Sequence record: QB031381.1
Strand: one strand, 5' to 3'
Length of the DNA stretch: 44,356 bases
Origin: a phage
Shown: positions 1 through 44,356 of the stretch, piece after piece
Numbering within the stretch: position 1 is the first letter of the stretch
Layout of the letters: the number at the start of each line of letters is the position of its first letter
Notes under the pieces: generated by a model
What the model was told of the DNA's origin: nothing
What the model saw: the letters and a program-made list of their open reading frames with translations, nothing else
Database searches by the model: none
Program-made: the position numbers and the translations under genes

Positions 1-1062
1 CAACGCGCTCAAGCGGCCCTAAACAAGCTGATCGCCGACAATGAGCAGTTAATCGCTGCGAGCAAAGAAAGAGCGCTAACGGCAGCCGAAAAGCAGCAGA
101 TGGTGGAATTTGGACGCGTGAAGGAAGTGCGCGAGCAGATCGTCGAAGAAGCCAAATTGCTGGACGCGAAAGAGAGGCAGGTTAAGGCGCACGCGCAGAT
201 CGATGCCTTCGTTAAGAACCAGAACGCCGAACTAAAAGCCACCGCCGCGGGCTATGCGCTTTCCACTCGCGAAGCGGCAAACCTGCGCGAAGAATTGCAG
301 CTAATTGACCGCCTGAAGCGGGTTGGCGCTAACGATACCGATATTGACAAGGCGGTGTCTAAGCTGCGGGAAGTGCAGGAAGCACAGACCGGCGCTAACG
401 CCTCGTTATGGGATGGATTCAGTCGCGGGCTTAAGGATAGCGTGGATGAGATGGGTAACGGATATACGCAGATGGAGTCTCTCACGAAATTCACATTCAG
501 CGCTATGCAGGACACGATGAACGAGTTTTTCGAGACTGGCAAGCTGAACGCAAAGGATATGGTTAAGTCCATCCTGAGCGAATTAATCAAGCTGGCTACC
601 TCGCAGGCGTTCAAGTCCATCGTTAGCGCTTTCGGTGGTGACGGCGGCAAAAACGGATTGTTCGGCGCTATCTTCTCTGGCCTTACTAAGAATGCGGACG
701 GCGGAGCGTACGCAGGAGGCAATCTCGCGGCCTATTCGGGGAAAGTGGTAAGCCAGCCTACCTTTTTCAGTTATGGCGTCCAGGCGTTCGCTAAGGGCGC
801 TGGGTTGATGGGGGAGGCTGGACCCGAGGCCATCATGCCACTGAAGCGCGGGCCGGACGGGAAACTGGGCGTTGCCGCGTCTGGCGCAGGCGGTGGTATG
901 GTCGTGACGACTAACGTTTACACGGGGACCGGTAAGACGGATACCAGTGTTGGCGGGCCGGACCCACGTACCGCGCAGGCGTTCGGCAAGCAAATCACCG
1001 AGGCGGTGAAGGCCGAGATCGTGAAGGCGACGAAACCGGGTGGTGTACTTTACAAACGATGA
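1..1062 (+). CDS. Tail tape measure protein, C-terminal portion (5' partial; reading frame open from base 1)
   Basis: The frame of ORF 100..1062 has no stop back to position 1. It follows the G/G-T chaperone genes and precedes M/L/K/I/J-like genes. It is in phase with the 3'-truncated ORF 42776..44356. Confidence 0.75.
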   Translation, partial: QRAQAALNKLIADNEQLIAASKERALTAAEKQQMVEFGRVKEVREQIVEEAKLLDAKERQVKAHAQIDAFVKNQNAELKATAAGYALSTREAANLREELQLIDRLKRVGANDTDIDKAVSKLREVQEAQTGANASLWDGFSRGLKDSVDEMGNGYTQMESLTKFTFSAMQDTMNEFFETGKLNAKDMVKSILSELIKLATSQAFKSIVSAFGGDGGKNGLFGAIFSGLTKNADGGAYAGGNLAAYSGKVVSQPTFFSYGVQAFAKGAGLMGEAGPEAIMPLKRGPDGKLGVAASGAGGGMVVTTNVYTGTGKTDTSVGGPDPRTAQAFGKQITEAVKAEIVKATKPGGVLYKR

Positions 1063-1098
1063 TAAAATGGCCCCCACATCCATCGTGGGGGATTTTCT

Positions 1099-1698
1099 AT
1101 GGCACAAGGTACAATCACACTAACGAACGGAAGTAAGACCGTCACGGGCGCGGGAACGGCGTTCTTGAGCGAGGTCGGGAAGGTACGCGTATTCGCCCGC
1201 ATCGACGGCAACGACTACACCGGAAAAATTGCGGCATTCAACTCTAACACCGTCATCACTCTGGTGGATAACTGGGCCGGTCCAACGAAATCCGGTGCGG
1301 TATATGAGCTAATCGAAGCACACGACCCGCGATCAAACGAATGGCCCTATTACTGGCACATGCAATTGCAAGGCGGCGGAGACGTGCAGTTGGCTTTCCG
1401 GTCCGAGGAATTGCAATTCGGTAACGGTTACGGACAGAACATTGCGGACGGCCCGAACGCCGAAACGAAACAGTTCCCCGTGCAATTCATAGGACTGACT
1501 ACCGACAAGTGGTGCGACCCTAAACTGGTTTACAACTTCCTTCGCGGGCACTTCGTAAAACCATTCATCGTCACCGCGCCGGATGGCGAAACAGGTTTAT
1601 TCGTGGTCGAGCGCTCGAGCTTGTCGTACACTGACAACGGACACTACACGGCAACGGTATCCGCCACCCTTAAGACTGCTATCGGGTTTGTAAGATGA
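1099..1698 (+). CDS. Minor tail protein (gpM position)
   Basis: 199-aa ORF directly after the tape measure gene. Its N-terminus (MAQGTITLTNGSKTVTGAGTAF) resembles the tail fibre N-terminus at 8516. Confidence 0.55.
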   Translation: MAQGTITLTNGSKTVTGAGTAFLSEVGKVRVFARIDGNDYTGKIAAFNSNTVITLVDNWAGPTKSGAVYELIEAHDPRSNEWPYYWHMQLQGGGDVQLAFRSEELQFGNGYGQNIADGPNAETKQFPVQFIGLTTDKWCDPKLVYNFLRGHFVKPFIVTAPDGETGLFVVERSSLSYTDNGHYTATVSATLKTAIGFVR

Positions 1699-2483
1699 AT
1701 AAATTATATCGTGAGGCGACGCGCTTTGACCCATCGGGCCGCGTTCGCCTGATTCACATTGACGCGCAGGACGTGGAACCAGGAGACGGTGCGATCGGCG
1801 CGGGCCACCACTATTTTCATTACTGCTTTATCCCACACACTGCCGAGGATATTGCTGCCGCTGGGGGTGACGAGGACAAGCTGAAGCCTAAATCCATCTT
1901 CTTCGGCGGGCAGGAGTTCGAATTTTGGCCCTTTGATTTGTCCGGCCTCAACTTCTCCACGTCAACGGCAGCGGAACCGCAGCTGACCATTGTCGATATT
2001 GGCGGCATAATCACCAGGCTGTCGCTGAACCACGACCAGCTACTGGGGGCGAAGGTTGAGATCATTGATACGTTCGCGAAGTTCCTGGACAACGGGACAG
2101 ACCCAGACCCGACGCAGAAACGAGTCCAGGAGTATTACATCGACTCGCAGGTCGGGCGCAATCCGGGCAAGCAAATCACCTTCGCACTATCCTCACCCGC
2201 GGATATGGAAGGGCAGGTCGTTCCCCGTCGCCAAATCATGAATATGTGCGAATGGGCGCTCAACGGGAAGTACGCCAGCGGGGACGGGTGCACATGGAAC
2301 CTTGCGAAGCCTGGGATCAAGTATTACGACGAGCGGGGTAATGAAGTAATTGCGATGAATATGGACCGATGCGGAGGCTGTCTATCCGACTGCTATCTTC
2401 GTTTCGGGCAAGGGCTTGCAGACCCTAAAGCTGCGGTGCTGGACTTCGGTGGTTTTCCAGGGTCCAAATTAATCAAGGGGTAG
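1695..2483 (+). CDS. Minor tail protein L-like
   Basis: 262 aa in the gpL position, start overlapping the upstream stop. C-terminal Cys cluster (CGGCLSDC) as in Fe-S-containing gpL-type proteins. Confidence 0.6.
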   Translation: MNKLYREATRFDPSGRVRLIHIDAQDVEPGDGAIGAGHHYFHYCFIPHTAEDIAAAGGDEDKLKPKSIFFGGQEFEFWPFDLSGLNFSTSTAAEPQLTIVDIGGIITRLSLNHDQLLGAKVEIIDTFAKFLDNGTDPDPTQKRVQEYYIDSQVGRNPGKQITFALSSPADMEGQVVPRRQIMNMCEWALNGKYASGDGCTWNLAKPGIKYYDERGNEVIAMNMDRCGGCLSDCYLRFGQGLADPKAAVLDFGGFPGSKLIKG

Positions 2484-2485
2484 CC

Positions 2486-3226
2486 ATGTTAACGAAAAAG
2501 GTTAAAAGCGATATCGCCGCGCACGTTGCGGCATGTCTGCCGGAAGAAGCCTGTGGGCTGGTTGTCATGGTGGGCCGCAAACAAGTATTTGTCCCGTGCC
2601 CGAACGTATTCGAAGACCCTACCGGCGTGCGCTCACGCAAAGACGCGTTCACGATTAGTGATATGGCCTGGATGGATGCGGAGGATATGGGCGACGTCGT
2701 GCGCGTAGTCCACTCGCATCCAGGCCAGCGAGAGCTTACCCCATCACTGGGCGACGTTAACGGATGCAACGGCAGCGGCGTAGTCTGGGCCATCACTAAC
2801 GAATATGGCGACTTTATCGAGATCGACCCTGAAGATCCTCCGCTGGTGGGGCGTCGATTTGTTCTCGGAATTACGGATTGTTACGGCCTCGTCATGGACT
2901 GGCACAAAAAGCAGGGAGTAAGCCTGCCTGACTTCCGCGTGCCGTATAACTGGTGGGAGACAGGCGAGAATCTGTATATGGATAATTGGTACGGCGCGGG
3001 CTTCAGGGAGTGTGAGGAAAATACGCCGGGGGCGATGGTTATCATGCAGATCAGCGCGCCAGTACCTAACCATGCCGGGATATTCCTTCCGGGCAACCAA
3101 CTACTCCACCATATCTACGGCAGCCTGTCGAGCGTGATACCCTTCCGGTCGGGATTTTTCCGGGACAATGTGGTTAAATGGGTACGTCATAAAGACCTAC
3201 CGGGGAATATAACAGAATGGCAATGA
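2486..3226 (+). CDS. Tail assembly protein K-like (MPN/JAB plus NlpC/P60-type)
   Basis: HSHP metal-binding motif with an upstream Glu (EEACG...VVHSHPG), then a C-terminal Cys/His segment (ITDCYG...DWH). Sits in the gpK position. Confidence 0.65.
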   Translation: MLTKKVKSDIAAHVAACLPEEACGLVVMVGRKQVFVPCPNVFEDPTGVRSRKDAFTISDMAWMDAEDMGDVVRVVHSHPGQRELTPSLGDVNGCNGSGVVWAITNEYGDFIEIDPEDPPLVGRRFVLGITDCYGLVMDWHKKQGVSLPDFRVPYNWWETGENLYMDNWYGAGFRECEENTPGAMVIMQISAPVPNHAGIFLPGNQLLHHIYGSLSSVIPFRSGFFRDNVVKWVRHKDLPGNITEWQ

Positions 3227-3834
3227 CCACATTTAAATTATACGGCGTTTTAGGACGTCGATTCGGTAAAGTGCATAAGCTGGACTGCTTCACTCCGGGC
3301 GAGGGTATCACCGGCCTGTGCGTGAAGTTACCCGGCTTACAGGACTTTCTAATGTCGGCCCACCTTGACAATATGATGTTCAAGGTGCGCAAAGGCGACC
3401 ACACGATGACCGGCTATGATGAGCTGGGCGAGTTCCACGGCAACCGCGTCGTTACCATCGCGCCAGTTATGACTGGCGCAAAAAGGGGATTGGGACAATT
3501 GCTGGCTGGTGTCGCGATTGTGGTGGCGTCGTTCTATACGGGCGGACTTGCTACTGCCGCTTTCGGGGCTTCGGCGGCAACCGCTGCCGCAATCGGGACG
3601 GCGACGTTTTCGTTCGGCATGTCGCTTGCGCTGGGCGGTGCTATGCAATTGCTGTCCCCACAGCCAAAAGGATTGCAGACCCGGCAGGACGTGGATAACA
3701 AAGCGTCGTACGCGTTCGGCGGGCCAGTGAATACAACCGCGCAAGGCACGGCACTTGGTGTATTATGGGGAGAGCGTGAGATCGGCGGCGCTATTATTTC
3801 AGCCGGAATCGTAACCGAGGACTTGAACGAATGA
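3217..3834 (+). CDS. Tail assembly protein I-like
   Basis: 205 aa with a Gly/Ala-rich hydrophobic C-terminal half. Position between K-like and J-like genes. Confidence 0.55.
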   Translation: MAMTTFKLYGVLGRRFGKVHKLDCFTPGEGITGLCVKLPGLQDFLMSAHLDNMMFKVRKGDHTMTGYDELGEFHGNRVVTIAPVMTGAKRGLGQLLAGVAIVVASFYTGGLATAAFGASAATAAAIGTATFSFGMSLALGGAMQLLSPQPKGLQTRQDVDNKASYAFGGPVNTTAQGTALGVLWGEREIGGAIISAGIVTEDLNE

Positions 3835-6800
3835 CGATTGTATACGACGTCACAGGCCATAAAGGCGGCGGAGGCAAACAGCACACCCCACAGGAGACGC
3901 CAGATAGCCTGCATTCGCTGGCTAAAATCCGCATCTTGCTTGCGCTGGGGGAAGGGGAATTCGAAGGCATTACGAGCGCCAGCGAATTACGGCAGCGCGT
4001 ATATCTGGACGGAACACCGATCCAGAACGCAGACCTGTCCGAAAACTTCCCCGGAGCGCGCGTGGAGTTCCGCCCCGGCACACAGCACCAAGATGTGATC
4101 CACGGATTTTCAGCGGTGGAAAGTGAGCAATCCGTCGGTGTAAAACTGGAAAACGGTACGCCGTGGGTGCGCCAGATCAACGATACCAGTCTTGACGCCG
4201 TGCGCGTTCGCGTCGGCATTCCTGCCCTGTACACTAGCGAAGATAATGGCGACCTGGTGGGCGGGCGCATCGACTATAAGATCGTTGTGTATACGGATAA
4301 CGCCGACCCGCGTGAGTTTACCTTCGCTGCCGTTGGTAAAACAATGTCGTTATACGAGCGCGATCACCGCATCGAGCTACCGCCGAACGTTAACACCGGC
4401 TGGCGCGTGGAGGTGCACCGCATAACGGCAGACTCCACATCGGCAAAAGTGGTTAACGATATCCAGGTGCAATCTATTACTGAGATTATCGACGCCCGTC
4501 TTCGCTACCCGCTAACCGCGCTGTTGTTCGTGGAGTTCGACGCTAAAGCGTTCCAGAACATCCCGCGCGTGTCCATCAAGTGCAAAGGCCGCAAAGTTCT
4601 AATACCGAACAACTACGACCCGATCAATCATACCTATTCGGGGGACTGGGACGGCACATTCAAACGCGCATGGACGGATAACCCTGCGTGGCACTGGTAC
4701 GATATCTGTATTACTGAGCGCTTCGGCCTCGGTCGCCGGATCAAACCGCAAATGCTGAACCGGTACGCGCTCTACCAGATCGCGCAGCGCTGCGATCAGT
4801 TGGTCAGCGACGGCAACGGCGGACGGGAAATCCGATTTAAGAATGATATGTACATCCAGTCGCAGACAGACGCCTGGACCGTGCTTAAGGATTTAGCTGC
4901 CATCTTCGCCGGGATGACCTGGTGGGGAAACCAAATGTTGAATATCGTCAGTGACCAACCGGTCGCAGCAGTGTCTCACACTATCACCAACGCCTCGGTT
5001 ATTGATGGTCGATTCGACTACGCATCTGGCAGCCAGAAAACGCGGTACTCCACTTTCGCGGTAGCATACGGCAACCCGAAAAACCACTATGATGACGCTA
5101 TCGCAACGGGCCAGCGCGTCGAACTGGTGCGCCGCCATAAGATTAACCGTCTTGATATAACGGCGATCGGCTGTACGCGCGAATCTGAAGCGCAACGCCG
5201 CGGACACTGGGCGCTAATCTCCAACCAGTTGGACCAGCAGGTCAGCTTTAAGGTTGGCATGGAGGGGCTATTCTTTATTCCTGGTAGCGTAGTCGCGATC
5301 GCGGATACTAATATTTCTGGCGGATTCGAGACTCGCGGCGGTCGCCTGTTGTCAGACCCTGGCACGCGTACCGTGCTTAATACAGACAGCGAAATCACAT
5401 TCCGCCCTGGTGATAAGTTCTTGGTGCGCACTGATAGCGGAAATGTGGAGACTCGCGAGATCGCCAGCGTCAACGGCAACAAGGTCACGCTAAAAACCGC
5501 ACTGGATGCCGACCCGATTCCAGACCAGCCGTTTTGCGTTGATGGCGACGATATCCAGTTGCAAAAATTCCGCATAACCGACCTGGAATATGACGACTCT
5601 ACCAGCACTTTCTCGGTGCGCGGGATTGAATACAACGATAGCAAGTATGATGCCGTTGATAATGGCGCTCGCCTTGATCCTGGTATCTTCACGCAAGTGC
5701 CAGACGGTGTAATGAAGGGGCCGGAATCCGTTACCATCACCCCGTCGCAGATCTCATCGCAAGGCCAGCTAATCACCAACGTGGATATTGTTTTCCCGCC
5801 GGTGAAGGATGCCGTGGTGTATGAAATCCAGTGGCGGCGTACAAGCCTGCAGAATATGGCGATCCAGTGGGGTAACGACTGGGTGAATATCCCGCGCACG
5901 GCGTCGAATGGGGCGCACATTCCTAACGTGTTCTCCGGAAACTATCAGGCGCGCGTCCGTGCGATAGGTATGGGCGAAATCTCGTCCCCGTGGGTGTCGT
6001 CCGCCATCACGCCGGTGGAAGGTCGCCTCGGTGGGCTTAACGCACCAATCATCACCAACGCGATTTCGGGTCTGCATCAAATTCTATGGAAGTGGAACCA
6101 CAACAACGCCGCGACGGATATCTCATACACCGAGCTTGAAGTGCGCAAGACTGGTGAGACGGAATGGAAATTCTTAACAAACGTACCATACCCCGGCGCG
6201 GAGTATGCGCAAACGTCGCTGGAGTTCGGAATTTACCAGCAGTTGCGCGCCCGTGTAGCGGATAAAATCGGCAACCTGTCGGACTGGTCGGCCCCGTTTG
6301 AAGGGCAGGTGAGTGACAAAGTTGACGAGTACATGAAGGGGCTTGATGACGAGTTCTTGACATCCGAGGATGGTAAACGCTTCCAGGAAGCAATCGACAC
6401 GATCCCGCAGGGTATTTACGAGGCGATGCTCACCGACGCGCAGCAATTGTTCAACGCCCGCGCCGAGTACAAGGGTATTTATGCGGAAATCAAGGTGGCG
6501 TATAACGTGGCGGCGGACGCCCACAAGGCGGTAGCTCAACTGGAAACGTTGATCGGCACGCGACTTGACGATGCGGAAGCGGCGATCCACACGTTGCAGA
6601 CAGCGCAAAGCACGCACGAGCAAGCCTTCGCCCAGTACCAGCAAACTGTTGCCGCTAAGTTCGGGGAACAGGAAGCTGCCATCCAGCAGGTACAAACGGC
6701 AACGGCAGACGTAGCGGGCGCGCTGGCGGAGTACAAGACCCAGGTCGCGGCACAGTTCGGTCAGCAGTCCGCCGCTATCGAGCAGAAGATGACGTCCACG

Positions 6801-7253
6801 TTTAACCATGCCGGTGGCAACGCCACATACAGCCTTAAGGCGGGCGTGACGTATAACGGGACTTACTACGATGCCGGTATGCAGCTTTCAGTTGTTGCGG
6901 AAGGTGGCGCGGTTAAATCCCGCATCGCGTTCAAGGCGGACCAGTTCTACATCATGCACCCATCTAACGGGTCGCTTTCGTCCGCGTTTATCGTAGACGG
7001 CGGCGCGGTGTATATTGACACGGCACGCATCAAAGACGCGACTATCAACTTCGCGCAGATCACGGACACGCTGCAATCGAATAACTATGACGGTTACTCG
7101 CGTGGTTGGCGCTTAGGGAAAGACGGAACGTTTATCAACCTGGGCACAGGTAGCGGTGGCGGGGCGATGAAAATGACGAATGATACAATCAGCGTCAAGG
7201 ATTCGAACGGAGTTTTGCGAGTTCAGCTTGGTAAAATCACTGGCAGTTGGTAG
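3831..7253 (+). CDS. Central tail fibre / host specificity protein (gpJ-like)
   Basis: 1140-aa ORF following M/L/K/I-like genes; size and position typical of lambda J-type tip proteins. Confidence 0.8.
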   Translation: MTIVYDVTGHKGGGGKQHTPQETPDSLHSLAKIRILLALGEGEFEGITSASELRQRVYLDGTPIQNADLSENFPGARVEFRPGTQHQDVIHGFSAVESEQSVGVKLENGTPWVRQINDTSLDAVRVRVGIPALYTSEDNGDLVGGRIDYKIVVYTDNADPREFTFAAVGKTMSLYERDHRIELPPNVNTGWRVEVHRITADSTSAKVVNDIQVQSITEIIDARLRYPLTALLFVEFDAKAFQNIPRVSIKCKGRKVLIPNNYDPINHTYSGDWDGTFKRAWTDNPAWHWYDICITERFGLGRRIKPQMLNRYALYQIAQRCDQLVSDGNGGREIRFKNDMYIQSQTDAWTVLKDLAAIFAGMTWWGNQMLNIVSDQPVAAVSHTITNASVIDGRFDYASGSQKTRYSTFAVAYGNPKNHYDDAIATGQRVELVRRHKINRLDITAIGCTRESEAQRRGHWALISNQLDQQVSFKVGMEGLFFIPGSVVAIADTNISGGFETRGGRLLSDPGTRTVLNTDSEITFRPGDKFLVRTDSGNVETREIASVNGNKVTLKTALDADPIPDQPFCVDGDDIQLQKFRITDLEYDDSTSTFSVRGIEYNDSKYDAVDNGARLDPGIFTQVPDGVMKGPESVTITPSQISSQGQLITNVDIVFPPVKDAVVYEIQWRRTSLQNMAIQWGNDWVNIPRTASNGAHIPNVFSGNYQARVRAIGMGEISSPWVSSAITPVEGRLGGLNAPIITNAISGLHQILWKWNHNNAATDISYTELEVRKTGETEWKFLTNVPYPGAEYAQTSLEFGIYQQLRARVADKIGNLSDWSAPFEGQVSDKVDEYMKGLDDEFLTSEDGKRFQEAIDTIPQGIYEAMLTDAQQLFNARAEYKGIYAEIKVAYNVAADAHKAVAQLETLIGTRLDDAEAAIHTLQTAQSTHEQAFAQYQQTVAAKFGEQEAAIQQVQTATADVAGALAEYKTQVAAQFGQQSAAIEQKMTSTFNHAGGNATYSLKAGVTYNGTYYDAGMQLSVVAEGGAVKSRIAFKADQFYIMHPSNGSLSSAFIVDGGAVYIDTARIKDATINFAQITDTLQSNNYDGYSRGWRLGKDGTFINLGTGSGGGAMKMTNDTISVKDSNGVLRVQLGKITGSW

Positions 7254-7278
7254 CACAGGGGTCCGTAAGGACCCCTCT
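7254..7278. terminator. GC-rich hairpin between convergent genes (putative bidirectional terminator)
   Basis: AGGGGTCC-GTAA-GGACCCCT stem-loop immediately after the J stop and before the stop of minus-strand ORF 7280..7945. No clear U-tract. Confidence 0.4.
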
Positions 7279-7279
7279 A

Positions 7280-7945
7280 TCAGTCATATTTAGTGGCATC
7301 TATCACAAGTATGGATGGCGAGTAATAAATGCCAAGCGGCCCCGGTGTGTGGGCTACTTGCTTAGATATCGAATAAATACTTGTCCCGGATGCGCCGGAT
7401 TGTGACTCGTAGATCGCGTGCCCGCCAATCTGAGGGGTGGGAACCGAGTTTATTGCCGTTTGTTGTGGTGATACAGCACATGTATACCCCAAATTAACAT
7501 CAAAAGACAGACCGTTTATCGGTATTTGGTGGGCCTCCAACGGCAACATTTTCCCGTGGTACACCATATCACCCGCAGAATTATAGAATGCGATCCCGTA
7601 GTCCCCCGGCGGTGTAACCATATCACTAAAAGCATAAACCTTAATCCATCCGGGGTTGTCGGTCTTGTCTAGCCGGAGAGCATGATAACCCCCGTTATTT
7701 ATGTGAGTGAATGCGGAGTACGCGCGCCCGCCCATCCTCACAAAGAAAAAGCACACGCGATCGAATGGTATTGGCGTTGTAAAAACAGAACCGCTATATA
7801 CACCCATATCACCGCGACTTATTAAATTAACAGGCGTAAATTCCGGGCTTAACCAAAGGGACCCATCTGGCTTTACAATCTGCATTCCGTACATGCTACC
7901 CCCAATACGTATATATAAATCTTGATACCCCAGCGTTAAAGCCAC
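7280..7945 (-). CDS. Hypothetical protein (GTG start; Gly/Tyr/Ser-rich)
   Basis: 221-aa ORF; the in-frame start at 7945 is GTG and overlaps the upstream ORF by 50 nt. Possibly the 3' part of a frameshifted gene. Confidence 0.4.
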   Translation of the reverse strand: MALTLGYQDLYIRIGGSMYGMQIVKPDGSLWLSPEFTPVNLISRGDMGVYSGSVFTTPIPFDRVCFFFVRMGGRAYSAFTHINNGGYHALRLDKTDNPGWIKVYAFSDMVTPPGDYGIAFYNSAGDMVYHGKMLPLEAHQIPINGLSFDVNLGYTCAVSPQQTAINSVPTPQIGGHAIYESQSGASGTSIYSISKQVAHTPGPLGIYYSPSILVIDATKYD

Positions 7946-8189
7946 TCCATGAAACAGTGTTATCGCTTACGGATATTGATGGCGCACCCCATGATGTGCC
8001 GCTCCATGTATGAGTCCCTACATATCCCGCCTTTAAACTTTTCCCCGGCGGCCGGTTGTAGTATGTCTTACTCCCGGATGGTTGCGTGAATTTGTCAAGG
8101 AAAAAAACCGGCGTTAGCAGGCCGGTAACATCTCGGCCTTGTCCGTCATAAATCGCGAACCCGTAGTTACTCACTTTTACACTCCACAA
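7896..8189 (-). CDS. Hypothetical protein
   Basis: 97-aa ORF overlapping the stop of the lipoprotein gene and the start of 7280..7945. Confidence 0.35.
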   Translation of the reverse strand: MWSVKVSNYGFAIYDGQGRDVTGLLTPVFFLDKFTQPSGSKTYYNRPPGKSLKAGYVGTHTWSGTSWGAPSISVSDNTVSWSGFNAGVSRFIYTYWG

Positions 8190-8436
8190 TTTTGAATTTA
8201 TCTTCGTTTTGCCATCTATGAACGAAAGTTACAAATTTCTGTGACGGGGATACCCGGTATTGTTTTTCTCCAAATCTATTTTCACGCACAGCGTTTAGTT
8301 TAACAGGATAGCTATCGTTTACAGGGAATGTTTTAACAACATATTGGCCTACGCAATCGACAGCCTTGTAGTTGCCGTCTTGTGACGCTGAGCAACCCGC
8401 CAAAAGAACCGCACAAATCATAATTAAGGTTTTCAT
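8167..8436 (-). CDS. Small lipoprotein (candidate Cor/Llp-like superinfection exclusion protein)
   Basis: N-terminal signal peptide with lipobox LLAGC (MKTLIMICAVLLAGCSAS), 89 aa. Encoded antisense between the J-like gene and the tail fibre gene. Confidence 0.55.
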   Translation of the reverse strand: MKTLIMICAVLLAGCSASQDGNYKAVDCVGQYVVKTFPVNDSYPVKLNAVRENRFGEKQYRVSPSQKFVTFVHRWQNEDKFKIVECKSE

Positions 8437-8515
8437 GGTATCATCTCCTATATTTGGTTGAGTTTAGTATTACACCGCTCGACCAGGATTGCAACCAATT
8501 TATGAGGATTCAGCT

Positions 8516-10339
8516 ATGGCAGCGGGTACACTATCCGTAACGAATAACAGCAAGGCGGTTGTCGGGGTGGGCACGACGTTTACCTCGTTTACAGCTGGCG
8601 ACTTCTTATCGCTGGTAGTGGGGCAAGTCCCATACACTGTTGCTATCGCGTCAGTCGAAAGCGACACCGCGCTTACGCTGGTGCTGCCGTTCGACGGCCC
8701 CACGGCAACGGGACTCGCGTGGGATGGCGTTAAGCGCGATACCATGTCGCTGGCAACGATGGGCGTAACAGTACAGGCGCAGAAAGCGTTGCGCTTGATG
8801 CTCGCGGACGAAAACAACTGGCGTGCGATCTTCGGAGACGAAGAAGAAATCACGGTAACGCTGCCGAACGGGCAAGTCATGCAGGGTATGTCGTGGGGCT
8901 ATCTGTCGCAATTGCTGAAGGAAGTTGACCCCGTTGAAATGCGCAACCTGCAACAACAAGCCGCGGCATCTGAAGCAGCAGCGCAAGGATTTCGCAATGA
9001 GGCCGAAGGCTTCAAGACTGAGACGGATGGCATTCGCGACGCCACCAATCAGATTAAGGCAGAAACGGCGGGCATTCGCGACGCCACTAATACCATCAAA
9101 ACGCAGACTGATCAGATTAAGGCTGATACGCAGGCGATCAAAGACCAGACTAACCAGATCAAGACTGACACCGGCGCTATTCGCGACGAGGCCAACGCCG
9201 CGAAGGCGGAAGCGCAAGCCGCCAGCACTGCCGCGCAGGGATTTCGCGATCAGGCCGAAGAATGGGCGCAAAGCGTAAACCCAGACAATCTGCTAACCAA
9301 ATCCGGCAACCTCGCCGGGCTTGCGGACAAAAGTGCGTCGTGGGCTAACCTTATGCCGTCAGGACCGCTTCGCGTAGGCGCGGACCCAGTCGACCCTCTT
9401 GACTCTGCGACTAAAGGGTGGGTGTGGCGCGGTCTTGATGACGTGGGGATTTGGGGTTTACGCAATAATTACGCTTCAGATCCGGCGAATGGCGCAGAAG
9501 TATACGGCGGTAGATTCGACTCATCTGTGACCGTTGCTGGGGCCGAAAAATACAGAACGTCGATTCAGCTTCAGGGGCGTAATAACGTAGACGCATGGAC
9601 CCGTTTGGCGACCGTTAACGTCCTCGACCCGGTGAACTCGCCGTCGTGGGACTTTAAATATGATGGTAGGCTTATTTTTTATAAAGCATTGTGGCCATCG
9701 TCCATTTCTGCGTCGCCTGTTAATACCTACGCGACCCTTCCTAATACCTGGATGGACAGCCAATACTCGGGCCATGTAGGTTTTGTCGGTGGCGGCGCTG
9801 GCACGGCGGGTGGTGGGTGGCGTAACTTCATTTCGTTCGGGGCGTTGATTCACCCCGTTGCGGGGTCATCACACCCTCACGCTATGATTTCGCAGGTCTT
9901 TGACTATGATCTGGCGACTGGAATGCAGCCTAACGCCGACATCGTTCGGAATACTACCTTTAACGCCGAGTCATACGATATTACCTTCGGCAACAACGCT
10001 GGGTCGGTTGGATATATTTTCGCAAAATCCCCGGTATCCGACAGGGCGCTGAAGCATGATATCGCCAGGATCGACACTCAAGTTGCGTTCGATAACGTTA
10101 TGGCAATGGAATACTCTTCCTTTGTTTATAACTACGACAAAAAGGAAACGGTCAGACGTGGTTTTATCGCGCAGCAGTTGGAAGAGATCGACCCGCAGTA
10201 TGTTCGTAAGTACACCAGCGCAACGGGTAAAGAGTTTCTGGCATTAGATGAAAACGTCCTTCTACTTGACCTTGTCGCGACTGTTCAGCATTTGGCGGCG
10301 AAGGTTGAGGCGTTAGAAAGTAAGTTAGCGGAGAAATAA
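8516..10339 (+). CDS. Tail fibre protein with C-terminal S74-type intramolecular chaperone/autoprotease domain
   Basis: The listed ORF starts at a TTG; the ATG at 8516 has a GAGGA RBS. Coiled-coil repeat region, then a C-terminal block beginning PVSDRALKHDIARID (Ser codon at 10037..10039) typical of self-cleaving fibre chaperone domains. Confidence 0.7.
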   Translation: MAAGTLSVTNNSKAVVGVGTTFTSFTAGDFLSLVVGQVPYTVAIASVESDTALTLVLPFDGPTATGLAWDGVKRDTMSLATMGVTVQAQKALRLMLADENNWRAIFGDEEEITVTLPNGQVMQGMSWGYLSQLLKEVDPVEMRNLQQQAAASEAAAQGFRNEAEGFKTETDGIRDATNQIKAETAGIRDATNTIKTQTDQIKADTQAIKDQTNQIKTDTGAIRDEANAAKAEAQAASTAAQGFRDQAEEWAQSVNPDNLLTKSGNLAGLADKSASWANLMPSGPLRVGADPVDPLDSATKGWVWRGLDDVGIWGLRNNYASDPANGAEVYGGRFDSSVTVAGAEKYRTSIQLQGRNNVDAWTRLATVNVLDPVNSPSWDFKYDGRLIFYKALWPSSISASPVNTYATLPNTWMDSQYSGHVGFVGGGAGTAGGGWRNFISFGALIHPVAGSSHPHAMISQVFDYDLATGMQPNADIVRNTTFNAESYDITFGNNAGSVGYIFAKSPVSDRALKHDIARIDTQVAFDNVMAMEYSSFVYNYDKKETVRRGFIAQQLEEIDPQYVRKYTSATGKEFLALDENVLLLDLVATVQHLAAKVEALESKLAEK

Positions 10340-10343
10340 GGAT

Positions 10344-10369
10344 AAGGGGCCATATGGCCCCTATTTTTA
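10344..10369 (+). terminator. Rho-independent terminator after tail fibre gene
   Basis: AAGGGGCC-ATAT-GGCCCCT hairpin followed by a TTTTT run. Confidence 0.6.
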
Positions 10370-10942
10370 GTTTGAGTTTTCCCAGTCCATTTTGCGCCGC
10401 ACAAGCGGGCTTTCGTAATATTCCTTACCGTCGACTTCCACCAGGGGCCAATCGTTCACTATCACGTATGGCTCCGCAATATCCTCAATCACGCCGCTGG
10501 CGCTATGCTGCCCGAACGATACCCCCACCAGAATAACACCGGCAACTCGACGAGTGAGATACTCGCGAGCGCAACGTGCCTCCACCAACCCACGACGGAT
10601 GCCGCTGGTGGCCTTAACCTCGTAGGTCCAGACGGCATCAATCATATGTTCGCGGAAGTCGGGACCGGATTTTACCTTGCGCTTGCCGACCATGATAATA
10701 TCGCCGCGGTCGATAGTGTTAGCGCTAAACAGGCCGGTACGCATTAGCAAACCTTGCGGGATACAGCTACGCCCACCCGCCTGCCCTTCGAGGTACATGC
10801 CTGCAAACATTTCGCCCAGCACACCGACGAGTCTGCTTTGCTTGCACGCGTCAGACTTGTATCGCCACTGTTCAAACTCGATGCTTGCAATCATTGCCGC
10901 CAGGTGGAATTGTTTACCGGTTATTTCATATTCGCCGTACAT
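10367..10942 (-). CDS. Hypothetical protein (possible PD-(D/E)xK-like nuclease fold)
   Basis: 191-aa ORF with GAGGGA RBS. Contains a D...EVK pattern (IDAVWTYEVKAT) compatible with restriction-endonuclease-like folds; weak. Confidence 0.45.
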   Translation of the reverse strand: MYGEYEITGKQFHLAAMIASIEFEQWRYKSDACKQSRLVGVLGEMFAGMYLEGQAGGRSCIPQGLLMRTGLFSANTIDRGDIIMVGKRKVKSGPDFREHMIDAVWTYEVKATSGIRRGLVEARCAREYLTRRVAGVILVGVSFGQHSASGVIEDIAEPYVIVNDWPLVEVDGKEYYESPLVRRKMDWENSN

Positions 10943-10983
10943 TGTGAATCCCTCATTGATGCGGGCCGAAGCCCGCGATTAAA

Positions 10984-11538
10984 TTATTTAAGTGCGCCAG
11001 TCACCAGTGTTTTTTCCATGTTACGGAAATCTTCCTGCGTCATGCAGATTTTCGATCCGTCTTCGCCGGTGAGCACGACCATAGGCTGGACGTCCTGGGC
11101 TACAACTCCAAAATTGGCGGCCCTAACAGTCTTGCCGAACGAGGCCACCGTATCCTCTGCAACGCGAATTGCGCTGTTATACGCATTAATCTCGCCGTCC
11201 AGGCGCACGGACAGGCCTTTGAGGCTGTCGAATTGTGCTGCCGTTGTGTCGATCTGAATCTCGTCATGCACGGTCATGTAAGACTCGCCCAGCAGGGCGG
11301 CATACGCCACCAGGTCCACGATGTTATCTTCCTGGTGCTTACGGGTCTGGCGTACCAGCTTCAGGCAGATCAGGAAGGTCCAGGCTTCTTGCTCGGTAAG
11401 GTCGCGCCCGGTAAGCGCGTTAAACACGGCAGCGATCTGTTTCGCGCTGCGTTCTTCTTTCGCTTTGTCATAGCCATTTTCTTTCCCGCGCTGTTCCATA
11501 GTGGTGGCGGCGTTTTTGCAGTATTCGTATGCTTTCAC
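10984..11538 (-). CDS. Hypothetical protein (GTG start)
   Basis: The listed ORF 10984..11616 begins at a TTG inside a palindrome. The in-frame GTG at 11538 with an AAGGT RBS is the more plausible start. No recognisable family. Confidence 0.4.
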   Translation of the reverse strand: MKAYEYCKNAATTMEQRGKENGYDKAKEERSAKQIAAVFNALTGRDLTEQEAWTFLICLKLVRQTRKHQEDNIVDLVAYAALLGESYMTVHDEIQIDTTAAQFDSLKGLSVRLDGEINAYNSAIRVAEDTVASFGKTVRAANFGVVAQDVQPMVVLTGEDGSKICMTQEDFRNMEKTLVTGALK

Positions 11539-11586
11539 AGTATTACCTTTTTTTTTAGCTAGGGGGCCGTATTGCCCCCGACGTCT

Positions 11587-11616
11587 ACTATAGTGCAACC
11601 AACCTATTGGTTGCAA
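11587..11616 (-). promoter_or_regulatory. Sigma70-like promoter overlapping a perfect inverted repeat
   Basis: Minus-strand reading: TTGCAA-N18-TATAGT. The spacer and -35 contain TGCAACCAA-CCTA-TTGGTTGCA (11594..11615). Confidence 0.45.
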
Positions 11617-12074
11617 GTGAATTTTGCAACGTTTATTGCGTAAATTTTCGGGACCAAATCACCACACGCCCGACGAATTGCCGCGATGTTCTTCTCGCAA
11701 TCTTCAATGATGACCAGTTCAGACACGTCCGCGTAACATACCATTTTGAACACGGCGCACGCTTTAAACTCAGGCGGCGGGGTGTCGTCCAACATGTGGC
11801 GCATAAACAACCGGCCTACCGGGAAGACCTCTAATTGCTCGGCGGTGGTGTCCCAACATTCTCGCTGCCGGTTGGTCAGATACGCGATCTCGAAGCCTTG
11901 CTCTTTATACATGCGCAGTAGCGGCAGCATATCCATGTTAAGGTCTTCGCGGACGTGCGCTTTGTGCCACTTCGCCCAAAAGGTGGATTTAGTTTTTATG
12001 CCAGGCACCAAGTCGGCACGCGCATCGCTTGAACCGTTAATAACGCCATCCAAATCGCAAATCAGTAATTTCAT
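11604..12074 (-). CDS. HAD-superfamily phosphatase (possible nucleotidase)
   Basis: N-terminal DxDGV motif (LICDLDGVIN) characteristic of HAD hydrolases; 156 aa. Confidence 0.6.
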   Translation of the reverse strand: MKLLICDLDGVINGSSDARADLVPGIKTKSTFWAKWHKAHVREDLNMDMLPLLRMYKEQGFEIAYLTNRQRECWDTTAEQLEVFPVGRLFMRHMLDDTPPPEFKACAVFKMVCYADVSELVIIEDCEKNIAAIRRACGDLVPKIYAINVAKFTCNQ

Positions 12075-12295
12075 TTTAAACTCTCAATAAGGGTGTAACG
12101 GGCGCTTCGCGCAGTAAAGGAGTTGCACACGAAATGGCAACGCTGAGTCATGACAAGCCAACCGGTGAGGTCAAGGCCCAGGATGTATTCGGGGCGAGAC
12201 GCGCGCACTACCCGATTGCGTCGCGGATCAATACAGTAGTCTCTTTGCATTTGGTCTACGACCGCGGGGTCGCGGTCAACGATTAAGATATTCAA
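12071..12295 (-). CDS. Hypothetical protein
   Basis: 74-aa ORF with start and stop overlapping flanking genes. Confidence 0.35.
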   Translation of the reverse strand: MNILIVDRDPAVVDQMQRDYCIDPRRNRVVRASRPEYILGLDLTGWLVMTQRCHFVCNSFTARSARYTLIESLK

Positions 12296-12761
12296 GGAGT
12301 TCTCCTTCGCTCATTATTTCAATTTGTGCGCTGCCGATGGGTGGCGCTTCGCCAAAGATTATCAATTGCTGGCACTTGTTATTGCTCGGCCCGACTTCAC
12401 CGGTGACGGCATGTATAAATCGGATCCGCCAGTCCAGAAGAATTATCAGGTTTGCAGTCTTCCGGGCCAACCGCGCCCACTTTGTCGACGTGTCCTGATT
12501 CAGTAGCATGACGGTCCGGCGTCCGTGCGCTGCGCACTTAACCCACGGCAGCGGATCGGAATACGGCGGGTTGCACCACTTCCACCCTTTCAACTCTGAC
12601 CAGTCCACATCGAGCGCGCTGTGCTCCGCCGTGAAGTAACGCGGTAGCAGGTGGTTGGCATCGCTCGCCGCCATGTCATAACGGAATCGGTACTTCCGGC
12701 GCAGCGGTTTAAATAAAGCTGGCGGCGTGCGCCAGCTATCTTTTTGCTCACTCTTCTTCAT
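12276..12761 (-). CDS. DNA N6-adenine methyltransferase (phage Dam-like)
   Basis: N-terminal WRTPP motif and NPPY catalytic motif (WCNPPYS) typical of small phage N6-adenine methyltransferases. Confidence 0.65.
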   Translation of the reverse strand: MKKSEQKDSWRTPPALFKPLRRKYRFRYDMAASDANHLLPRYFTAEHSALDVDWSELKGWKWCNPPYSDPLPWVKCAAHGRRTVMLLNQDTSTKWARLARKTANLIILLDWRIRFIHAVTGEVGPSNNKCQQLIIFGEAPPIGSAQIEIMSEGELLEYLNR

Positions 12762-13212
12762 GGTCGGTGTCTATCGCATACAGGGCGATTTTATTGCCGG
12801 TTTTGAGAATGCGTTGCACGCGCTTTGATTCCTCGGCACTAAGCGGGCGCGCGTCCGGGTAGATGCTGCCGTTTGTAGGGTTGCGCCACGCCATGAGCAC
12901 AAGGTCTTTCCTGGCGATCGAAGACTGGCGGCCCTTCGGACGCACGTACTCCTCGGCACGTTTGCAATGCTCACGCAGCCCGTCGGCAGTGATGCGGTTT
13001 AGTGCAACGCTGGTGGTGTATCCGGTGCGCTGCATAATCCCCATCAATTCGAAAAGCAGTACGAAGCGCTCCGCTAGCTCCTGGCGCACTTTCTTCTCTC
13101 CTTCATATAGCGCCTGGTTGGTGTCCGCCAACGCGTTCGCACGTTCGGCCTGTTCGCGGGCTTCGAGGCATTGCGCGGCCCAGTAATCTTTTTCTTCTTG
13201 TAAAATTTTCAT
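12748..13212 (-). CDS. Hypothetical protein (predicted coiled coil)
   Basis: 154-aa ORF, Glu/Arg/Ala-rich N-terminus; operon context. Confidence 0.4.
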   Translation of the reverse strand: MKILQEEKDYWAAQCLEAREQAERANALADTNQALYEGEKKVRQELAERFVLLFELMGIMQRTGYTTSVALNRITADGLREHCKRAEEYVRPKGRQSSIARKDLVLMAWRNPTNGSIYPDARPLSAEESKRVQRILKTGNKIALYAIDTDHEEE

Positions 13213-13455
13213 TTATTTAATCTCCGTAGTGCGAATCTCTTTGCGTGGGATAAATTTGCCGTCCATCTCCACCCAACAGACTCCGTATCGCCATTGGGTG
13301 TTACGACCTGTTTGCTCGGCGTACACGGTCTTGCATCCGTAGCGTTCCGTGTAGTAAATAGCTGCGGTAGGTACGCAAACACAAACGGCAATCATGAGGG
13401 TGAGTATCACCCAAAATCTAAGGTCGCCGTCGTAGTCGAAAAATAATGATGTCAT
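13213..13455 (-). CDS. Small membrane protein
   Basis: Internal ATG with GGAGA RBS. One strong TM helix (FWVILTLMIAVCVCVPTAAIYY). The longer listed ORF overlaps the upstream promoter. Confidence 0.45.
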   Translation of the reverse strand: MTSLFFDYDGDLRFWVILTLMIAVCVCVPTAAIYYTERYGCKTVYAEQTGRNTQWRYGVCWVEMDGKFIPRKEIRTTEIK

Positions 13456-13501
13456 CGTTATGTCTCCAGGTATTAAAAAGGGCGTCCAACCGGACACCCT
13501 C

Positions 13502-13530
13502 AATATAATGCAACCAATATGCTTATGCAA
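13502..13530 (-). promoter_or_regulatory. Sigma70-like promoter with tandem ATTGGTTGCAT motifs
   Basis: Minus-strand reading: TTGCAT-N17-TATATT; two GCAACCAA copies at 13510..13517 and 13527..13534. Confidence 0.5.
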
Positions 13531-13535
13531 CCAAT

Positions 13536-13859
13536 TTACGCATAAAAATTTGGGTCGCGCGCTACGTCTACCAGATACAGATTGCTGATCCGGTTGCCGT
13601 AGTGCCCTGGCGTGCGCTGGCGGCACACAACGGCGAAGCCTGGGGGGATTGTATTGCCCGTCTCAATAATCCACGCCACGCGTGCGCCAGACAGCGTCTT
13701 ACCGTTGTATTCGATACGTGTTCCGCCATCGGCAGTGTTAAGGTTGCCAATCTTGCAGCCTGTGGACTTCAGGCGAATGACGCCGGTCTTGCTGTCGTAG
13801 GAAAAAAGCTGATTGGTCATTGCCACTGAAAAGTCGATGGCGTCGAATGTAGTATTCAT
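13536..13859 (-). CDS. Hypothetical protein
   Basis: 107-aa ORF, compact operon spacing. Confidence 0.4.
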   Translation of the reverse strand: MNTTFDAIDFSVAMTNQLFSYDSKTGVIRLKSTGCKIGNLNTADGGTRIEYNGKTLSGARVAWIIETGNTIPPGFAVVCRQRTPGHYGNRISNLYLVDVARDPNFYA

Positions 13860-14551
13860 TTTAAATTTTCCTCGTTAACCGCTATCGCGAAGCCGCGCGG
13901 GGTGAGTGAGCGGATTAATTTTGTACGAGCGGATTTACCACCGAGGCGACTATACTGTTTCGAGTACCCTTTTTCAACGAAAACAGGTTTCTTCGCGGGC
14001 ATACGAAAGCCGTTGCCGGTCCATAAGCAGGTCAGCTTCGGATATGAATCGCGGGCGTTGATGTATTCAGGGAATAACGGGTGTACGTCATCCTCTGGCA
14101 AATAGCCGCCATACTCCCACGGGTCAAACGAGTGGTCCGGCTTACGCCATTGAGTGGAGAGCACGCTGCGCGGATTCTCAATCATATACGGCACTTCGAA
14201 GAAATCACCCAGGTAAGCGGCTATCTTCGCGGTGCGCACTGCCTTAAGCTGGAAGGCAGGGTCGCGGGCGCGTTTGCGCGGGAAAGCTGGCGCACCGCTA
14301 ACCGCCAGATCCGTACACGGCGGGAATGCGTAAATGATATCCGGCGTGCCGAAATCACCATTCATCGCGCGGTCCACGAAGTCCAGATCGATAAACTCAT
14401 TACGATATCGGATACCGCGCCCATAGATCCGGTAATCAAGGTAAGACCCGTGATCGGCTTCGGAGTAGTTGAAGCAATAACACTTATGCCCCATCTCGGC
14501 AGCACGCTCAATCATCAAGCCGCTGCCGTCAAATAATGACCATATAATCAC
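13856..14551 (-). CDS. DNA cytosine-C5 methyltransferase-like protein
   Basis: FxGxG-like motif (LFDGSG), PPC motif with catalytic-type Cys (FPPCTDLAVSG) and ENP motif (MIENP). Short at 231 aa for a full methyltransferase. Confidence 0.5.
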   Translation of the reverse strand: MIIWSLFDGSGLMIERAAEMGHKCYCFNYSEADHGSYLDYRIYGRGIRYRNEFIDLDFVDRAMNGDFGTPDIIYAFPPCTDLAVSGAPAFPRKRARDPAFQLKAVRTAKIAAYLGDFFEVPYMIENPRSVLSTQWRKPDHSFDPWEYGGYLPEDDVHPLFPEYINARDSYPKLTCLWTGNGFRMPAKKPVFVEKGYSKQYSRLGGKSARTKLIRSLTPRGFAIAVNEENLK

Positions 14552-15972
14552 TTGCGCGCCTTTTTAGCTTTCATGTATTCCATCAGGTCGTCCTGGATAT
14601 CTCGCTTACTGTCTCGACGCTCTGCGACCAGTTCATCCAGTGTGCCGCGCGCCTGGATAATGTAGACGAATACGGGACGAGGGTGTCCGGCTTGCATCTG
14701 GCGAACTGGCCCGATACGCTCCACGATCTGCGCAAAGTGCTCATAGTTCCAGGTGTCTGAGAAGATAGCAAGGTGGTGTCCGCCATCCTGCAAGTTAAGG
14801 CCGTGACCCGCCGATGCGGGGTGCGCAAACATGATGGGGATCTCGCCCCTGTTCCACGCTTCCATATCCTTATTGCCTTGCTTACCCTTACCCATCGCTA
14901 CGCCGTGCGGGAATTTCTTCCTGAGACGCGCCAGGTCATGCTTGTACTGGTATGCGACGAGCAACGGTGCGCCGTTCAACTCCTCCACGATACTTTCCAG
15001 CGCGTCCAGTTTAGCGTCGTGAATTTTCACCCATTCGTCGGTCCGTTCGCCGTCTTCGTCGACCTTATACACGGCCCCGGAAGCAAGCTGAAGGCACTTA
15101 ATGGTCTTCGAAGCAGCGTTCGCCGCCTCCACCGTTCCGCTTTCCAGTTCGGCAAATAGCTCCGCTTCGAACTGGTCATAAATCTTGCGGGCTTTCTTCG
15201 GCAGGTCCACAACAACCGGCGTATAGATTGGCTTGTCACATCCGAAGTATTCAGCCGCATCAACGGTGAGCGATACGTCAGACAGGCGTTGTTGTATTTC
15301 TTTCTCGGAGTTCTTAAGCGGGGCGTGCTGCATAGTGAAGCTGCCAGGCTTAACAGGCTTGCTAATAAACCAGCGATCCGTAAATGCCTTATAGCTACTG
15401 CCGAGGCGTTCGCCACCATCGACAAACCACGTCTGACCCCACAGGTCTTTCAGTCCGTTTGGCGCGGGTGTGCCGGTAAGGTTAATCCAGCGCTTGACGT
15501 GCTTATGGGCAATCGCCGCCAGTGCGCGGGCGCGCTTACTCCCCTGCTTGCTTCTATAGCCTTTCAGCTTAGTGGATTCATCGGCAACAACGACCGTAAA
15601 GGGCCACGCAGCGCCGTAATAGTCAACCAGCCACTCAACCACATCATAGTTAACACAAACCACGTTAGCGTCGCTCTCAAGCGCAGCAATGCGGTCCTTC
15701 TCTGGCCCTGTGCCGTCTACTACCAGCAGGGCGGGGAAGCGCCATTTCTCCTGCTCCGGGGGCCATGTACCGGACGCAACGCGCAGCGGGGCCAGCACCA
15801 GTACGCGGTCCTCCTGGTTGGACAGGATACCAGTCTGGAACATTTTATTCAGTGCCCACATGGTCGCGCCAGTTTTACCCGACCCCATTGTCGCCCAGAT
15901 ATTGCATCGCTTATGCTTGAGGATGAACGCGGTTATCAACTTCTGATATTCGCGACGTCGGAATCTTGCCAT
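14548..15972 (-). CDS. SNF2/DEAD-like superfamily II helicase
   Basis: Walker A GSGKTG, DExx box VVVADESTKL, LTGTPAPNGLKDLW and a C-terminal helicase domain. The listed ORF extends to 16062; ATG at 15972 (MARFRRR) avoids overlap with the upstream gene. Confidence 0.7.
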   Translation of the reverse strand: MARFRRREYQKLITAFILKHKRCNIWATMGSGKTGATMWALNKMFQTGILSNQEDRVLVLAPLRVASGTWPPEQEKWRFPALLVVDGTGPEKDRIAALESDANVVCVNYDVVEWLVDYYGAAWPFTVVVADESTKLKGYRSKQGSKRARALAAIAHKHVKRWINLTGTPAPNGLKDLWGQTWFVDGGERLGSSYKAFTDRWFISKPVKPGSFTMQHAPLKNSEKEIQQRLSDVSLTVDAAEYFGCDKPIYTPVVVDLPKKARKIYDQFEAELFAELESGTVEAANAASKTIKCLQLASGAVYKVDEDGERTDEWVKIHDAKLDALESIVEELNGAPLLVAYQYKHDLARLRKKFPHGVAMGKGKQGNKDMEAWNRGEIPIMFAHPASAGHGLNLQDGGHHLAIFSDTWNYEHFAQIVERIGPVRQMQAGHPRPVFVYIIQARGTLDELVAERRDSKRDIQDDLMEYMKAKKARK

Positions 15973-15976
15973 ATCT

Positions 15977-16195
15977 TTATTCCGCCTTTTTCCAGACTTC
16001 TGTCTCACTGTTCCAGTTCCTTTTTGTGGCGTCATAGTTGGTGCGGTGACCGATGTGCACACCCGTCGCCCGGAAGCTCTTAAATTTTTGCCAGCACACC
16101 GTCAACGGCAGCGGGTAATTCATACCGGCGATAAACCATACGCGATCGCCTGGTTTGCATTCGCCCAGCGTGGTAAGTCGGTAGTGTTCTTTCAT
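15977..16195 (-). CDS. Hypothetical protein
   Basis: Small ORF; the listed ORF begins at a TTG, and the internal ATG at 16195 has a GGGAGA RBS. Confidence 0.35.
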   Translation of the reverse strand: MKEHYRLTTLGECKPGDRVWFIAGMNYPLPLTVCWQKFKSFRATGVHIGHRTNYDATKRNWNSETEVWKKAE

Positions 16196-16209
16196 CGTCA
16201 TGTCTCCCA

Positions 16210-16231
16210 AAAATGGCGGGACAAGCCCGCC
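16210..16231 (-). terminator. Intrinsic terminator-like hairpin
   Basis: Minus-strand GGCGGGC-TTGT-CCCGCC followed by ATTTTT, downstream of gene 16239..16412. Confidence 0.4.
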
Positions 16232-16238
16232 GTATTAA

Positions 16239-16412
16239 TTATTTTTGCTCTGCGCGGTAGCGGCGCTGCCGTTCGCGCTCTTTTTTATTGCGGCACGATT
16301 TGCACTCTGCCCGATACCCATCCGGGCTTCGCGCAGTCTTCCCGGTGTATTTATGGAACTGGGATATCGGTTTAACGCAGCCGCAATTACTGCAGCGTTT
16401 TTCTTCAATCAT
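16239..16412 (-). CDS. Zinc-ribbon protein
   Basis: CxxC...CxxC pattern (CSNCGC...CKSCR); internal ATG with GAGGA RBS. Confidence 0.4.
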   Translation of the reverse strand: MIEEKRCSNCGCVKPISQFHKYTGKTARSPDGYRAECKSCRNKKERERQRRYRAEQK

Positions 16413-16443
16413 TTCTAAAATCCTCGATAGTGCTAACCGGCCC

Positions 16444-16472
16444 ACTATACCGCTACGCGACCAATTCAGCAA
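16444..16472 (-). promoter_or_regulatory. Sigma70-like promoter (TTGCTG-N17-TATAGT) carrying the ATTGGTTGC motif
   Basis: Minus-strand reading ATTGGTTGCTG...TATAGT; lies within the 3' end of the VRR-NUC gene. Confidence 0.4.
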
Positions 16473-16731
16473 CCAATAAATCACAGTCGGCTATGTTGTC
16501 GATGACGCGAACGTCCGCACCGCGGCGGGCCATTCGCTCATGTTCTCGTACCTGGTGCGGCTTCGGTTTGCCACCGGGGCGCTTCACTTCGACGAAAACT
16601 ATCTTGCCGTTGATGATGATAATCAGATCGGGCGCACCTGCGCGCCCCTCCCAAGCCACTTTGCGGCAGAATCCGCCGACGGCTTTCACCAGCTTCATAA
16701 GGTGACTTTGAATCTTGCCTTCTGGTGTCAT
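16453..16731 (-). CDS. VRR-NUC domain nuclease
   Basis: GAPDLIII...VEVK pattern (PD-(D/E)xK core) in a 92-aa protein; start overlaps the polymerase stop. Confidence 0.6.
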   Translation of the reverse strand: MTPEGKIQSHLMKLVKAVGGFCRKVAWEGRAGAPDLIIIINGKIVFVEVKRPGGKPKPHQVREHERMARRGADVRVIDNIADCDLLVAELVA

Positions 16732-19022
16732 TATTTTCTGTACCTATACATAATGTCGCCTTCCGCGGCAAGCGGGAAGCCTTTCGCCCAAACCGGCAGG
16801 TCGCACATCAGCGCGCACAACTCCTCGGTTGTGTAGTCGGCAGTATCCGGCACTTCGGTTATCAGTTCATCGTGTACGGACAGTACGATCTCATATCCAG
16901 CAGCTTCAACGCCCGGCATGGACCATGCGAGGATATCGCGACACAGCGCCTGCACGATGTTTTCCGTGAGTTTGCCGCCGTAGGTGTACTGGGATCCCCA
17001 CTGGCGCGTCGTCTGATTCTCACCCTGATATTTAATGCGGGTGCTGGTGCGTTTCTTGCCGGTATCTTCGTCGATCTCGGTCGTCACTGACAGCGCAATG
17101 CCTGGATAACTCATAATACGCCCCGACGGCAACTCAATTTTCAACCACCACCCCGCGGCGTTCGGGTCGTCGCGTTCCTCGTCGAAGGTTGGGTCATGCT
17201 TCGCCTTCGTGCGGACTATCTTGAGCGCTTTCTTTCCATCCGGGCGAACGTTCGCGCCCGCCCAGTACGCTTTGCCCGGATTGCGGATTGCACACAACAC
17301 CGCATCTTCCAGTTCGGCCCAAAAGGCTACCGTCTTCGGGTGAGCCTCGCGCCACATGCGTTTGATCGCGTCACACGTCAGCCATACGTTTTTCGGCAGT
17401 ATGTAAGTCGGGCGCTCGTCCTTCTTGCCCGGCTTCGGCGGTCGCTTCGCTTCGTTAATGCGGGCGTACTCATAACCACGTTTCGCCGCCGCCCAAATGT
17501 GATCGGGGAATGTGCCCTTCATCACGTCAGCCATCGCATAAAGGTCGAGGCCCAGGTTTTTAGCGAACTGCAAGAACGCAGCCACGCCACCACCATAGCC
17601 AAGGCCCAATTCGCACGCCTTACCGATCTGGCGTAAGTCTTTGCGGTTGGCTTTAATGTATTCCGGGTCGAGGCCGAACATTTTACCGGCAGTCTCACAA
17701 TAAATATCGCGACCGGCCCTAAACACCATTAGCGCGGTTTTCTCTCCAGCGATCCAGGCGAGGCCACGCCCTTCCACGTTGGAGTAGTCAGCCACGACAA
17801 ACTTCTTGCCCTTCGCCGGAATAATGCACCCGCGAACAGTCGAGGCCGTTAGCTTCGATATGTCATACGCCCAGTGCGCTGTCCCGCGTAACAGGGAGTT
17901 GATGCCGTTGGTGAGCATGTGCGACCGAACCCAAAAAGAAACGTCGCTCTCGCCATCCCGGCGCTTAATCTTCCCTTCGTGGTCGTCACTATACTCGCCG
18001 CGTGCCAGGTTTTGCGGCTGGAAGCCTTTACCAGCCCAGCGCAGCGTGCGCTTTGCCCCACCATACTGAAGACAACCACGGCGGCGACCATCGGAAGACA
18101 GGCCATTTACGAGCGGATTGTACTTAGTCGATGCCGTTGATGATGCCCCGAGGCGCATCTCGATAAGCACTTTGCCTTCGTCTGGGAAGTCCGGGTCTTC
18201 CAGCAGGTCGTTAAGTGTGGACTTCTGCGCGTTGTGGATCGTGAACGCAGGCGCGAGGTCGCGCAGCGCGGGCAAGAAGTCATTGCCGGTCAGCTTACCG
18301 CCGAAGCGCTCCCATGCTTCTTCCTTCAATTCTTCCTTATGCGCCTGTACCGCTTTGATCGCAGCGCGCGCCAGGTCGACGTCCACATAGAAGCCGCGGT
18401 CATTGATCAACTGGTCAATAAGCAGGATTTCGTCTTCCTTCGGCGTGTTGCCCCAGTCCGGTATGCGCCAATAGACTTCCCTCATAGCGATGATATCCAA
18501 CGCGGCATAGCGCAGGAATTTGGCCCATTCTTCTGGGTGAGTCTTGCGGGTGTAACGGCGGATTTTGTAGGTCTTAGGGGTAGGCTTACAGAATCGTTTG
18601 ATCAGCGCCTTGCCCGCCTTATCCTTCGCGTGCTCTGCGTCAACGCCCAACACCTGACACTGCATATCGAGGCTACCAGGCAACGCGTGCCGAAAGGCCA
18701 TAATCATGGTGTCTTCGATCTGGCACACTGGCAGGTCAATGCCCCACTTCTCGCGAATAACCAGGCGGTCAAACAGGAGGCCGTTAGCCATCACGATTTT
18801 TGCTTTCTTGCGGGATACCCGGCGGAGCGCCTTGCGCAGTTCACGCGGCATTGTGGGGGACTCGGTGCAATCCCACGTTTGCACGCGGCCCTCGTCGATG
18901 GCGTATGTGCAAATCATAATCTCGGTAGTTGGGTGTTCCGCGTAGGCGTACGCACCAACTTTCTTCAGGTCTACCCCGCTAAATGTCTCGGTGTCGAGAA
19001 ACAGGCGTTCGAAGTCTTTCAT
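16731..19022 (-). CDS. Family A DNA polymerase (PolI-like) with 3'-5' exonuclease domain
   Basis: Exo motif FLDTETF; polymerase motifs DYSNVEGR, KxxxLGLGYGGG and VHDEL; 763 aa. Confidence 0.85.
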   Translation of the reverse strand: MKDFERLFLDTETFSGVDLKKVGAYAYAEHPTTEIMICTYAIDEGRVQTWDCTESPTMPRELRKALRRVSRKKAKIVMANGLLFDRLVIREKWGIDLPVCQIEDTMIMAFRHALPGSLDMQCQVLGVDAEHAKDKAGKALIKRFCKPTPKTYKIRRYTRKTHPEEWAKFLRYAALDIIAMREVYWRIPDWGNTPKEDEILLIDQLINDRGFYVDVDLARAAIKAVQAHKEELKEEAWERFGGKLTGNDFLPALRDLAPAFTIHNAQKSTLNDLLEDPDFPDEGKVLIEMRLGASSTASTKYNPLVNGLSSDGRRRGCLQYGGAKRTLRWAGKGFQPQNLARGEYSDDHEGKIKRRDGESDVSFWVRSHMLTNGINSLLRGTAHWAYDISKLTASTVRGCIIPAKGKKFVVADYSNVEGRGLAWIAGEKTALMVFRAGRDIYCETAGKMFGLDPEYIKANRKDLRQIGKACELGLGYGGGVAAFLQFAKNLGLDLYAMADVMKGTFPDHIWAAAKRGYEYARINEAKRPPKPGKKDERPTYILPKNVWLTCDAIKRMWREAHPKTVAFWAELEDAVLCAIRNPGKAYWAGANVRPDGKKALKIVRTKAKHDPTFDEERDDPNAAGWWLKIELPSGRIMSYPGIALSVTTEIDEDTGKKRTSTRIKYQGENQTTRQWGSQYTYGGKLTENIVQALCRDILAWSMPGVEAAGYEIVLSVHDELITEVPDTADYTTEELCALMCDLPVWAKGFPLAAEGDIMYRYRK

Positions 19023-19195
19023 TGCTTAACCCTCACTACGGCGTCAGCGCTGCCGATCATGGAGAAGACGCCATCGGAAAGGGTAATCTCCTCGCCGTTG
19101 TTGCGAATCTCGGCAACTGTGAAATATTCTCCCAGCATTTTGGACCATACCTGCATTCCGACTTTTACTTTGCTGGCTTTAATACGCATTTTCAT
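19020..19195 (-). CDS. Small hypothetical protein, translationally coupled to the polymerase gene
   Basis: 58-aa ORF (MKMRIKASKVKVGMQVW...) below the 60-aa ORF-track cut-off; AGGA RBS; its stop overlaps the polymerase ATG. Confidence 0.35.
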
Positions 19196-19246
19196 TGTCC
19201 TATTAAAAAGCCCGCATTAAGCGGGCTTGAATAGTGGGCTTCGCCC

Positions 19247-20026
19247 TTAACGGCGGCGACGTTTACGTGGTGCTTCGTCTTCGTCGTCTTCGTCCTCATC
19301 TTCATCGTCGCGCGGCTTACGACGTTTACGAGGTTTTTCATCTTCGTCGTCGTCATCGCGGCGCTTGGACTTTTTGGACTTGCGCGGCTTGTCGTCTTCG
19401 TCATCGTCATCACGACGTTTTGACTTTTTGGACTTGCGTGGGCTTTCATCTTCGTCATCGTTGTCCAGGTCTTCGTCGGAGCAAGAAGACCCGCCACCGC
19501 CGAAGGCTTCGCCGTCATCACGGAAGCGCAGACCCAAAAGACCAGCACCGAGTCCCTTGCCGTTGGTATTGTTCCACGCCCAAATATCCAGGGACACATT
19601 GCAATAACAACCGGAGTAGATCTCCTGGCCTTCGATCTCGTCGCCTTCTACGGTCAGACCTTGTTCCGTCTGCTTCTCGCCGAGTGACGTTTGAATGATC
19701 GGCTGTTTGAACGATTTGGCGTTGATGTACAACATGCCTTCGAATTCTTCGGTTACTTCGTCGCGCTCGTCACCGTCGCGAACTGCGCATTCCTTAGAAT
19801 CCTGGGCGTAGTGGCGGTCCATCCACTTATCAGCATTCTTCTCGGATTTCAGCTTGTCGGTGAGCACTGCGCGCGCTGCCGCTTCCACTTTGTCCACCTG
19901 CGGATCTTCTTTATCAAGAATAATCACTGCACGGTATGCCGGTTTTTGACCATCCTGTTTAGGGGTATCGCGTTCCCAAATTTTAAGGAAACATACGCGC
20001 ACATTTTTCAGGTTGACTTTAGCCAT
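19247..20026 (-). CDS. Putative ssDNA-binding protein with a long charged repeat C-terminal extension
   Basis: Start MAKVNLKNVRV with GAGGAA RBS. Sits between the Cas4-like nuclease and the polymerase. Gly-rich linker then an acidic/basic repeat tail. Confidence 0.5.
   Translation of the reverse strand: MAKVNLKNVRVCFLKIWERDTPKQDGQKPAYRAVIILDKEDPQVDKVEAAARAVLTDKLKSEKNADKWMDRHYAQDSKECAVRDGDERDEVTEEFEGMLYINAKSFKQPIIQTSLGEKQTEQGLTVEGDEIEGQEIYSGCYCNVSLDIWAWNNTNGKGLGAGLLGLRFRDDGEAFGGGGSSCSDEDLDNDDEDESPRKSKKSKRRDDDDEDDKPRKSKKSKRRDDDDEDEKPRKRRKPRDDEDEDEDDEDEAPRKRRRR
19250..19460 (-). repeat. In-frame tandem repeat (about 51-nt period) encoding KPRKSKKSKRRDDDDED-type units
   Basis: Near-identical nucleotide units visible at 19362..19440; about 3.5 units at protein level. 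Confidence 0.7.
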
Positions 20027-20091
20027 TTTCCAATTCCTCATTCTCGCATGTATCGGGGTTATTATGAGCCACCCCGTTCGGCTTGGTTGCT

Positions 20092-20121
20092 AATCTACTT
20101 GGTTGCGCCTGGGTGGTCAAG
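20092..20121 (-). promoter_or_regulatory. Candidate promoter (TTGACC-N18-TAGATT) with two TTGGTTGC copies
   Basis: Motif copies at 20083..20090 and 20099..20106 upstream of the SSB-like gene. Confidence 0.3.
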
Positions 20122-20359
20122 CATTTTCATTAAAAAGATTTCGGGTCACGTAGTTGGTGGCGTTCTCGACCCAGCTTAGCGGCGGGCGTTCGATGTTCTT
20201 TTCCACCCAATAGACGGCAGCTTCGCTATAGCCGTCGTCCAGCCAGCGGGTCGGATGGCGAATCATCCAGGCCACCATTAACACGCCTTGCACACAATGC
20301 AGGATAAAGCCCAGTGCGCCGAGCAAAAACATCAATAAGATTGCGAATACTTTATTCAT
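20117..20359 (-). CDS. Small membrane protein
   Basis: N-terminal TM segment (FAILLMFLLGALGFILHCV); 80 aa. Confidence 0.4.
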   Translation of the reverse strand: MNKVFAILLMFLLGALGFILHCVQGVLMVAWMIRHPTRWLDDGYSEAAVYWVEKNIERPPLSWVENATNYVTRNLFNENA

Positions 20360-21782
20360 TGCTTAAGTCCTCGTCAGTAGCTTCCGACCACGCGGGGCGC
20401 GGGTCGTCGATGGGCGCTAATACCGGTTTAGCCGGTGCGCGGGTGATTTTATCACACAGCTTCGCCCACACTTTCGGTTTTTCGTCCTTCAGCACCTTCT
20501 CGGCATCTGTCGGGCTGAGCAATGTTTCTTTGTACATCACATCGCGCTTGATCCGGGCCTTCGTGAAGATTTCAATCACTTCGCTCTCGTCTGCCCACTT
20601 ACGGATCCCTTCCTTACCGGCAACCATCTTAAGGCCCAACGATTTGCCATCGCCCGCCATGACCGCCTTGAATACCGCGGATTCGATAGCTTTGATGTGC
20701 TGGCGCATTGCGTCAAGTCCTTCATAAGCCTTGCGCAGTTCCGCCGCGCTCATAGCGCCTGGGGTGGATTCCTTCTTGCCCCGTTTAGCACGTCGGGCAG
20801 CCTTCCGGGCTTCGCGGGCCATATTGCGGTCGTGGTTGGCGCACTCTTCCTCGGTTGCCACGCTCACGTCGTCGCCCAGGTCTTCGTCGGTTGCCGTTGG
20901 TGGCGTCATTGTGTCGATTGCGGCCTTCGCCCGGACGCTGCACTGGTCCGCAAATCTGCACCACTGGCACGCATCGACGCTGGGCCGGAAGTCGGCGCGG
21001 GTCAGTCCCTTCTTGCCACGGGCGTATGTATCGAGCGCGGCGATAGCACGCTTGGACGCAAACTTCGCGGATATCTCCAGCGCTTCCACTGAGATATCCC
21101 ACTCTGACGCCCCGCCGCAATACGGCTGGAAGATGACCAGGCGCACGGTCGTAATGTCATACATGGTTTGCAGCTTGCGCAGCAGGCCGAGCGCGTACAA
21201 CATAAGCTGTTTGTTTTCTTTCGCCTCGACCTTATGTCGCCCGGTCTTCAAGTCGCCAACAATCAGCATGTACGTGCCATCGGTCTTCTTCATGACCATG
21301 ACCATATCGGCAGTGCCGAACGTCTTAACCTTGTTACCGTCGATCTCGACTCCTGGGTGGAGGACGCGGGTGAGATCGGCGCGCATCTCAAGCTGGACAA
21401 ACTCCGCCACTTCGAGGAGCGGTCGCCAGTGGTCGATGTACGCGTCGCACTGTTTCACCATATCGTCGTTGACCAGTACGCCGCCTTTCGGTGCTTTCGG
21501 GTGCGCCTTTACTGGCCCCTTGCCTTCATTCTCGACGTAACATCCTTTATACGTCTTTGCTGTTATCAGCTTTTCACCGGCGATAATGCGGTTTAGCACC
21601 ACTTCAGATACGGTGTGCATACTCGTACCGTTAATCGCGGCTTGCCCGGATTCGTTCGGGATATCTTTTTCTACCACCAGGGCGGCGGGACACCCCATCC
21701 ATTTTTTAGCACCGGATGGGCCAAGTAATGAGTGTTCCGTATTGCTGCCGGATTGCGTTTTACGTTTTGGTTTAATCGCCAT
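20352..21782 (-). CDS. PD-(D/E)xK exonuclease, Cas4-like, with four-Cys cluster
   Basis: N-terminal SGAKKWMGCPA plus C-terminal CQWCRFADQC (C-x2-C-x5-C) gives a four-Cys arrangement like Cas4/AddB-type Fe-S nucleases; 476 aa. Confidence 0.6.
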   Translation of the reverse strand: MAIKPKRKTQSGSNTEHSLLGPSGAKKWMGCPAALVVEKDIPNESGQAAINGTSMHTVSEVVLNRIIAGEKLITAKTYKGCYVENEGKGPVKAHPKAPKGGVLVNDDMVKQCDAYIDHWRPLLEVAEFVQLEMRADLTRVLHPGVEIDGNKVKTFGTADMVMVMKKTDGTYMLIVGDLKTGRHKVEAKENKQLMLYALGLLRKLQTMYDITTVRLVIFQPYCGGASEWDISVEALEISAKFASKRAIAALDTYARGKKGLTRADFRPSVDACQWCRFADQCSVRAKAAIDTMTPPTATDEDLGDDVSVATEEECANHDRNMAREARKAARRAKRGKKESTPGAMSAAELRKAYEGLDAMRQHIKAIESAVFKAVMAGDGKSLGLKMVAGKEGIRKWADESEVIEIFTKARIKRDVMYKETLLSPTDAEKVLKDEKPKVWAKLCDKITRAPAKPVLAPIDDPRPAWSEATDEDLSNE

Positions 21783-21970
21783 TATTCCACCCTTGAAAAC
21801 TGAGCAATGTAATATTCATGTTTAACACCGGCCCGCTTCGCGGCTTCGTTCATGGTAGCCGCCAAACCTCTGGCTTGAGTCCAGCAGCAATTCCAGTTCT
21901 GATTCATAACGATTTCTGGTTGCTCATCGCCGGTAATACGGCAGCGAAATAAAACGAAAAATATAGCCAT
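21782..21970 (-). CDS. Hypothetical protein
   Basis: 62-aa ORF; start uncertain. Confidence 0.3.
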   Translation of the reverse strand: MAIFFVLFRCRITGDEQPEIVMNQNWNCCWTQARGLAATMNEAAKRAGVKHEYYIAQFSRVE

Positions 21971-22222
21971 TTATTTTGTCTCCCAGCGGTCAATTGTTTT
22001 TGCTTCGGATGCAACTGCGAAGCGAACATATTCCAGATTGGAATCCGCCCAAATATAAAAGTCGGGGTTAGTAAAAGTGGTGCGCTTAATTTGCGCGGGG
22101 GTGTTGCGGCGTTTATCAATTACAGCAACGCGTGACTGAAAGCTGCCGATGCGTTCGAATAACCAATAGTACGGGCGCTGGTCGCGGGAATCCACCGCCT
22201 CGATTAGCGTGAAGCGTGCCAT
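21971..22222 (-). CDS. Hypothetical protein
   Basis: 83-aa ORF immediately downstream of a terminator hairpin. Confidence 0.4.
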   Translation of the reverse strand: MARFTLIEAVDSRDQRPYYWLFERIGSFQSRVAVIDKRRNTPAQIKRTTFTNPDFYIWADSNLEYVRFAVASEAKTIDRWETK

Positions 22223-22232
22223 TGTCTCGTCC

Positions 22233-22262
22233 TCTAAAAAGAGGCCCGCAGATTAGCGGGCC
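22233..22262 (-). terminator. Rho-independent terminator
   Basis: Minus strand GGCCCGC-TAATCT-GCGGGCC followed by TCTTTTT. Confidence 0.5.
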
Positions 22263-22270
22263 GGATAATA

Positions 22271-22786
22271 TTAGTCTTCCAGTTCGAAATACGTTTCTAC
22301 GATTTCTTTAAGTTCTGTGTGGAAGTCTGCCACGTCGTCGTCTTCCAGTTTAGCGATTGATTTGATCTCGAACGATTCCAGCAGGTCGTCAAATTCGTCG
22401 TTCGCATCATCATCATCACCGCCAGCGATAATCGCGGCATACTGTTTGATCTCGTCGCGCATCTCTGCCAGCGGATCGGCATCTTTCTTACCTTTGCCTT
22501 TCGCTGGTGCTTTTTTACCCTTCGCCGGTTTTTCGTCTTCGGCGTCATCCTCGTCGTCATCATCCTCTACGACTTCTTTTTTGGCCTTACCTTTCGCCGG
22601 GGCTTTTTTGGTTTTCGCGGGTGCTTCGTCTTCAGCGTCGTCATCTTCTACGACTTCTTTTTTGGCCTTAGACGGCTTTTTATCTTCCTGCTTACCAACG
22701 GCAGCGCCAACGGTTTCATAATGTTTAGCGATGATTTCCAGTGCTACTACGCCGCGAGTGATCAGGTTTACGATTTGCTCAAACAT
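22271..22786 (-). CDS. Acidic protein with lysine-rich and Asp/Glu-rich tandem repeats; first gene of the leftward operon
   Basis: Internal ATG (MFEQIVNL) with GGAG RBS. Alternating KKAPAKGK and EVVEDDDAEDE blocks and an acidic C-terminus. Confidence 0.5.
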   Translation of the reverse strand: MFEQIVNLITRGVVALEIIAKHYETVGAAVGKQEDKKPSKAKKEVVEDDDAEDEAPAKTKKAPAKGKAKKEVVEDDDDEDDAEDEKPAKGKKAPAKGKGKKDADPLAEMRDEIKQYAAIIAGGDDDDANDEFDDLLESFEIKSIAKLEDDDVADFHTELKEIVETYFELED

Positions 22787-22982
22787 GGTATATCTCCGAT
22801 TGGTTAAGTTTAGGTGTCGACAGTTAACTTCGTCGGTGGCCTTAACATAGTGCCTGGTTGCGCGTTCTCCCTTTCGGGTAGTGGACCAGGTTATATAATC
22901 ACGGTTGGGAATCCTGACACTTCGATCCGGCCCCTGCGTTGCCCCTCTCCAGTTTGCGTCCTGCATCCTGTCGACGGGGTGA

Positions 22983-23012
22983 ATAATAGATTGGTTGCAG
23001 GATAGGTGTCAA
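22983..23012 (-). promoter_or_regulatory. Candidate leftward promoter (TTGACA-N18-TATTAT)
   Basis: Minus-strand reading; the spacer contains a TTGGTTGC copy (22991..22998). Confidence 0.4.
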
Positions 23013-23022
23013 CAACTAATTT

Positions 23023-23057
23023 AAAAAAAAAGCGCCGAGGCAAAATGCAACGGCGCT
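23023..23057 (-). terminator. Orphan intrinsic-terminator-like hairpin in the divergent control region
   Basis: Minus-strand AGCGCCG-loop-CGGCGCT followed by nine U; lies between the leftward and rightward promoters. Confidence 0.4.
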
Positions 23058-23127
23058 AACCAATAAGAGACAATGAGACGGGAGTATTATTACACGCGTG
23101 CGCGCCCGTTTCAATATTCCAAAGGAG

Positions 23128-23156
23128 TTGACACCCCGCGGTTTTAGGTGTAGTTT
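23128..23156 (+). promoter_or_regulatory. Candidate rightward promoter (TTGACA-N17-TAGTTT)
   Basis: Consensus -35 hexamer 55 nt upstream of the ATG at 23188. Confidence 0.45.
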
Positions 23157-23187
23157 CGTTGGTCATTAACCAACCGGAGACAGAACA

Positions 23188-23517
23188 ATGAATATCGACG
23201 ACGCAATCGAAATGTTAACTAAGACTGTTTGCAGTGAGACAAGCCGGTCCTGGGCATATACCGATGCCGTGGGTGCGGTGCTATTTGAAATCGAACGTCT
23301 GCGACTTACCGAAAAAGAATTGCGCGCGAAGCTGGAATTACTCAACGGTACGGCAGCAAGCAAGCTGCAAAAGCACAATGAGGAAATGGAAGAATACAAA
23401 AAACAGGTTATCCGTTTGCGCGATGAGGGGAAGTCATGGGCAATGATCGCTGAGTTGACAGGAATTAACCAAAGCACCGTGCGCTCCTGGGTACGCAATA
23501 ACAAAACTTCTAAGTAA
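23188..23517 (+). CDS. Small DNA-binding protein with C-terminal HTH
   Basis: C-terminal helix-turn-helix-like segment (KSWAMIAELTGINQSTVRSWV); first gene of the rightward operon. Confidence 0.5.
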   Translation: MNIDDAIEMLTKTVCSETSRSWAYTDAVGAVLFEIERLRLTEKELRAKLELLNGTAASKLQKHNEEMEEYKKQVIRLRDEGKSWAMIAELTGINQSTVRSWVRNNKTSK

Positions 23518-23527
23518 GGCCACGGCA

Positions 23528-25792
23528 ATGAGCTTAATTAAATTCGCTGTAACACGACCCGCTAAAAAAGGCGAAAAAGCCAGGGCGGAAAACTTCCAGA
23601 TGACAACTGATGAATTTTTCGAATTTATCAATGACGCGAAAGAAATCTCATCGGTGCACATCAACAAGACCGAGGATAAAGCCGAGTATGCGCGCCGCAA
23701 GCGCAAGGCCGATGGCATCGTGGCATATACCAGTGACGGCCTACGCCGTAAGACCAGCGCGGTGGACCGCTCGATCCTGTTCTTTGATATTGACCGCACC
23801 GATACTCGCACCTTGCGCCGCTGCCGTAAGGCTTTCATCGACGCGGGTCTGGAACACGTATTCCACACCACAACCGGCGACCGTCACCCACTGAAAGGCG
23901 GCACGCGTTGCGCCCGTTTCCTGGTGTTGACGGACAAGCCTGTCCCGGCGGAAGACCTGGGCCGTGTCCAGTATGCGCTATTACACCAACTTGGTCTGTC
24001 AGATGTGGACTTCGACGATTGCACGAAAGACACAAACCGCCTGATGTACCTGCCGCACCAGCAATCGGTTATTAAGTGCCGCTACGGCAAACGTGCCAAT
24101 GTGCGGCGTCTGCTCCGCCTGGCGGACAAGCTGGGGGTGGAGAAAGAGGAAGTACGCCGCGAACTAACCCAGGGCGACGACGAAGTGGCTGACGGCATTC
24201 TTGATTGGTGCTTCCAGGCTGGATTCGAGCCACTATCGTCCGGGCGTGGCTATGAAGTGCCGTGTCCGAACGAACATCTGCACAGCGGCGAAGGGTCGAC
24301 GGCTATCATGGTCAAGGATGGCGAGATCCGTTTCAAGTGTATGCACACCGGAAACGAGTGTTGCTCGGAACTGAACCGACACCAGCACCTGGCGCTTCGT
24401 CTTATCGGGATCCCGGACCACCTGAACGTCGAGCCACACAATATGTCCCGTAAGCAAATCGCCGCCATCCTGCCAGGTCTGGACGACGAGGAAGTCGAAT
24501 CCTTATATGATCACATTGTTGATGCGGTTGGCGACGGCGAAGAATATGGCGTGTGCACCGATGCGGATCTGGATAACGAGCCGGTTGCGCTGTTCAGTAA
24601 GCACGACCCGATCATCGAAGGTCTGATTAACTTCAAATCGACCTGGTATATGGCGGGCGAGTCGAACATCGGCAAGTCCTTCTATGTGCTGGGGCAGATG
24701 GGCGCGGTTGCCGCGGGTATCCCGTTTGGCGGTGCGAAGGTCGTCCAGTCTCATTGCTTCTATTTCGACGCGGAAGGCGGCGAAGCCTCCAACCAGCGCA
24801 AAGAAGCATTGCAGATTAAATACGAGCACGACCTGGATAAGCTGCACATTATCGATCTGCAATCACGCGGCTGGGATATCACCAGCAAATCAGGCTTGCG
24901 CGAAGTTATCAGCTATATCAACCGCACCGCTAACGGCGAGCCGGTCGGCCTGGTGGCGTTCGACTCACTCAACCAGACTGTTGCGTTGCGGTCCGCCGAT
25001 GCTAAACCGTTCGACGAGAACAACGCCAGCGATATGGGTGAAGTGGTCAAAGCGCTGAAAGCCATCGCGGAAAATACAGGCGGCAGTGCGGGCGTCATCC
25101 ACCACCCGGCGAAAGGGGCAAACGGCAGCAGAACGCCACGCGGGTCCGGCGCGCTGCATGGTGCTGTCGATTCTGCTTTCTTCCTGGAACAGCCGGACGA
25201 CAACCAGCCCGGACAATTGAACCTGTACCACGAAAAATCACGTAACGGCATCAAGCAAGCGCCGCGTGGCTTCGTCCTGCTCAAGTGCAAAGTTAAGGTT
25301 GATCTCCGCAAGTCTGAGGCATTCGCGTCGCACCAGTCCACCAGCACCGGGCCAGACTTCGGGGATGTGGTTGCCGGTTGGGACGTCAAGCCAATTGCAT
25401 CCACGCCACGCGACGAGACTCTCTACCTCGTACCGGTCGCCCTGGCACCGTTCGCTATAGAACAAGCGAAGGCCGCAGGAAAAGCCGCAGTTAAGGAAGA
25501 AAACGCCGCCGGTCCGCGCACCGAAAAAGAGAAAGTGCTTTATGCGGCCCTGGAAAAACTGATGGAAGATAACCCGGACCATACTGGTTTCAGTAAATCG
25601 GCAATCGTCCGCCAGGCGGGACTCGCTAAGGGTGGCACTTCGACGAAGGCAATCGACGATATGGTCGAGCGCGGCGTGATTGGTTTCTATACAGATCCGC
25701 ACACCGGGGCCATATATGGGTCGTCGAATTTAGTCATCAAATCGGATATCCCCATCACGCTTTCGGCGACCGATGATGACCTGAAAGATTAA
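23528..25792 (+). CDS. Primase-helicase (AEP-type primase/polymerase N-terminal domain plus P-loop NTPase domain)
   Basis: DxD motif (ILFFDIDRTD), Cys/His zinc-binding region (CPNEHLH...CMHTGNECC), Walker A (GESNIGKS) and a RecA-like segment; 754 aa. Confidence 0.7.
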   Translation: MSLIKFAVTRPAKKGEKARAENFQMTTDEFFEFINDAKEISSVHINKTEDKAEYARRKRKADGIVAYTSDGLRRKTSAVDRSILFFDIDRTDTRTLRRCRKAFIDAGLEHVFHTTTGDRHPLKGGTRCARFLVLTDKPVPAEDLGRVQYALLHQLGLSDVDFDDCTKDTNRLMYLPHQQSVIKCRYGKRANVRRLLRLADKLGVEKEEVRRELTQGDDEVADGILDWCFQAGFEPLSSGRGYEVPCPNEHLHSGEGSTAIMVKDGEIRFKCMHTGNECCSELNRHQHLALRLIGIPDHLNVEPHNMSRKQIAAILPGLDDEEVESLYDHIVDAVGDGEEYGVCTDADLDNEPVALFSKHDPIIEGLINFKSTWYMAGESNIGKSFYVLGQMGAVAAGIPFGGAKVVQSHCFYFDAEGGEASNQRKEALQIKYEHDLDKLHIIDLQSRGWDITSKSGLREVISYINRTANGEPVGLVAFDSLNQTVALRSADAKPFDENNASDMGEVVKALKAIAENTGGSAGVIHHPAKGANGSRTPRGSGALHGAVDSAFFLEQPDDNQPGQLNLYHEKSRNGIKQAPRGFVLLKCKVKVDLRKSEAFASHQSTSTGPDFGDVVAGWDVKPIASTPRDETLYLVPVALAPFAIEQAKAAGKAAVKEENAAGPRTEKEKVLYAALEKLMEDNPDHTGFSKSAIVRQAGLAKGGTSTKAIDDMVERGVIGFYTDPHTGAIYGSSNLVIKSDIPITLSATDDDLKD

Positions 25793-25897
25793 TTTTTGCG
25801 CGCATTGGTTGCCATTTTGAGTGTTTTTAGCTGGTAGCATTGGTTGCCGTGTAGTGTGAATATAGTGCATAGTTATGCAATAAAACTGCATAAAGTA

Positions 25898-26000
25898 AGC
25901 GGGACAAAAAGCGGGACAGACCAGGGGCGGGACAAAGCGGGACAGCACCCCGTCCCACCCCCGGATGACGCGGCCTGGAGGGGAGCGGGACAGGCGGGAC
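25898..26000 (+). repeat. Iteron array: six direct GCGGGACA repeats
   Basis: Copies at 25898, 25910, 25926, 25936, 25984 and 25993 (start positions), plus an imperfect GGGACAG-cacccc-GTCCC dyad. Confidence 0.8.
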
Positions 26001-26005
26001 AAACC

Positions 26006-26054
26006 CCAGTCTTTCAGACTAGACGGGGGTCAACGGCCCCCCTCGTCTGAGACT
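26006..26054. repeat. 49-bp GC-rich imperfect palindrome (copy A)
   Basis: cagtctttcagactagacgggggtcaacggcccccctcgtctgagactg; also present at 42659..42707 with one substitution. Confidence 0.8.
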
Positions 26055-26214
26055 GCATAAAATCCTGGATTGCAAAATACACGGCAGCATGTTGCGGATT
26101 GCGGTCGTCACTGAACTAGGCAACCAATGCGAGTTGCTGAATGGTGGGCGGAAAATGCAGTTTGCAGTCACAGCAGATAGCGATCAACTTTTTCATGCGC
26201 GTGATTAATATTGG

Positions 26215-26243
26215 TTGCATCCACCCCAGCACCCTGCTATATT
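26215..26243 (+). promoter_or_regulatory. Sigma70-like promoter (TTGCAT-N17-TATATT) flanked by two ATTGGTTGCA copies
   Basis: The -35 lies inside ATTGGTTGCAT (26209..26220); a second copy starts right after the -10 (TATATTGGTTGCACACCAA); 28 nt upstream of the ATG at 26271. Confidence 0.5.
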
Positions 26244-26270
26244 GGTTGCACACCAATAGGAGGGCGGAAC

Positions 26271-26450
26271 ATGAAAACCGAAATGGTTGATAAGCACGAA
26301 ATCAAGATCGGCGATACGGTAGTCCACAACGGGGAGCTTCGCACTGTGTGCAATCGAGCGTTTAGCATCGATGAATTTATGGGCCTGCTACTTTGGGGCG
26401 ACAGCTATCGTTTAGGGCATAAACTGGTTGAGAGGGTTACGGAACTATGA
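26271..26450 (+). CDS. Hypothetical protein
   Basis: 59 aa; ATG with GGAGGG RBS. The longer listed ORF starts at a TTG inside the promoter. Confidence 0.45.
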   Translation: MKTEMVDKHEIKIGDTVVHNGELRTVCNRAFSIDEFMGLLLWGDSYRLGHKLVERVTEL

Positions 26451-26752
26451 AAGCGATTATCTGGAATTACTCCCTGGCCGTGGCAAAGCTGGACGAAGCG
26501 AAGGCACTAAACGGCAACGTAGACTCGGCGCTTCAGGTCGCGATACTGGCGCATCAATCACTTCGCAACGCGCTTTACGGTATGGGCGCCAGCATGGACG
26601 AACTGAGGCCGTTGCGTAAGGCCATCCATGCATACGCGCAGGCATTCTCCCGCGAGCGCCTGGCGTATCGCTTCGGGATCGGTGAGACGGCAGTGACAAA
26701 CGTCGCCCGGATTAAAGCACAGCGCGAACTATTTGCCCAGCTTGCGAAATAA
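26447..26752 (+). CDS. Hypothetical protein with possible HTH (candidate regulator)
   Basis: HTH-like segment (RLAYRFGIGETAVTNVARI); start overlaps the upstream stop. Confidence 0.4.
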   Translation: MKAIIWNYSLAVAKLDEAKALNGNVDSALQVAILAHQSLRNALYGMGASMDELRPLRKAIHAYAQAFSRERLAYRFGIGETAVTNVARIKAQRELFAQLAK

Positions 26753-26761
26753 GGGGCCAAA

Positions 26762-27031
26762 ATGGTCCGCAGACGAGCTAAACAGCTTTCGTGGCATATT
26801 CCGCTGCATTGCATACGCATATGGGCTAAGAATGCGACTGAGGGCGATTCTGTGTTCTGGAGCTATCGCGACGATGTGAAGCCGTTGACGCAGACACGCT
26901 ACTTGCACCAGTTCGCAGCAAAACACGATTTCAGGGTGCGGACTTCCTTGCAACCAATGGGAATCCGTATTACATTACGCCGGAAGCCCGCCGTTGAGCG
27001 GGTAGGCAAACACTGGAGACTGAGCAAATGA
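26762..27031 (+). CDS. Hypothetical basic protein
   Basis: 89-aa ORF, Arg/Lys-rich. Confidence 0.35.
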   Translation: MVRRRAKQLSWHIPLHCIRIWAKNATEGDSVFWSYRDDVKPLTQTRYLHQFAAKHDFRVRTSLQPMGIRITLRRKPAVERVGKHWRLSK

Positions 27032-27624
27032 AATTACTATTCCGCCGCAAATCGGACGGCAAAATACTTAGACCAATACAGACCCTTTCCGCCTACGTGC
27101 GCCTACACCACGCCGCAAGCGATCGTGTCTGGTGGGCAACAAAAGCTAAACTTCCGGAGAAATACGATATTGTCACGCATGATATTGAGCGCGGCGATGT
27201 GCTGCGTGATATTCGCGACGGCAGTATGTGGATCGTCGAGTATGTCGGGCTTCATGGCCTGCGTATGCAAAACCGCAAGGATGGCGTCGCCGGTATGACT
27301 TACTTCGGCCTCGTAAATTACGAGCGAGTGGGTCGCAAATACTGCATTCGTGACCGCCAGCCGCATGAGCGGTCGAGCGCCATAGCGGACGCAGTTAACC
27401 GCGTAACGCATGACGTGGCGCAGAAGACGCGTGTAGATTTCACCCGCTACGACTCCCACCAGGTGCAGGCGAAGATGGGCAACGCAGTACGCCAAATCGT
27501 CAACCGCTTTGATGCCGTGACGAACGCACAGCGCCATGCGCAGGAGTATGGCGTTGGATTCATCCGGGTGGAACGAGACGGCAGCATGAAAGCCATCGAC
27601 CCGCGCTCGGTGATTCTGAAATGA
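27028..27624 (+). CDS. Hypothetical protein
   Basis: 198-aa ORF; start overlaps the upstream stop. Confidence 0.45.
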   Translation: MKLLFRRKSDGKILRPIQTLSAYVRLHHAASDRVWWATKAKLPEKYDIVTHDIERGDVLRDIRDGSMWIVEYVGLHGLRMQNRKDGVAGMTYFGLVNYERVGRKYCIRDRQPHERSSAIADAVNRVTHDVAQKTRVDFTRYDSHQVQAKMGNAVRQIVNRFDAVTNAQRHAQEYGVGFIRVERDGSMKAIDPRSVILK

Positions 27625-27761
27625 GTGCGACGATCCGTGATATGCTTCAGCATAACCGCTTCGAGATAGGCGGTCGGGTATTTCGCAATTACTTCGTGGC
27701 GCGTGCATGGGCGCGCCATATTGGCAAACCGGAAGGGGCAATTCGATGCTACACGACGTGA
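27621..27761 (+). CDS. Small hypothetical protein
   Basis: 46-aa ORF (MSATIRDMLQ...) with ATGA overlap to the upstream gene; below the ORF-track cut-off. Confidence 0.25.
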   Translation: MSATIRDMLQHNRFEIGGRVFRNYFVARAWARHIGKPEGAIRCYTT

Positions 27762-28033
27762 TTTATTGGTTTGGTTTGATCTGCGGGCTGTGCCTGCTTA
27801 CCGCGGTGCTGTTGGGTGTCCTGATGTTCGTAGTATGGCCTGCAGTGGAAGCCGCCAGCATTACCCGCATGACGTTCGAGGTCTACAAGCGCCGTGGAAT
27901 TACGGAGCACCCGACCAGGTTGCGCATGTGGTGGCTGTGGTATCGGGATATGATAGGCGGTCGAACATTCGAAGCCACCCGCTCATACGGGTGGGAGTGG
28001 AAAGGCGTCGGCAAGTGGTCCGTTTTCGATTAA
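27746..28033 (+). CDS. Small membrane protein
   Basis: Internal ATG with GGAAGGGG RBS; TM segment (VIYWFGLICGLCLLTAVLLGVLMFVVW). Confidence 0.4.
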   Translation: MLHDVIYWFGLICGLCLLTAVLLGVLMFVVWPAVEAASITRMTFEVYKRRGITEHPTRLRMWWLWYRDMIGGRTFEATRSYGWEWKGVGKWSVFD

Positions 28034-28050
28034 TTATGCAAGCGTGATAT

Positions 28051-28085
28051 AGTCCCAGTGAGATAAAACTTACTGGGACTTTTTT
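28051..28085 (+). terminator. Rho-independent terminator immediately upstream of the lysis cassette
   Basis: AGTCCCAGT-loop-ACTGGGACT hairpin followed by TTTTTT. Confidence 0.5.
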
Positions 28086-28376
28086 ATGGATAAGCTAAAC
28101 GAGTGGCTATTCGCCCTGGCATGTCTGGCGGGTGGCTTCGTAGGCGCACGCATTCATGGCGAGGCTACGAAGGGGCCGCTAAACTTCGTTTTGTATGTCG
28201 TAGTTGGCTTCCTGTGTGCCATATTTGGCGCACCGGCTATTGCCGAGTGGGCCGGTTTGTCGGGCGAGCGCACTGTCGCCGGTTTAGGCTTCGTAACCGC
28301 AATCTTCTGGATGCCAATCGCCGACCGGATCAGGGAGACTATTGCGTCGTTCCGACTTCCGGGGGGTGCAAAATGA
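28086..28376 (+). CDS. Holin (three predicted TM helices)
   Basis: 96 aa with three hydrophobic segments, directly upstream of the lysozyme gene. Confidence 0.55.
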   Translation: MDKLNEWLFALACLAGGFVGARIHGEATKGPLNFVLYVVVGFLCAIFGAPAIAEWAGLSGERTVAGLGFVTAIFWMPIADRIRETIASFRLPGGAK

Positions 28377-28618
28377 TTATCTCCGTCCTGTTGTTTGTTA
28401 TCATCGGGGCTTCGTCCCTGTTTAACGTGTATGCGCCGTCCGTCCGGGATGGCATTTTCGGCCTGGTGCTGTATCTGTTAACGGCAATGGTCTGTATTAT
28501 CGGATTGTTGCAAACAGGAGACGTATCGGATACCACCTGGACCGCGTTAATCTGGCTGTTTGCATTGCGCACACTGCGTAATGCTGTTTTGAATGGGGTA
28601 AAACATGCGATTCAGTGA
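28373..28618 (+). CDS. Second small membrane protein of the lysis cassette (holin or antiholin-like)
   Basis: 81 aa, ATGA overlap with the upstream gene, multiple TM segments. Confidence 0.4.
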   Translation: MIISVLLFVIIGASSLFNVYAPSVRDGIFGLVLYLLTAMVCIIGLLQTGDVSDTTWTALIWLFALRTLRNAVLNGVKHAIQ

Positions 28619-29096
28619 CAACGGTCTGAGATTTACGGCAGCATGGGAGGCTTTCAGCCCGGTGCCGTATTTCGCGACCAAGAAAGAGCAGGCCCGTGGC
28701 CTGTACACCTGGGGTTATGGGCATACCGGCACTAATCCGCCACGAAGCATTACCCGTGCAGAAGCGCTGGAGCTACTCAAGCGCGATGTGGCGTATGCCG
28801 AAGACTGGGTAAACAAATACGCGCATCCGAGCATTAATCAAGCGCAATTCGACGCGCTGGTGGATCTGGTAATCAATGCCGGTCCGGGTCCGATCGTACC
28901 GGATGACGTAGCGAATGATTTCGATGATGCGGTGCGACTGGGAGACTGGGCGAAGGTCCGTGCTACGCTGCCGCTGTTCCGCAAGCAAGGCGGGGAAGTG
29001 CTTAAGGGTCTGGTGCGCCGTGCAATCGGCAGACAGGCGTTATTTGATGGTAAGCAGTGGGACGTTGCCGAGCGAATCGGTCGTAACGCAGCATAA
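28605..29096 (+). CDS. Endolysin, T4-lysozyme-like (GH24-type)
   Basis: E-x8-Y...TWGYGHTG pattern characteristic of phage lysozymes; 163 aa. Confidence 0.7.
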   Translation: MRFSDNGLRFTAAWEAFSPVPYFATKKEQARGLYTWGYGHTGTNPPRSITRAEALELLKRDVAYAEDWVNKYAHPSINQAQFDALVDLVINAGPGPIVPDDVANDFDDAVRLGDWAKVRATLPLFRKQGGEVLKGLVRRAIGRQALFDGKQWDVAERIGRNAA

Positions 29097-29112
29097 TACG
29101 AGGGGACACGAT

Positions 29113-29280
29113 ATGTTGAAAAGTATTCTTGATCATAATGCGGACGCGCTTGCCGCACTGGCTAAAACCGAAGATCCGGGCGCACGCGCTATCATCGCGG
29201 ACACTATCAACCACGCTGGGGTCTTCGATGCGAAGCTGCCAAGCCCACCACCGCAGGAGGAATCTGGTCCCGCAGCGTAA
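29113..29280 (+). CDS. Small hypothetical protein
   Basis: 55-aa ORF with GAGGGGA RBS, ending just before a terminator. Confidence 0.3.
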   Translation: MLKSILDHNADALAALAKTEDPGARAIIADTINHAGVFDAKLPSPPPQEESGPAA

Positions 29281-29286
29281 ACAATC

Positions 29287-29313
29287 AAGCCCGGTATTAT
29301 CCGGGCTTTTTAT
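29287..29313 (+). terminator. Rho-independent terminator
   Basis: AAGCCCGG-TATTAT-CCGGGCTT hairpin followed by TTTTATT. Confidence 0.6.
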
Positions 29314-29372
29314 TGCCCGCCTCGATAAGTCCCGTGATATATTGTCCCCGGTCCCATAATCAGGAAGTAATT

Positions 29373-30515
29373 ATGCACCCGCAAACTAAAATCACAGACG
29401 AGCAATTGATTGCTGAATTACAATCCGGCGCTACATCGAAAGAGATTTCTAAGAAGTACGGTTTGTCCCTCCGAAACGTCTACATGCGGAAAGCCCGCCT
29501 ATCGAAAAAAGGAATTGGTCACGGCAACGACGCCGTAATCCGCCAGCGCGTTGCCGATGGCTTCGGCGTTAAGCGCGTATCGGCCCTGGTGCGCGGCAAT
29601 GGCGAAGAGGTCATGTCGTGGGTCATCACTGAGCAGGATAAGGAGCGCCAACTCGAAGCCATGCGCGCTGTTGTCGAGGGTATGAACAGCGAAATCACAC
29701 CGGCAGCGCCAGTAAACGCCCCATGCCAGTATACCCAGGCGCTTGACTTGCTCAACCTGTACACCGTGTCCGACTTCCACCTGGGCATGTTGGCGTGGGG
29801 CGAGGAGACTGGCGAAGACTGGGATATGGCGATCGCCGAAGACCTGTTCTACCGCTGGTTTGTCGAAGCCTTCGCACGCGCACCAGACGCAGGCACTGCC
29901 GTGATCAATATCCTCGGCGATATGGCGCACTTTGATAGCCTCGACGCCGTCACTCCCGCCAGCGGTCACGTACTGGACGCCGACACCCGATACCAGAAGT
30001 TGGTCCGCTATATGATTCGCATGGTGCGCAACGTCGTCGAACTGGCGCTGCAAAAACACCACAAAGTCAAACTGCTAATCGTCCAGGGGAATCATGATGA
30101 GTCGGGTATGATCTGGCTGGCTGAGATGTTCAATACTCTGTACGAGAACGAGCCGCGCGTCGATGTGGATACGTCCCCGGACGTTTACAAAATGGTGCAG
30201 CACGGAAAGACCACGCTATTCTTCCACCACGGGCACAAAGCGCGATTCGATGTTATCGAGCAGGTTATGATCGCTAAATTCAGACAGGCGTTCGGGGCGA
30301 GCGAATACAGCTACGCGCACGTAGGCCATTTGCACCACCAGAAGATTGTTGAATCCCGCAACATGATTGTTGAACAGCACAGGACGCTCGCAGCGAAAGA
30401 CGCCTACGCCAGTCGTGGCGGTTGGATGTCAGGTCGCAGCGCCAACGTCATTACCTACAGCGCCAACTACGGCGAAGTAGCGCGCTTAACCATTAGCCCG
30501 GAAATGTTGAAGTAA
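29373..30515 (+). CDS. Calcineurin-like metallophosphoesterase with N-terminal HTH
   Basis: ATG with AGGAAG RBS. HTH-like N-terminus (TSKEISKKYGLSLRNVYMRKARL), then DFHLG, GDMAHFD, GNHDE, HHGH and GHLHH motifs. Confidence 0.55.
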   Translation: MHPQTKITDEQLIAELQSGATSKEISKKYGLSLRNVYMRKARLSKKGIGHGNDAVIRQRVADGFGVKRVSALVRGNGEEVMSWVITEQDKERQLEAMRAVVEGMNSEITPAAPVNAPCQYTQALDLLNLYTVSDFHLGMLAWGEETGEDWDMAIAEDLFYRWFVEAFARAPDAGTAVINILGDMAHFDSLDAVTPASGHVLDADTRYQKLVRYMIRMVRNVVELALQKHHKVKLLIVQGNHDESGMIWLAEMFNTLYENEPRVDVDTSPDVYKMVQHGKTTLFFHHGHKARFDVIEQVMIAKFRQAFGASEYSYAHVGHLHHQKIVESRNMIVEQHRTLAAKDAYASRGGWMSGRSANVITYSANYGEVARLTISPEMLK

Positions 30516-30645
30516 CGGCAACCCGTACCCCTCCCAGCCTGCCGATTTGGTGGGCTTTTTTGTGCCTGTTATAATCCCCCTTAGATGGCAGGGCCGTCTC
30601 CTATGTTGCCGATGGTCGGCGCATATGAACAAAAGGGTTTATATC

Positions 30646-31197
30646 ATGGCAGAAATCAAAGTTAAGGGCCGACGCGCCAAACTGGACGGACGAGTAGCAG
30701 TAACCCCGCGCCGTAAACCCGGCGAGCAAACCGAGCATACCAATCTCGGACCTGAAATCGAGTACGGAAAGCGCCGTAAAGGCGGCAAATGTGGACGCCC
30801 TACTGACTACCGATCCGTTTACTGTGACCAGCTTCGCCGCTATTTTGCCGACGCCGACGCCTGGCAGGTCAACTACTCCGATAAAGGCGCTGCGCAAGTA
30901 ATCCCCCGCAACAAAATGCCAACCTTCGGTCGATTTGCCGCGGAAATCGGCGTGGGCGTAGCTTGCCTGTATCGCTGGGCGCGTGCGCATGAGGAGTTCG
31001 CTGAGGCGATGGCGGACGCAATGGAGTTACAAAAAACCTTCCTGATGGAAGCTGGCGGCGTGACCATCGCGGCAGGCTTCGCTACATTCCTGCTTAAAGC
31101 AAACCACGGCGTCCGCGACGATGTGCCGCTGGATGACGACGAAGATGATAACGGCGACGTCGTAGTGGAACCTTCCGGCAAAGGCCAGGGTGAATAA
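30646..31197 (+). CDS. Terminase small subunit
   Basis: 183 aa directly upstream of the large subunit with an overlapping stop/start; HTH-like RFAAEIGVGVACLYRWARAH; acidic C-terminus. Confidence 0.55.
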   Translation: MAEIKVKGRRAKLDGRVAVTPRRKPGEQTEHTNLGPEIEYGKRRKGGKCGRPTDYRSVYCDQLRRYFADADAWQVNYSDKGAAQVIPRNKMPTFGRFAAEIGVGVACLYRWARAHEEFAEAMADAMELQKTFLMEAGGVTIAAGFATFLLKANHGVRDDVPLDDDEDDNGDVVVEPSGKGQGE

Positions 31198-32582
31198 TGC
31201 GTAACTATGCGGCAGAACACCGCGCACTGGAACGCGCGATCGCAAAGCGCAACCGACCGCCACGCCCGACACGCGTTGCGCAGGCCGTCCGCCTTTACCA
31301 GCCTGATTGCTTGCCGCACCAGGTTGAACTACTGCGCGACACAAAGACTAAAATCCTCGGCCTGTGTTCCGGCTTCGGCGGTGGAAAGTCGTGGGTCGCT
31401 GCGCGTAAGGTCATCCAGCTTTTAACCCTGAACCCCGGTCATGACGGCATCGTTACAGAACCGACTATTCCCCTCCTGGTTAAAATCATGTATCCGGAAC
31501 TGGAGAAGGCATTCGACGAGGCTGGATTCCGGTGGAAATTCAATAAGCAGGATAAGATCTACAACGTGCTGGTAAAAGGCAAATGGACCCGCGTGATCTG
31601 TGAATCAATGGAGAACTATACCCGCCTGATCGGGGTCAACGCCGCGTGGATTGTTGCCGACGAGTTCGACACCACGAAACAAGACGTCGCGCTGGCGGCG
31701 TATCACAAATTGCTCGGTCGTCTGCGTGCTGGCTTCGTCCGCCAGTTCGTCATCGTATCGACGCCTGAAGGCTACCGGGCGATGTACCAAATTTTCGAGG
31801 TGGAGAAAGACAACCAGAAACGCCTGATCCGGGCGAAGACCACGGACAACCACCATTTACCGGCGGACTTTATCGACACGCTCCGCAGTCAGTACCCAGC
31901 TAACCTGATTGATGCGTACCTGAACGGCCTGTTTGTTAACCTTACGTCGGGCGCGGTGTACAAGATGTTTAATCGCGAGGAGAACGCCAGCACCGAAGAA
32001 GTGCAGCCGGACGACACGCTGATTATCGGTATGGACTTTAACGTCACGAAGATGGCGGCGGTTGTGTACGTCAGACGGCAGCGAGTCACCGAGAACAAGG
32101 AGTTCCGCGACGAGATTCACGCGGTGGATGAATTTGTGGACCTGTTTGACACCCCGGCTATGGTTGAGGCGATCGAGGAGCGCTACCCAGATCATTGTGC
32201 TGCCGGTCGTGTTGTCGTTTACCCGGATAGCAGCGGCAAATCCCGCAAGACGGTCAACGCGTCGTCGTCCGATATCGCACAACTGGAAGATGCGGGCTTC
32301 GAGGTGGAGTATGACAGCGTTAACCCACCTGTGAAAGATCGATTGATCGCGATGAATACGATGATGTGCAACTCGAAGGGCGTGCGCCAGTATTTTGTCA
32401 ACCTGGATAAATGCCCTACACTAGCGAAATGCCTGGAACAGCAGGTGTACGACCTGAAGAAAGGCGAGCCGGATAAAACTGCCGGTGTGGACCACATGAA
32501 TGACGCAGCGGGCTACCCTATTGCGCACTTGTTCCCTGTGATTCGTCCGATCGCCGTTGTTCCAACTGTAGACTTCTACTAA
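31197..32582 (+). CDS. Terminase large subunit
   Basis: Walker A-like (GLCSGFGGGKSW), Walker B-like (WIVADEFD), C-terminal nuclease-type acidic residues; 461 aa before the portal gene. Confidence 0.8.
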   Translation: MRNYAAEHRALERAIAKRNRPPRPTRVAQAVRLYQPDCLPHQVELLRDTKTKILGLCSGFGGGKSWVAARKVIQLLTLNPGHDGIVTEPTIPLLVKIMYPELEKAFDEAGFRWKFNKQDKIYNVLVKGKWTRVICESMENYTRLIGVNAAWIVADEFDTTKQDVALAAYHKLLGRLRAGFVRQFVIVSTPEGYRAMYQIFEVEKDNQKRLIRAKTTDNHHLPADFIDTLRSQYPANLIDAYLNGLFVNLTSGAVYKMFNREENASTEEVQPDDTLIIGMDFNVTKMAAVVYVRRQRVTENKEFRDEIHAVDEFVDLFDTPAMVEAIEERYPDHCAAGRVVVYPDSSGKSRKTVNASSSDIAQLEDAGFEVEYDSVNPPVKDRLIAMNTMMCNSKGVRQYFVNLDKCPTLAKCLEQQVYDLKKGEPDKTAGVDHMNDAAGYPIAHLFPVIRPIAVVPTVDFY

Positions 32583-32593
32583 GGAAACCGACC

Positions 32594-34114
32594 ATGACCG
32601 TTAACGTTGACAACCAACACCCGCTATATGCGCGCATCGCGCCTGAGTGGAAAATGATCCGTGACTGCGTAGCAGGGGAGCGCGCCGTAAAGGCGTGCGG
32701 GCCATTGTACCTGCCACACCCAGCCAGCGGCGACACCACCGACCCGAAATCGCGTGCGCGATATAAGGCATATAAGCAACGTGCTGTCTTCCTGAATGCC
32801 ACCGCCCGAACCCTTAACGCGCTGTTAGGCGTCGCCTTCGCCAAACCGGTGAGTATGGACCTTTCCGGGGCAATGGCGGACCTGATTGATGACGTAGACG
32901 GCAGCGGGATGCCGCTGGCGCAACTCCTGCGCGGCGCTATGTCGGAAGTGCTGCAATCGGGCCGCGCTGGCTTTATGGTGGACTACGACCGCCAGGCTAA
33001 CTTTGATGAACTGGGTAACGTAGTGCCGCAGACAGCCGCTGAAATGGCGACACATCGCCCGCTTATCCGCCTGTATACGGCTGAACAGATCATTAACTGG
33101 CGACAGACCCACGGGGTCGACACGCTAATCGTGCTGAAGGAGACGGACGAAATCAGCACCGTAGACCCGGACGACTTCGCAAACCACGAAGTAACGATCT
33201 GGACTGAGCTTCGCATGATTAACGGTGCGGCACACGCCCGCCGCTGGTTTTACAACGCGGACACGTCCGAGGTGCAAATGGACTTGCCGCGTGGATTCAC
33301 CCGCACCGACCTTGTACCACTGGTGGATGCTGCCGGTAACGCGCTTACGCAACTGCCATTTTGCTGGTGTGGCGCGGTGGACAACAACGCGACACCGGAC
33401 GCCGCACCGCTGGCGGATATTGCATCCATCAACATTAAGCACTACAACGCCGAAGCGGACGTCGCCGAGATTGCGCACATCGTGGGTCAACCTACCCTCG
33501 TTGCGACCGGCCTGACCCAGTCATGGGCGGACAAGAACCTGAAAGGGGGCATCGCGCTCGGGGCAACTAAGGGCGTTATCCTGGGTCAGAACATGGACGC
33601 CAAACTGCTTCAGGCCGAAGAACGAAACCTATCGGTCGCACTGTGTGAACGCCGAGAGCTGCAAATGGCTAAACTTGGCGCGGCCCTGGTCGAGAAGGGG
33701 ACCGCACCTAAGACGGCAACCGAAGCGGCCTACGATGCGCAGACAGATAACAGTATCCTGTCACTGATTGCCGGTAACGTTGAGAAGGCTTTCAACCGTG
33801 CGCTGCAAATCGTTAAGCTGTTCACTGGCGACACCGCAGATCAACGCGTAACGCTGAATAAGTTCTACACCGAGATCACGGTTGACGCACAGCTTATGAC
33901 CGCGATGATGGCGGGTGTGCAGACCGGTACGGTCCGGCTGGCGGACTTTATCAAGTGGATGATGGCCCAGGGCGTCATTGATGACTCGCAAACCGTCGAG
34001 CAGGTGGAAGACGAACTTCGAAATCAGAATCCATTGCCTCAAATGTCCCCGGATGCGGTAGAATCTACCGAAGAAGACCCGGACAAGGTAGCGGACAATG
34101 GCGAAGACAATTAA
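32594..34114 (+). CDS. Portal protein
   Basis: 506 aa directly after the terminase large subunit gene; acidic C-terminus. Confidence 0.7.
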   Translation: MTVNVDNQHPLYARIAPEWKMIRDCVAGERAVKACGPLYLPHPASGDTTDPKSRARYKAYKQRAVFLNATARTLNALLGVAFAKPVSMDLSGAMADLIDDVDGSGMPLAQLLRGAMSEVLQSGRAGFMVDYDRQANFDELGNVVPQTAAEMATHRPLIRLYTAEQIINWRQTHGVDTLIVLKETDEISTVDPDDFANHEVTIWTELRMINGAAHARRWFYNADTSEVQMDLPRGFTRTDLVPLVDAAGNALTQLPFCWCGAVDNNATPDAAPLADIASINIKHYNAEADVAEIAHIVGQPTLVATGLTQSWADKNLKGGIALGATKGVILGQNMDAKLLQAEERNLSVALCERRELQMAKLGAALVEKGTAPKTATEAAYDAQTDNSILSLIAGNVEKAFNRALQIVKLFTGDTADQRVTLNKFYTEITVDAQLMTAMMAGVQTGTVRLADFIKWMMAQGVIDDSQTVEQVEDELRNQNPLPQMSPDAVESTEEDPDKVADNGEDN

Positions 34115-35201
34115 TCAATATATGGCGGATCGAATGATCCGCCGACACATCTTCACCCAGCGCCTGAGTAATGACCAGGCGCGAAGGGTGTTGGCTATGT
34201 GGGAGAAGTTCCGGCCCACGTTACTGGGTAAGCTGACCGAGTTACTTGATGGCAAAAAGACCATGAGTAACAAGGCACTTACCACACTGTTGACGCAACT
34301 GGACAAGACCGTCAAAACGGAACTGCGCACCGAGTTTAAGGCGTTAGCTGAAAGCCTTCAGGAGTTTGCCGACACGGAGGCTGATTATCTCACCGACACA
34401 TTAACGGCAGCGATCCAGCCGGTGGTCGCTGTACCTGCGGTCGAGGTGGTTGGCGTAGTGACCGGTGCGCAGATCGCAGCGACGGCAATGAAAAACCCGT
34501 TTCAGGGCAATACCCTGATGCAATGGCCCGATTCACTTTCAGAATGGGCCAGAACGCAGATCGGCAATCAGGTGCGCGCCGGATTCATCCAGGGCAAGCC
34601 GACTATGGAAATTATAGCGGACGTGAGGCGCGCGCTCGGCGGTCGTAGTGCGCAAGCTATCTCAAGCGTTGTTAAGTCGGCAGTCAACCACTATGCGGCG
34701 ACCGCCCGCGAACTAATGGTAAAAGCAAATGACGATATTCTCGAAGGTCGCCAATGGTTATCTACATTGGACACGCATACTTCTCCCATGTGCCAGCTAC
34801 GCGATCGCCTGTTTTATCCGGTTGATGTTACTCCCGACACCAAAGGAAAGCGCGGCGGGAAAATGGTGGCTGGGTCACAATATGGCGCTGGTCCGGGAAA
34901 GTTGCATTATTGTTGCCGGTCGACGGAGACGTGGAAGGTTAAAGGCATGGAAGATTGGCCCAGTGGTAAGCGTCCGGCACTGAAGGCTGATGCGGGCCGA
35001 TTGCTGAGTGAGCAGGTCGACGCGCAGACTGATTTCTTCTCATGGGTGCAGCGCCAGCCGCGCCATATCCTGGAAGAATTATACGGGGTGCAACGCGCCG
35101 ACCAGATTATGCGCGGCGTGAAAGTCCCGAAGATGTTCACCGATTCAGGCGAACTAATGACTATTGCGCAGCTTAAAAACCGGGGGTTATGGCGTGATTA
35201 A
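34098..35201 (+). CDS. Head morphogenesis protein (Mu F / SPP1 gp7-like)
   Basis: Signature TLDTHTSPMCQLRDRLF; located after the portal gene. Confidence 0.65.
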   Translation: MAKTINQYMADRMIRRHIFTQRLSNDQARRVLAMWEKFRPTLLGKLTELLDGKKTMSNKALTTLLTQLDKTVKTELRTEFKALAESLQEFADTEADYLTDTLTAAIQPVVAVPAVEVVGVVTGAQIAATAMKNPFQGNTLMQWPDSLSEWARTQIGNQVRAGFIQGKPTMEIIADVRRALGGRSAQAISSVVKSAVNHYAATARELMVKANDDILEGRQWLSTLDTHTSPMCQLRDRLFYPVDVTPDTKGKRGGKMVAGSQYGAGPGKLHYCCRSTETWKVKGMEDWPSGKRPALKADAGRLLSEQVDAQTDFFSWVQRQPRHILEELYGVQRADQIMRGVKVPKMFTDSGELMTIAQLKNRGLWRD

Positions 35202-35523
35202 GTATGCGGCTATTGGACTGGTTATAGGTCTGGCGGTAGGATTCTGGCTTGGTGACTCCTATCGCGCTGGCGTAGTGGCTGAGGCGGCGCAAGAAGCGCA
35301 AGCCGAAGCCCAACGGCAGCAAACTAAAGTAATTGAGCGCTCCGTGCAGGCAGAACAAGCCCGCGACGTGGAATACCGGACTATCACAAAAGAGGTTGTA
35401 AAATATGTTACGCGCCCTAACCGCCCTGATTGTAGTTTTGACGCTGAGCGCGTGCGGATCAAGCAGCGTGCCGTTGATGCCGCTAACGGAGTCGGCACTG
35501 CGACCGCCGTGCAAGTTCGATAA
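35164..35523 (+). CDS. i-spanin (Rz-like)
   Basis: N-terminal TM (IKYAAIGLVIGLAVGFWLG) then a charged coiled-coil region. An o-spanin ORF overlaps it in another frame. Start may be the GTG at 35194. Confidence 0.5.
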   Translation: MRSLKTGGYGVIKYAAIGLVIGLAVGFWLGDSYRAGVVAEAAQEAQAEAQRQQTKVIERSVQAEQARDVEYRTITKEVVKYVTRPNRPDCSFDAERVRIKQRAVDAANGVGTATAVQVR

Positions 35524-35635
35524 CCCGTCTGCGGACCCCGACGAAGATTTGATGATTGACGTTAAAAATATGGAATGTGGGGCGAAGCTGAGGGCGCAGG
35601 TGTTGGAGTTGCAGCAAATAATTAAGGGGCCGTAA
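35405..35635 (+). CDS. o-spanin (Rz1-like outer-membrane lipoprotein)
   Basis: Signal peptide with lipobox LTLSAC, Pro-rich mature part; begins inside the i-spanin gene in a different frame. Confidence 0.55.
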   Translation: MLRALTALIVVLTLSACGSSSVPLMPLTESALRPPCKFDNPSADPDEDLMIDVKNMECGAKLRAQVLELQQIIKGP

Positions 35636-35645
35636 TGGCCCCTTT
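35618..35645. terminator. Terminator hairpin between convergent genes
   Basis: AAGGGGCC-GTAA-TGGCCCCTTTTCGTT between the o-spanin stop and the stop of minus-strand gene 35649..36413. Confidence 0.5.
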
Positions 35646-35648
35646 TCG

Positions 35649-36413
35649 TTAGCGCGGAATACCGCAAATCTCGTTGAGAGTTTTCACGTCCAGCGCCACC
35701 GCCGTGGATTTTTGCTTGTCCTGGTATGGTATGAATTGCTCAACTTCAGGCCATGCCTTAATCAGCTTCTTGTCAGTATTGTGCAGGTCCAGCACACCGG
35801 TAACGGTGAGTTTGAACGCGTCATACTTCGCACGCAACTCGCGACGTGCCTTGTCGTTGCGGTCCATGCGCTTACAGAAGTCATGGTCCGCCGGGTAGTC
35901 TACGCGACCGCGTGGGAGATATATCGGCAGCGCTTTCCCTTCCTCGTCCACTTCGCACACTGACGCGAGCATAACTGTCTCGAACCCCGGAACGATATCG
36001 CCGAGATCAGGCGAGAGCTTATTCATATATTTCTCTTCCCAGTATCCGCGATGTACGCGGTATTGGCGACCGTCGCCGCTCAAGGACAAGGTGCGAACAT
36101 TGCCGCCTGCGTTGATTTCAAAGGTGGCATCGTAAACGCTGCCGATACCCTTCGGGCGGTCGGTGTTATAACTATACGTCGCCTTGTTGGTGTATACGCT
36201 GACGCCGTACATCTGCGACTGGTCATCGCGGATTGCCTTGATATGCTCGCGGAGCGCTGCGAACGTGCGAATGCCTTCCGGCATACAGTCCAGCGTGATT
36301 GCGTACGCCAGATCGCGTGAGTCCATCATGATTTGTTTGGCTTCGGTAGCGATTTCGTGGTCGCGCAGGATGTTAGCTAGGATCTGATTTTTAATGTCTT
36401 TCGTCAGTCTCAT
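35649..36413 (-). CDS. Hypothetical protein (antisense moron gene 1)
   Basis: 254-aa ORF with GAGGA RBS, opposite in orientation to all flanking structural genes; no recognisable motifs. Confidence 0.5.
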   Translation of the reverse strand: MRLTKDIKNQILANILRDHEIATEAKQIMMDSRDLAYAITLDCMPEGIRTFAALREHIKAIRDDQSQMYGVSVYTNKATYSYNTDRPKGIGSVYDATFEINAGGNVRTLSLSGDGRQYRVHRGYWEEKYMNKLSPDLGDIVPGFETVMLASVCEVDEEGKALPIYLPRGRVDYPADHDFCKRMDRNDKARRELRAKYDAFKLTVTGVLDLHNTDKKLIKAWPEVEQFIPYQDKQKSTAVALDVKTLNEICGIPR

Positions 36414-36452
36414 TTTTATGTCCTCATTTTATGGGCTTTCGCCCCGATTGGT

Positions 36453-36767
36453 TTAGTTGAATTTGATGTTACCACCGGTGGAAGTTAAGCGGGCACATAC
36501 AGCTTCAACGGCATCGACGCACATGAAATCGTTAAAGGCTTCGACCAGGGCGTTTATGAAAGATGCCGGAACCAGGCCGCAAGCCGGATTATCGAATGTC
36601 GCGGAGTTGATCGCCGCTTTCGCCGCTTCAGAAGCATTCATGCTCTGGCACAGATTCAGCGCTTCCGCGTTACGCATTGCGTGAAAGGTAAAGGTATTCG
36701 CTACGGTAGCTTTATTGAAACGGGCCATTGCGGCGTCTACTGGAGTTGCTACGGTCATGTTAGTCAT
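36453..36767 (-). CDS. Hypothetical protein (antisense moron gene 2)
   Basis: Internal ATG (MTNMTVATPV) with GAAGGAAG RBS, downstream of a conserved promoter; 104 aa. Confidence 0.45.
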   Translation of the reverse strand: MTNMTVATPVDAAMARFNKATVANTFTFHAMRNAEALNLCQSMNASEAAKAAINSATFDNPACGLVPASFINALVEAFNDFMCVDAVEAVCARLTSTGGNIKFN

Positions 36768-36802
36768 TTTGTCTTCCTTCATATCTCTGTTGGTGTGCAA
36801 CC

Positions 36803-36832
36803 AATATAATGCGACCAACGTCTGCAATGCAA
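36803..36832 (-). promoter_or_regulatory. Sigma70-like promoter (TTGCAT-N18-TATATT) followed by GGTTGCACACCAA
   Basis: Minus-strand sequence TATATTGGTTGCACACCAA is identical to the 19-mer at promoter 26238..26256. Confidence 0.5.
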
Positions 36833-36921
36833 GCGAATTTTGCGATTATTTTTATCGCTGATAATATTAAGGCGTGAAGTCAAGCGGGTGGCCCGCTTTG
36901 CCACAATCCCAGGGGGATAGC

Positions 36922-37626
36922 ATGAAACTTACTAAAGCAGAATATGACGCGTTGCCGGAAGGTATGAAGGGGCTTTTTGTCGCCGATGGTGACGGGTACA
37001 AATCAACGTTCATGACCGCCGAAGAAGTACAGGCGGAGATCAAGGGTCTGAAAGACAACAACGCGAAGCTGGTTAGCGAGAAGAAAGCAGAAGCCGAACG
37101 TCGCGCCGAAGCTGAGCGCCTTGCGAAAGAGAAAGAGGAAGCCGCCGCGCGCAAAAACGGCGACCTCGAAGCGATCGATAAGTCCTGGAAAGATAAGTTT
37201 GCGAAACACGAAGCAGACACATCGGGAAAAATCGAAGCCTACCGCAAGCAGATCCACGACCTAACCATCGGCAGCGCTGCCAAAGATCTGGCGTCGAAGC
37301 TGTTCGGTAAGAATGCCGGAATCATGCAACGCCACGTTATGGACCGCCTCACGCTGGAAGACGGCGAAGACGGCAGCTTAAAAGTGCGTGTCTTGCAGGA
37401 TGGCAAACCGTCCGCGCTGACTATGGAAGAGCTTGAAAAAGAGTTCCGTAATAACCCCGATTTTGCATCTGTCCTGGCGGGCACGCCAGCCGGTGGTGCG
37501 CCTAGCAAACCTACGCAGGTTGTCGAAGATGTGAAGTCTAAAATCACTATGGGCCACAGCTTCGGCATCACTGACCTGACGAAACAGGCGGGTGAAATCA
37601 TCGCTAAGATGGGCGACGACGAGTAA
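36922..37626 (+). CDS. Putative scaffolding protein
   Basis: ATG with AGGGGGA RBS; 234 aa, highly charged coiled-coil; immediately upstream of the major capsid gene. Confidence 0.5.
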   Translation: MKLTKAEYDALPEGMKGLFVADGDGYKSTFMTAEEVQAEIKGLKDNNAKLVSEKKAEAERRAEAERLAKEKEEAAARKNGDLEAIDKSWKDKFAKHEADTSGKIEAYRKQIHDLTIGSAAKDLASKLFGKNAGIMQRHVMDRLTLEDGEDGSLKVRVLQDGKPSALTMEELEKEFRNNPDFASVLAGTPAGGAPSKPTQVVEDVKSKITMGHSFGITDLTKQAGEIIAKMGDDE

Positions 37627-37630
37627 GCAC

Positions 37631-37659
37631 ATTGCCCGCGAAAGCGGGCAATTTTGCGA
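37631..37659 (+). terminator. Intrinsic terminator/attenuator between scaffold and capsid genes
   Basis: TTGCCCGC-GAAA-GCGGGCAA hairpin followed by TTTT. Confidence 0.45.
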
Positions 37660-37723
37660 GCGCGTAAATCTAAGGTAACATTAACGGTACTGGGCGAATG
37701 CTCACAACTCAAAGGATTTCGAT

Positions 37724-38824
37724 ATGTCTTTAACAGTGTTCCAGCGTAAACTCGTCACCGCGGTTACGCAAATGATCCCTGATAACCTGAACGTGTTCAA
37801 CGCTGCCGCTAACGGTGCTGTTGTTCTCGGCACGGGTGAAGTGCTGAAGGACGTTGTAGAAAAAATGTCCGTAGGCTTGATCGCCAACCTCGTTACCGAC
37901 CGTAACGCCTACGCCCCTGTAGGTACTCCGGCGACCGCAAAAGTGCTGGCGCGTATGCTGACCAACTCCGTCAACCTGTCCGCGAAAGTGGGTCCGGTGG
38001 CGATCACTAAGGCCATGATGGCTAAGATCGAAACCAACGTTAACAGCGTTGCGGCTGAGATTGCGGCACAGGCTACTCAAGCGATTATGCTGCATTACCT
38101 CAAAGCTGGTATCGGTGCGGGCAAAGCAGCTATTGAAAGCAACACAGCGGCAAACTACACCCAACCGGCGCGCGTTGACGGCGTTGGCGGTCGTACCTTC
38201 CCAACCCTGGCAGACTTCCCGCTGGCGGCTTCTAAGTTCGGCGATCAGGCGTCTTTGATTAAATCCTGGTTTATGGACGGCGTTACCTGGGCAAACTTCA
38301 TTGCTTACCAGGCGCTCCCTTCCGCCGAGCAGGTATTCGCGATCGGCGATCTGCAAGTGATGGGCGACGGCCTGGGCCGCCGTTTTATTATCTCCGATGC
38401 CGCTGCCGATGCTATGGGCGCTGGCAAAATGCTGGGCCTGGTCCCTGGCGCGGTTGCAGTTACCACCAACGGCCTCGATATGCTGGCGCAGGAAAAAGGC
38501 GGTAACGAGAACATTGAGCGCTGGTGGCAGGGCGAGTTCGACTTCAACGTGGCTGTTAAAGGCTATCGTCTGAAGGCGGACGCTCGTACCCCGATCGAAG
38601 GCGTTCGATCGTTCAAGCTGTCCGATATCACCACTTCCTCTAACTGGGAACTGGACCAGGGCCAGGTAGACAACGCACCGGCAACCGTGCAGGATGTCGG
38701 CGCCGTTGGTGATGGCGATACTAAAGGCCGTCGTAAGACCCAGGCCGCACAGGCAGTGCCTACCCGTCACATCAAGGAAACGGCGGGCGTACTGGTTACG
38801 CTGACTGCGACCACAGCGTCCTAA
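37724..38824 (+). CDS. Major capsid protein
   Basis: 366 aa after the scaffold-like gene and followed by a strong terminator. Confidence 0.75.
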   Translation: MSLTVFQRKLVTAVTQMIPDNLNVFNAAANGAVVLGTGEVLKDVVEKMSVGLIANLVTDRNAYAPVGTPATAKVLARMLTNSVNLSAKVGPVAITKAMMAKIETNVNSVAAEIAAQATQAIMLHYLKAGIGAGKAAIESNTAANYTQPARVDGVGGRTFPTLADFPLAASKFGDQASLIKSWFMDGVTWANFIAYQALPSAEQVFAIGDLQVMGDGLGRRFIISDAAADAMGAGKMLGLVPGAVAVTTNGLDMLAQEKGGNENIERWWQGEFDFNVAVKGYRLKADARTPIEGVRSFKLSDITTSSNWELDQGQVDNAPATVQDVGAVGDGDTKGRRKTQAAQAVPTRHIKETAGVLVTLTATTAS

Positions 38825-38840
38825 CAGGCGCACATCCCAA

Positions 38841-38868
38841 AGGGGCGGGCTTATGCCCGCCTTTTTTA
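38841..38868 (+). terminator. Rho-independent terminator after major capsid gene
   Basis: GGGGCGGGC-TTAT-GCCCGCC hairpin followed by TTTTTT. Confidence 0.6.
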
Positions 38869-38882
38869 TAGGAGTGAATGAA

Positions 38883-39383
38883 ATGTATGGCGACCCACAA
38901 ACCTTTATTGATTATGCCGCCGCGCGAGGCGTTGAAGTCACGCGGATCGATGCAACGCGCCACCTTACCGTCGTTAATGACTTCCTTAACGGCATCAACT
39001 GGATCGGAGATCCAGCGGACCAGACAGGCATCGACGCATGGCCCCGCATCAATTACCCGTCAGACGGTAAGCCGGTGCAAAACACGCTTACTGAAGATTT
39101 GGCAGTAGTTCCAGCGGGGCAAATCGTAGACTTCGCATCAATCCCCGTTGCCGTTGAGCAAGCCGTTTACCGGTTGGCGATGTTGGTGGCGGACGAGGTT
39201 GATATTTCTCCTGTGGGCAGCGGTAAGGAGACTATCCGCGAAACTGTTGGCCCGATCACGATGGAATATGACCCTGCGACGATTGGTAGCGGTGTCTCGT
39301 TCCCGTGGTGGGATGGCTTGCTGGGCCACTGGATTGACCCAGACGGCAACGCAGCGGGTAATTTTGATGTATTCCGGGGGTAA
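38883..39383 (+). CDS. Head-tail adaptor/neck protein (putative)
   Basis: ATG with AGGAG RBS; 166 aa; position after the capsid gene. Confidence 0.4.
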   Translation: MYGDPQTFIDYAAARGVEVTRIDATRHLTVVNDFLNGINWIGDPADQTGIDAWPRINYPSDGKPVQNTLTEDLAVVPAGQIVDFASIPVAVEQAVYRLAMLVADEVDISPVGSGKETIRETVGPITMEYDPATIGSGVSFPWWDGLLGHWIDPDGNAAGNFDVFRG

Positions 39384-39385
39384 TA

Positions 39386-39501
39386 TGAATCCTGCATTAC
39401 TGGCGGCTATTATCGCCGCAAATACTAAACGCCAACCAGAACCGGAACCAGCGCCAGAACCGGAACCACCGGTACAGGGGGATGATAATGGCGGGCTTTA
39501 A
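39386..39501 (+). CDS. Small Pro/Glu-repeat protein
   Basis: 38 aa (MNPALLAAIIAANTKRQPEPEPAPEPEPP...) with GGGGG RBS; below the ORF-track cut-off. Confidence 0.25.
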
Positions 39502-39841
39502 TTACGCGGGGTTAAAGCGGAAAGTCAATCCGCTGATTAAAAAGTTCGGCATGACGGCTACGGTGACGCGTCCAGGCACCGTAGCCCGCGTAGACGGTGA
39601 CGAAGTGGTCATCCCTGCGACCTCGTTTGACGTCATCGGTCTTCGCGAGGAGTACAAGCCTAGCGAGATCGACGGAACGCGTATCGTTGCCGGTGATGTG
39701 AAGTTTTTGTGCCAGGCCGTCAAGCCGGTGAAGGTAGGGGATTTGGTTAGCCTGAACAATACAGACTACAGGGTCATCAATCCAAACCCCCTGCAACCGG
39801 CAGGCACAACCATGCTGTTTCAACTACAGCTAAGGGGCTAA
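39482..39841 (+). CDS. Putative head-tail joining protein
   Basis: 119-aa ORF in the neck gene block. Confidence 0.4.
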   Translation: MIMAGFNYAGLKRKVNPLIKKFGMTATVTRPGTVARVDGDEVVIPATSFDVIGLREEYKPSEIDGTRIVAGDVKFLCQAVKPVKVGDLVSLNNTDYRVINPNPLQPAGTTMLFQLQLRG

Positions 39842-39842
39842 C

Positions 39843-40436
39843 GTGGCTGAAGTCTACTCGTTCGCCGCCACGATTGCTACGTGGGTAGATAAGACGAAGG
39901 AGAACAACGACAAGGCTGTGCGGGCGTATGGGATGCAAATACTCGGACGCCTTATTGAGATCTCCCCGGTGGGCGACCCTCGCCGGTGGAAGATTAACAA
40001 GGCTTATGTAATGGCCCGCCAGCACGCGAACAAGGTGAACGCCGCACAGCGTCGCAAGAATGGTGGCAAACTGAAGCGCGGTCAGAAGAAGCACGCCAGT
40101 GTGCTCGTTTCATTCAAGACTAAAAACGGCAATGTAACATTCCGGCAGCGTGGCTGGGCCGCGAAGAATTACACCGGCGGGCGCTTCCGTGGTAACTGGC
40201 AGGTGACGTTTGATCGCCCGGCTGTCGGCGCTATTGATCGCGTTGACAAGGCCGGAACGGCAACATTAGCCGCGGGGCGTGAAGTGCTGGCGCATTACGA
40301 TTCGAGTGAATACGGGTCGATCTGGTTTACTAACAATGTGCCATACGCGCAGCGACTTGAGTATGGCTGGAGTAAACAAGCGCCCGCGGGGATTGTTCGC
40401 GTCGTAGCGGCAGAAATTAATTCGAAGGTGAAATAA
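39843..40436 (+). CDS. Putative neck/tail completion protein (GTG start)
   Basis: 197-aa ORF starting at GTG, stop overlapping the next start; neck gene position. Confidence 0.45.
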   Translation: MAEVYSFAATIATWVDKTKENNDKAVRAYGMQILGRLIEISPVGDPRRWKINKAYVMARQHANKVNAAQRRKNGGKLKRGQKKHASVLVSFKTKNGNVTFRQRGWAAKNYTGGRFRGNWQVTFDRPAVGAIDRVDKAGTATLAAGREVLAHYDSSEYGSIWFTNNVPYAQRLEYGWSKQAPAGIVRVVAAEINSKVK

Positions 40437-40858
40437 TGAGCAATACCGCAATCCGCAAAGCGCTTAACCGCGTGGTAGAAGAGTTATCGGTAAGCCTGAG
40501 CACTAGCCAGCGCCCGATCCAGGTTAACTGGGAGAACGTGAGCGGCGACCATGCAAACGGCAGCGGTGTCTACCTGGAGCCGTACCTGCTACCGGCCCCG
40601 ACCCAGTTTGTTGGCTTCCAGCAGAAGGGCCGGATCTATGCTGGCGTATATCAGGTTGCCGTAGTGTTTCCCGCGGGCACTGGTACACAGTATGCGAGCG
40701 AACTGGCGGACGCCATCGCGACGTCGGATAAATGGCAGGCCGTAAGGATTTCCGGAGCGGCCTTCCAGCTTCAGGACTCGCCTTATACCAGTTCGGTGGT
40801 CGAGGACGTTGATCGCGCCCGCATCGTGGTTACAGTCCCCTACACCTGTTGCGCCTGA
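40436..40858 (+). CDS. Putative tail terminator/completion protein
   Basis: 140-aa ORF immediately upstream of the major tail gene. Confidence 0.45.
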   Translation: MSNTAIRKALNRVVEELSVSLSTSQRPIQVNWENVSGDHANGSGVYLEPYLLPAPTQFVGFQQKGRIYAGVYQVAVVFPAGTGTQYASELADAIATSDKWQAVRISGAAFQLQDSPYTSSVVEDVDRARIVVTVPYTCCA

Positions 40859-40919
40859 TTTGGCGCAATTCTGCGCGTGCTGTATCATTAAACCGTATAT
40901 CTAAACAGGAGCGTTCATT

Positions 40920-41645
40920 ATGGGTTATCAACTTCCTAACGGGTCCAGCGTGCAGATTGGGTCCGTATTGGGTGCAGGCATCGCAGTTACGGCAGCGACC
41001 AACGCCGCTGCGTCGATCTCCGACCTTACGCAAGGTTGCGTAATTACCTGCGCGGAGTCTCACGGTCTGGTTGTTGGCGACGTTGTTATGTTCACTAAAA
41101 CCCCGTGGGTCCGTGCGCTGAACCGAGCGTTCATCGTTGGTAAAGTATCCGGGAACGACGTGACGCTGGCGCGCTTCGATACTCAAGACGCCACCAAATA
41201 CCCGACCGGTGCTTTCGGCGTAGGCACACCAGGCGAGGTGGTGAAGGTGTCGAACTTTATCGATTTCCCGTTTATCACTAACGTCGCCGTGTCTGGTGGC
41301 GACCAGCAGACCACCACTTTCCAGCCGTTGCAGGTGAATACCGCGATCAGTCTGAACACCACGAAAAACCCGTTGGTCCAGACCTACACTTTCACCCACG
41401 ACGAAGAAGACCCGATCCGCCCGATTCTGGAAGACCTGGACGACACACAGAAAACCACTGTGATTAAGTTCACCAACCCGGCAGCGGCAAGCGGCAAAGG
41501 TGAGATCCGCATTTACCCGGCTAAGGTGTCTTTCCGGAAGATTCCATCTGCTGAAGTAAACAACGTGGAGACGGTGGAGTCCACCCTCACTATGCAGTCC
41601 GATATGGTTATTTACCGTAAGGACTTGGTCGAGGCGCTGTCGTGA
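40920..41645 (+). CDS. Major tail protein
   Basis: 241 aa, upstream of the G/G-T chaperone pair and followed by a terminator hairpin. Confidence 0.6.
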   Translation: MGYQLPNGSSVQIGSVLGAGIAVTAATNAAASISDLTQGCVITCAESHGLVVGDVVMFTKTPWVRALNRAFIVGKVSGNDVTLARFDTQDATKYPTGAFGVGTPGEVVKVSNFIDFPFITNVAVSGGDQQTTTFQPLQVNTAISLNTTKNPLVQTYTFTHDEEDPIRPILEDLDDTQKTTVIKFTNPAAASGKGEIRIYPAKVSFRKIPSAEVNNVETVESTLTMQSDMVIYRKDLVEALS

Positions 41646-41675
41646 TTTGGTCGCTTAAATAGCGGGTGTTAATAT

Positions 41676-41698
41676 GGGGCCAGTACGGCCCCTTTTTT
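41676..41698 (+). terminator. Intrinsic terminator/attenuator after major tail gene
   Basis: GGGGCC-AGTA-CGGCCCC hairpin followed by TTTTTT. Confidence 0.5.
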
Positions 41699-41699
41699 A

Positions 41700-42077
41700 T
41701 TGGAGAATTACATAATGGCTAAATCACCACTCTTCACACTTGACCCTAAACCGACCTTTAAGCTGCCGATTGAGATCCCGCGCCCTGGTGAGAACGAACC
41801 GGGCAAAATGACGTTTACCGTGCGCCACCGCCCTATCGACGAATTTTCGCAGACCATGCAGGACACTGAGCGCAAATTGTCGGAGTATGACGACAATGAC
41901 CCGGAAGGATTTAACGTTATGGTCGAGGCCATCATGCACGTCGCTGAAGGCTGGAATTTGCCGGACGAATTTAATGCTGCCAACGTCCGCCGCCTGGTAG
42001 TCAACTACCCGCGCGCGTTCGGCGTGTTCCATACGTCGTACTACCTCGAATTGATGGGGTTGCGTGAAAAAAACTAA
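41700..42077 (+). CDS. Tail assembly chaperone G
   Basis: 125 aa ending at a slippery A AAA AAC heptamer immediately before the stop. Confidence 0.6.
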   Translation: MENYIMAKSPLFTLDPKPTFKLPIEIPRPGENEPGKMTFTVRHRPIDEFSQTMQDTERKLSEYDDNDPEGFNVMVEAIMHVAEGWNLPDEFNAANVRRLVVNYPRAFGVFHTSYYLELMGLREKN

Positions 42078-42391
42078 TTGAGGCGGCGCGGCGCTTTTAT
42101 GGCCCGCCGCCACCCTCCGAAGATTTAGCCGCGAGTTTATGGGGTGCGACACCTGAAGACGTGTGTCCACCTGTTGCGCTGTGGCCCGACAACGCTAAGG
42201 TAGTCGCAGTCTTCACAGATTGCTCCACGCAATGGCGTACCGGATTTGGCGGGGCATACGGCATAGACTACGGCGTACTGGAATGGTTATTTAAGATGCA
42301 CGGCATCGAAAACGCGCAACGTGCGTTTAAAGATATCAAGCTAATGGAACGCGTTGCGCTGGATGAAATGGCGCGGCAGAACCCCGCATAA
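41700..42391 (+). CDS. Tail assembly chaperone G-T fusion via programmed -1 ribosomal frameshift
   Basis: Slippery heptamer A_AAA_AAC at 42068..42074. The -1 frame is open from 42068 through 42391 with no stop and contains ORF 42161..42391. Confidence 0.55.
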
Positions 42392-42395
42392 CGAA

Positions 42396-42653
42396 GCGGG
42401 ACAGGCGGGACGTCCCGTTTTGTCCCGCCACCATTAAACCGCATATATACTCACTTTCATTGCATAAACTAAAAGCGGGACAGGGGTGCTGTCCCAATCT
42501 GTCCCGCCCCTTAAAAGTGAATAGCTATTCTGTTTTCCTGCATAAAACAAACGGGACAGAAAGCGGGACAGAATGAGGCGGGACAAAGCGGGACAGCACC
42601 CCTGTCCCCGTCAGTGCTGCCGCGGGTTTTAGCCGATCGGGACAGGCGGGACA
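42396..42653. repeat. Iteron array: about 12 (G)CGGGACA repeats in both orientations, with GGGACAG-N6-CTGTCCC dyads
   Basis: Copies at 42396, 42405, 42421 (rc), 42475, 42500 (rc), 42552, 42563, 42578, 42588, 42638 and 42646; dyads at 42477..42495 and 42589..42607. Confidence 0.8.
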
Positions 42654-42658
42654 AATCC

Positions 42659-42707
42659 CAGTCTTTCAGACTAGACGGGGGTCAATGGCCCCCCTCGTCT
42701 GAGACTG
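42659..42707. repeat. 49-bp GC-rich imperfect palindrome (copy B)
   Basis: cagtctttcagactagacgggggtcaatggcccccctcgtctgagactg; one substitution relative to copy A. Confidence 0.8.
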
Positions 42708-42775
42708 AATAAGGTTTGTTTTAAATTCGCTGATACAATGATCGACGGCAACTGCATAAAAAGGGGGACTGCATA

Positions 42776-44356
42776 ATGGCAGATCAGGCTGCGGGCATCA
42801 CGCTCAAGGCGGACGTCGCGCAAATTAAAACGGCCAATACTGTGCTGGACACATTTGCGCAGAAATCCGAGAACACAGAACAGAAAGTAAAGAAATTAAA
42901 CGACACACTCGGCAAGTCGAAAAAGGTCACTGGTGACGCCGCGGGCGGAATGGAAAAGTTAGCGACTGAATCGCAGCGCGCCGCCGACGGCATGACGAAA
43001 CAGGAGCGACTCGCCAGCCGATTAGGCATGTCGACCAAAAACCTGGGATTCGCATCGCGGAACGCCGCATTCCAGTTACAGGATATCGCGGTGACGCTTG
43101 AAATGGGTATGCCGGTGCATCGAGTCATGCTTCAGCAGTTACCACAGCTTACTGGGGCGTTTGGCGGGTTGGGGAATACGCTGCGTTATGTCGTCGGCAC
43201 ACTCGGCCCGTTAGGGATCGGCATCGCGGCATTAACGGCAACGATGGGCGTTGGCGTGTCGATTATGTCCCGCGCGGAAAACCAAGTGGCGGCGCTTAAC
43301 AAGACGCTGGCGCTGTCCGGTAATATCTCTGGCCTCACCGCTAACCAGATCCTGGTGCTATCCGAGAACGCCGAGCGGATGGGCGGATCATTCCGCAAGA
43401 CGCGTGACACAATTCAGTCACTGGCGGCGGCTGGTGTGAAAGCGGGTGCGGACTTCGGCGCACTGGCGAAAGTGGTGAATGACTTCTCTAAGGTGTCCAG
43501 CCAGCCGATCGAAGAAGTTGTCGCGGCGGTAGCGAAGCTGTCAACCGACCCGGTAGGCGGCTTGCGCGCACTGGCGGATAAGTATCACGTCGTAAACGAA
43601 GCGCAGATCCAGCAGGTGCAGTCTCTTGTTGATATGGGTCGCGAGACAGACGCAGTTGCGTTGGCTAACAAAACCGCCGCCGCGTCGTTTACCACTATGA
43701 CCAACGATATCAAGGCGAACATGGGCACGCTTGAGCGGTCTATGAACGTCGTCACATCGGCAGCTAAATCTATGTGGGACGCTATCCTGGATGTGGGCCG
43801 CGCGCAGTCCTCCAATGAGTCGGAGATGAAAGCGCGCGAATCACTCCAGCGCATGACAACGGCTTACTATGCCGAGATGAAAGCGGTAAACGCTGCCGGT
43901 GGGGTGATGACCGAAGCGCAGAAAGCTCGTATTAACATGCTTTACAGCGAACTGGTCGCCCAGGAGAAAGTAGTGGCGTCGCTTACCCTTCGTAACCGTG
44001 CGGAGCGAGACAACGCCCGCGCCGCAGACGAATCCGCAAAGGCGAACGAGGAGGCCAACCTCACAGCCCGCGACCGCGCTGCGTTCGAGAAGGAGTACGC
44101 AACCAATGCGAAGAAGCGCGCAGACGAGATCGCCCGCCTCAATTTGCTGAATAAGCGCGGCGTTATTGACGAGAAAGAGCTTGCTGAGGCGGTTAAGCAG
44201 GTAAACGAGCGTTACAAAGACCCGGCCCCGAAGAAGGCCGCGGCTGTTCGCGTGGATGCCGGTATGAAAATGCTGGAAGTCGCACGGAGCGAACTGGCCC
44301 AGCTTCGAGAATCCGGCAAGCAGATCGAAGCCAACGCATCGACGCAGACCCGCACG
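42776..44356 (+). CDS. Tail tape measure protein, N-terminal portion (3' partial; runs off the window end)
   Basis: ATG with AGGGGGA RBS; 527 codons without a stop to the window end; hydrophobic segment and long coiled-coil typical of tape measure proteins; absent from the ORF track because it has no stop. Confidence 0.75.
   Translation, partial: MADQAAGITLKADVAQIKTANTVLDTFAQKSENTEQKVKKLNDTLGKSKKVTGDAAGGMEKLATESQRAADGMTKQERLASRLGMSTKNLGFASRNAAFQLQDIAVTLEMGMPVHRVMLQQLPQLTGAFGGLGNTLRYVVGTLGPLGIGIAALTATMGVGVSIMSRAENQVAALNKTLALSGNISGLTANQILVLSENAERMGGSFRKTRDTIQSLAAAGVKAGADFGALAKVVNDFSKVSSQPIEEVVAAVAKLSTDPVGGLRALADKYHVVNEAQIQQVQSLVDMGRETDAVALANKTAAASFTTMTNDIKANMGTLERSMNVVTSAAKSMWDAILDVGRAQSSNESEMKARESLQRMTTAYYAEMKAVNAAGGVMTEAQKARINMLYSELVAQEKVVASLTLRNRAERDNARAADESAKANEEANLTARDRAAFEKEYATNAKKRADEIARLNLLNKRGVIDEKELAEAVKQVNERYKDPAPKKAAAVRVDAGMKMLEVARSELAQLRESGKQIEANASTQTRT

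What the first reader, a model, noticed from the sequence alone, without database searches (positions are those of the whole stretch)
29373..30515. HTH plus calcineurin-like metallophosphoesterase encoded between the lysis cassette and the terminase genes
The protein combines an N-terminal helix-turn-helix with a complete metallophosphoesterase motif set (DxHxG, GDxxHxD, GNHD, HHGH, GHxHH). That set is shared by Ser/Thr protein phosphatases, Mre11/SbcD-type nucleases and cyclic-nucleotide phosphodiesterases. A DNA-binding domain fused to such a domain at the start of the packaging operon is unusual. It could be a nuclease, a protein phosphatase acting on host factors, or a phosphodiesterase degrading defence signalling nucleotides.
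Basis: partly seen in the sequence, partly recalled or inferred. Interest (0 to 1): 0.55.

Follow-up and report, generated by a model that had tools for sequence, protein, structure and literature searches.

The report
Phage DNA-binding metallophosphoesterase, probable nuclease
The gene is real and encodes a DNA-binding domain fused to an intact metal-dependent phosphoesterase, but it belongs to a very common, already annotated phage family that includes phage T1 gp16; its fold looks most like DNA nucleases and I found no experimental test of its function.

Summary
Window 29373-30515 (+) encodes a 380-aa protein with an N-terminal three-helix HTH, a conserved beta-hairpin/helix linker and a complete metallophosphoesterase (MPE) domain. 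All metal-binding and catalytic residues are invariant in 63 diverse homologues.

The window is a Dhillonvirus, an E. coli siphophage. The protein matches PHROG_704 ("DNA repair exonuclease") over its full length. The family occurs in about 4% of deposited phage genomes, including T1 gp16 (45% identical), Jerseyvirus, Kagunavirus and Webervirus, and in proteobacterial prophage-like loci. It is not unusual.

In the window the gene has terminator-like hairpins on both sides and promoter-like elements, so it appears to stand outside the packaging operon. The slot between lysis and terminase genes recurs in many lineages but is not universal. Some lineages couple the gene to a HAD phosphatase and a P-loop kinase.

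Best reading: an HTH-tethered solo DNA nuclease or phosphodiesterase, possibly degrading host DNA or processing DNA. Its function remains untested. Interest is modest.

The parts
29287..29308 (+). Terminator-like hairpin (AAGCCCGG-6 nt-CCGGGCTT, then a T-run) that ends the lysis cassette. It is present only in the window's sub-lineage.
   Evidence: Found by the scan. RNA fold gives -16.4 kcal/mol, z -4.7. It is absent from HK1 and Lzu_P1 but present in L018, L020 and L021.
29335..29343 (+). Promoter-like extended -10 element (TG-A-TATATT) of the MPE gene.
   Evidence: This is my reading of the sequence; the scan tool did not call it because there is no good -35. TGRTATATT is conserved in all 13 IMG/VR Dhillonvirus loci, even where the sequence further upstream is unrelated.
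29362..29367 (+). Shine-Dalgarno sequence AGGAAG, 5 nt before the ATG.
   Evidence: Read directly from the sequence.
29373..30515 (+). CDS of the 380-aa HTH-metallophosphoesterase (PHROG_704 family; orthologue of T1 gp16).
29394..29507 (+). N-terminal helix-turn-helix domain, residues 8-45 (three helices).
   Evidence: AlphaFold helices at 9-17, 22-29 and 33-45. Family profile matches GerE, sigma region 4 and LuxR-type HTH structures, weakly. Pfam HTH models match family members.
29562..29687 (+). Conserved beta-hairpin plus helix, residues 64-105 (G77 and W83 at least 90% conserved across the family). Role unknown.
29739..30497 (+). Metallophosphoesterase domain, residues 123-375. Motif I 29772-29786, II 29916-29936, III 30087-30098, IV 30225-30236, V 30324-30338. 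A family-specific loop TPxSGHxLDxDxR spans residues 194-206.
30536..30556 (+). Terminator-like hairpin followed by TTTTTT, directly after the MPE stop codon.
   Evidence: Found by the scan. RNA fold gives -12.3 kcal/mol, z -2.1. Invariant in HK1 and Lzu_P1.
30567..30575 (+). Consensus extended -10 (TGTTATAAT) in front of terS. It suggests the packaging genes have their own promoter.
   Evidence: Read from the sequence. Invariant in relatives. The scan tool did not call it because the -35 matches only 3 of 6.
30646..31197 (+). Terminase small subunit (context, not part of the MPE unit).
31197..32582 (+). Terminase large subunit (context).

Best explanation
The gene encodes a catalytically intact, binuclear-metal phosphoesterase of a distinct phage family (PHROG_704; T1 gp16). 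The enzyme is tethered to DNA by an N-terminal HTH. It most likely acts alone as a DNA phosphodiesterase (nuclease), without a Rad50/SbcC-type partner.

Shown here:
- The architecture and the conservation of the active site.
- The fold and which solved enzymes it most resembles.
- The distribution of the family.
- The promoter-like and terminator-like signals around the gene in the window.

Inferred:
- The substrate is DNA.
- The biological role is breakdown of non-phage (host) DNA with nucleotide salvage, or processing of DNA ahead of packaging. It is not a step of the packaging reaction itself.
- The HTH either targets the enzyme to DNA or, in relatives with an inverted repeat over the -10, also represses its own promoter.

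My rough confidence: an active MPE about 0.9; a DNA-directed nuclease about 0.55; specifically host-DNA degradation and salvage about 0.3.
For: - Catalytic residues are invariant across 63 homologues that share only 32-81% identity with the query.
- In BFVD, remote viral relatives are auto-annotated 'DNA polymerase II small subunit' or 'SbcD'.
- Motif II is GDxxH, with His186 at least 90% conserved. From memory, Mre11 has GDLFH.
- A DNA-binding HTH is present in all 63 aligned members (115-150 residues precede motif I). Its type varies, and longer members carry two HTHs. That pattern fits interchangeable DNA-targeting modules.
- The gene is core in the genus: found in 155 records, against 157 for TerL.
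- In 16 Guernseyvirinae-like loci and in Webervirus, the gene heads an operon of MPE, then a HAD_PNKP-type phosphatase, then a P-loop GKDT kinase annotated as dNMP kinase. This links it to nucleotide and DNA-end metabolism.
- There are two precedents for phage MPEs that destroy host DNA. Mycobacteriophage A10ZJ24 Gp48 is a nuclease in vitro and in vivo (PMC12287305). T5 A1 is a putative metallophosphatase that is necessary and sufficient for host DNA degradation (bioRxiv 10.64898/2026.04.02.716235).
Against: - No biochemical or genetic data exist for any member of this family in the literature I could search.
- Profile comparison finds only motif III in common with E. coli SbcD (probability 2.9%) and with T5 A1 (18%).
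- The family also occurs inside large bacterial chromosomes in prophage-like settings. There, an indiscriminate host-DNA nuclease would need tight control.
- The window encodes no homologue of the P-loop kinase and no close homologue of the HAD_PNKP phosphatase. The salvage association is therefore absent in this genus.
- It is unknown how the phage's own DNA would be spared.
Confidence: 0.55

Rival explanations
1. It is a nucleic-acid end-healing phosphoesterase. The MPE would remove 3'-phosphate or 2',3'-cyclic phosphate ends on DNA or RNA broken by host defence nucleases. It would work with the HAD_PNKP-type 3'-phosphatase and a ligase.
For: - MPE domains do this in bacterial Pnkp, and lambda phosphatase has 2',3'-cyclic phosphodiesterase activity (PMC2190708).
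- In MEW1, Webervirus and 16 Guernseyvirinae-like loci a HAD_PNKP phosphatase gene directly follows the MPE gene. In MEW1 and the Kagunavirus-like loci (e.g. L026) the two overlap by 4 nt (ATGA).
- In Campylobacter phage F360 the relative lies next to a DNA ligase and a Holliday-junction resolvase.
- The window encodes a distant HAD-like 'pnk' at 11604-12074 (-).
Against: - The P-loop protein in the operon has the GKDT signature of dNMP kinases, not of polynucleotide kinase (the motif assignment is from memory).
- In T1 and in Dhillonvirus the HAD gene is far from the MPE gene.
- An HTH is not a feature of known end-healing enzymes.
Confidence: 0.15
2. It is an anti-defence phosphodiesterase that degrades cyclic mono-, di- or oligonucleotide immune signals (CBASS, Pycsar, Thoeris, type III CRISPR). 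The fused HTH would act as an Aca-like autorepressor of its own promoter.
For: - In the window the gene has promoter-like and terminator-like signals of its own.
- In Guernseyvirinae it sits in a variable accessory island beside a superinfection-immunity gene.
- In most Dhillonvirus relatives a 6-9 bp inverted repeat, GGACCGTGG-TATATTGT-CCACGGTCC, brackets the -10 like an operator.
Against: - The gene is a core gene, not a sporadic accessory one (155 of 157 records). It is deeply conserved across phage families, which is unlike typical anti-defence genes.
- The known signal-degrading phage enzymes (Acb1, Apyc1) have other folds (from memory).
- There are no PADLOC matches.
- The inverted repeat is degenerate in this window, and the pattern has no match anywhere in it.
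- Nucleases rank above phosphodiesterases in the fold search.
Confidence: 0.1
3. It is a packaging-associated or DNA-maturation nuclease that works with terminase. It could trim branched concatemers or assist end formation, as HNH proteins do in HK97-like phages.
For: - It lies directly upstream of terS and terL in Dhillonvirus.
- It lies 1-4 kb upstream of TerL or portal, on the same strand, in Jedunavirus and in at least 11 of 36 proteobacterial loci. These carry at least four TerL types, including HK97-like and Sf6-like.
- In L090 and L091 the order is MPE, HNH, then TerL (with a TerS-sized ORF between them in L091). L089 has MPE then HNH, with TerL not confirmed.
Against: - The position is not kept in T1-like phages, Guernseyvirinae, the Rhodobacter phage or Campylobacter phages.
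- In the window a terminator-like hairpin and a separate promoter-like element lie between the gene and terS.
- It associates with unrelated TerL families. That argues for a permissive genomic slot rather than a co-evolving partnership.
- L091 still carries its own HNH gene, so the MPE does not replace it.
Confidence: 0.1
4. It is a Ser/Thr (or Tyr) protein phosphatase acting on host or phage proteins, like lambda phosphatase (NinI).
For: It shares the superfamily motif set. Lambda-type phosphatases do exist in phages (established knowledge).
Against: - Motif II is GDMAHFD. It lacks the PPP signature GDxVDRG (the signature is from memory; the sequence is).
- There is no specific Pfam or NCBIfam match.
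- A fused DNA-binding HTH has no precedent in this class.
Confidence: 0.03

Closest known systems
PHROG_704 ('DNA repair exonuclease'), including phage T1 gp16 (ST16) and homologues in Jerseyvirus, Kagunavirus and Webervirus
   Same: Full-length match at E 8e-160 over residues 5-380. It is 45% identical to T1 gp16 over 377 residues. The architecture is the same: HTH, beta-hairpin, MPE.
   Different: Nothing of substance; this is the family the protein belongs to. The family name is a homology-based label. I found no experimental characterisation.
Mre11/SbcD nucleases (including T4 gp47 and T5 D12/D13)
   Different: There is no sequence-profile kinship beyond motif III (hhalign probability 2.9% against E. 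coli SbcD). The protein ends about 60 residues after motif V, which leaves no room for a capping or Rad50-binding domain. No Rad50/SbcC-like gene is in the genome. The N-terminal HTH is not an Mre11 feature.
Archaeal PolD small subunit DP1 (3'-5' proofreading exonuclease)
   Different: Sequence identity is 13%. There is no DP2 partner. T1 carries the gene but has no annotated DNA polymerase. It is not a polymerase subunit.
T5 A1 (putative metallophosphatase needed for host DNA degradation)
   Same: Both are phage-encoded solo MPE-type proteins. The T5 authors describe A1 as resembling double-strand-break repair nucleases and polymerase proofreading subunits (bioRxiv 10.64898/2026.04.02.716235), which matches the fold neighbours found here.
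   Different: There is no specific homology: hhalign aligns only motif III, probability 18%. A1 is 556 aa and has no Pfam match. It is largely confined to Demerecviridae.
Mycobacteriophage A10ZJ24 Gp48 (cluster A MPE nuclease)
   Same: A phage MPE with the five motifs. It has been shown to be a phosphodiesterase and DNase that degrades host DNA and counters defence (PMC12287305).
   Different: In Gp48, motif I starts at residue 10, so it has no N-terminal HTH. No cluster A mycobacteriophage appeared among the listed tblastn hits. I did not compare the sequences directly.
Lambda Ser/Thr phosphatase (NinI) and the MPE domain of bacterial Pnkp
   Same: Same superfamily. These are phage or repair-associated phosphoesterases with 2',3'-cyclic phosphodiesterase activity (PMC2190708).

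Membership tests
Calcineurin-like metallophosphoesterase superfamily | Five motifs that supply the metal ligands and catalytic His: DxH, GD, GNH[DE], H, GHxH. | tested here: met
   All five are present. They are invariant or at least 90% conserved in 63 homologues.
Calcineurin-like metallophosphoesterase superfamily | The MPE beta-sandwich fold. | tested here: met
Calcineurin-like metallophosphoesterase superfamily | Pfam gathering score for PF00149 or PF12850. | tested here: inconclusive
   20.3 against 21.5 bits, and 22.2 against 27 bits; just below the cut-off. 17 and 11 of the 63 members match at E of 0.01 or better.
Calcineurin-like metallophosphoesterase superfamily | Metal-dependent hydrolytic activity. 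| not testable with these tools
   Needs biochemistry.
PHROG_704 / T1 gp16 family | Full-length profile match that includes the N-terminal region. | tested here: met
   E 8.1e-160, residues 5-380 against profile positions 2-390 of 390. 45% identity to T1 gp16.
Helix-turn-helix DNA-binding domain (LuxR/GerE or sigma region 4-like) | A three-helix HTH that sequence models recognise. | tested here: met
   The single sequence is sub-threshold (GerE E 0.024). The family profile matches GerE, sigma-H region 4, RhlR and DesR only weakly (E 0.035 and above). Family members reach Sigma70_r4_2 at 1.5e-9. The predicted helices have pLDDT 92-95. DNA binding itself was not tested.
Mre11/SbcD | Sequence-profile homology across the nuclease domain. 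| tested here: not met
   hhalign of the family alignment against E. coli SbcD aligns 16 columns around GNHD, probability 2.9%. The family profile against PDB Mre11/SbcD gives E 0.33-0.85.
Mre11/SbcD | A C-terminal capping domain and a Rad50/SbcC-binding region. | tested here: not met
   Only about 60 residues follow motif V (318-322 of 380). They form strands of the core sandwich.
Mre11/SbcD | A partner SMC-like ATPase (Rad50/SbcC) encoded alongside. | tested here: not met
   Every window ORF of 500 aa or more is otherwise assigned: tape measure, J, fibre, helicase, DNA polymerase, helicase-primase, portal. No such neighbour appears in any of the sampled loci.
PPP Ser/Thr protein phosphatases (lambda phosphatase type) | Motif II GDxVDRG, and close fold similarity to PPP enzymes. 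| tested here: not met
Class III cyclic-nucleotide phosphodiesterases (CpdA/Rv0805) | Closest fold or sequence relationship to CpdA/Rv0805, and cNMP hydrolysis. | tested here: inconclusive
T5 A1-like host-DNA degradation factor | Homology to A1 beyond the shared superfamily motifs. | tested here: not met
   hhalign probability 18%, 19 columns at motif III.
Free-standing homing endonuclease | Sporadic presence or absence among close relatives. | tested here: not met
   Present in 155 Dhillonvirus records against 157 for TerL. By tblastn the gene is widespread in Jerseyvirus and Drexlerviridae; presence across every member was not checked.
Known anti-phage defence or counter-defence proteins (PADLOC) | A match to a defence-system model. 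| tested here: not met
   No families at E up to 1.

The most novel reading that the evidence does not exclude
The PHROG_704 HTH-MPE could be the unidentified nuclease by which T1-like, Dhillon- and Jersey-type siphophages destroy the host chromosome or non-phage DNA. From memory, T1 has a genetically defined host-DNA-degradation function, 'gene 2.5', whose product was never assigned.

In this reading the enzyme feeds a HAD-phosphatase and dNMP-kinase salvage route in some lineages. Its own HTH holds it in check by binding an operator-like inverted repeat over the -10 of its promoter. That would assign a function to a core gene found in about 4% of sequenced phages.
Probability: 0.25. Interest if true: 0.55.

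Novelty: new member of a known kind. Interest (0 to 1): 0.33.

Why it matters
On its own this gene is one more copy of a well-populated, already annotated family. The family, though, is a core gene of several of the most frequently isolated virulent enterobacterial siphophage groups (T1-like, Dhillonvirus, Jerseyvirus, Kagunavirus, Webervirus). It is also found in many proteobacterial prophage-like loci. I found no experimental function for it.

If it is a host-DNA or DNA-processing nuclease, several things follow:
- It would bear on nucleotide supply for the phage.
- It would bear on generalised transduction risk in therapeutic phages.
- It could trigger defence systems that sense DNA damage or degradation products.

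If it instead degrades immune signalling nucleotides, it would add a new enzyme fold to phage counter-defence. Either way the question can be tested directly in T1 and in the BASEL Dhillonvirus isolates.

Tried and rejected
Database and homology checks that gave nothing useful:
- Direct PDB sequence search: only spurious matches of residues 66-101 to designed armadillo-repeat proteins.
- NCBIfam and PADLOC: nothing meaningful.
- Homology to T5 A1 and to E. coli SbcD by hhalign: only motif III aligns. I therefore make no family-level claim.

Literature leads that did not pan out:
- The Dhillonvirus anti-Tmn protein is a small rod-shaped protein, ORF35 (PMC11846954).
- The KpAvs2 trigger Ksap1 is a 74-aa protein elsewhere in the genome (PMC11564622).
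- The Dhillonvirus trigger of Retron-Eco7 is described only as a protein of unknown function, and no supplement text is held (PMC12640716).
- The essentiality screens I checked (Tn-seq, HIDEN-SEQ) do not mention this family or Dhillonvirus/Drexlerviridae in their main text; PhageMaP works on T7 and Bas63 according to its abstract, which is all I saw of it.
- Nine literature searches found no characterisation of this family.

Ideas tested and dropped or weakened:
- Homing endonuclease: rejected, because the gene is core in the genus.
- An operator for the HTH in this window: the inverted repeat seen in relatives is degenerate here and the pattern has no match in the window.
- My early view that the position next to terminase is not conserved had to be corrected. 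The position is recurrent, in at least 11 of 36 genome loci, but not universal.

Technical failures and unused leads:
A 6-sequence alignment worked.
- T5 Dmp has no Pfam match, so I did not use an 'A1 plus HAD phosphatase' parallel.
Full report
**What is there.** The window is essentially a complete Dhillonvirus genome, an E. coli siphophage. The 1,143-nt region matches 155 phage records at 80-97% nucleotide identity, nearly all of them Escherichia or Shigella Dhillonvirus. The ORF runs from ATG 29373 to TAA 30515, giving 380 aa. An AGGAAG ribosome-binding site lies 5 nt upstream. These are the same boundaries as the annotated CDS in close relatives, where the product is called 'DNA repair exonuclease', 'putative phosphoesterase' or 'hypothetical protein'. 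Upstream lie the holin (28086-28376), the endolysin (28605-29096) and a 55-aa ORF. Downstream lie terS (30646-31197), terL (31197-32582) and the portal gene. G+C content is the same as in the rest of the genome.

I aligned 63 homologues drawn from a search of 1.84 billion cluster representatives. They share only 32-81% identity with the query. In that alignment D134, H136, G182, D183, N240, H241, H286, G318 and H321 are invariant. H186, D188, D242, H285, H288 and H319 are at least 90% conserved. These are therefore active enzymes, not decayed domains.

The N-terminal HTH is weak for the single sequence (GerE E 0.024). It rests on three other results:
- Three confidently predicted helices at residues 9-45.
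- Family-profile matches to GerE, sigma-H region 4, RhlR and DesR structures, which are weak (E 0.035 and above).
- Pfam HTH matches in many members, up to 1.5e-9.

All 63 members have 115-150 residues ahead of motif I. Longer members carry two HTHs. Between the HTH and the catalytic domain lies a conserved beta-hairpin plus helix (residues 64-105; G77 and W83 at least 90% conserved across the family). The catalytic domain also carries a family-specific loop, TPxSGHxLDxDxR (194-206), in which T194 is invariant.

**It is not unusual.** The protein matches PHROG_704 ('DNA repair exonuclease') end to end at E 8e-160. The family has 4,640 clusters at 50% identity with E of 1e-3 or better. tblastn finds a relative of the protein in 2,060 of 50,697 phage records. 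These include Dhillonvirus, Jerseyvirus and Kagunavirus, Drexlerviridae (Webervirus among them), Vibrio, Rhodobacter and Ruegeria phages, and Campylobacter phages; the weakest matches cover only the MPE part of the query. The classical phage T1 encodes a 45%-identical orthologue, gp16/ST16. Within Dhillonvirus the gene is core: 155 records hold it, against 157 that hold terL. This also rules out a sporadic, homing-endonuclease-like distribution. A scan of one genome per species found 36 further loci in Proteobacteria at 37-55% identity. Several lie inside megabase-scale chromosomes, so they look like prophages.

This is a resemblance, not membership. hhalign of the family against E. coli SbcD and against T5 A1 aligns only the GNHD motif, with probabilities of 2.9% and 18%. 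The protein ends about 60 residues after motif V, which leaves no room for a capping or Rad50-binding domain. Neither the window nor any sampled relative encodes a Rad50/SbcC-like ATPase. It is a distinct, solo MPE family whose fold is nearest the nuclease branch.

**Anatomy of the locus.**
- The gene is bracketed by two terminator-like hairpins with T-runs: 29287-29308 (-16.4 kcal/mol, z -4.7) and 30536-30556 (-12.3 kcal/mol, z -2.1).
- Between the upstream hairpin and the start codon lies an extended -10 element, TG-A-TATATT (29335-29343). The element TGRTATATT is conserved in all 13 IMG/VR Dhillonvirus loci, even where the sequence further upstream is unrelated.
- Right after the downstream hairpin comes a consensus extended -10, TGTTATAAT (30567-30575), in front of terS. 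It is invariant in relatives.
- The promoter assignments are my reading of the sequence. The scan tool did not call them because their -35 regions are poor.
- Taken together, the signals suggest that in this phage the gene is its own unit, not the first gene of the packaging operon. No transcript data exist to confirm this.

**Position in other phages.** The picture is mixed.
- In Guernseyvirinae the gene (73-76% identical) lies on the opposite strand inside the tail module. It sits in a small variable island: a superinfection-immunity gene upstream, then the MPE gene, then either a HAD_PNKP phosphatase plus a P-loop protein, or a 76-aa protein, with or without HNH and Rha/ANT genes.
- In T1-like phages it follows the Dam region and precedes the lysis genes.
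- In Webervirus the order is MPE, HAD_PNKP phosphatase, P-loop 'dNMP kinase', holin.
- In Jedunavirus MEW1 the order is MPE, then the HAD phosphatase with a 4-nt overlap, then terS about 1.7 kb further on.
- In the proteobacterial loci a TerL or portal gene lies 1-4 kb downstream on the same strand in at least 11 of 36 cases. At least four TerL types are involved, including HK97-like (6z6d, E 1e-143) and Sf6-like.
- An endolysin lies within about 2 kb in most of the 13 loci (of 36) where one was detected.
- In L090 and L091 the order is MPE, HNH, then TerL (with a TerS-sized ORF between them in L091). L089 has MPE then HNH, with TerL not confirmed.

So the slot between lysis and terminase genes is recurrent but not universal. 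The gene keeps company with unrelated terminase families there. That reads more like a permissive boundary between modules than a co-evolving partnership. The partnership is not excluded, and I keep it as a rival.

**How it most likely works.** An intact binuclear-metal phosphoesterase is always fused to one or two interchangeable HTH modules, and its fold neighbours are DNA nucleases. The simplest mechanism is a DNA-tethered phosphodiesterase, that is, a nuclease acting without an ATPase partner.

Two experimentally studied phage MPEs set a precedent for the biological role:
- Mycobacteriophage A10ZJ24 Gp48 is a phosphodiesterase and DNase. It degrades host DNA early in infection and thereby silences defence genes (PMC12287305).
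- T5 A1 is a putative metallophosphatase that its authors liken to double-strand-break repair nucleases and polymerase proofreading subunits. It is necessary and sufficient for host chromosome degradation (bioRxiv 10.64898/2026.04.02.716235).

Translational coupling to a HAD_PNKP-type phosphatase is seen in MEW1 and the Kagunavirus-like loci (4-nt ATGA overlap); in Webervirus the phosphatase gene directly follows. In the Kagunavirus-like loci and Webervirus a GKDT P-loop kinase comes next. This fits a degrade-and-salvage route. From textbook knowledge, T4 uses the Mre11/Rad50-type gp46/47 nuclease for host DNA breakdown and the gp1 dNMP kinase for salvage. Also from memory, T1 degrades host DNA through a genetically defined function, gene 2.5, whose product has not been assigned.

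Counter-points:
- The HAD-kinase pair is unlinked from the MPE gene in T1. In the window no homologue of the kinase, and no close homologue of the phosphatase, is detectable by tblastn.
- The family also lives in prophage-like loci.
- The fold ranking separates nucleases from small-molecule phosphodiesterases only weakly.
- No member of the family has been tested.

I therefore put about 0.9 on an active MPE, about 0.55 on a DNA nuclease, and about 0.3 on host-DNA degradation and salvage specifically. The rivals are end-healing with the HAD phosphatase (0.15), degradation of cyclic-nucleotide immune signals with an Aca-like autoregulatory HTH (0.10), a packaging or maturation nuclease (0.10) and a protein phosphatase (0.03).

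**A regulatory detail.** In most Dhillonvirus relatives a 6-9 bp inverted repeat brackets the -10 of the gene's promoter: GGACCGTGG-TATATTGT-CCACGGTCC. That is the geometry of an operator, and the fused HTH is an obvious candidate to bind it. In this window's sub-lineage (the window, L018 and L021) the left arm has been replaced and the repeat is degenerate. The pattern does not occur anywhere else in the window. Autoregulation is therefore a hypothesis for relatives, not a feature I can claim here.

**Literature.** Nine full-text searches and thirteen papers gave no characterisation of this family. The known Dhillonvirus factors are different genes: anti-Tmn, Nmad5 and Ksap1 (PMC11846954, PMC11564622). 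A Dhillonvirus trigger of Retron-Eco7 is reported only as a protein of unknown function (PMC12640716). It remains an open lead.

**Verdict.** The domain call and the candidate activities are reasonable. The claimed unusualness and the 'start of the packaging operon' reading do not hold. Among the three activities, a nuclease is the best supported and a protein phosphatase the least. The gene is a further member of a known, annotated but functionally untested family. Interest is modest (0.33). What interest there is comes from a core gene of T1-like and related phages, present in about 4% of sequenced phages, that still lacks an experimentally assigned function.

Noticed in passing
window 29326-29352; relatives L001:4950-4985 and L013-L025 just upstream of position 3001: In most Dhillonvirus relatives an operator-like inverted repeat, GGACCGTGG-TATATTGT-CCACGGTCC, brackets the -10 of the MPE promoter. 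In the window's sub-lineage the left arm is replaced (GTCCCGTGA) and the repeat is degenerate. The pattern has no match anywhere in the window.
   Followed up: partly
window 30536-30575: A terminator-like hairpin is followed immediately by a consensus extended -10 (TGTTATAAT) in front of terS. Both are invariant in relatives. This looks like a compact terminator-promoter junction that insulates the packaging and structural operon.
   Followed up: partly
L026:4122-5164, L006:1716-2908, L005:5119-5613, L007 (T1):4948-6534: Genes annotated 'polynucleotide kinase' in T1-like, Webervirus, Jedunavirus and Kagunavirus phages contain only the HAD_PNKP phosphatase domain (PF25109, E 1e-17 to 1e-21) and no kinase domain. 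They are usually followed by a GKDT P-loop protein annotated as dNMP kinase; T1 ST62 is 43% identical to the Webervirus one. In several lineages this pair sits directly behind the MPE gene.
   Followed up: partly
L007 (T1) 42028-42510; L011:4510-5019; L009:4659-5159; L086:7335-7625; L089:7104-7742; L090:7069-7893; L091:7085-7435: An HNH endonuclease gene lies immediately downstream of the MPE gene in at least eight unrelated lineages. In L090 and L091 the order is MPE, HNH, then TerL (with a TerS-sized ORF between them in L091; L091's TerL is HK97-like, 6z6d E 1e-143). I did not resolve whether these are homing HNH genes or packaging-associated ones.
   Followed up: partly
L004, L009 and L026-L080 (Guernseyvirinae-like loci): The MPE gene is the constant member of a small island on the opposite strand, inserted in the tail module between the major tail protein and tail chaperone genes. 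The other occupants vary: Imm_superinfect (PF14373), the HAD-plus-kinase pair, a 76-aa protein, HNH, Rha/ANT.
   Followed up: partly
window 12748-13212 (-) and 13213-13626 (-): A 153-aa protein is labelled 'DNA ligase' by PHROG_10530, has no Pfam match, and is far too short for a ligase. By position it is probably the gene the KpAvs2 paper calls a 'phosphatase' next to ksap1. The ksap1 locus should lie at about 13213-13626, between this gene and the Dam methyltransferase (13856-14551).
   Followed up: no
window 19247-21782 (-): A recombination module: a Gp2.5-like ssDNA-binding and annealing protein (PHROG_112) next to a 475-aa DUF2800 / PD-(D/E)XK exonuclease (PHROG_69). The phage therefore already has a conventional recombination exonuclease besides the MPE.
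   Followed up: no
window 1-1062 and the window's 3' end: The window starts inside the tape-measure gene: ORF 100-1062 matches only the C-terminal third of tape-measure profiles. The record is therefore opened at an arbitrary point of a circularly permuted or circularly assembled genome.
   Followed up: no
protein residues 66-101 (window 29568-29675): phmmer against the PDB gives repeated low-scoring matches of this segment to designed armadillo-repeat proteins (4rv1, 4hxt; E 3e-6 from summed repeats). This is a repeat artefact, not homology.
   Followed up: yes
L083-L118 (genome contigs): Homologues at 37-55% identity lie inside large chromosomes or large chromosomal contigs of Dyella, Phenylobacterium, Bordetella, Herbaspirillum, Ralstonia and others, next to lysis, terminase or portal genes. 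The family is therefore not confined to virulent phages.
   Followed up: partly

What the first reader, a model, noticed from the sequence alone, without database searches (positions are those of the whole stretch)
42392..42775. Iteron locus copy B is inserted between the G-T chaperone and tape measure genes
In lambda-like tail clusters the tape measure gene normally follows G-T directly. Here a 385-bp non-coding block separates them. It holds about 12 GCGGGACA-type repeats in both orientations, two GGGACAG-N6-CTGTCCC dyads, five CTGCATAAA-like boxes and the same 49-bp palindrome as locus A. Two nearly identical elements 16.6 kb apart could also mediate recombination, or mark operon boundaries at which a regulator acts.
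Basis: seen in the sequence. Interest (0 to 1): 0.75.

Follow-up and report, generated by a model that had tools for sequence, protein, structure and literature searches.

The report
Second replication-origin copy inside tail operon
The 384-bp gap between the tail chaperone and tape measure genes of this E. coli phage is a conserved, enlarged duplicate of the repeat-filled DNA that follows the phage's helicase-primase gene and most likely serves as its replication origin, so the phage seems to carry two origin-like sites, one of them inside its tail genes.

Summary
The window is a complete Dhillonvirus (HK578/SO-1-like) genome. Positions 42392-42775 are non-coding and hold 15 GGGAC cores (10 exact CGGGACA), AT-rich spacers, TGCATAAA boxes and a 49-bp hairpin. 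A 200-bp core of this block recurs at 25860-26060, starting about 70 bp after the stop of a 754-aa helicase-primase.

A scan of viral contigs shows that mixed-orientation CGGGACA arrays are a widespread class:
- They sit at the 3' end of replicative helicase/primase genes of several families, or inside lambda-O-like initiator genes.
- Two control heptamers gave 0 and 2 such arrays per 120 hits, against 69.
- A sister genus has a different repeat (GGGGGAGA) at the same place, only one locus, and no gap between T and the tape measure gene.
- The helicase-primase ends in a predicted winged-helix domain.

Locus A is therefore most likely the iteron origin. Locus B is an ancient, enlarged second copy, kept in all 159 Dhillonvirus records that matched. 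The two copies show signs of sequence exchange.

Whether B fires as a second origin, acts as a P4-crr-like partner of A, or mainly shapes tail-operon transcription is untested. This is a new variant of a known kind.

The parts
23528..25792 (+). 754-aa replicative helicase-primase (HK578 gp46, the homologue of SO-1 gp48; called gp48 here): N-terminal primase-like part with a Cys/His motif, AAA_25 RepA-like helicase core (residues 357-531), C-terminal winged helix (about residues 666-737)
25793..26061 (.). Locus A: AT-rich leader with ATTGGTTGC boxes, GTGCATAGTTATGC box, TGCATAAA box (25887-25894), iterons ++++- (25899-25958), GC-rich spacer, iteron pair (25985-26002), 49-bp palindrome (26007-26055), TGCATAAA box (26054-26061)
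   Evidence: conserved in 16 Dhillonvirus contigs
41700..42391 (+). Tail assembly chaperone G (41700-42077, Phage_TAC_4) and its -1 frameshift extension T (DUF1799 frame, ends 42391)
   Evidence: Pfam; slippery GAAAAAAA run at 42066-42073 and frame relation read from the sequence
42396..42429 (.). B iteron block 1, orientation ++-- (GCGGGACAGGCGGGAC/GTCCCGTTTTGTCCCGCC). It contains the small hairpin plus TTTT that HK578's annotators called a terminator.
   Evidence: conservation 0.96
42430..42472 (.). AT-rich spacer 1 (70% AT against 45% genome) with a CCGCATATA and a TTGCATAAA box, flanked by divergent iterons
42475..42508 (.). B iteron block 2, orientation +-- (includes the dyad GGGACAG-N5-CTGTCCC)
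42509..42550 (.). AT-rich spacer 2 (69% AT) with the GTGAATAGCTATTC palindromic box (42517-42530) and a CTGCATAAA box (42538-42546). The core shared with locus A starts here.
42552..42609 (.). B iteron block 3, orientation ++++- (four direct GCGGGACA copies at spacings 12, 15 and 10, then CTGTCCCC)
   Evidence: invariant cores in 31 A/B copies
42638..42654 (.). Iteron pair CGGGACAGGCGGGACAA next to the palindrome. It is polymorphic (AGG.../AGC...GCAC) in both loci.
42659..42707 (.). 49-bp imperfect palindrome (hairpin or cruciform). The arms are invariant and the loop is free to vary.
   Evidence: an exact left-arm scan finds it only in Dhillonvirus contigs, two copies each
42708..42775 (+). 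AT-rich leader of the tape measure gene: extended -10-like TGATACAAT (42731-42739), CTGCATAAA (42752-42760), RBS AAAGGGGGA; the ATG is at 42776

Best explanation
Locus B is a second, enlarged copy of the phage's iteron-type replication origin module.

Proposed mechanism:
1. The short GCGGGACA repeats are binding sites for the C-terminal winged-helix domain of the phage's own helicase-primase (gp48, 23528-25792). This would be a self-loading initiator helicase, as in SaPI Rep, P4 alpha or pRN1 ORF904.
2. Locus A, about 70-110 bp after the gp48 stop codon, is the canonical origin position.
3. B arose by an ancient duplication of the A core (GTGAATAG box, TGCATAAA box, ++++- iterons, spacer, ++ iterons, 49-bp hairpin) into the T/tape-measure junction.
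4. B then gained two further iteron dyads that bracket 42-43-bp AT-rich segments, which are the likely melting sites.
5. In infection, gp48 multimers would bind both loci. B would then work either as an independent second origin or as a cis partner of A, as crr does for P4 ori.
6. Because B interrupts the tail operon, it also carries its own promoter-like element for the tape measure gene.

Shown here: the anatomy, the conservation, the association of this repeat class with replication-initiator genes, the switch of repeat sequence in a sister genus, and the winged-helix fold.

Inferred: that gp48 binds these repeats, that DNA melts there, and that either locus fires.
For: 1. Association with the helicase gene. 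In 120 viral contigs picked only for three close CGGGACA copies, the one window protein that recurs is gp48. In 34 loci its homologue's stop codon lies -47 to +56 bp from the array start. The array is always downstream and never upstream.

2. Other initiator families. Other arrays abut DUF5906/PriCT_2/Prim-Pol, DUF3987/PriCT_1, VapE, Toprim/Zn-ribbon and DnaB genes. Others lie inside lambda-O-like/DnaD-like initiator ORFs.

3. Controls.
- Mixed-orientation arrays: 69/120 for CGGGACA and 67/120 for CGTGACA, against 0/120 and 2/120 for two composition-matched heptamers.
- Arrays at an AAA_25 helicase stop: 34 and 14, against 1 and 0.

4. Specificity switch. GRNsp27 (helicase-primase 44% identical) has five GGGGGAGA boxes, all within 160 bp after the gene. 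Rhizobium phage 16-3 has at least 17 GCGTGACA boxes after p101. More distant AAA_25 helicases have other short repeats downstream.

6. Architecture of B. Two 70%-AT spacers are flanked by divergent iterons. This matches the published SaPI ori description (PMC9371898). A stem-loop origin downstream of a primase-helicase gene is known for pRN1 (PMC4234260).

7. Selection. In B, iteron cores score 0.967, TGCATAAA boxes 0.98 and palindrome arms 0.99, against 0.86 for other B positions and 0.88-0.93 for the flanking coding sequence. B is present in all 159 matching phage records and in a clade with only 68% gp48 identity.
Against: - There are no binding, melting or replication data for any Dhillonvirus.
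- B is 16.6 kb from the initiator gene, whereas the rule elsewhere is adjacency. Only a few other contigs show a second array (L100/L101, L062, L103, L132).
- The C-terminal domain of gp48 shows no profile similarity to that of the main metagenomic helicase group that shares the same heptamer (hhalign probability 0.3%). The binder could therefore be another factor.
- AT-rich gaps flanked by divergent iterons are not general in the other arrays (1 of 34).
- Locus A has iterons on only one side of its AT-rich stretch.
- GC skew follows transcription and gives no origin signal.
- The position inside an operon, the hairpins and the promoter-like box fit a transcriptional role equally well.
Confidence: 0.6

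Rival explanations
1. B is mainly a transcription boundary inside the late operon. Hairpins formed by inverted repeats and the 49-bp palindrome stop or pause transcripts coming from the head and G-T genes. A promoter in the AT-rich leader restarts transcription of the tape measure and distal tail genes. The repeats bind a regulator (gp48 or another protein) that times this.
For: - HK578's annotators marked a rho-independent terminator at the first iteron dyad.
- The GGGAC/GTCCC dyads are hairpins by construction.
- The palindrome folds strongly as RNA, -37.5 kcal/mol with flanks, z = -3.6.
- An extended -10-like TGATACAAT at 42731-42739 is conserved. A second TGNTAYAAT lies just upstream of terS at 30567.
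- Locus A also sits at an operon junction, between early genes and small/lysis genes, next to a TATATT promoter-like site.
Against: - The palindrome has no adjacent T-run and was not called as a terminator on the + strand. The terminator-like hits in B are on the minus strand.
- TGNTAYAAT occurs 3 times against 1.8 expected, which is not significant. The box is absent from the m050407 version of B.
- This reading does not explain why the same heptamer arrays track replication-initiator genes in unrelated phages.
- It does not explain why a sister genus manages without any gap.
Confidence: 0.2
2. The repeats are bound not by gp48 but by another factor. Candidates are the 109-aa HTH protein encoded just upstream of gp48 (23188-23517) or a host protein. 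The arrays would then serve DNA organisation, control of replication timing or titration rather than origin firing.
For: - The same heptamer lies next to initiators whose C-terminal domains are not detectably related.
- The HTH_23/sigma-70 region 4-like gene lies in the same early operon.
Against: - No homologue of the 109-aa protein was found in the 120 CGGGACA loci. No other shared neighbour family emerged from clustering.
- The GC content of the contigs spans 0.34-0.71, which argues against a single host factor.
- Iteron sequence changes along with the helicase-primase in GRNsp27.
Confidence: 0.1
3. B is a functionless or selfish duplicate of the origin region. It persists because it is harmless and is refreshed by gene conversion from A. 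Its main effect is as a recombination hotspot.
For: - The iteron-pair variant (AGG.../AGC...GCAC) and loop variants are shared between A and B in different combinations.
- A and B of m050407, and of m003101, share derived states.
Against: - B is kept in every one of 159 matching records and in a clade with 68% gp48 identity.
- A and B cluster by locus, not by genome: A-A 0.855 and B-B 0.877 against A-B 0.77-0.79.
- B-specific parts (blocks 1-2, spacer 42610-42636) are themselves conserved at 0.85-0.96.
- Direct repeats 16.6 kb apart would only generate lethal deletions.
Confidence: 0.07
4. B encodes a structured non-coding RNA, for example a protein sponge built of GGA-containing repeats or a cis-acting antitermination element like HK022 put.
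For: - Both copies lie on the strand transcribed with their operons.
- There are many GGA-containing repeats and hairpins.
Against: - No Rfam family matches anywhere in the window.
- Repeats occur in both orientations and, in other phages, on either strand relative to the neighbouring genes.
- The link to initiator genes and to O-like ORFs points to DNA sites.
- Only one compensatory change was seen in the hairpin.
Confidence: 0.03

Closest known systems
SaPI Rep / PriRep self-loading helicases and their ori (Staphylococcus aureus pathogenicity islands)
   Same: As described in PMC9371898, the initiator helicase has a C-terminal winged-helix domain. Six to twelve 5-6-nt iterons lie immediately downstream of its ORF. 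An AT-rich centre has iterons on each side pointing in opposite directions. Locus A has the position. Locus B has the AT-rich segments bracketed by divergent iterons. gp48 has a predicted C-terminal winged helix.
   Different: gp48 has an AAA_25 RepA/DnaB-like core fused to a primase-like N-terminus. No sequence relationship to Rep was found in PDB or Pfam searches. The iteron is 7-9 nt. There are two loci, one 16.6 kb from the gene. Each carries a conserved 49-bp hairpin and TGCATAAA boxes.
Satellite phage P4: alpha protein with ori and crr (from my own knowledge of Flensburg & Calendar 1987 and Ziegelin et al. 1993; not retrievable in the paper library)
   Same: One multifunctional primase-helicase-origin-binding protein. 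The same short repeats occur in direct and inverted orientation in two separate loci kilobases apart, one next to the 3' end of the initiator gene.
   Different: P4 alpha has a Toprim primase and an SF3 helicase, and its iteron is TGTTCACC. A cis requirement for crr has been shown experimentally for P4, whereas nothing has been tested here. B lies within a structural operon.
pRN1 ORF904 (prim-pol, helicase, winged helix) and its downstream stem-loop origin
   Same: The origin lies just downstream of the replication protein gene and needs a conserved stem-loop. It still works when moved elsewhere on the replicon. The authors noted similar arrangements in bacteriophages (PMC4234260). This compares with the invariant-arm 49-bp hairpin at both loci.
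   Different: pRN1 is an archaeal plasmid with a ~100-nt stem-loop and no iteron array reported. It has a single locus.
Lambda O protein and ori-lambda
   Same: An initiator binds repeated sites next to an AT-rich region. In a 12-locus cluster of CGGGACA contigs the array lies inside an O-like/DnaD-like initiator ORF, as ori-lambda lies inside O.
   Different: The window has no O-like gene. Lambda iterons are ~19-bp inverted repeats, four in a row, and lambda has a single locus.
Plasmid Rep-iteron origins with extra iteron clusters for handcuffing (P1 incA, RK2, F incC; from my own knowledge)
   Same: A second cluster of the same iterons lies away from the origin and binds the initiator, which can pair the two loci.
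   Different: Plasmid iterons are 17-22 bp at regular, helically phased spacing. Here the sites are 7-9 bp at irregular 8-16-bp spacing. Copy-number control has no obvious role in a virulent phage.

Membership tests
Iteron origin of a self-loading initiator helicase (SaPI Rep / P4 alpha / pRN1 type) | Multiple copies of a short (5-9 nt) repeat in both orientations, far above chance | tested here: met
   15 GGGAC cores in 384 bp against 1.67 per kb window-wide; CGGGACA occurs 26 times against 6.3 expected
Iteron origin of a self-loading initiator helicase (SaPI Rep / P4 alpha / pRN1 type) | Array lies immediately downstream of the initiator-helicase ORF | tested here: not met
   Met for locus A, whose first iteron is 108 bp after the gp48 stop, and for 34 metagenomic homologues. 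Not met for locus B, the finding itself, which lies 16.6 kb away between T and the tape measure gene.
Iteron origin of a self-loading initiator helicase (SaPI Rep / P4 alpha / pRN1 type) | AT-rich segment bracketed by iterons pointing in opposite directions | tested here: met
   In B, 42430-42472 (70% AT) and 42509-42550 (69% AT) are each flanked by - on the left and + on the right. Locus A has iterons on one side only.
Iteron origin of a self-loading initiator helicase (SaPI Rep / P4 alpha / pRN1 type) | Initiator carries a winged-helix DNA-binding domain | tested here: met
Iteron origin of a self-loading initiator helicase (SaPI Rep / P4 alpha / pRN1 type) | Iteron sequence changes with the initiator in related elements | tested here: met
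   GGGGGAGA in GRNsp27, 44% identity; GCGTGACA in phage 16-3; other motifs after distant AAA_25 helicases
Iteron origin of a self-loading initiator helicase (SaPI Rep / P4 alpha / pRN1 type) | Specific binding, melting and initiation of replication at the site | not testable with these tools
   Needs EMSA or footprinting, marker-frequency analysis and ori-cloning assays
P4-type bipartite origin (ori + crr) | Two separated clusters of the same iterons on one replicon | tested here: met
   Loci A and B are 16,652 bp apart. Both are present in every Dhillonvirus contig examined.
P4-type bipartite origin (ori + crr) | Initiator homologous to P4 alpha (Toprim primase + SF3 helicase + C-terminal OBD) | tested here: not met
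   The gp48 core is AAA_25/RepA-like. The only PDB sequence hit is RSF1010 RepA at E = 0.54.
P4-type bipartite origin (ori + crr) | Both loci required in cis for replication | not testable with these tools
   Needs deletion analysis
Intrinsic (rho-independent) terminator | GC-rich stem-loop directly followed by a T-run on the transcribed strand | tested here: not met
   The 49-bp palindrome is followed by AATAAGG (B) or CATAAAA (A), and the scan reports no + strand site in B. The 4-bp-stem hairpin CGGGACGTCCCG + TTTT annotated in HK578 is marginal.
Plasmid Rep iterons (RepA/RepE/pi/TrfA type) | 17-22-bp repeats at regular, helically phased spacing | tested here: not met
   The unit is 7-9 bp. 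Start-to-start spacings are 8, 9, 10, 12, 15 and 16 bp.
Any curated RNA family (Rfam 15) | Covariance-model match at gathering score | tested here: not met
   0 matches in the whole window

The most novel reading that the evidence does not exclude
CG(G/T)GACA may be a common 'origin word' of tailed phages. The same heptamer, in mixed-orientation arrays, marks the origins of replication modules built on at least six different initiator architectures:
- AAA_25 helicase-primases
- DUF5906 (SF3) / Prim-Pol proteins
- DUF3987/PriCT proteins
- VapE proteins
- Toprim/Zn-ribbon primase-helicases and DnaB
- lambda-O-like initiators with the array inside the gene

The DNA-binding domains of these initiators are not detectably related. 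This implies either a mobile origin-plus-reader cassette, convergence on one favoured site, or an unrecognised shared factor. In this reading, Dhillonviruses have gone a step further and run a bipartite origin, in which A and B must both be bound and perhaps looped together for replication.
Probability: 0.3. Interest if true: 0.75.

Novelty: new variant of a known kind. Interest (0 to 1): 0.6.

Why it matters
Dhillonviruses are common coliphages used in phage collections, therapy candidates and engineering, yet no origin of replication has been described for them. I found none in the 68 papers of the library that mention the genus, and the phage records I inspected annotate this region at most as 'terminator', 'repeat_region' or small hypothetical ORFs.

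If the reading holds, it has four consequences:
- It gives two precise candidate origins and names their likely reader protein. Replication of this genus then becomes directly testable by EMSA, marker-frequency analysis and ori cloning.
- It warns engineers that the T/tape-measure gap is not a neutral insertion site.
- It offers a natural virulent-phage counterpart to the P4 ori/crr puzzle.
- The by-product, that CGGGACA and CGTGACA arrays flag initiator genes across very different phage contigs, could become a simple sequence rule for predicting phage origins. It also raises the question of why one short word is reused by unrelated initiators.

Tried and rejected
- **Rfam scan of the whole window:** no hit, so no known RNA family.
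- **GC and AT skew:** they follow gene orientation, with the minimum at the divergent early promoters near 22-23 kb. They say nothing about origins.
- **Packaging site:** the 5' cos sequence reported for Dhillonvirus EE09 (ATCTTAAGGG; PMC10673088) has no exact match anywhere in the window, and none of its three one-mismatch hits is in B. terS is 12 kb away. Four assemblies that break inside B, three at the palindrome centre (L016), are best explained by repeat or hairpin assembly artefacts.
- **Protelomerase-type target:** the palindrome is imperfect and present twice, so I rejected this.
- **Coding potential of B:** stop-free stretches differ in strand and frame between genomes. The small 'hypothetical proteins' annotated in some records are probably spurious.
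- **CTGCATAAA as a general late promoter:** rejected, because all exact copies are confined to the two loci.
- **Sigma-70 scan of B:** no canonical promoter.
- **Sequence search of gp48 against PDB:** only a marginal RepA hit.
- **Profile comparison of the gp48 C-terminus with the C-termini of the metagenomic helicases:** negative. An HMM of those C-termini does not hit gp48.
- **A shared accessory gene near all arrays:** none was found.
- **Covariation in the palindrome:** the arms are almost invariant, with one compensatory pair only, which is too little for statistics.
- **Literature on P4 ori/crr, GGGACA iterons and Dhillonvirus origins:** nothing usable in the library.
Full report
**What the window is.** The window is 92-99% identical to many Dhillonvirus genomes (HK578, SSL-2009a, JL1, YD-2008.s and others; 98.7% to vB_Eco_Lzu_P1). 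Its length (44,356 bp) and gene order match a whole genome opened inside the tape measure gene. That gene starts at 42776, runs off the end, and continues in frame to 1062; 1581 + 1062 = 2643 nt, the HK578 gene length.

Upstream of the finding lie the major tail protein (40920-41645), chaperone G (41700-42077, Phage_TAC_4) and its frameshift extension T (DUF1799 frame, stop at 42389-42391).

**Check of the observation.**
- CGGGACA occurs 26 times in the window against 6.3 +/- 2.4 in shuffles. Ten copies lie at 42397-42653 and six at 25900-26001.
- With the 5-nt core, B holds 15 sites (10 +, 5 -) and A holds 7, against 1.67 per kb overall.
- The 49-bp palindrome has two copies, differing by one loop base.
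- All four exact CTGCATAAA copies lie in the two loci.
- A and B align over a ~200-bp core at about 80% identity, and they are nearly identical from the last iteron pair through the palindrome.
- Small corrections: the dyads are GGGACAG-N5-CTGTCCC, and B has four rather than five CTGCATAAA-like boxes at one mismatch or fewer.
- The block is non-coding. Stop-free stretches change strand and frame among 15 genomes and have no start codons.

**Anatomy of B.**
1. Iteron block 1, orientation ++-- (42396-42429).
2. AT-rich spacer, 70% AT (42430-42472), ending in TTGCATAAA.
3. Iteron block 2, orientation +-- (42475-42508).
4. AT-rich spacer, 69% AT (42509-42550), with a GTGAATAGCTATTC box and CTGCATAAA.
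5. Iteron block 3, orientation ++++- (42552-42609).
6. A 27-bp GC-rich spacer.
7. An iteron pair (42638-42654).
8. The palindrome (42659-42707).
9. An AT-rich leader with TGATACAAT (42731-42739), CTGCATAAA, the RBS and the ATG.

Locus A has items 4 to 8 only. They are preceded by an AT-rich stretch carrying a different motif, ATTGGTTGC.

**The key lead: what travels with this repeat elsewhere.**

Most hits are arrays of 5-24 copies within 400 bp, in both orientations, in contigs of 34-71% GC.

I compared every window ORF with these loci by tblastn. Only one protein recurs: the 754-aa product of 23528-25792, the gene that ends just before locus A.
- With phmmer, 34 loci have a homologue whose stop codon lies -47 to +56 bp from the first repeat. 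The array is downstream in all 34 and upstream in none.
- By single-linkage clustering, 46 of 86 irregular arrays have a helicase of this cluster.

Large ORFs that end at the remaining arrays are also replication proteins:
- DUF5906 with PriCT_2 and Prim-Pol
- DUF3987 with PriCT_1
- VapE
- Toprim_3 with Zn_Ribbon_Prim
- DnaB
- further AAA_25 proteins

In a 12-locus cluster the array lies inside a 235-335-aa ORF. The four members I scanned against PHROGs hit 'replication initiation O-like' and 'DnaD-like helicase loader' families. This is the ori-lambda arrangement.

**Controls.** Two composition-matched heptamers, scanned the same way, also filled 120 rows, but with regular tandem repeats.

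| Heptamer | Mixed-orientation arrays (of 120) | Arrays starting at an AAA_25 helicase stop |
|---|---|---|
| CGGGACA | 69 | 34 |
| CGTGACA (one-base variant) | 67 | 14 |
| CGAGGCA (control) | 0 | 1 |
| GACGGCA (control) | 2 | 0 |

All four scans were truncated, so these are proportions of arbitrary subsets, not totals.

**The protein.**
- gp48 has an AAA_25 (RepA/DnaB-like) core (Pfam E = 1.3e-19).
- It belongs to PHROG 3228, 'replicative helicase-primase'.
- An AlphaFold model of its last 135 residues, built with 39 homologues, gives a confident H-H-H-strand-wing-strand winged helix (pLDDT 81-92).

This is the architecture described for SaPI Rep proteins. Those have a C-terminal winged helix that reads 5-6-nt iterons placed immediately downstream of the rep ORF, with an AT-rich centre and iterons pointing in opposite directions on each side (PMC9371898). 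For pRN1, the origin is a stem-loop just downstream of the primase-helicase gene and still works when displaced. The authors saw similar arrangements in phages (PMC4234260).

**Specificity switching.**
- Salmonella phage GRNsp27 (Guernseyvirinae) has a helicase-primase 44% identical to gp48. All five of its GGGGGAGA boxes lie within 160 bp after the gene, next to two GTGAATAGTTATTC boxes, and there are none elsewhere.
- Rhizobium phage 16-3 has at least 17 GCGTGACA/TGTCACGC boxes after p101.
- More distant AAA_25 helicases are followed by other short repeats, for example ATGGAAA x9 and ACAAAGG x6.

A repeat that changes with the neighbouring initiator is what iterons do.

**Is B an insertion, and how old is it?**
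- In GRNsp27 the T frame runs into the tape measure start with no gap.
- In a contig with 58% major-tail-protein identity, T is followed by a terminator and minus-strand ORFs, with no GGGAC array.
- Within Dhillonviruses, B is present in all 159 matching records, 151 of them at 80% coverage or more, and in all 15 IMG/VR contigs examined.
- A clade with only 68% gp48 and 73% major-tail-protein identity (m050407) also has B in front of the tape measure gene. There an extra minus-strand gene lies between T and B.
- The palindrome's left arm occurs only in Dhillonvirus contigs, generally twice per contig.

So B is an old, fixed feature of this lineage and is absent from its nearest relatives.

**Selection (15 genomes).**

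| Element | Mean majority frequency |
|---|---|
| Palindrome arms | 0.99 |
| Palindrome loop | 0.85 |
| TGCATAAA boxes | 0.98 |
| Iteron cores | 0.967 |
| Other positions in 42392-42654 | 0.861 |
| Flanking coding sequence | 0.88-0.93 |

The hairpin's central stem is kept in all variants. In m050407 B, an A:T pair is replaced by G:C on both arms.

**Exchange between the copies.**
- Overall, A copies cluster with A and B copies with B. Mean identity is 0.855 for A-A and 0.877 for B-B, against 0.77-0.79 for A-B. The duplication therefore predates the radiation.
- A multi-base polymorphism of the iteron pair occurs in both loci, in different combinations among genomes: CGGGACAGGCGGGACAAA... against CGGGACAGCGGGACAGCAC.... 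Loop variants such as TCTGGCA also appear in A of one phage and B of another.
- In m050407 and m003101, A and B share derived states not seen in the main clade: GGGACGTCCCGGCGTCCCC, and the sequence after the palindrome.

This is best read as occasional gene conversion.

**Transcription.**
- HK578's annotators placed a rho-independent terminator on the first iteron dyad.
- My scan finds terminator-like sites in B only on the minus strand, and none at the palindrome, which lacks a T-run.
- TGATACAAT at 42731-42739 fits an extended -10. It is conserved in the main clade (0.93) but not in m050407.
- The pattern occurs three times in the window against 1.8 expected. One further copy lies just before terS.

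A boundary function is plausible as a consequence of placing 384 bp of protein-bound, hairpin-rich DNA inside an operon. It does not explain the cross-phage association with initiator genes.

**What remains unexplained.**
- The C-termini of the main metagenomic helicase group share a W..FY...DTKKKAFxRA..L..G motif. Neither an HMM of it nor hhalign (probability 0.3%) links it to gp48. Initiators of other families have yet other C-termini. Why one heptamer, and its one-base variant, is reused by such different proteins is open.
- Second arrays away from the initiator gene are rare elsewhere. One contig has two arrays 11.5 kb apart (L100/L101), and a few have arrays 1-3.5 kb apart.
- AT-rich gaps bracketed by divergent iterons, clear in B, are found in only 1 of 34 helicase-adjacent arrays. 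Those usually read +++++ (about 36 bp) ---.

**Verdict.** The most likely meaning is that A is the origin next to the helicase-primase gene, and B is an ancient, enlarged, selectively maintained second copy in the tail operon. It would be bound by the same protein and act in replication, as a second origin or as a crr-like partner (confidence 0.6). A secondary or alternative role is at a transcription boundary (0.2). Nothing here has been tested biochemically.

Noticed in passing
window 8491, 11606, 13510, 13527, 16469, 22990, 25804, 25839, 26120, 26210, 26241, 26950, 36797, 44099: ATTGGTTGC has 14 exact copies. At one mismatch or fewer there are 25 against 12.5 expected, and 0/100 shuffles reach that. 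The exact copies are scattered across the genome on both strands; at least six lie in non-coding DNA (22990 in the divergent early-promoter region and five around locus A). The copies at 26210 and 26241 bracket a TTGCAT-17-TATATT promoter-like site before the gene at 26271. It is probably a phage promoter or operator element distinct from the iterons. It also occurs upstream of B in the distant contig L384 (4925-4990).
   Followed up: partly
L339 (Rhizobium phage 16-3) 2556-2960: At least 17 GCGTGACA/TGTCACGC boxes in both orientations follow the p101 AAA_25 primase/helicase gene, ending in a G-rich hairpin. This is a one-base variant of the Dhillonvirus iteron. A scan for CGTGACA x3 gave 67/120 mixed-orientation arrays, 14 of them at a helicase stop codon.
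   Followed up: partly
L338 (Salmonella phage GRNsp27) 18040-18230: Five GGGGGAGA boxes and two GTGAATAGTTATTC boxes lie directly after the helicase-primase gene. This is a likely origin of Cornellvirus-type phages, and it is a single locus.
   Followed up: partly
window 42517-42530 and 25865-25878; L338 18068 and 18090: A palindromic GTGAATAGYTATTC box is shared by both Dhillonvirus loci and the GRNsp27 array, although the iterons differ. It may be a second, more conserved binding site for a host factor or a conserved part of the initiator.
   Followed up: no
L043, L047, L062, L065 and 8 further loci: CGGGACA arrays lie inside 235-335-aa ORFs; the four I scanned match lambda-O-like/DnaD-like replication initiators, the ori-lambda arrangement with a different iteron.
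   Followed up: partly
L100 1291-1336 and L101 10033-10165 (one 37.9-kb contig): This is an independent case of two CGGGACA arrays 11.5 kb apart. One abuts an AAA_25 helicase gene. The other lies in an intergenic region flanked by terminator-like hairpins.
   Followed up: partly
window 1-1062 and 42776-44356: The window is a complete, circularly permuted genome opened inside the tape measure gene. The first ORF (to 1062) continues the frame that runs off the end.
   Followed up: yes
window 42602-42683 (records UAE_MI-01, CHD5UKE2, Kente; contig of L016): Four public assemblies begin or end inside locus B, three of them at the centre of the 49-bp palindrome. This is probably an assembly artefact of the A/B repeat or hairpin, but physical ends were not excluded experimentally.
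   Followed up: partly
window 23188-23517: A 109-aa HTH_23/sigma-70 region 4-like protein is encoded at the head of the early rightward operon, just upstream of the helicase-primase. PHROG labels its family 'transposase'. It is a candidate reader of the ATTGGTTGC boxes.
   Followed up: no
L384 4615-4857 (contig m050407): In the divergent clade an extra minus-strand gene sits between T and locus B. In L387 minus-strand ORFs follow T. The T/tape-measure junction looks like a recurrent insertion point in this lineage.
   Followed up: no
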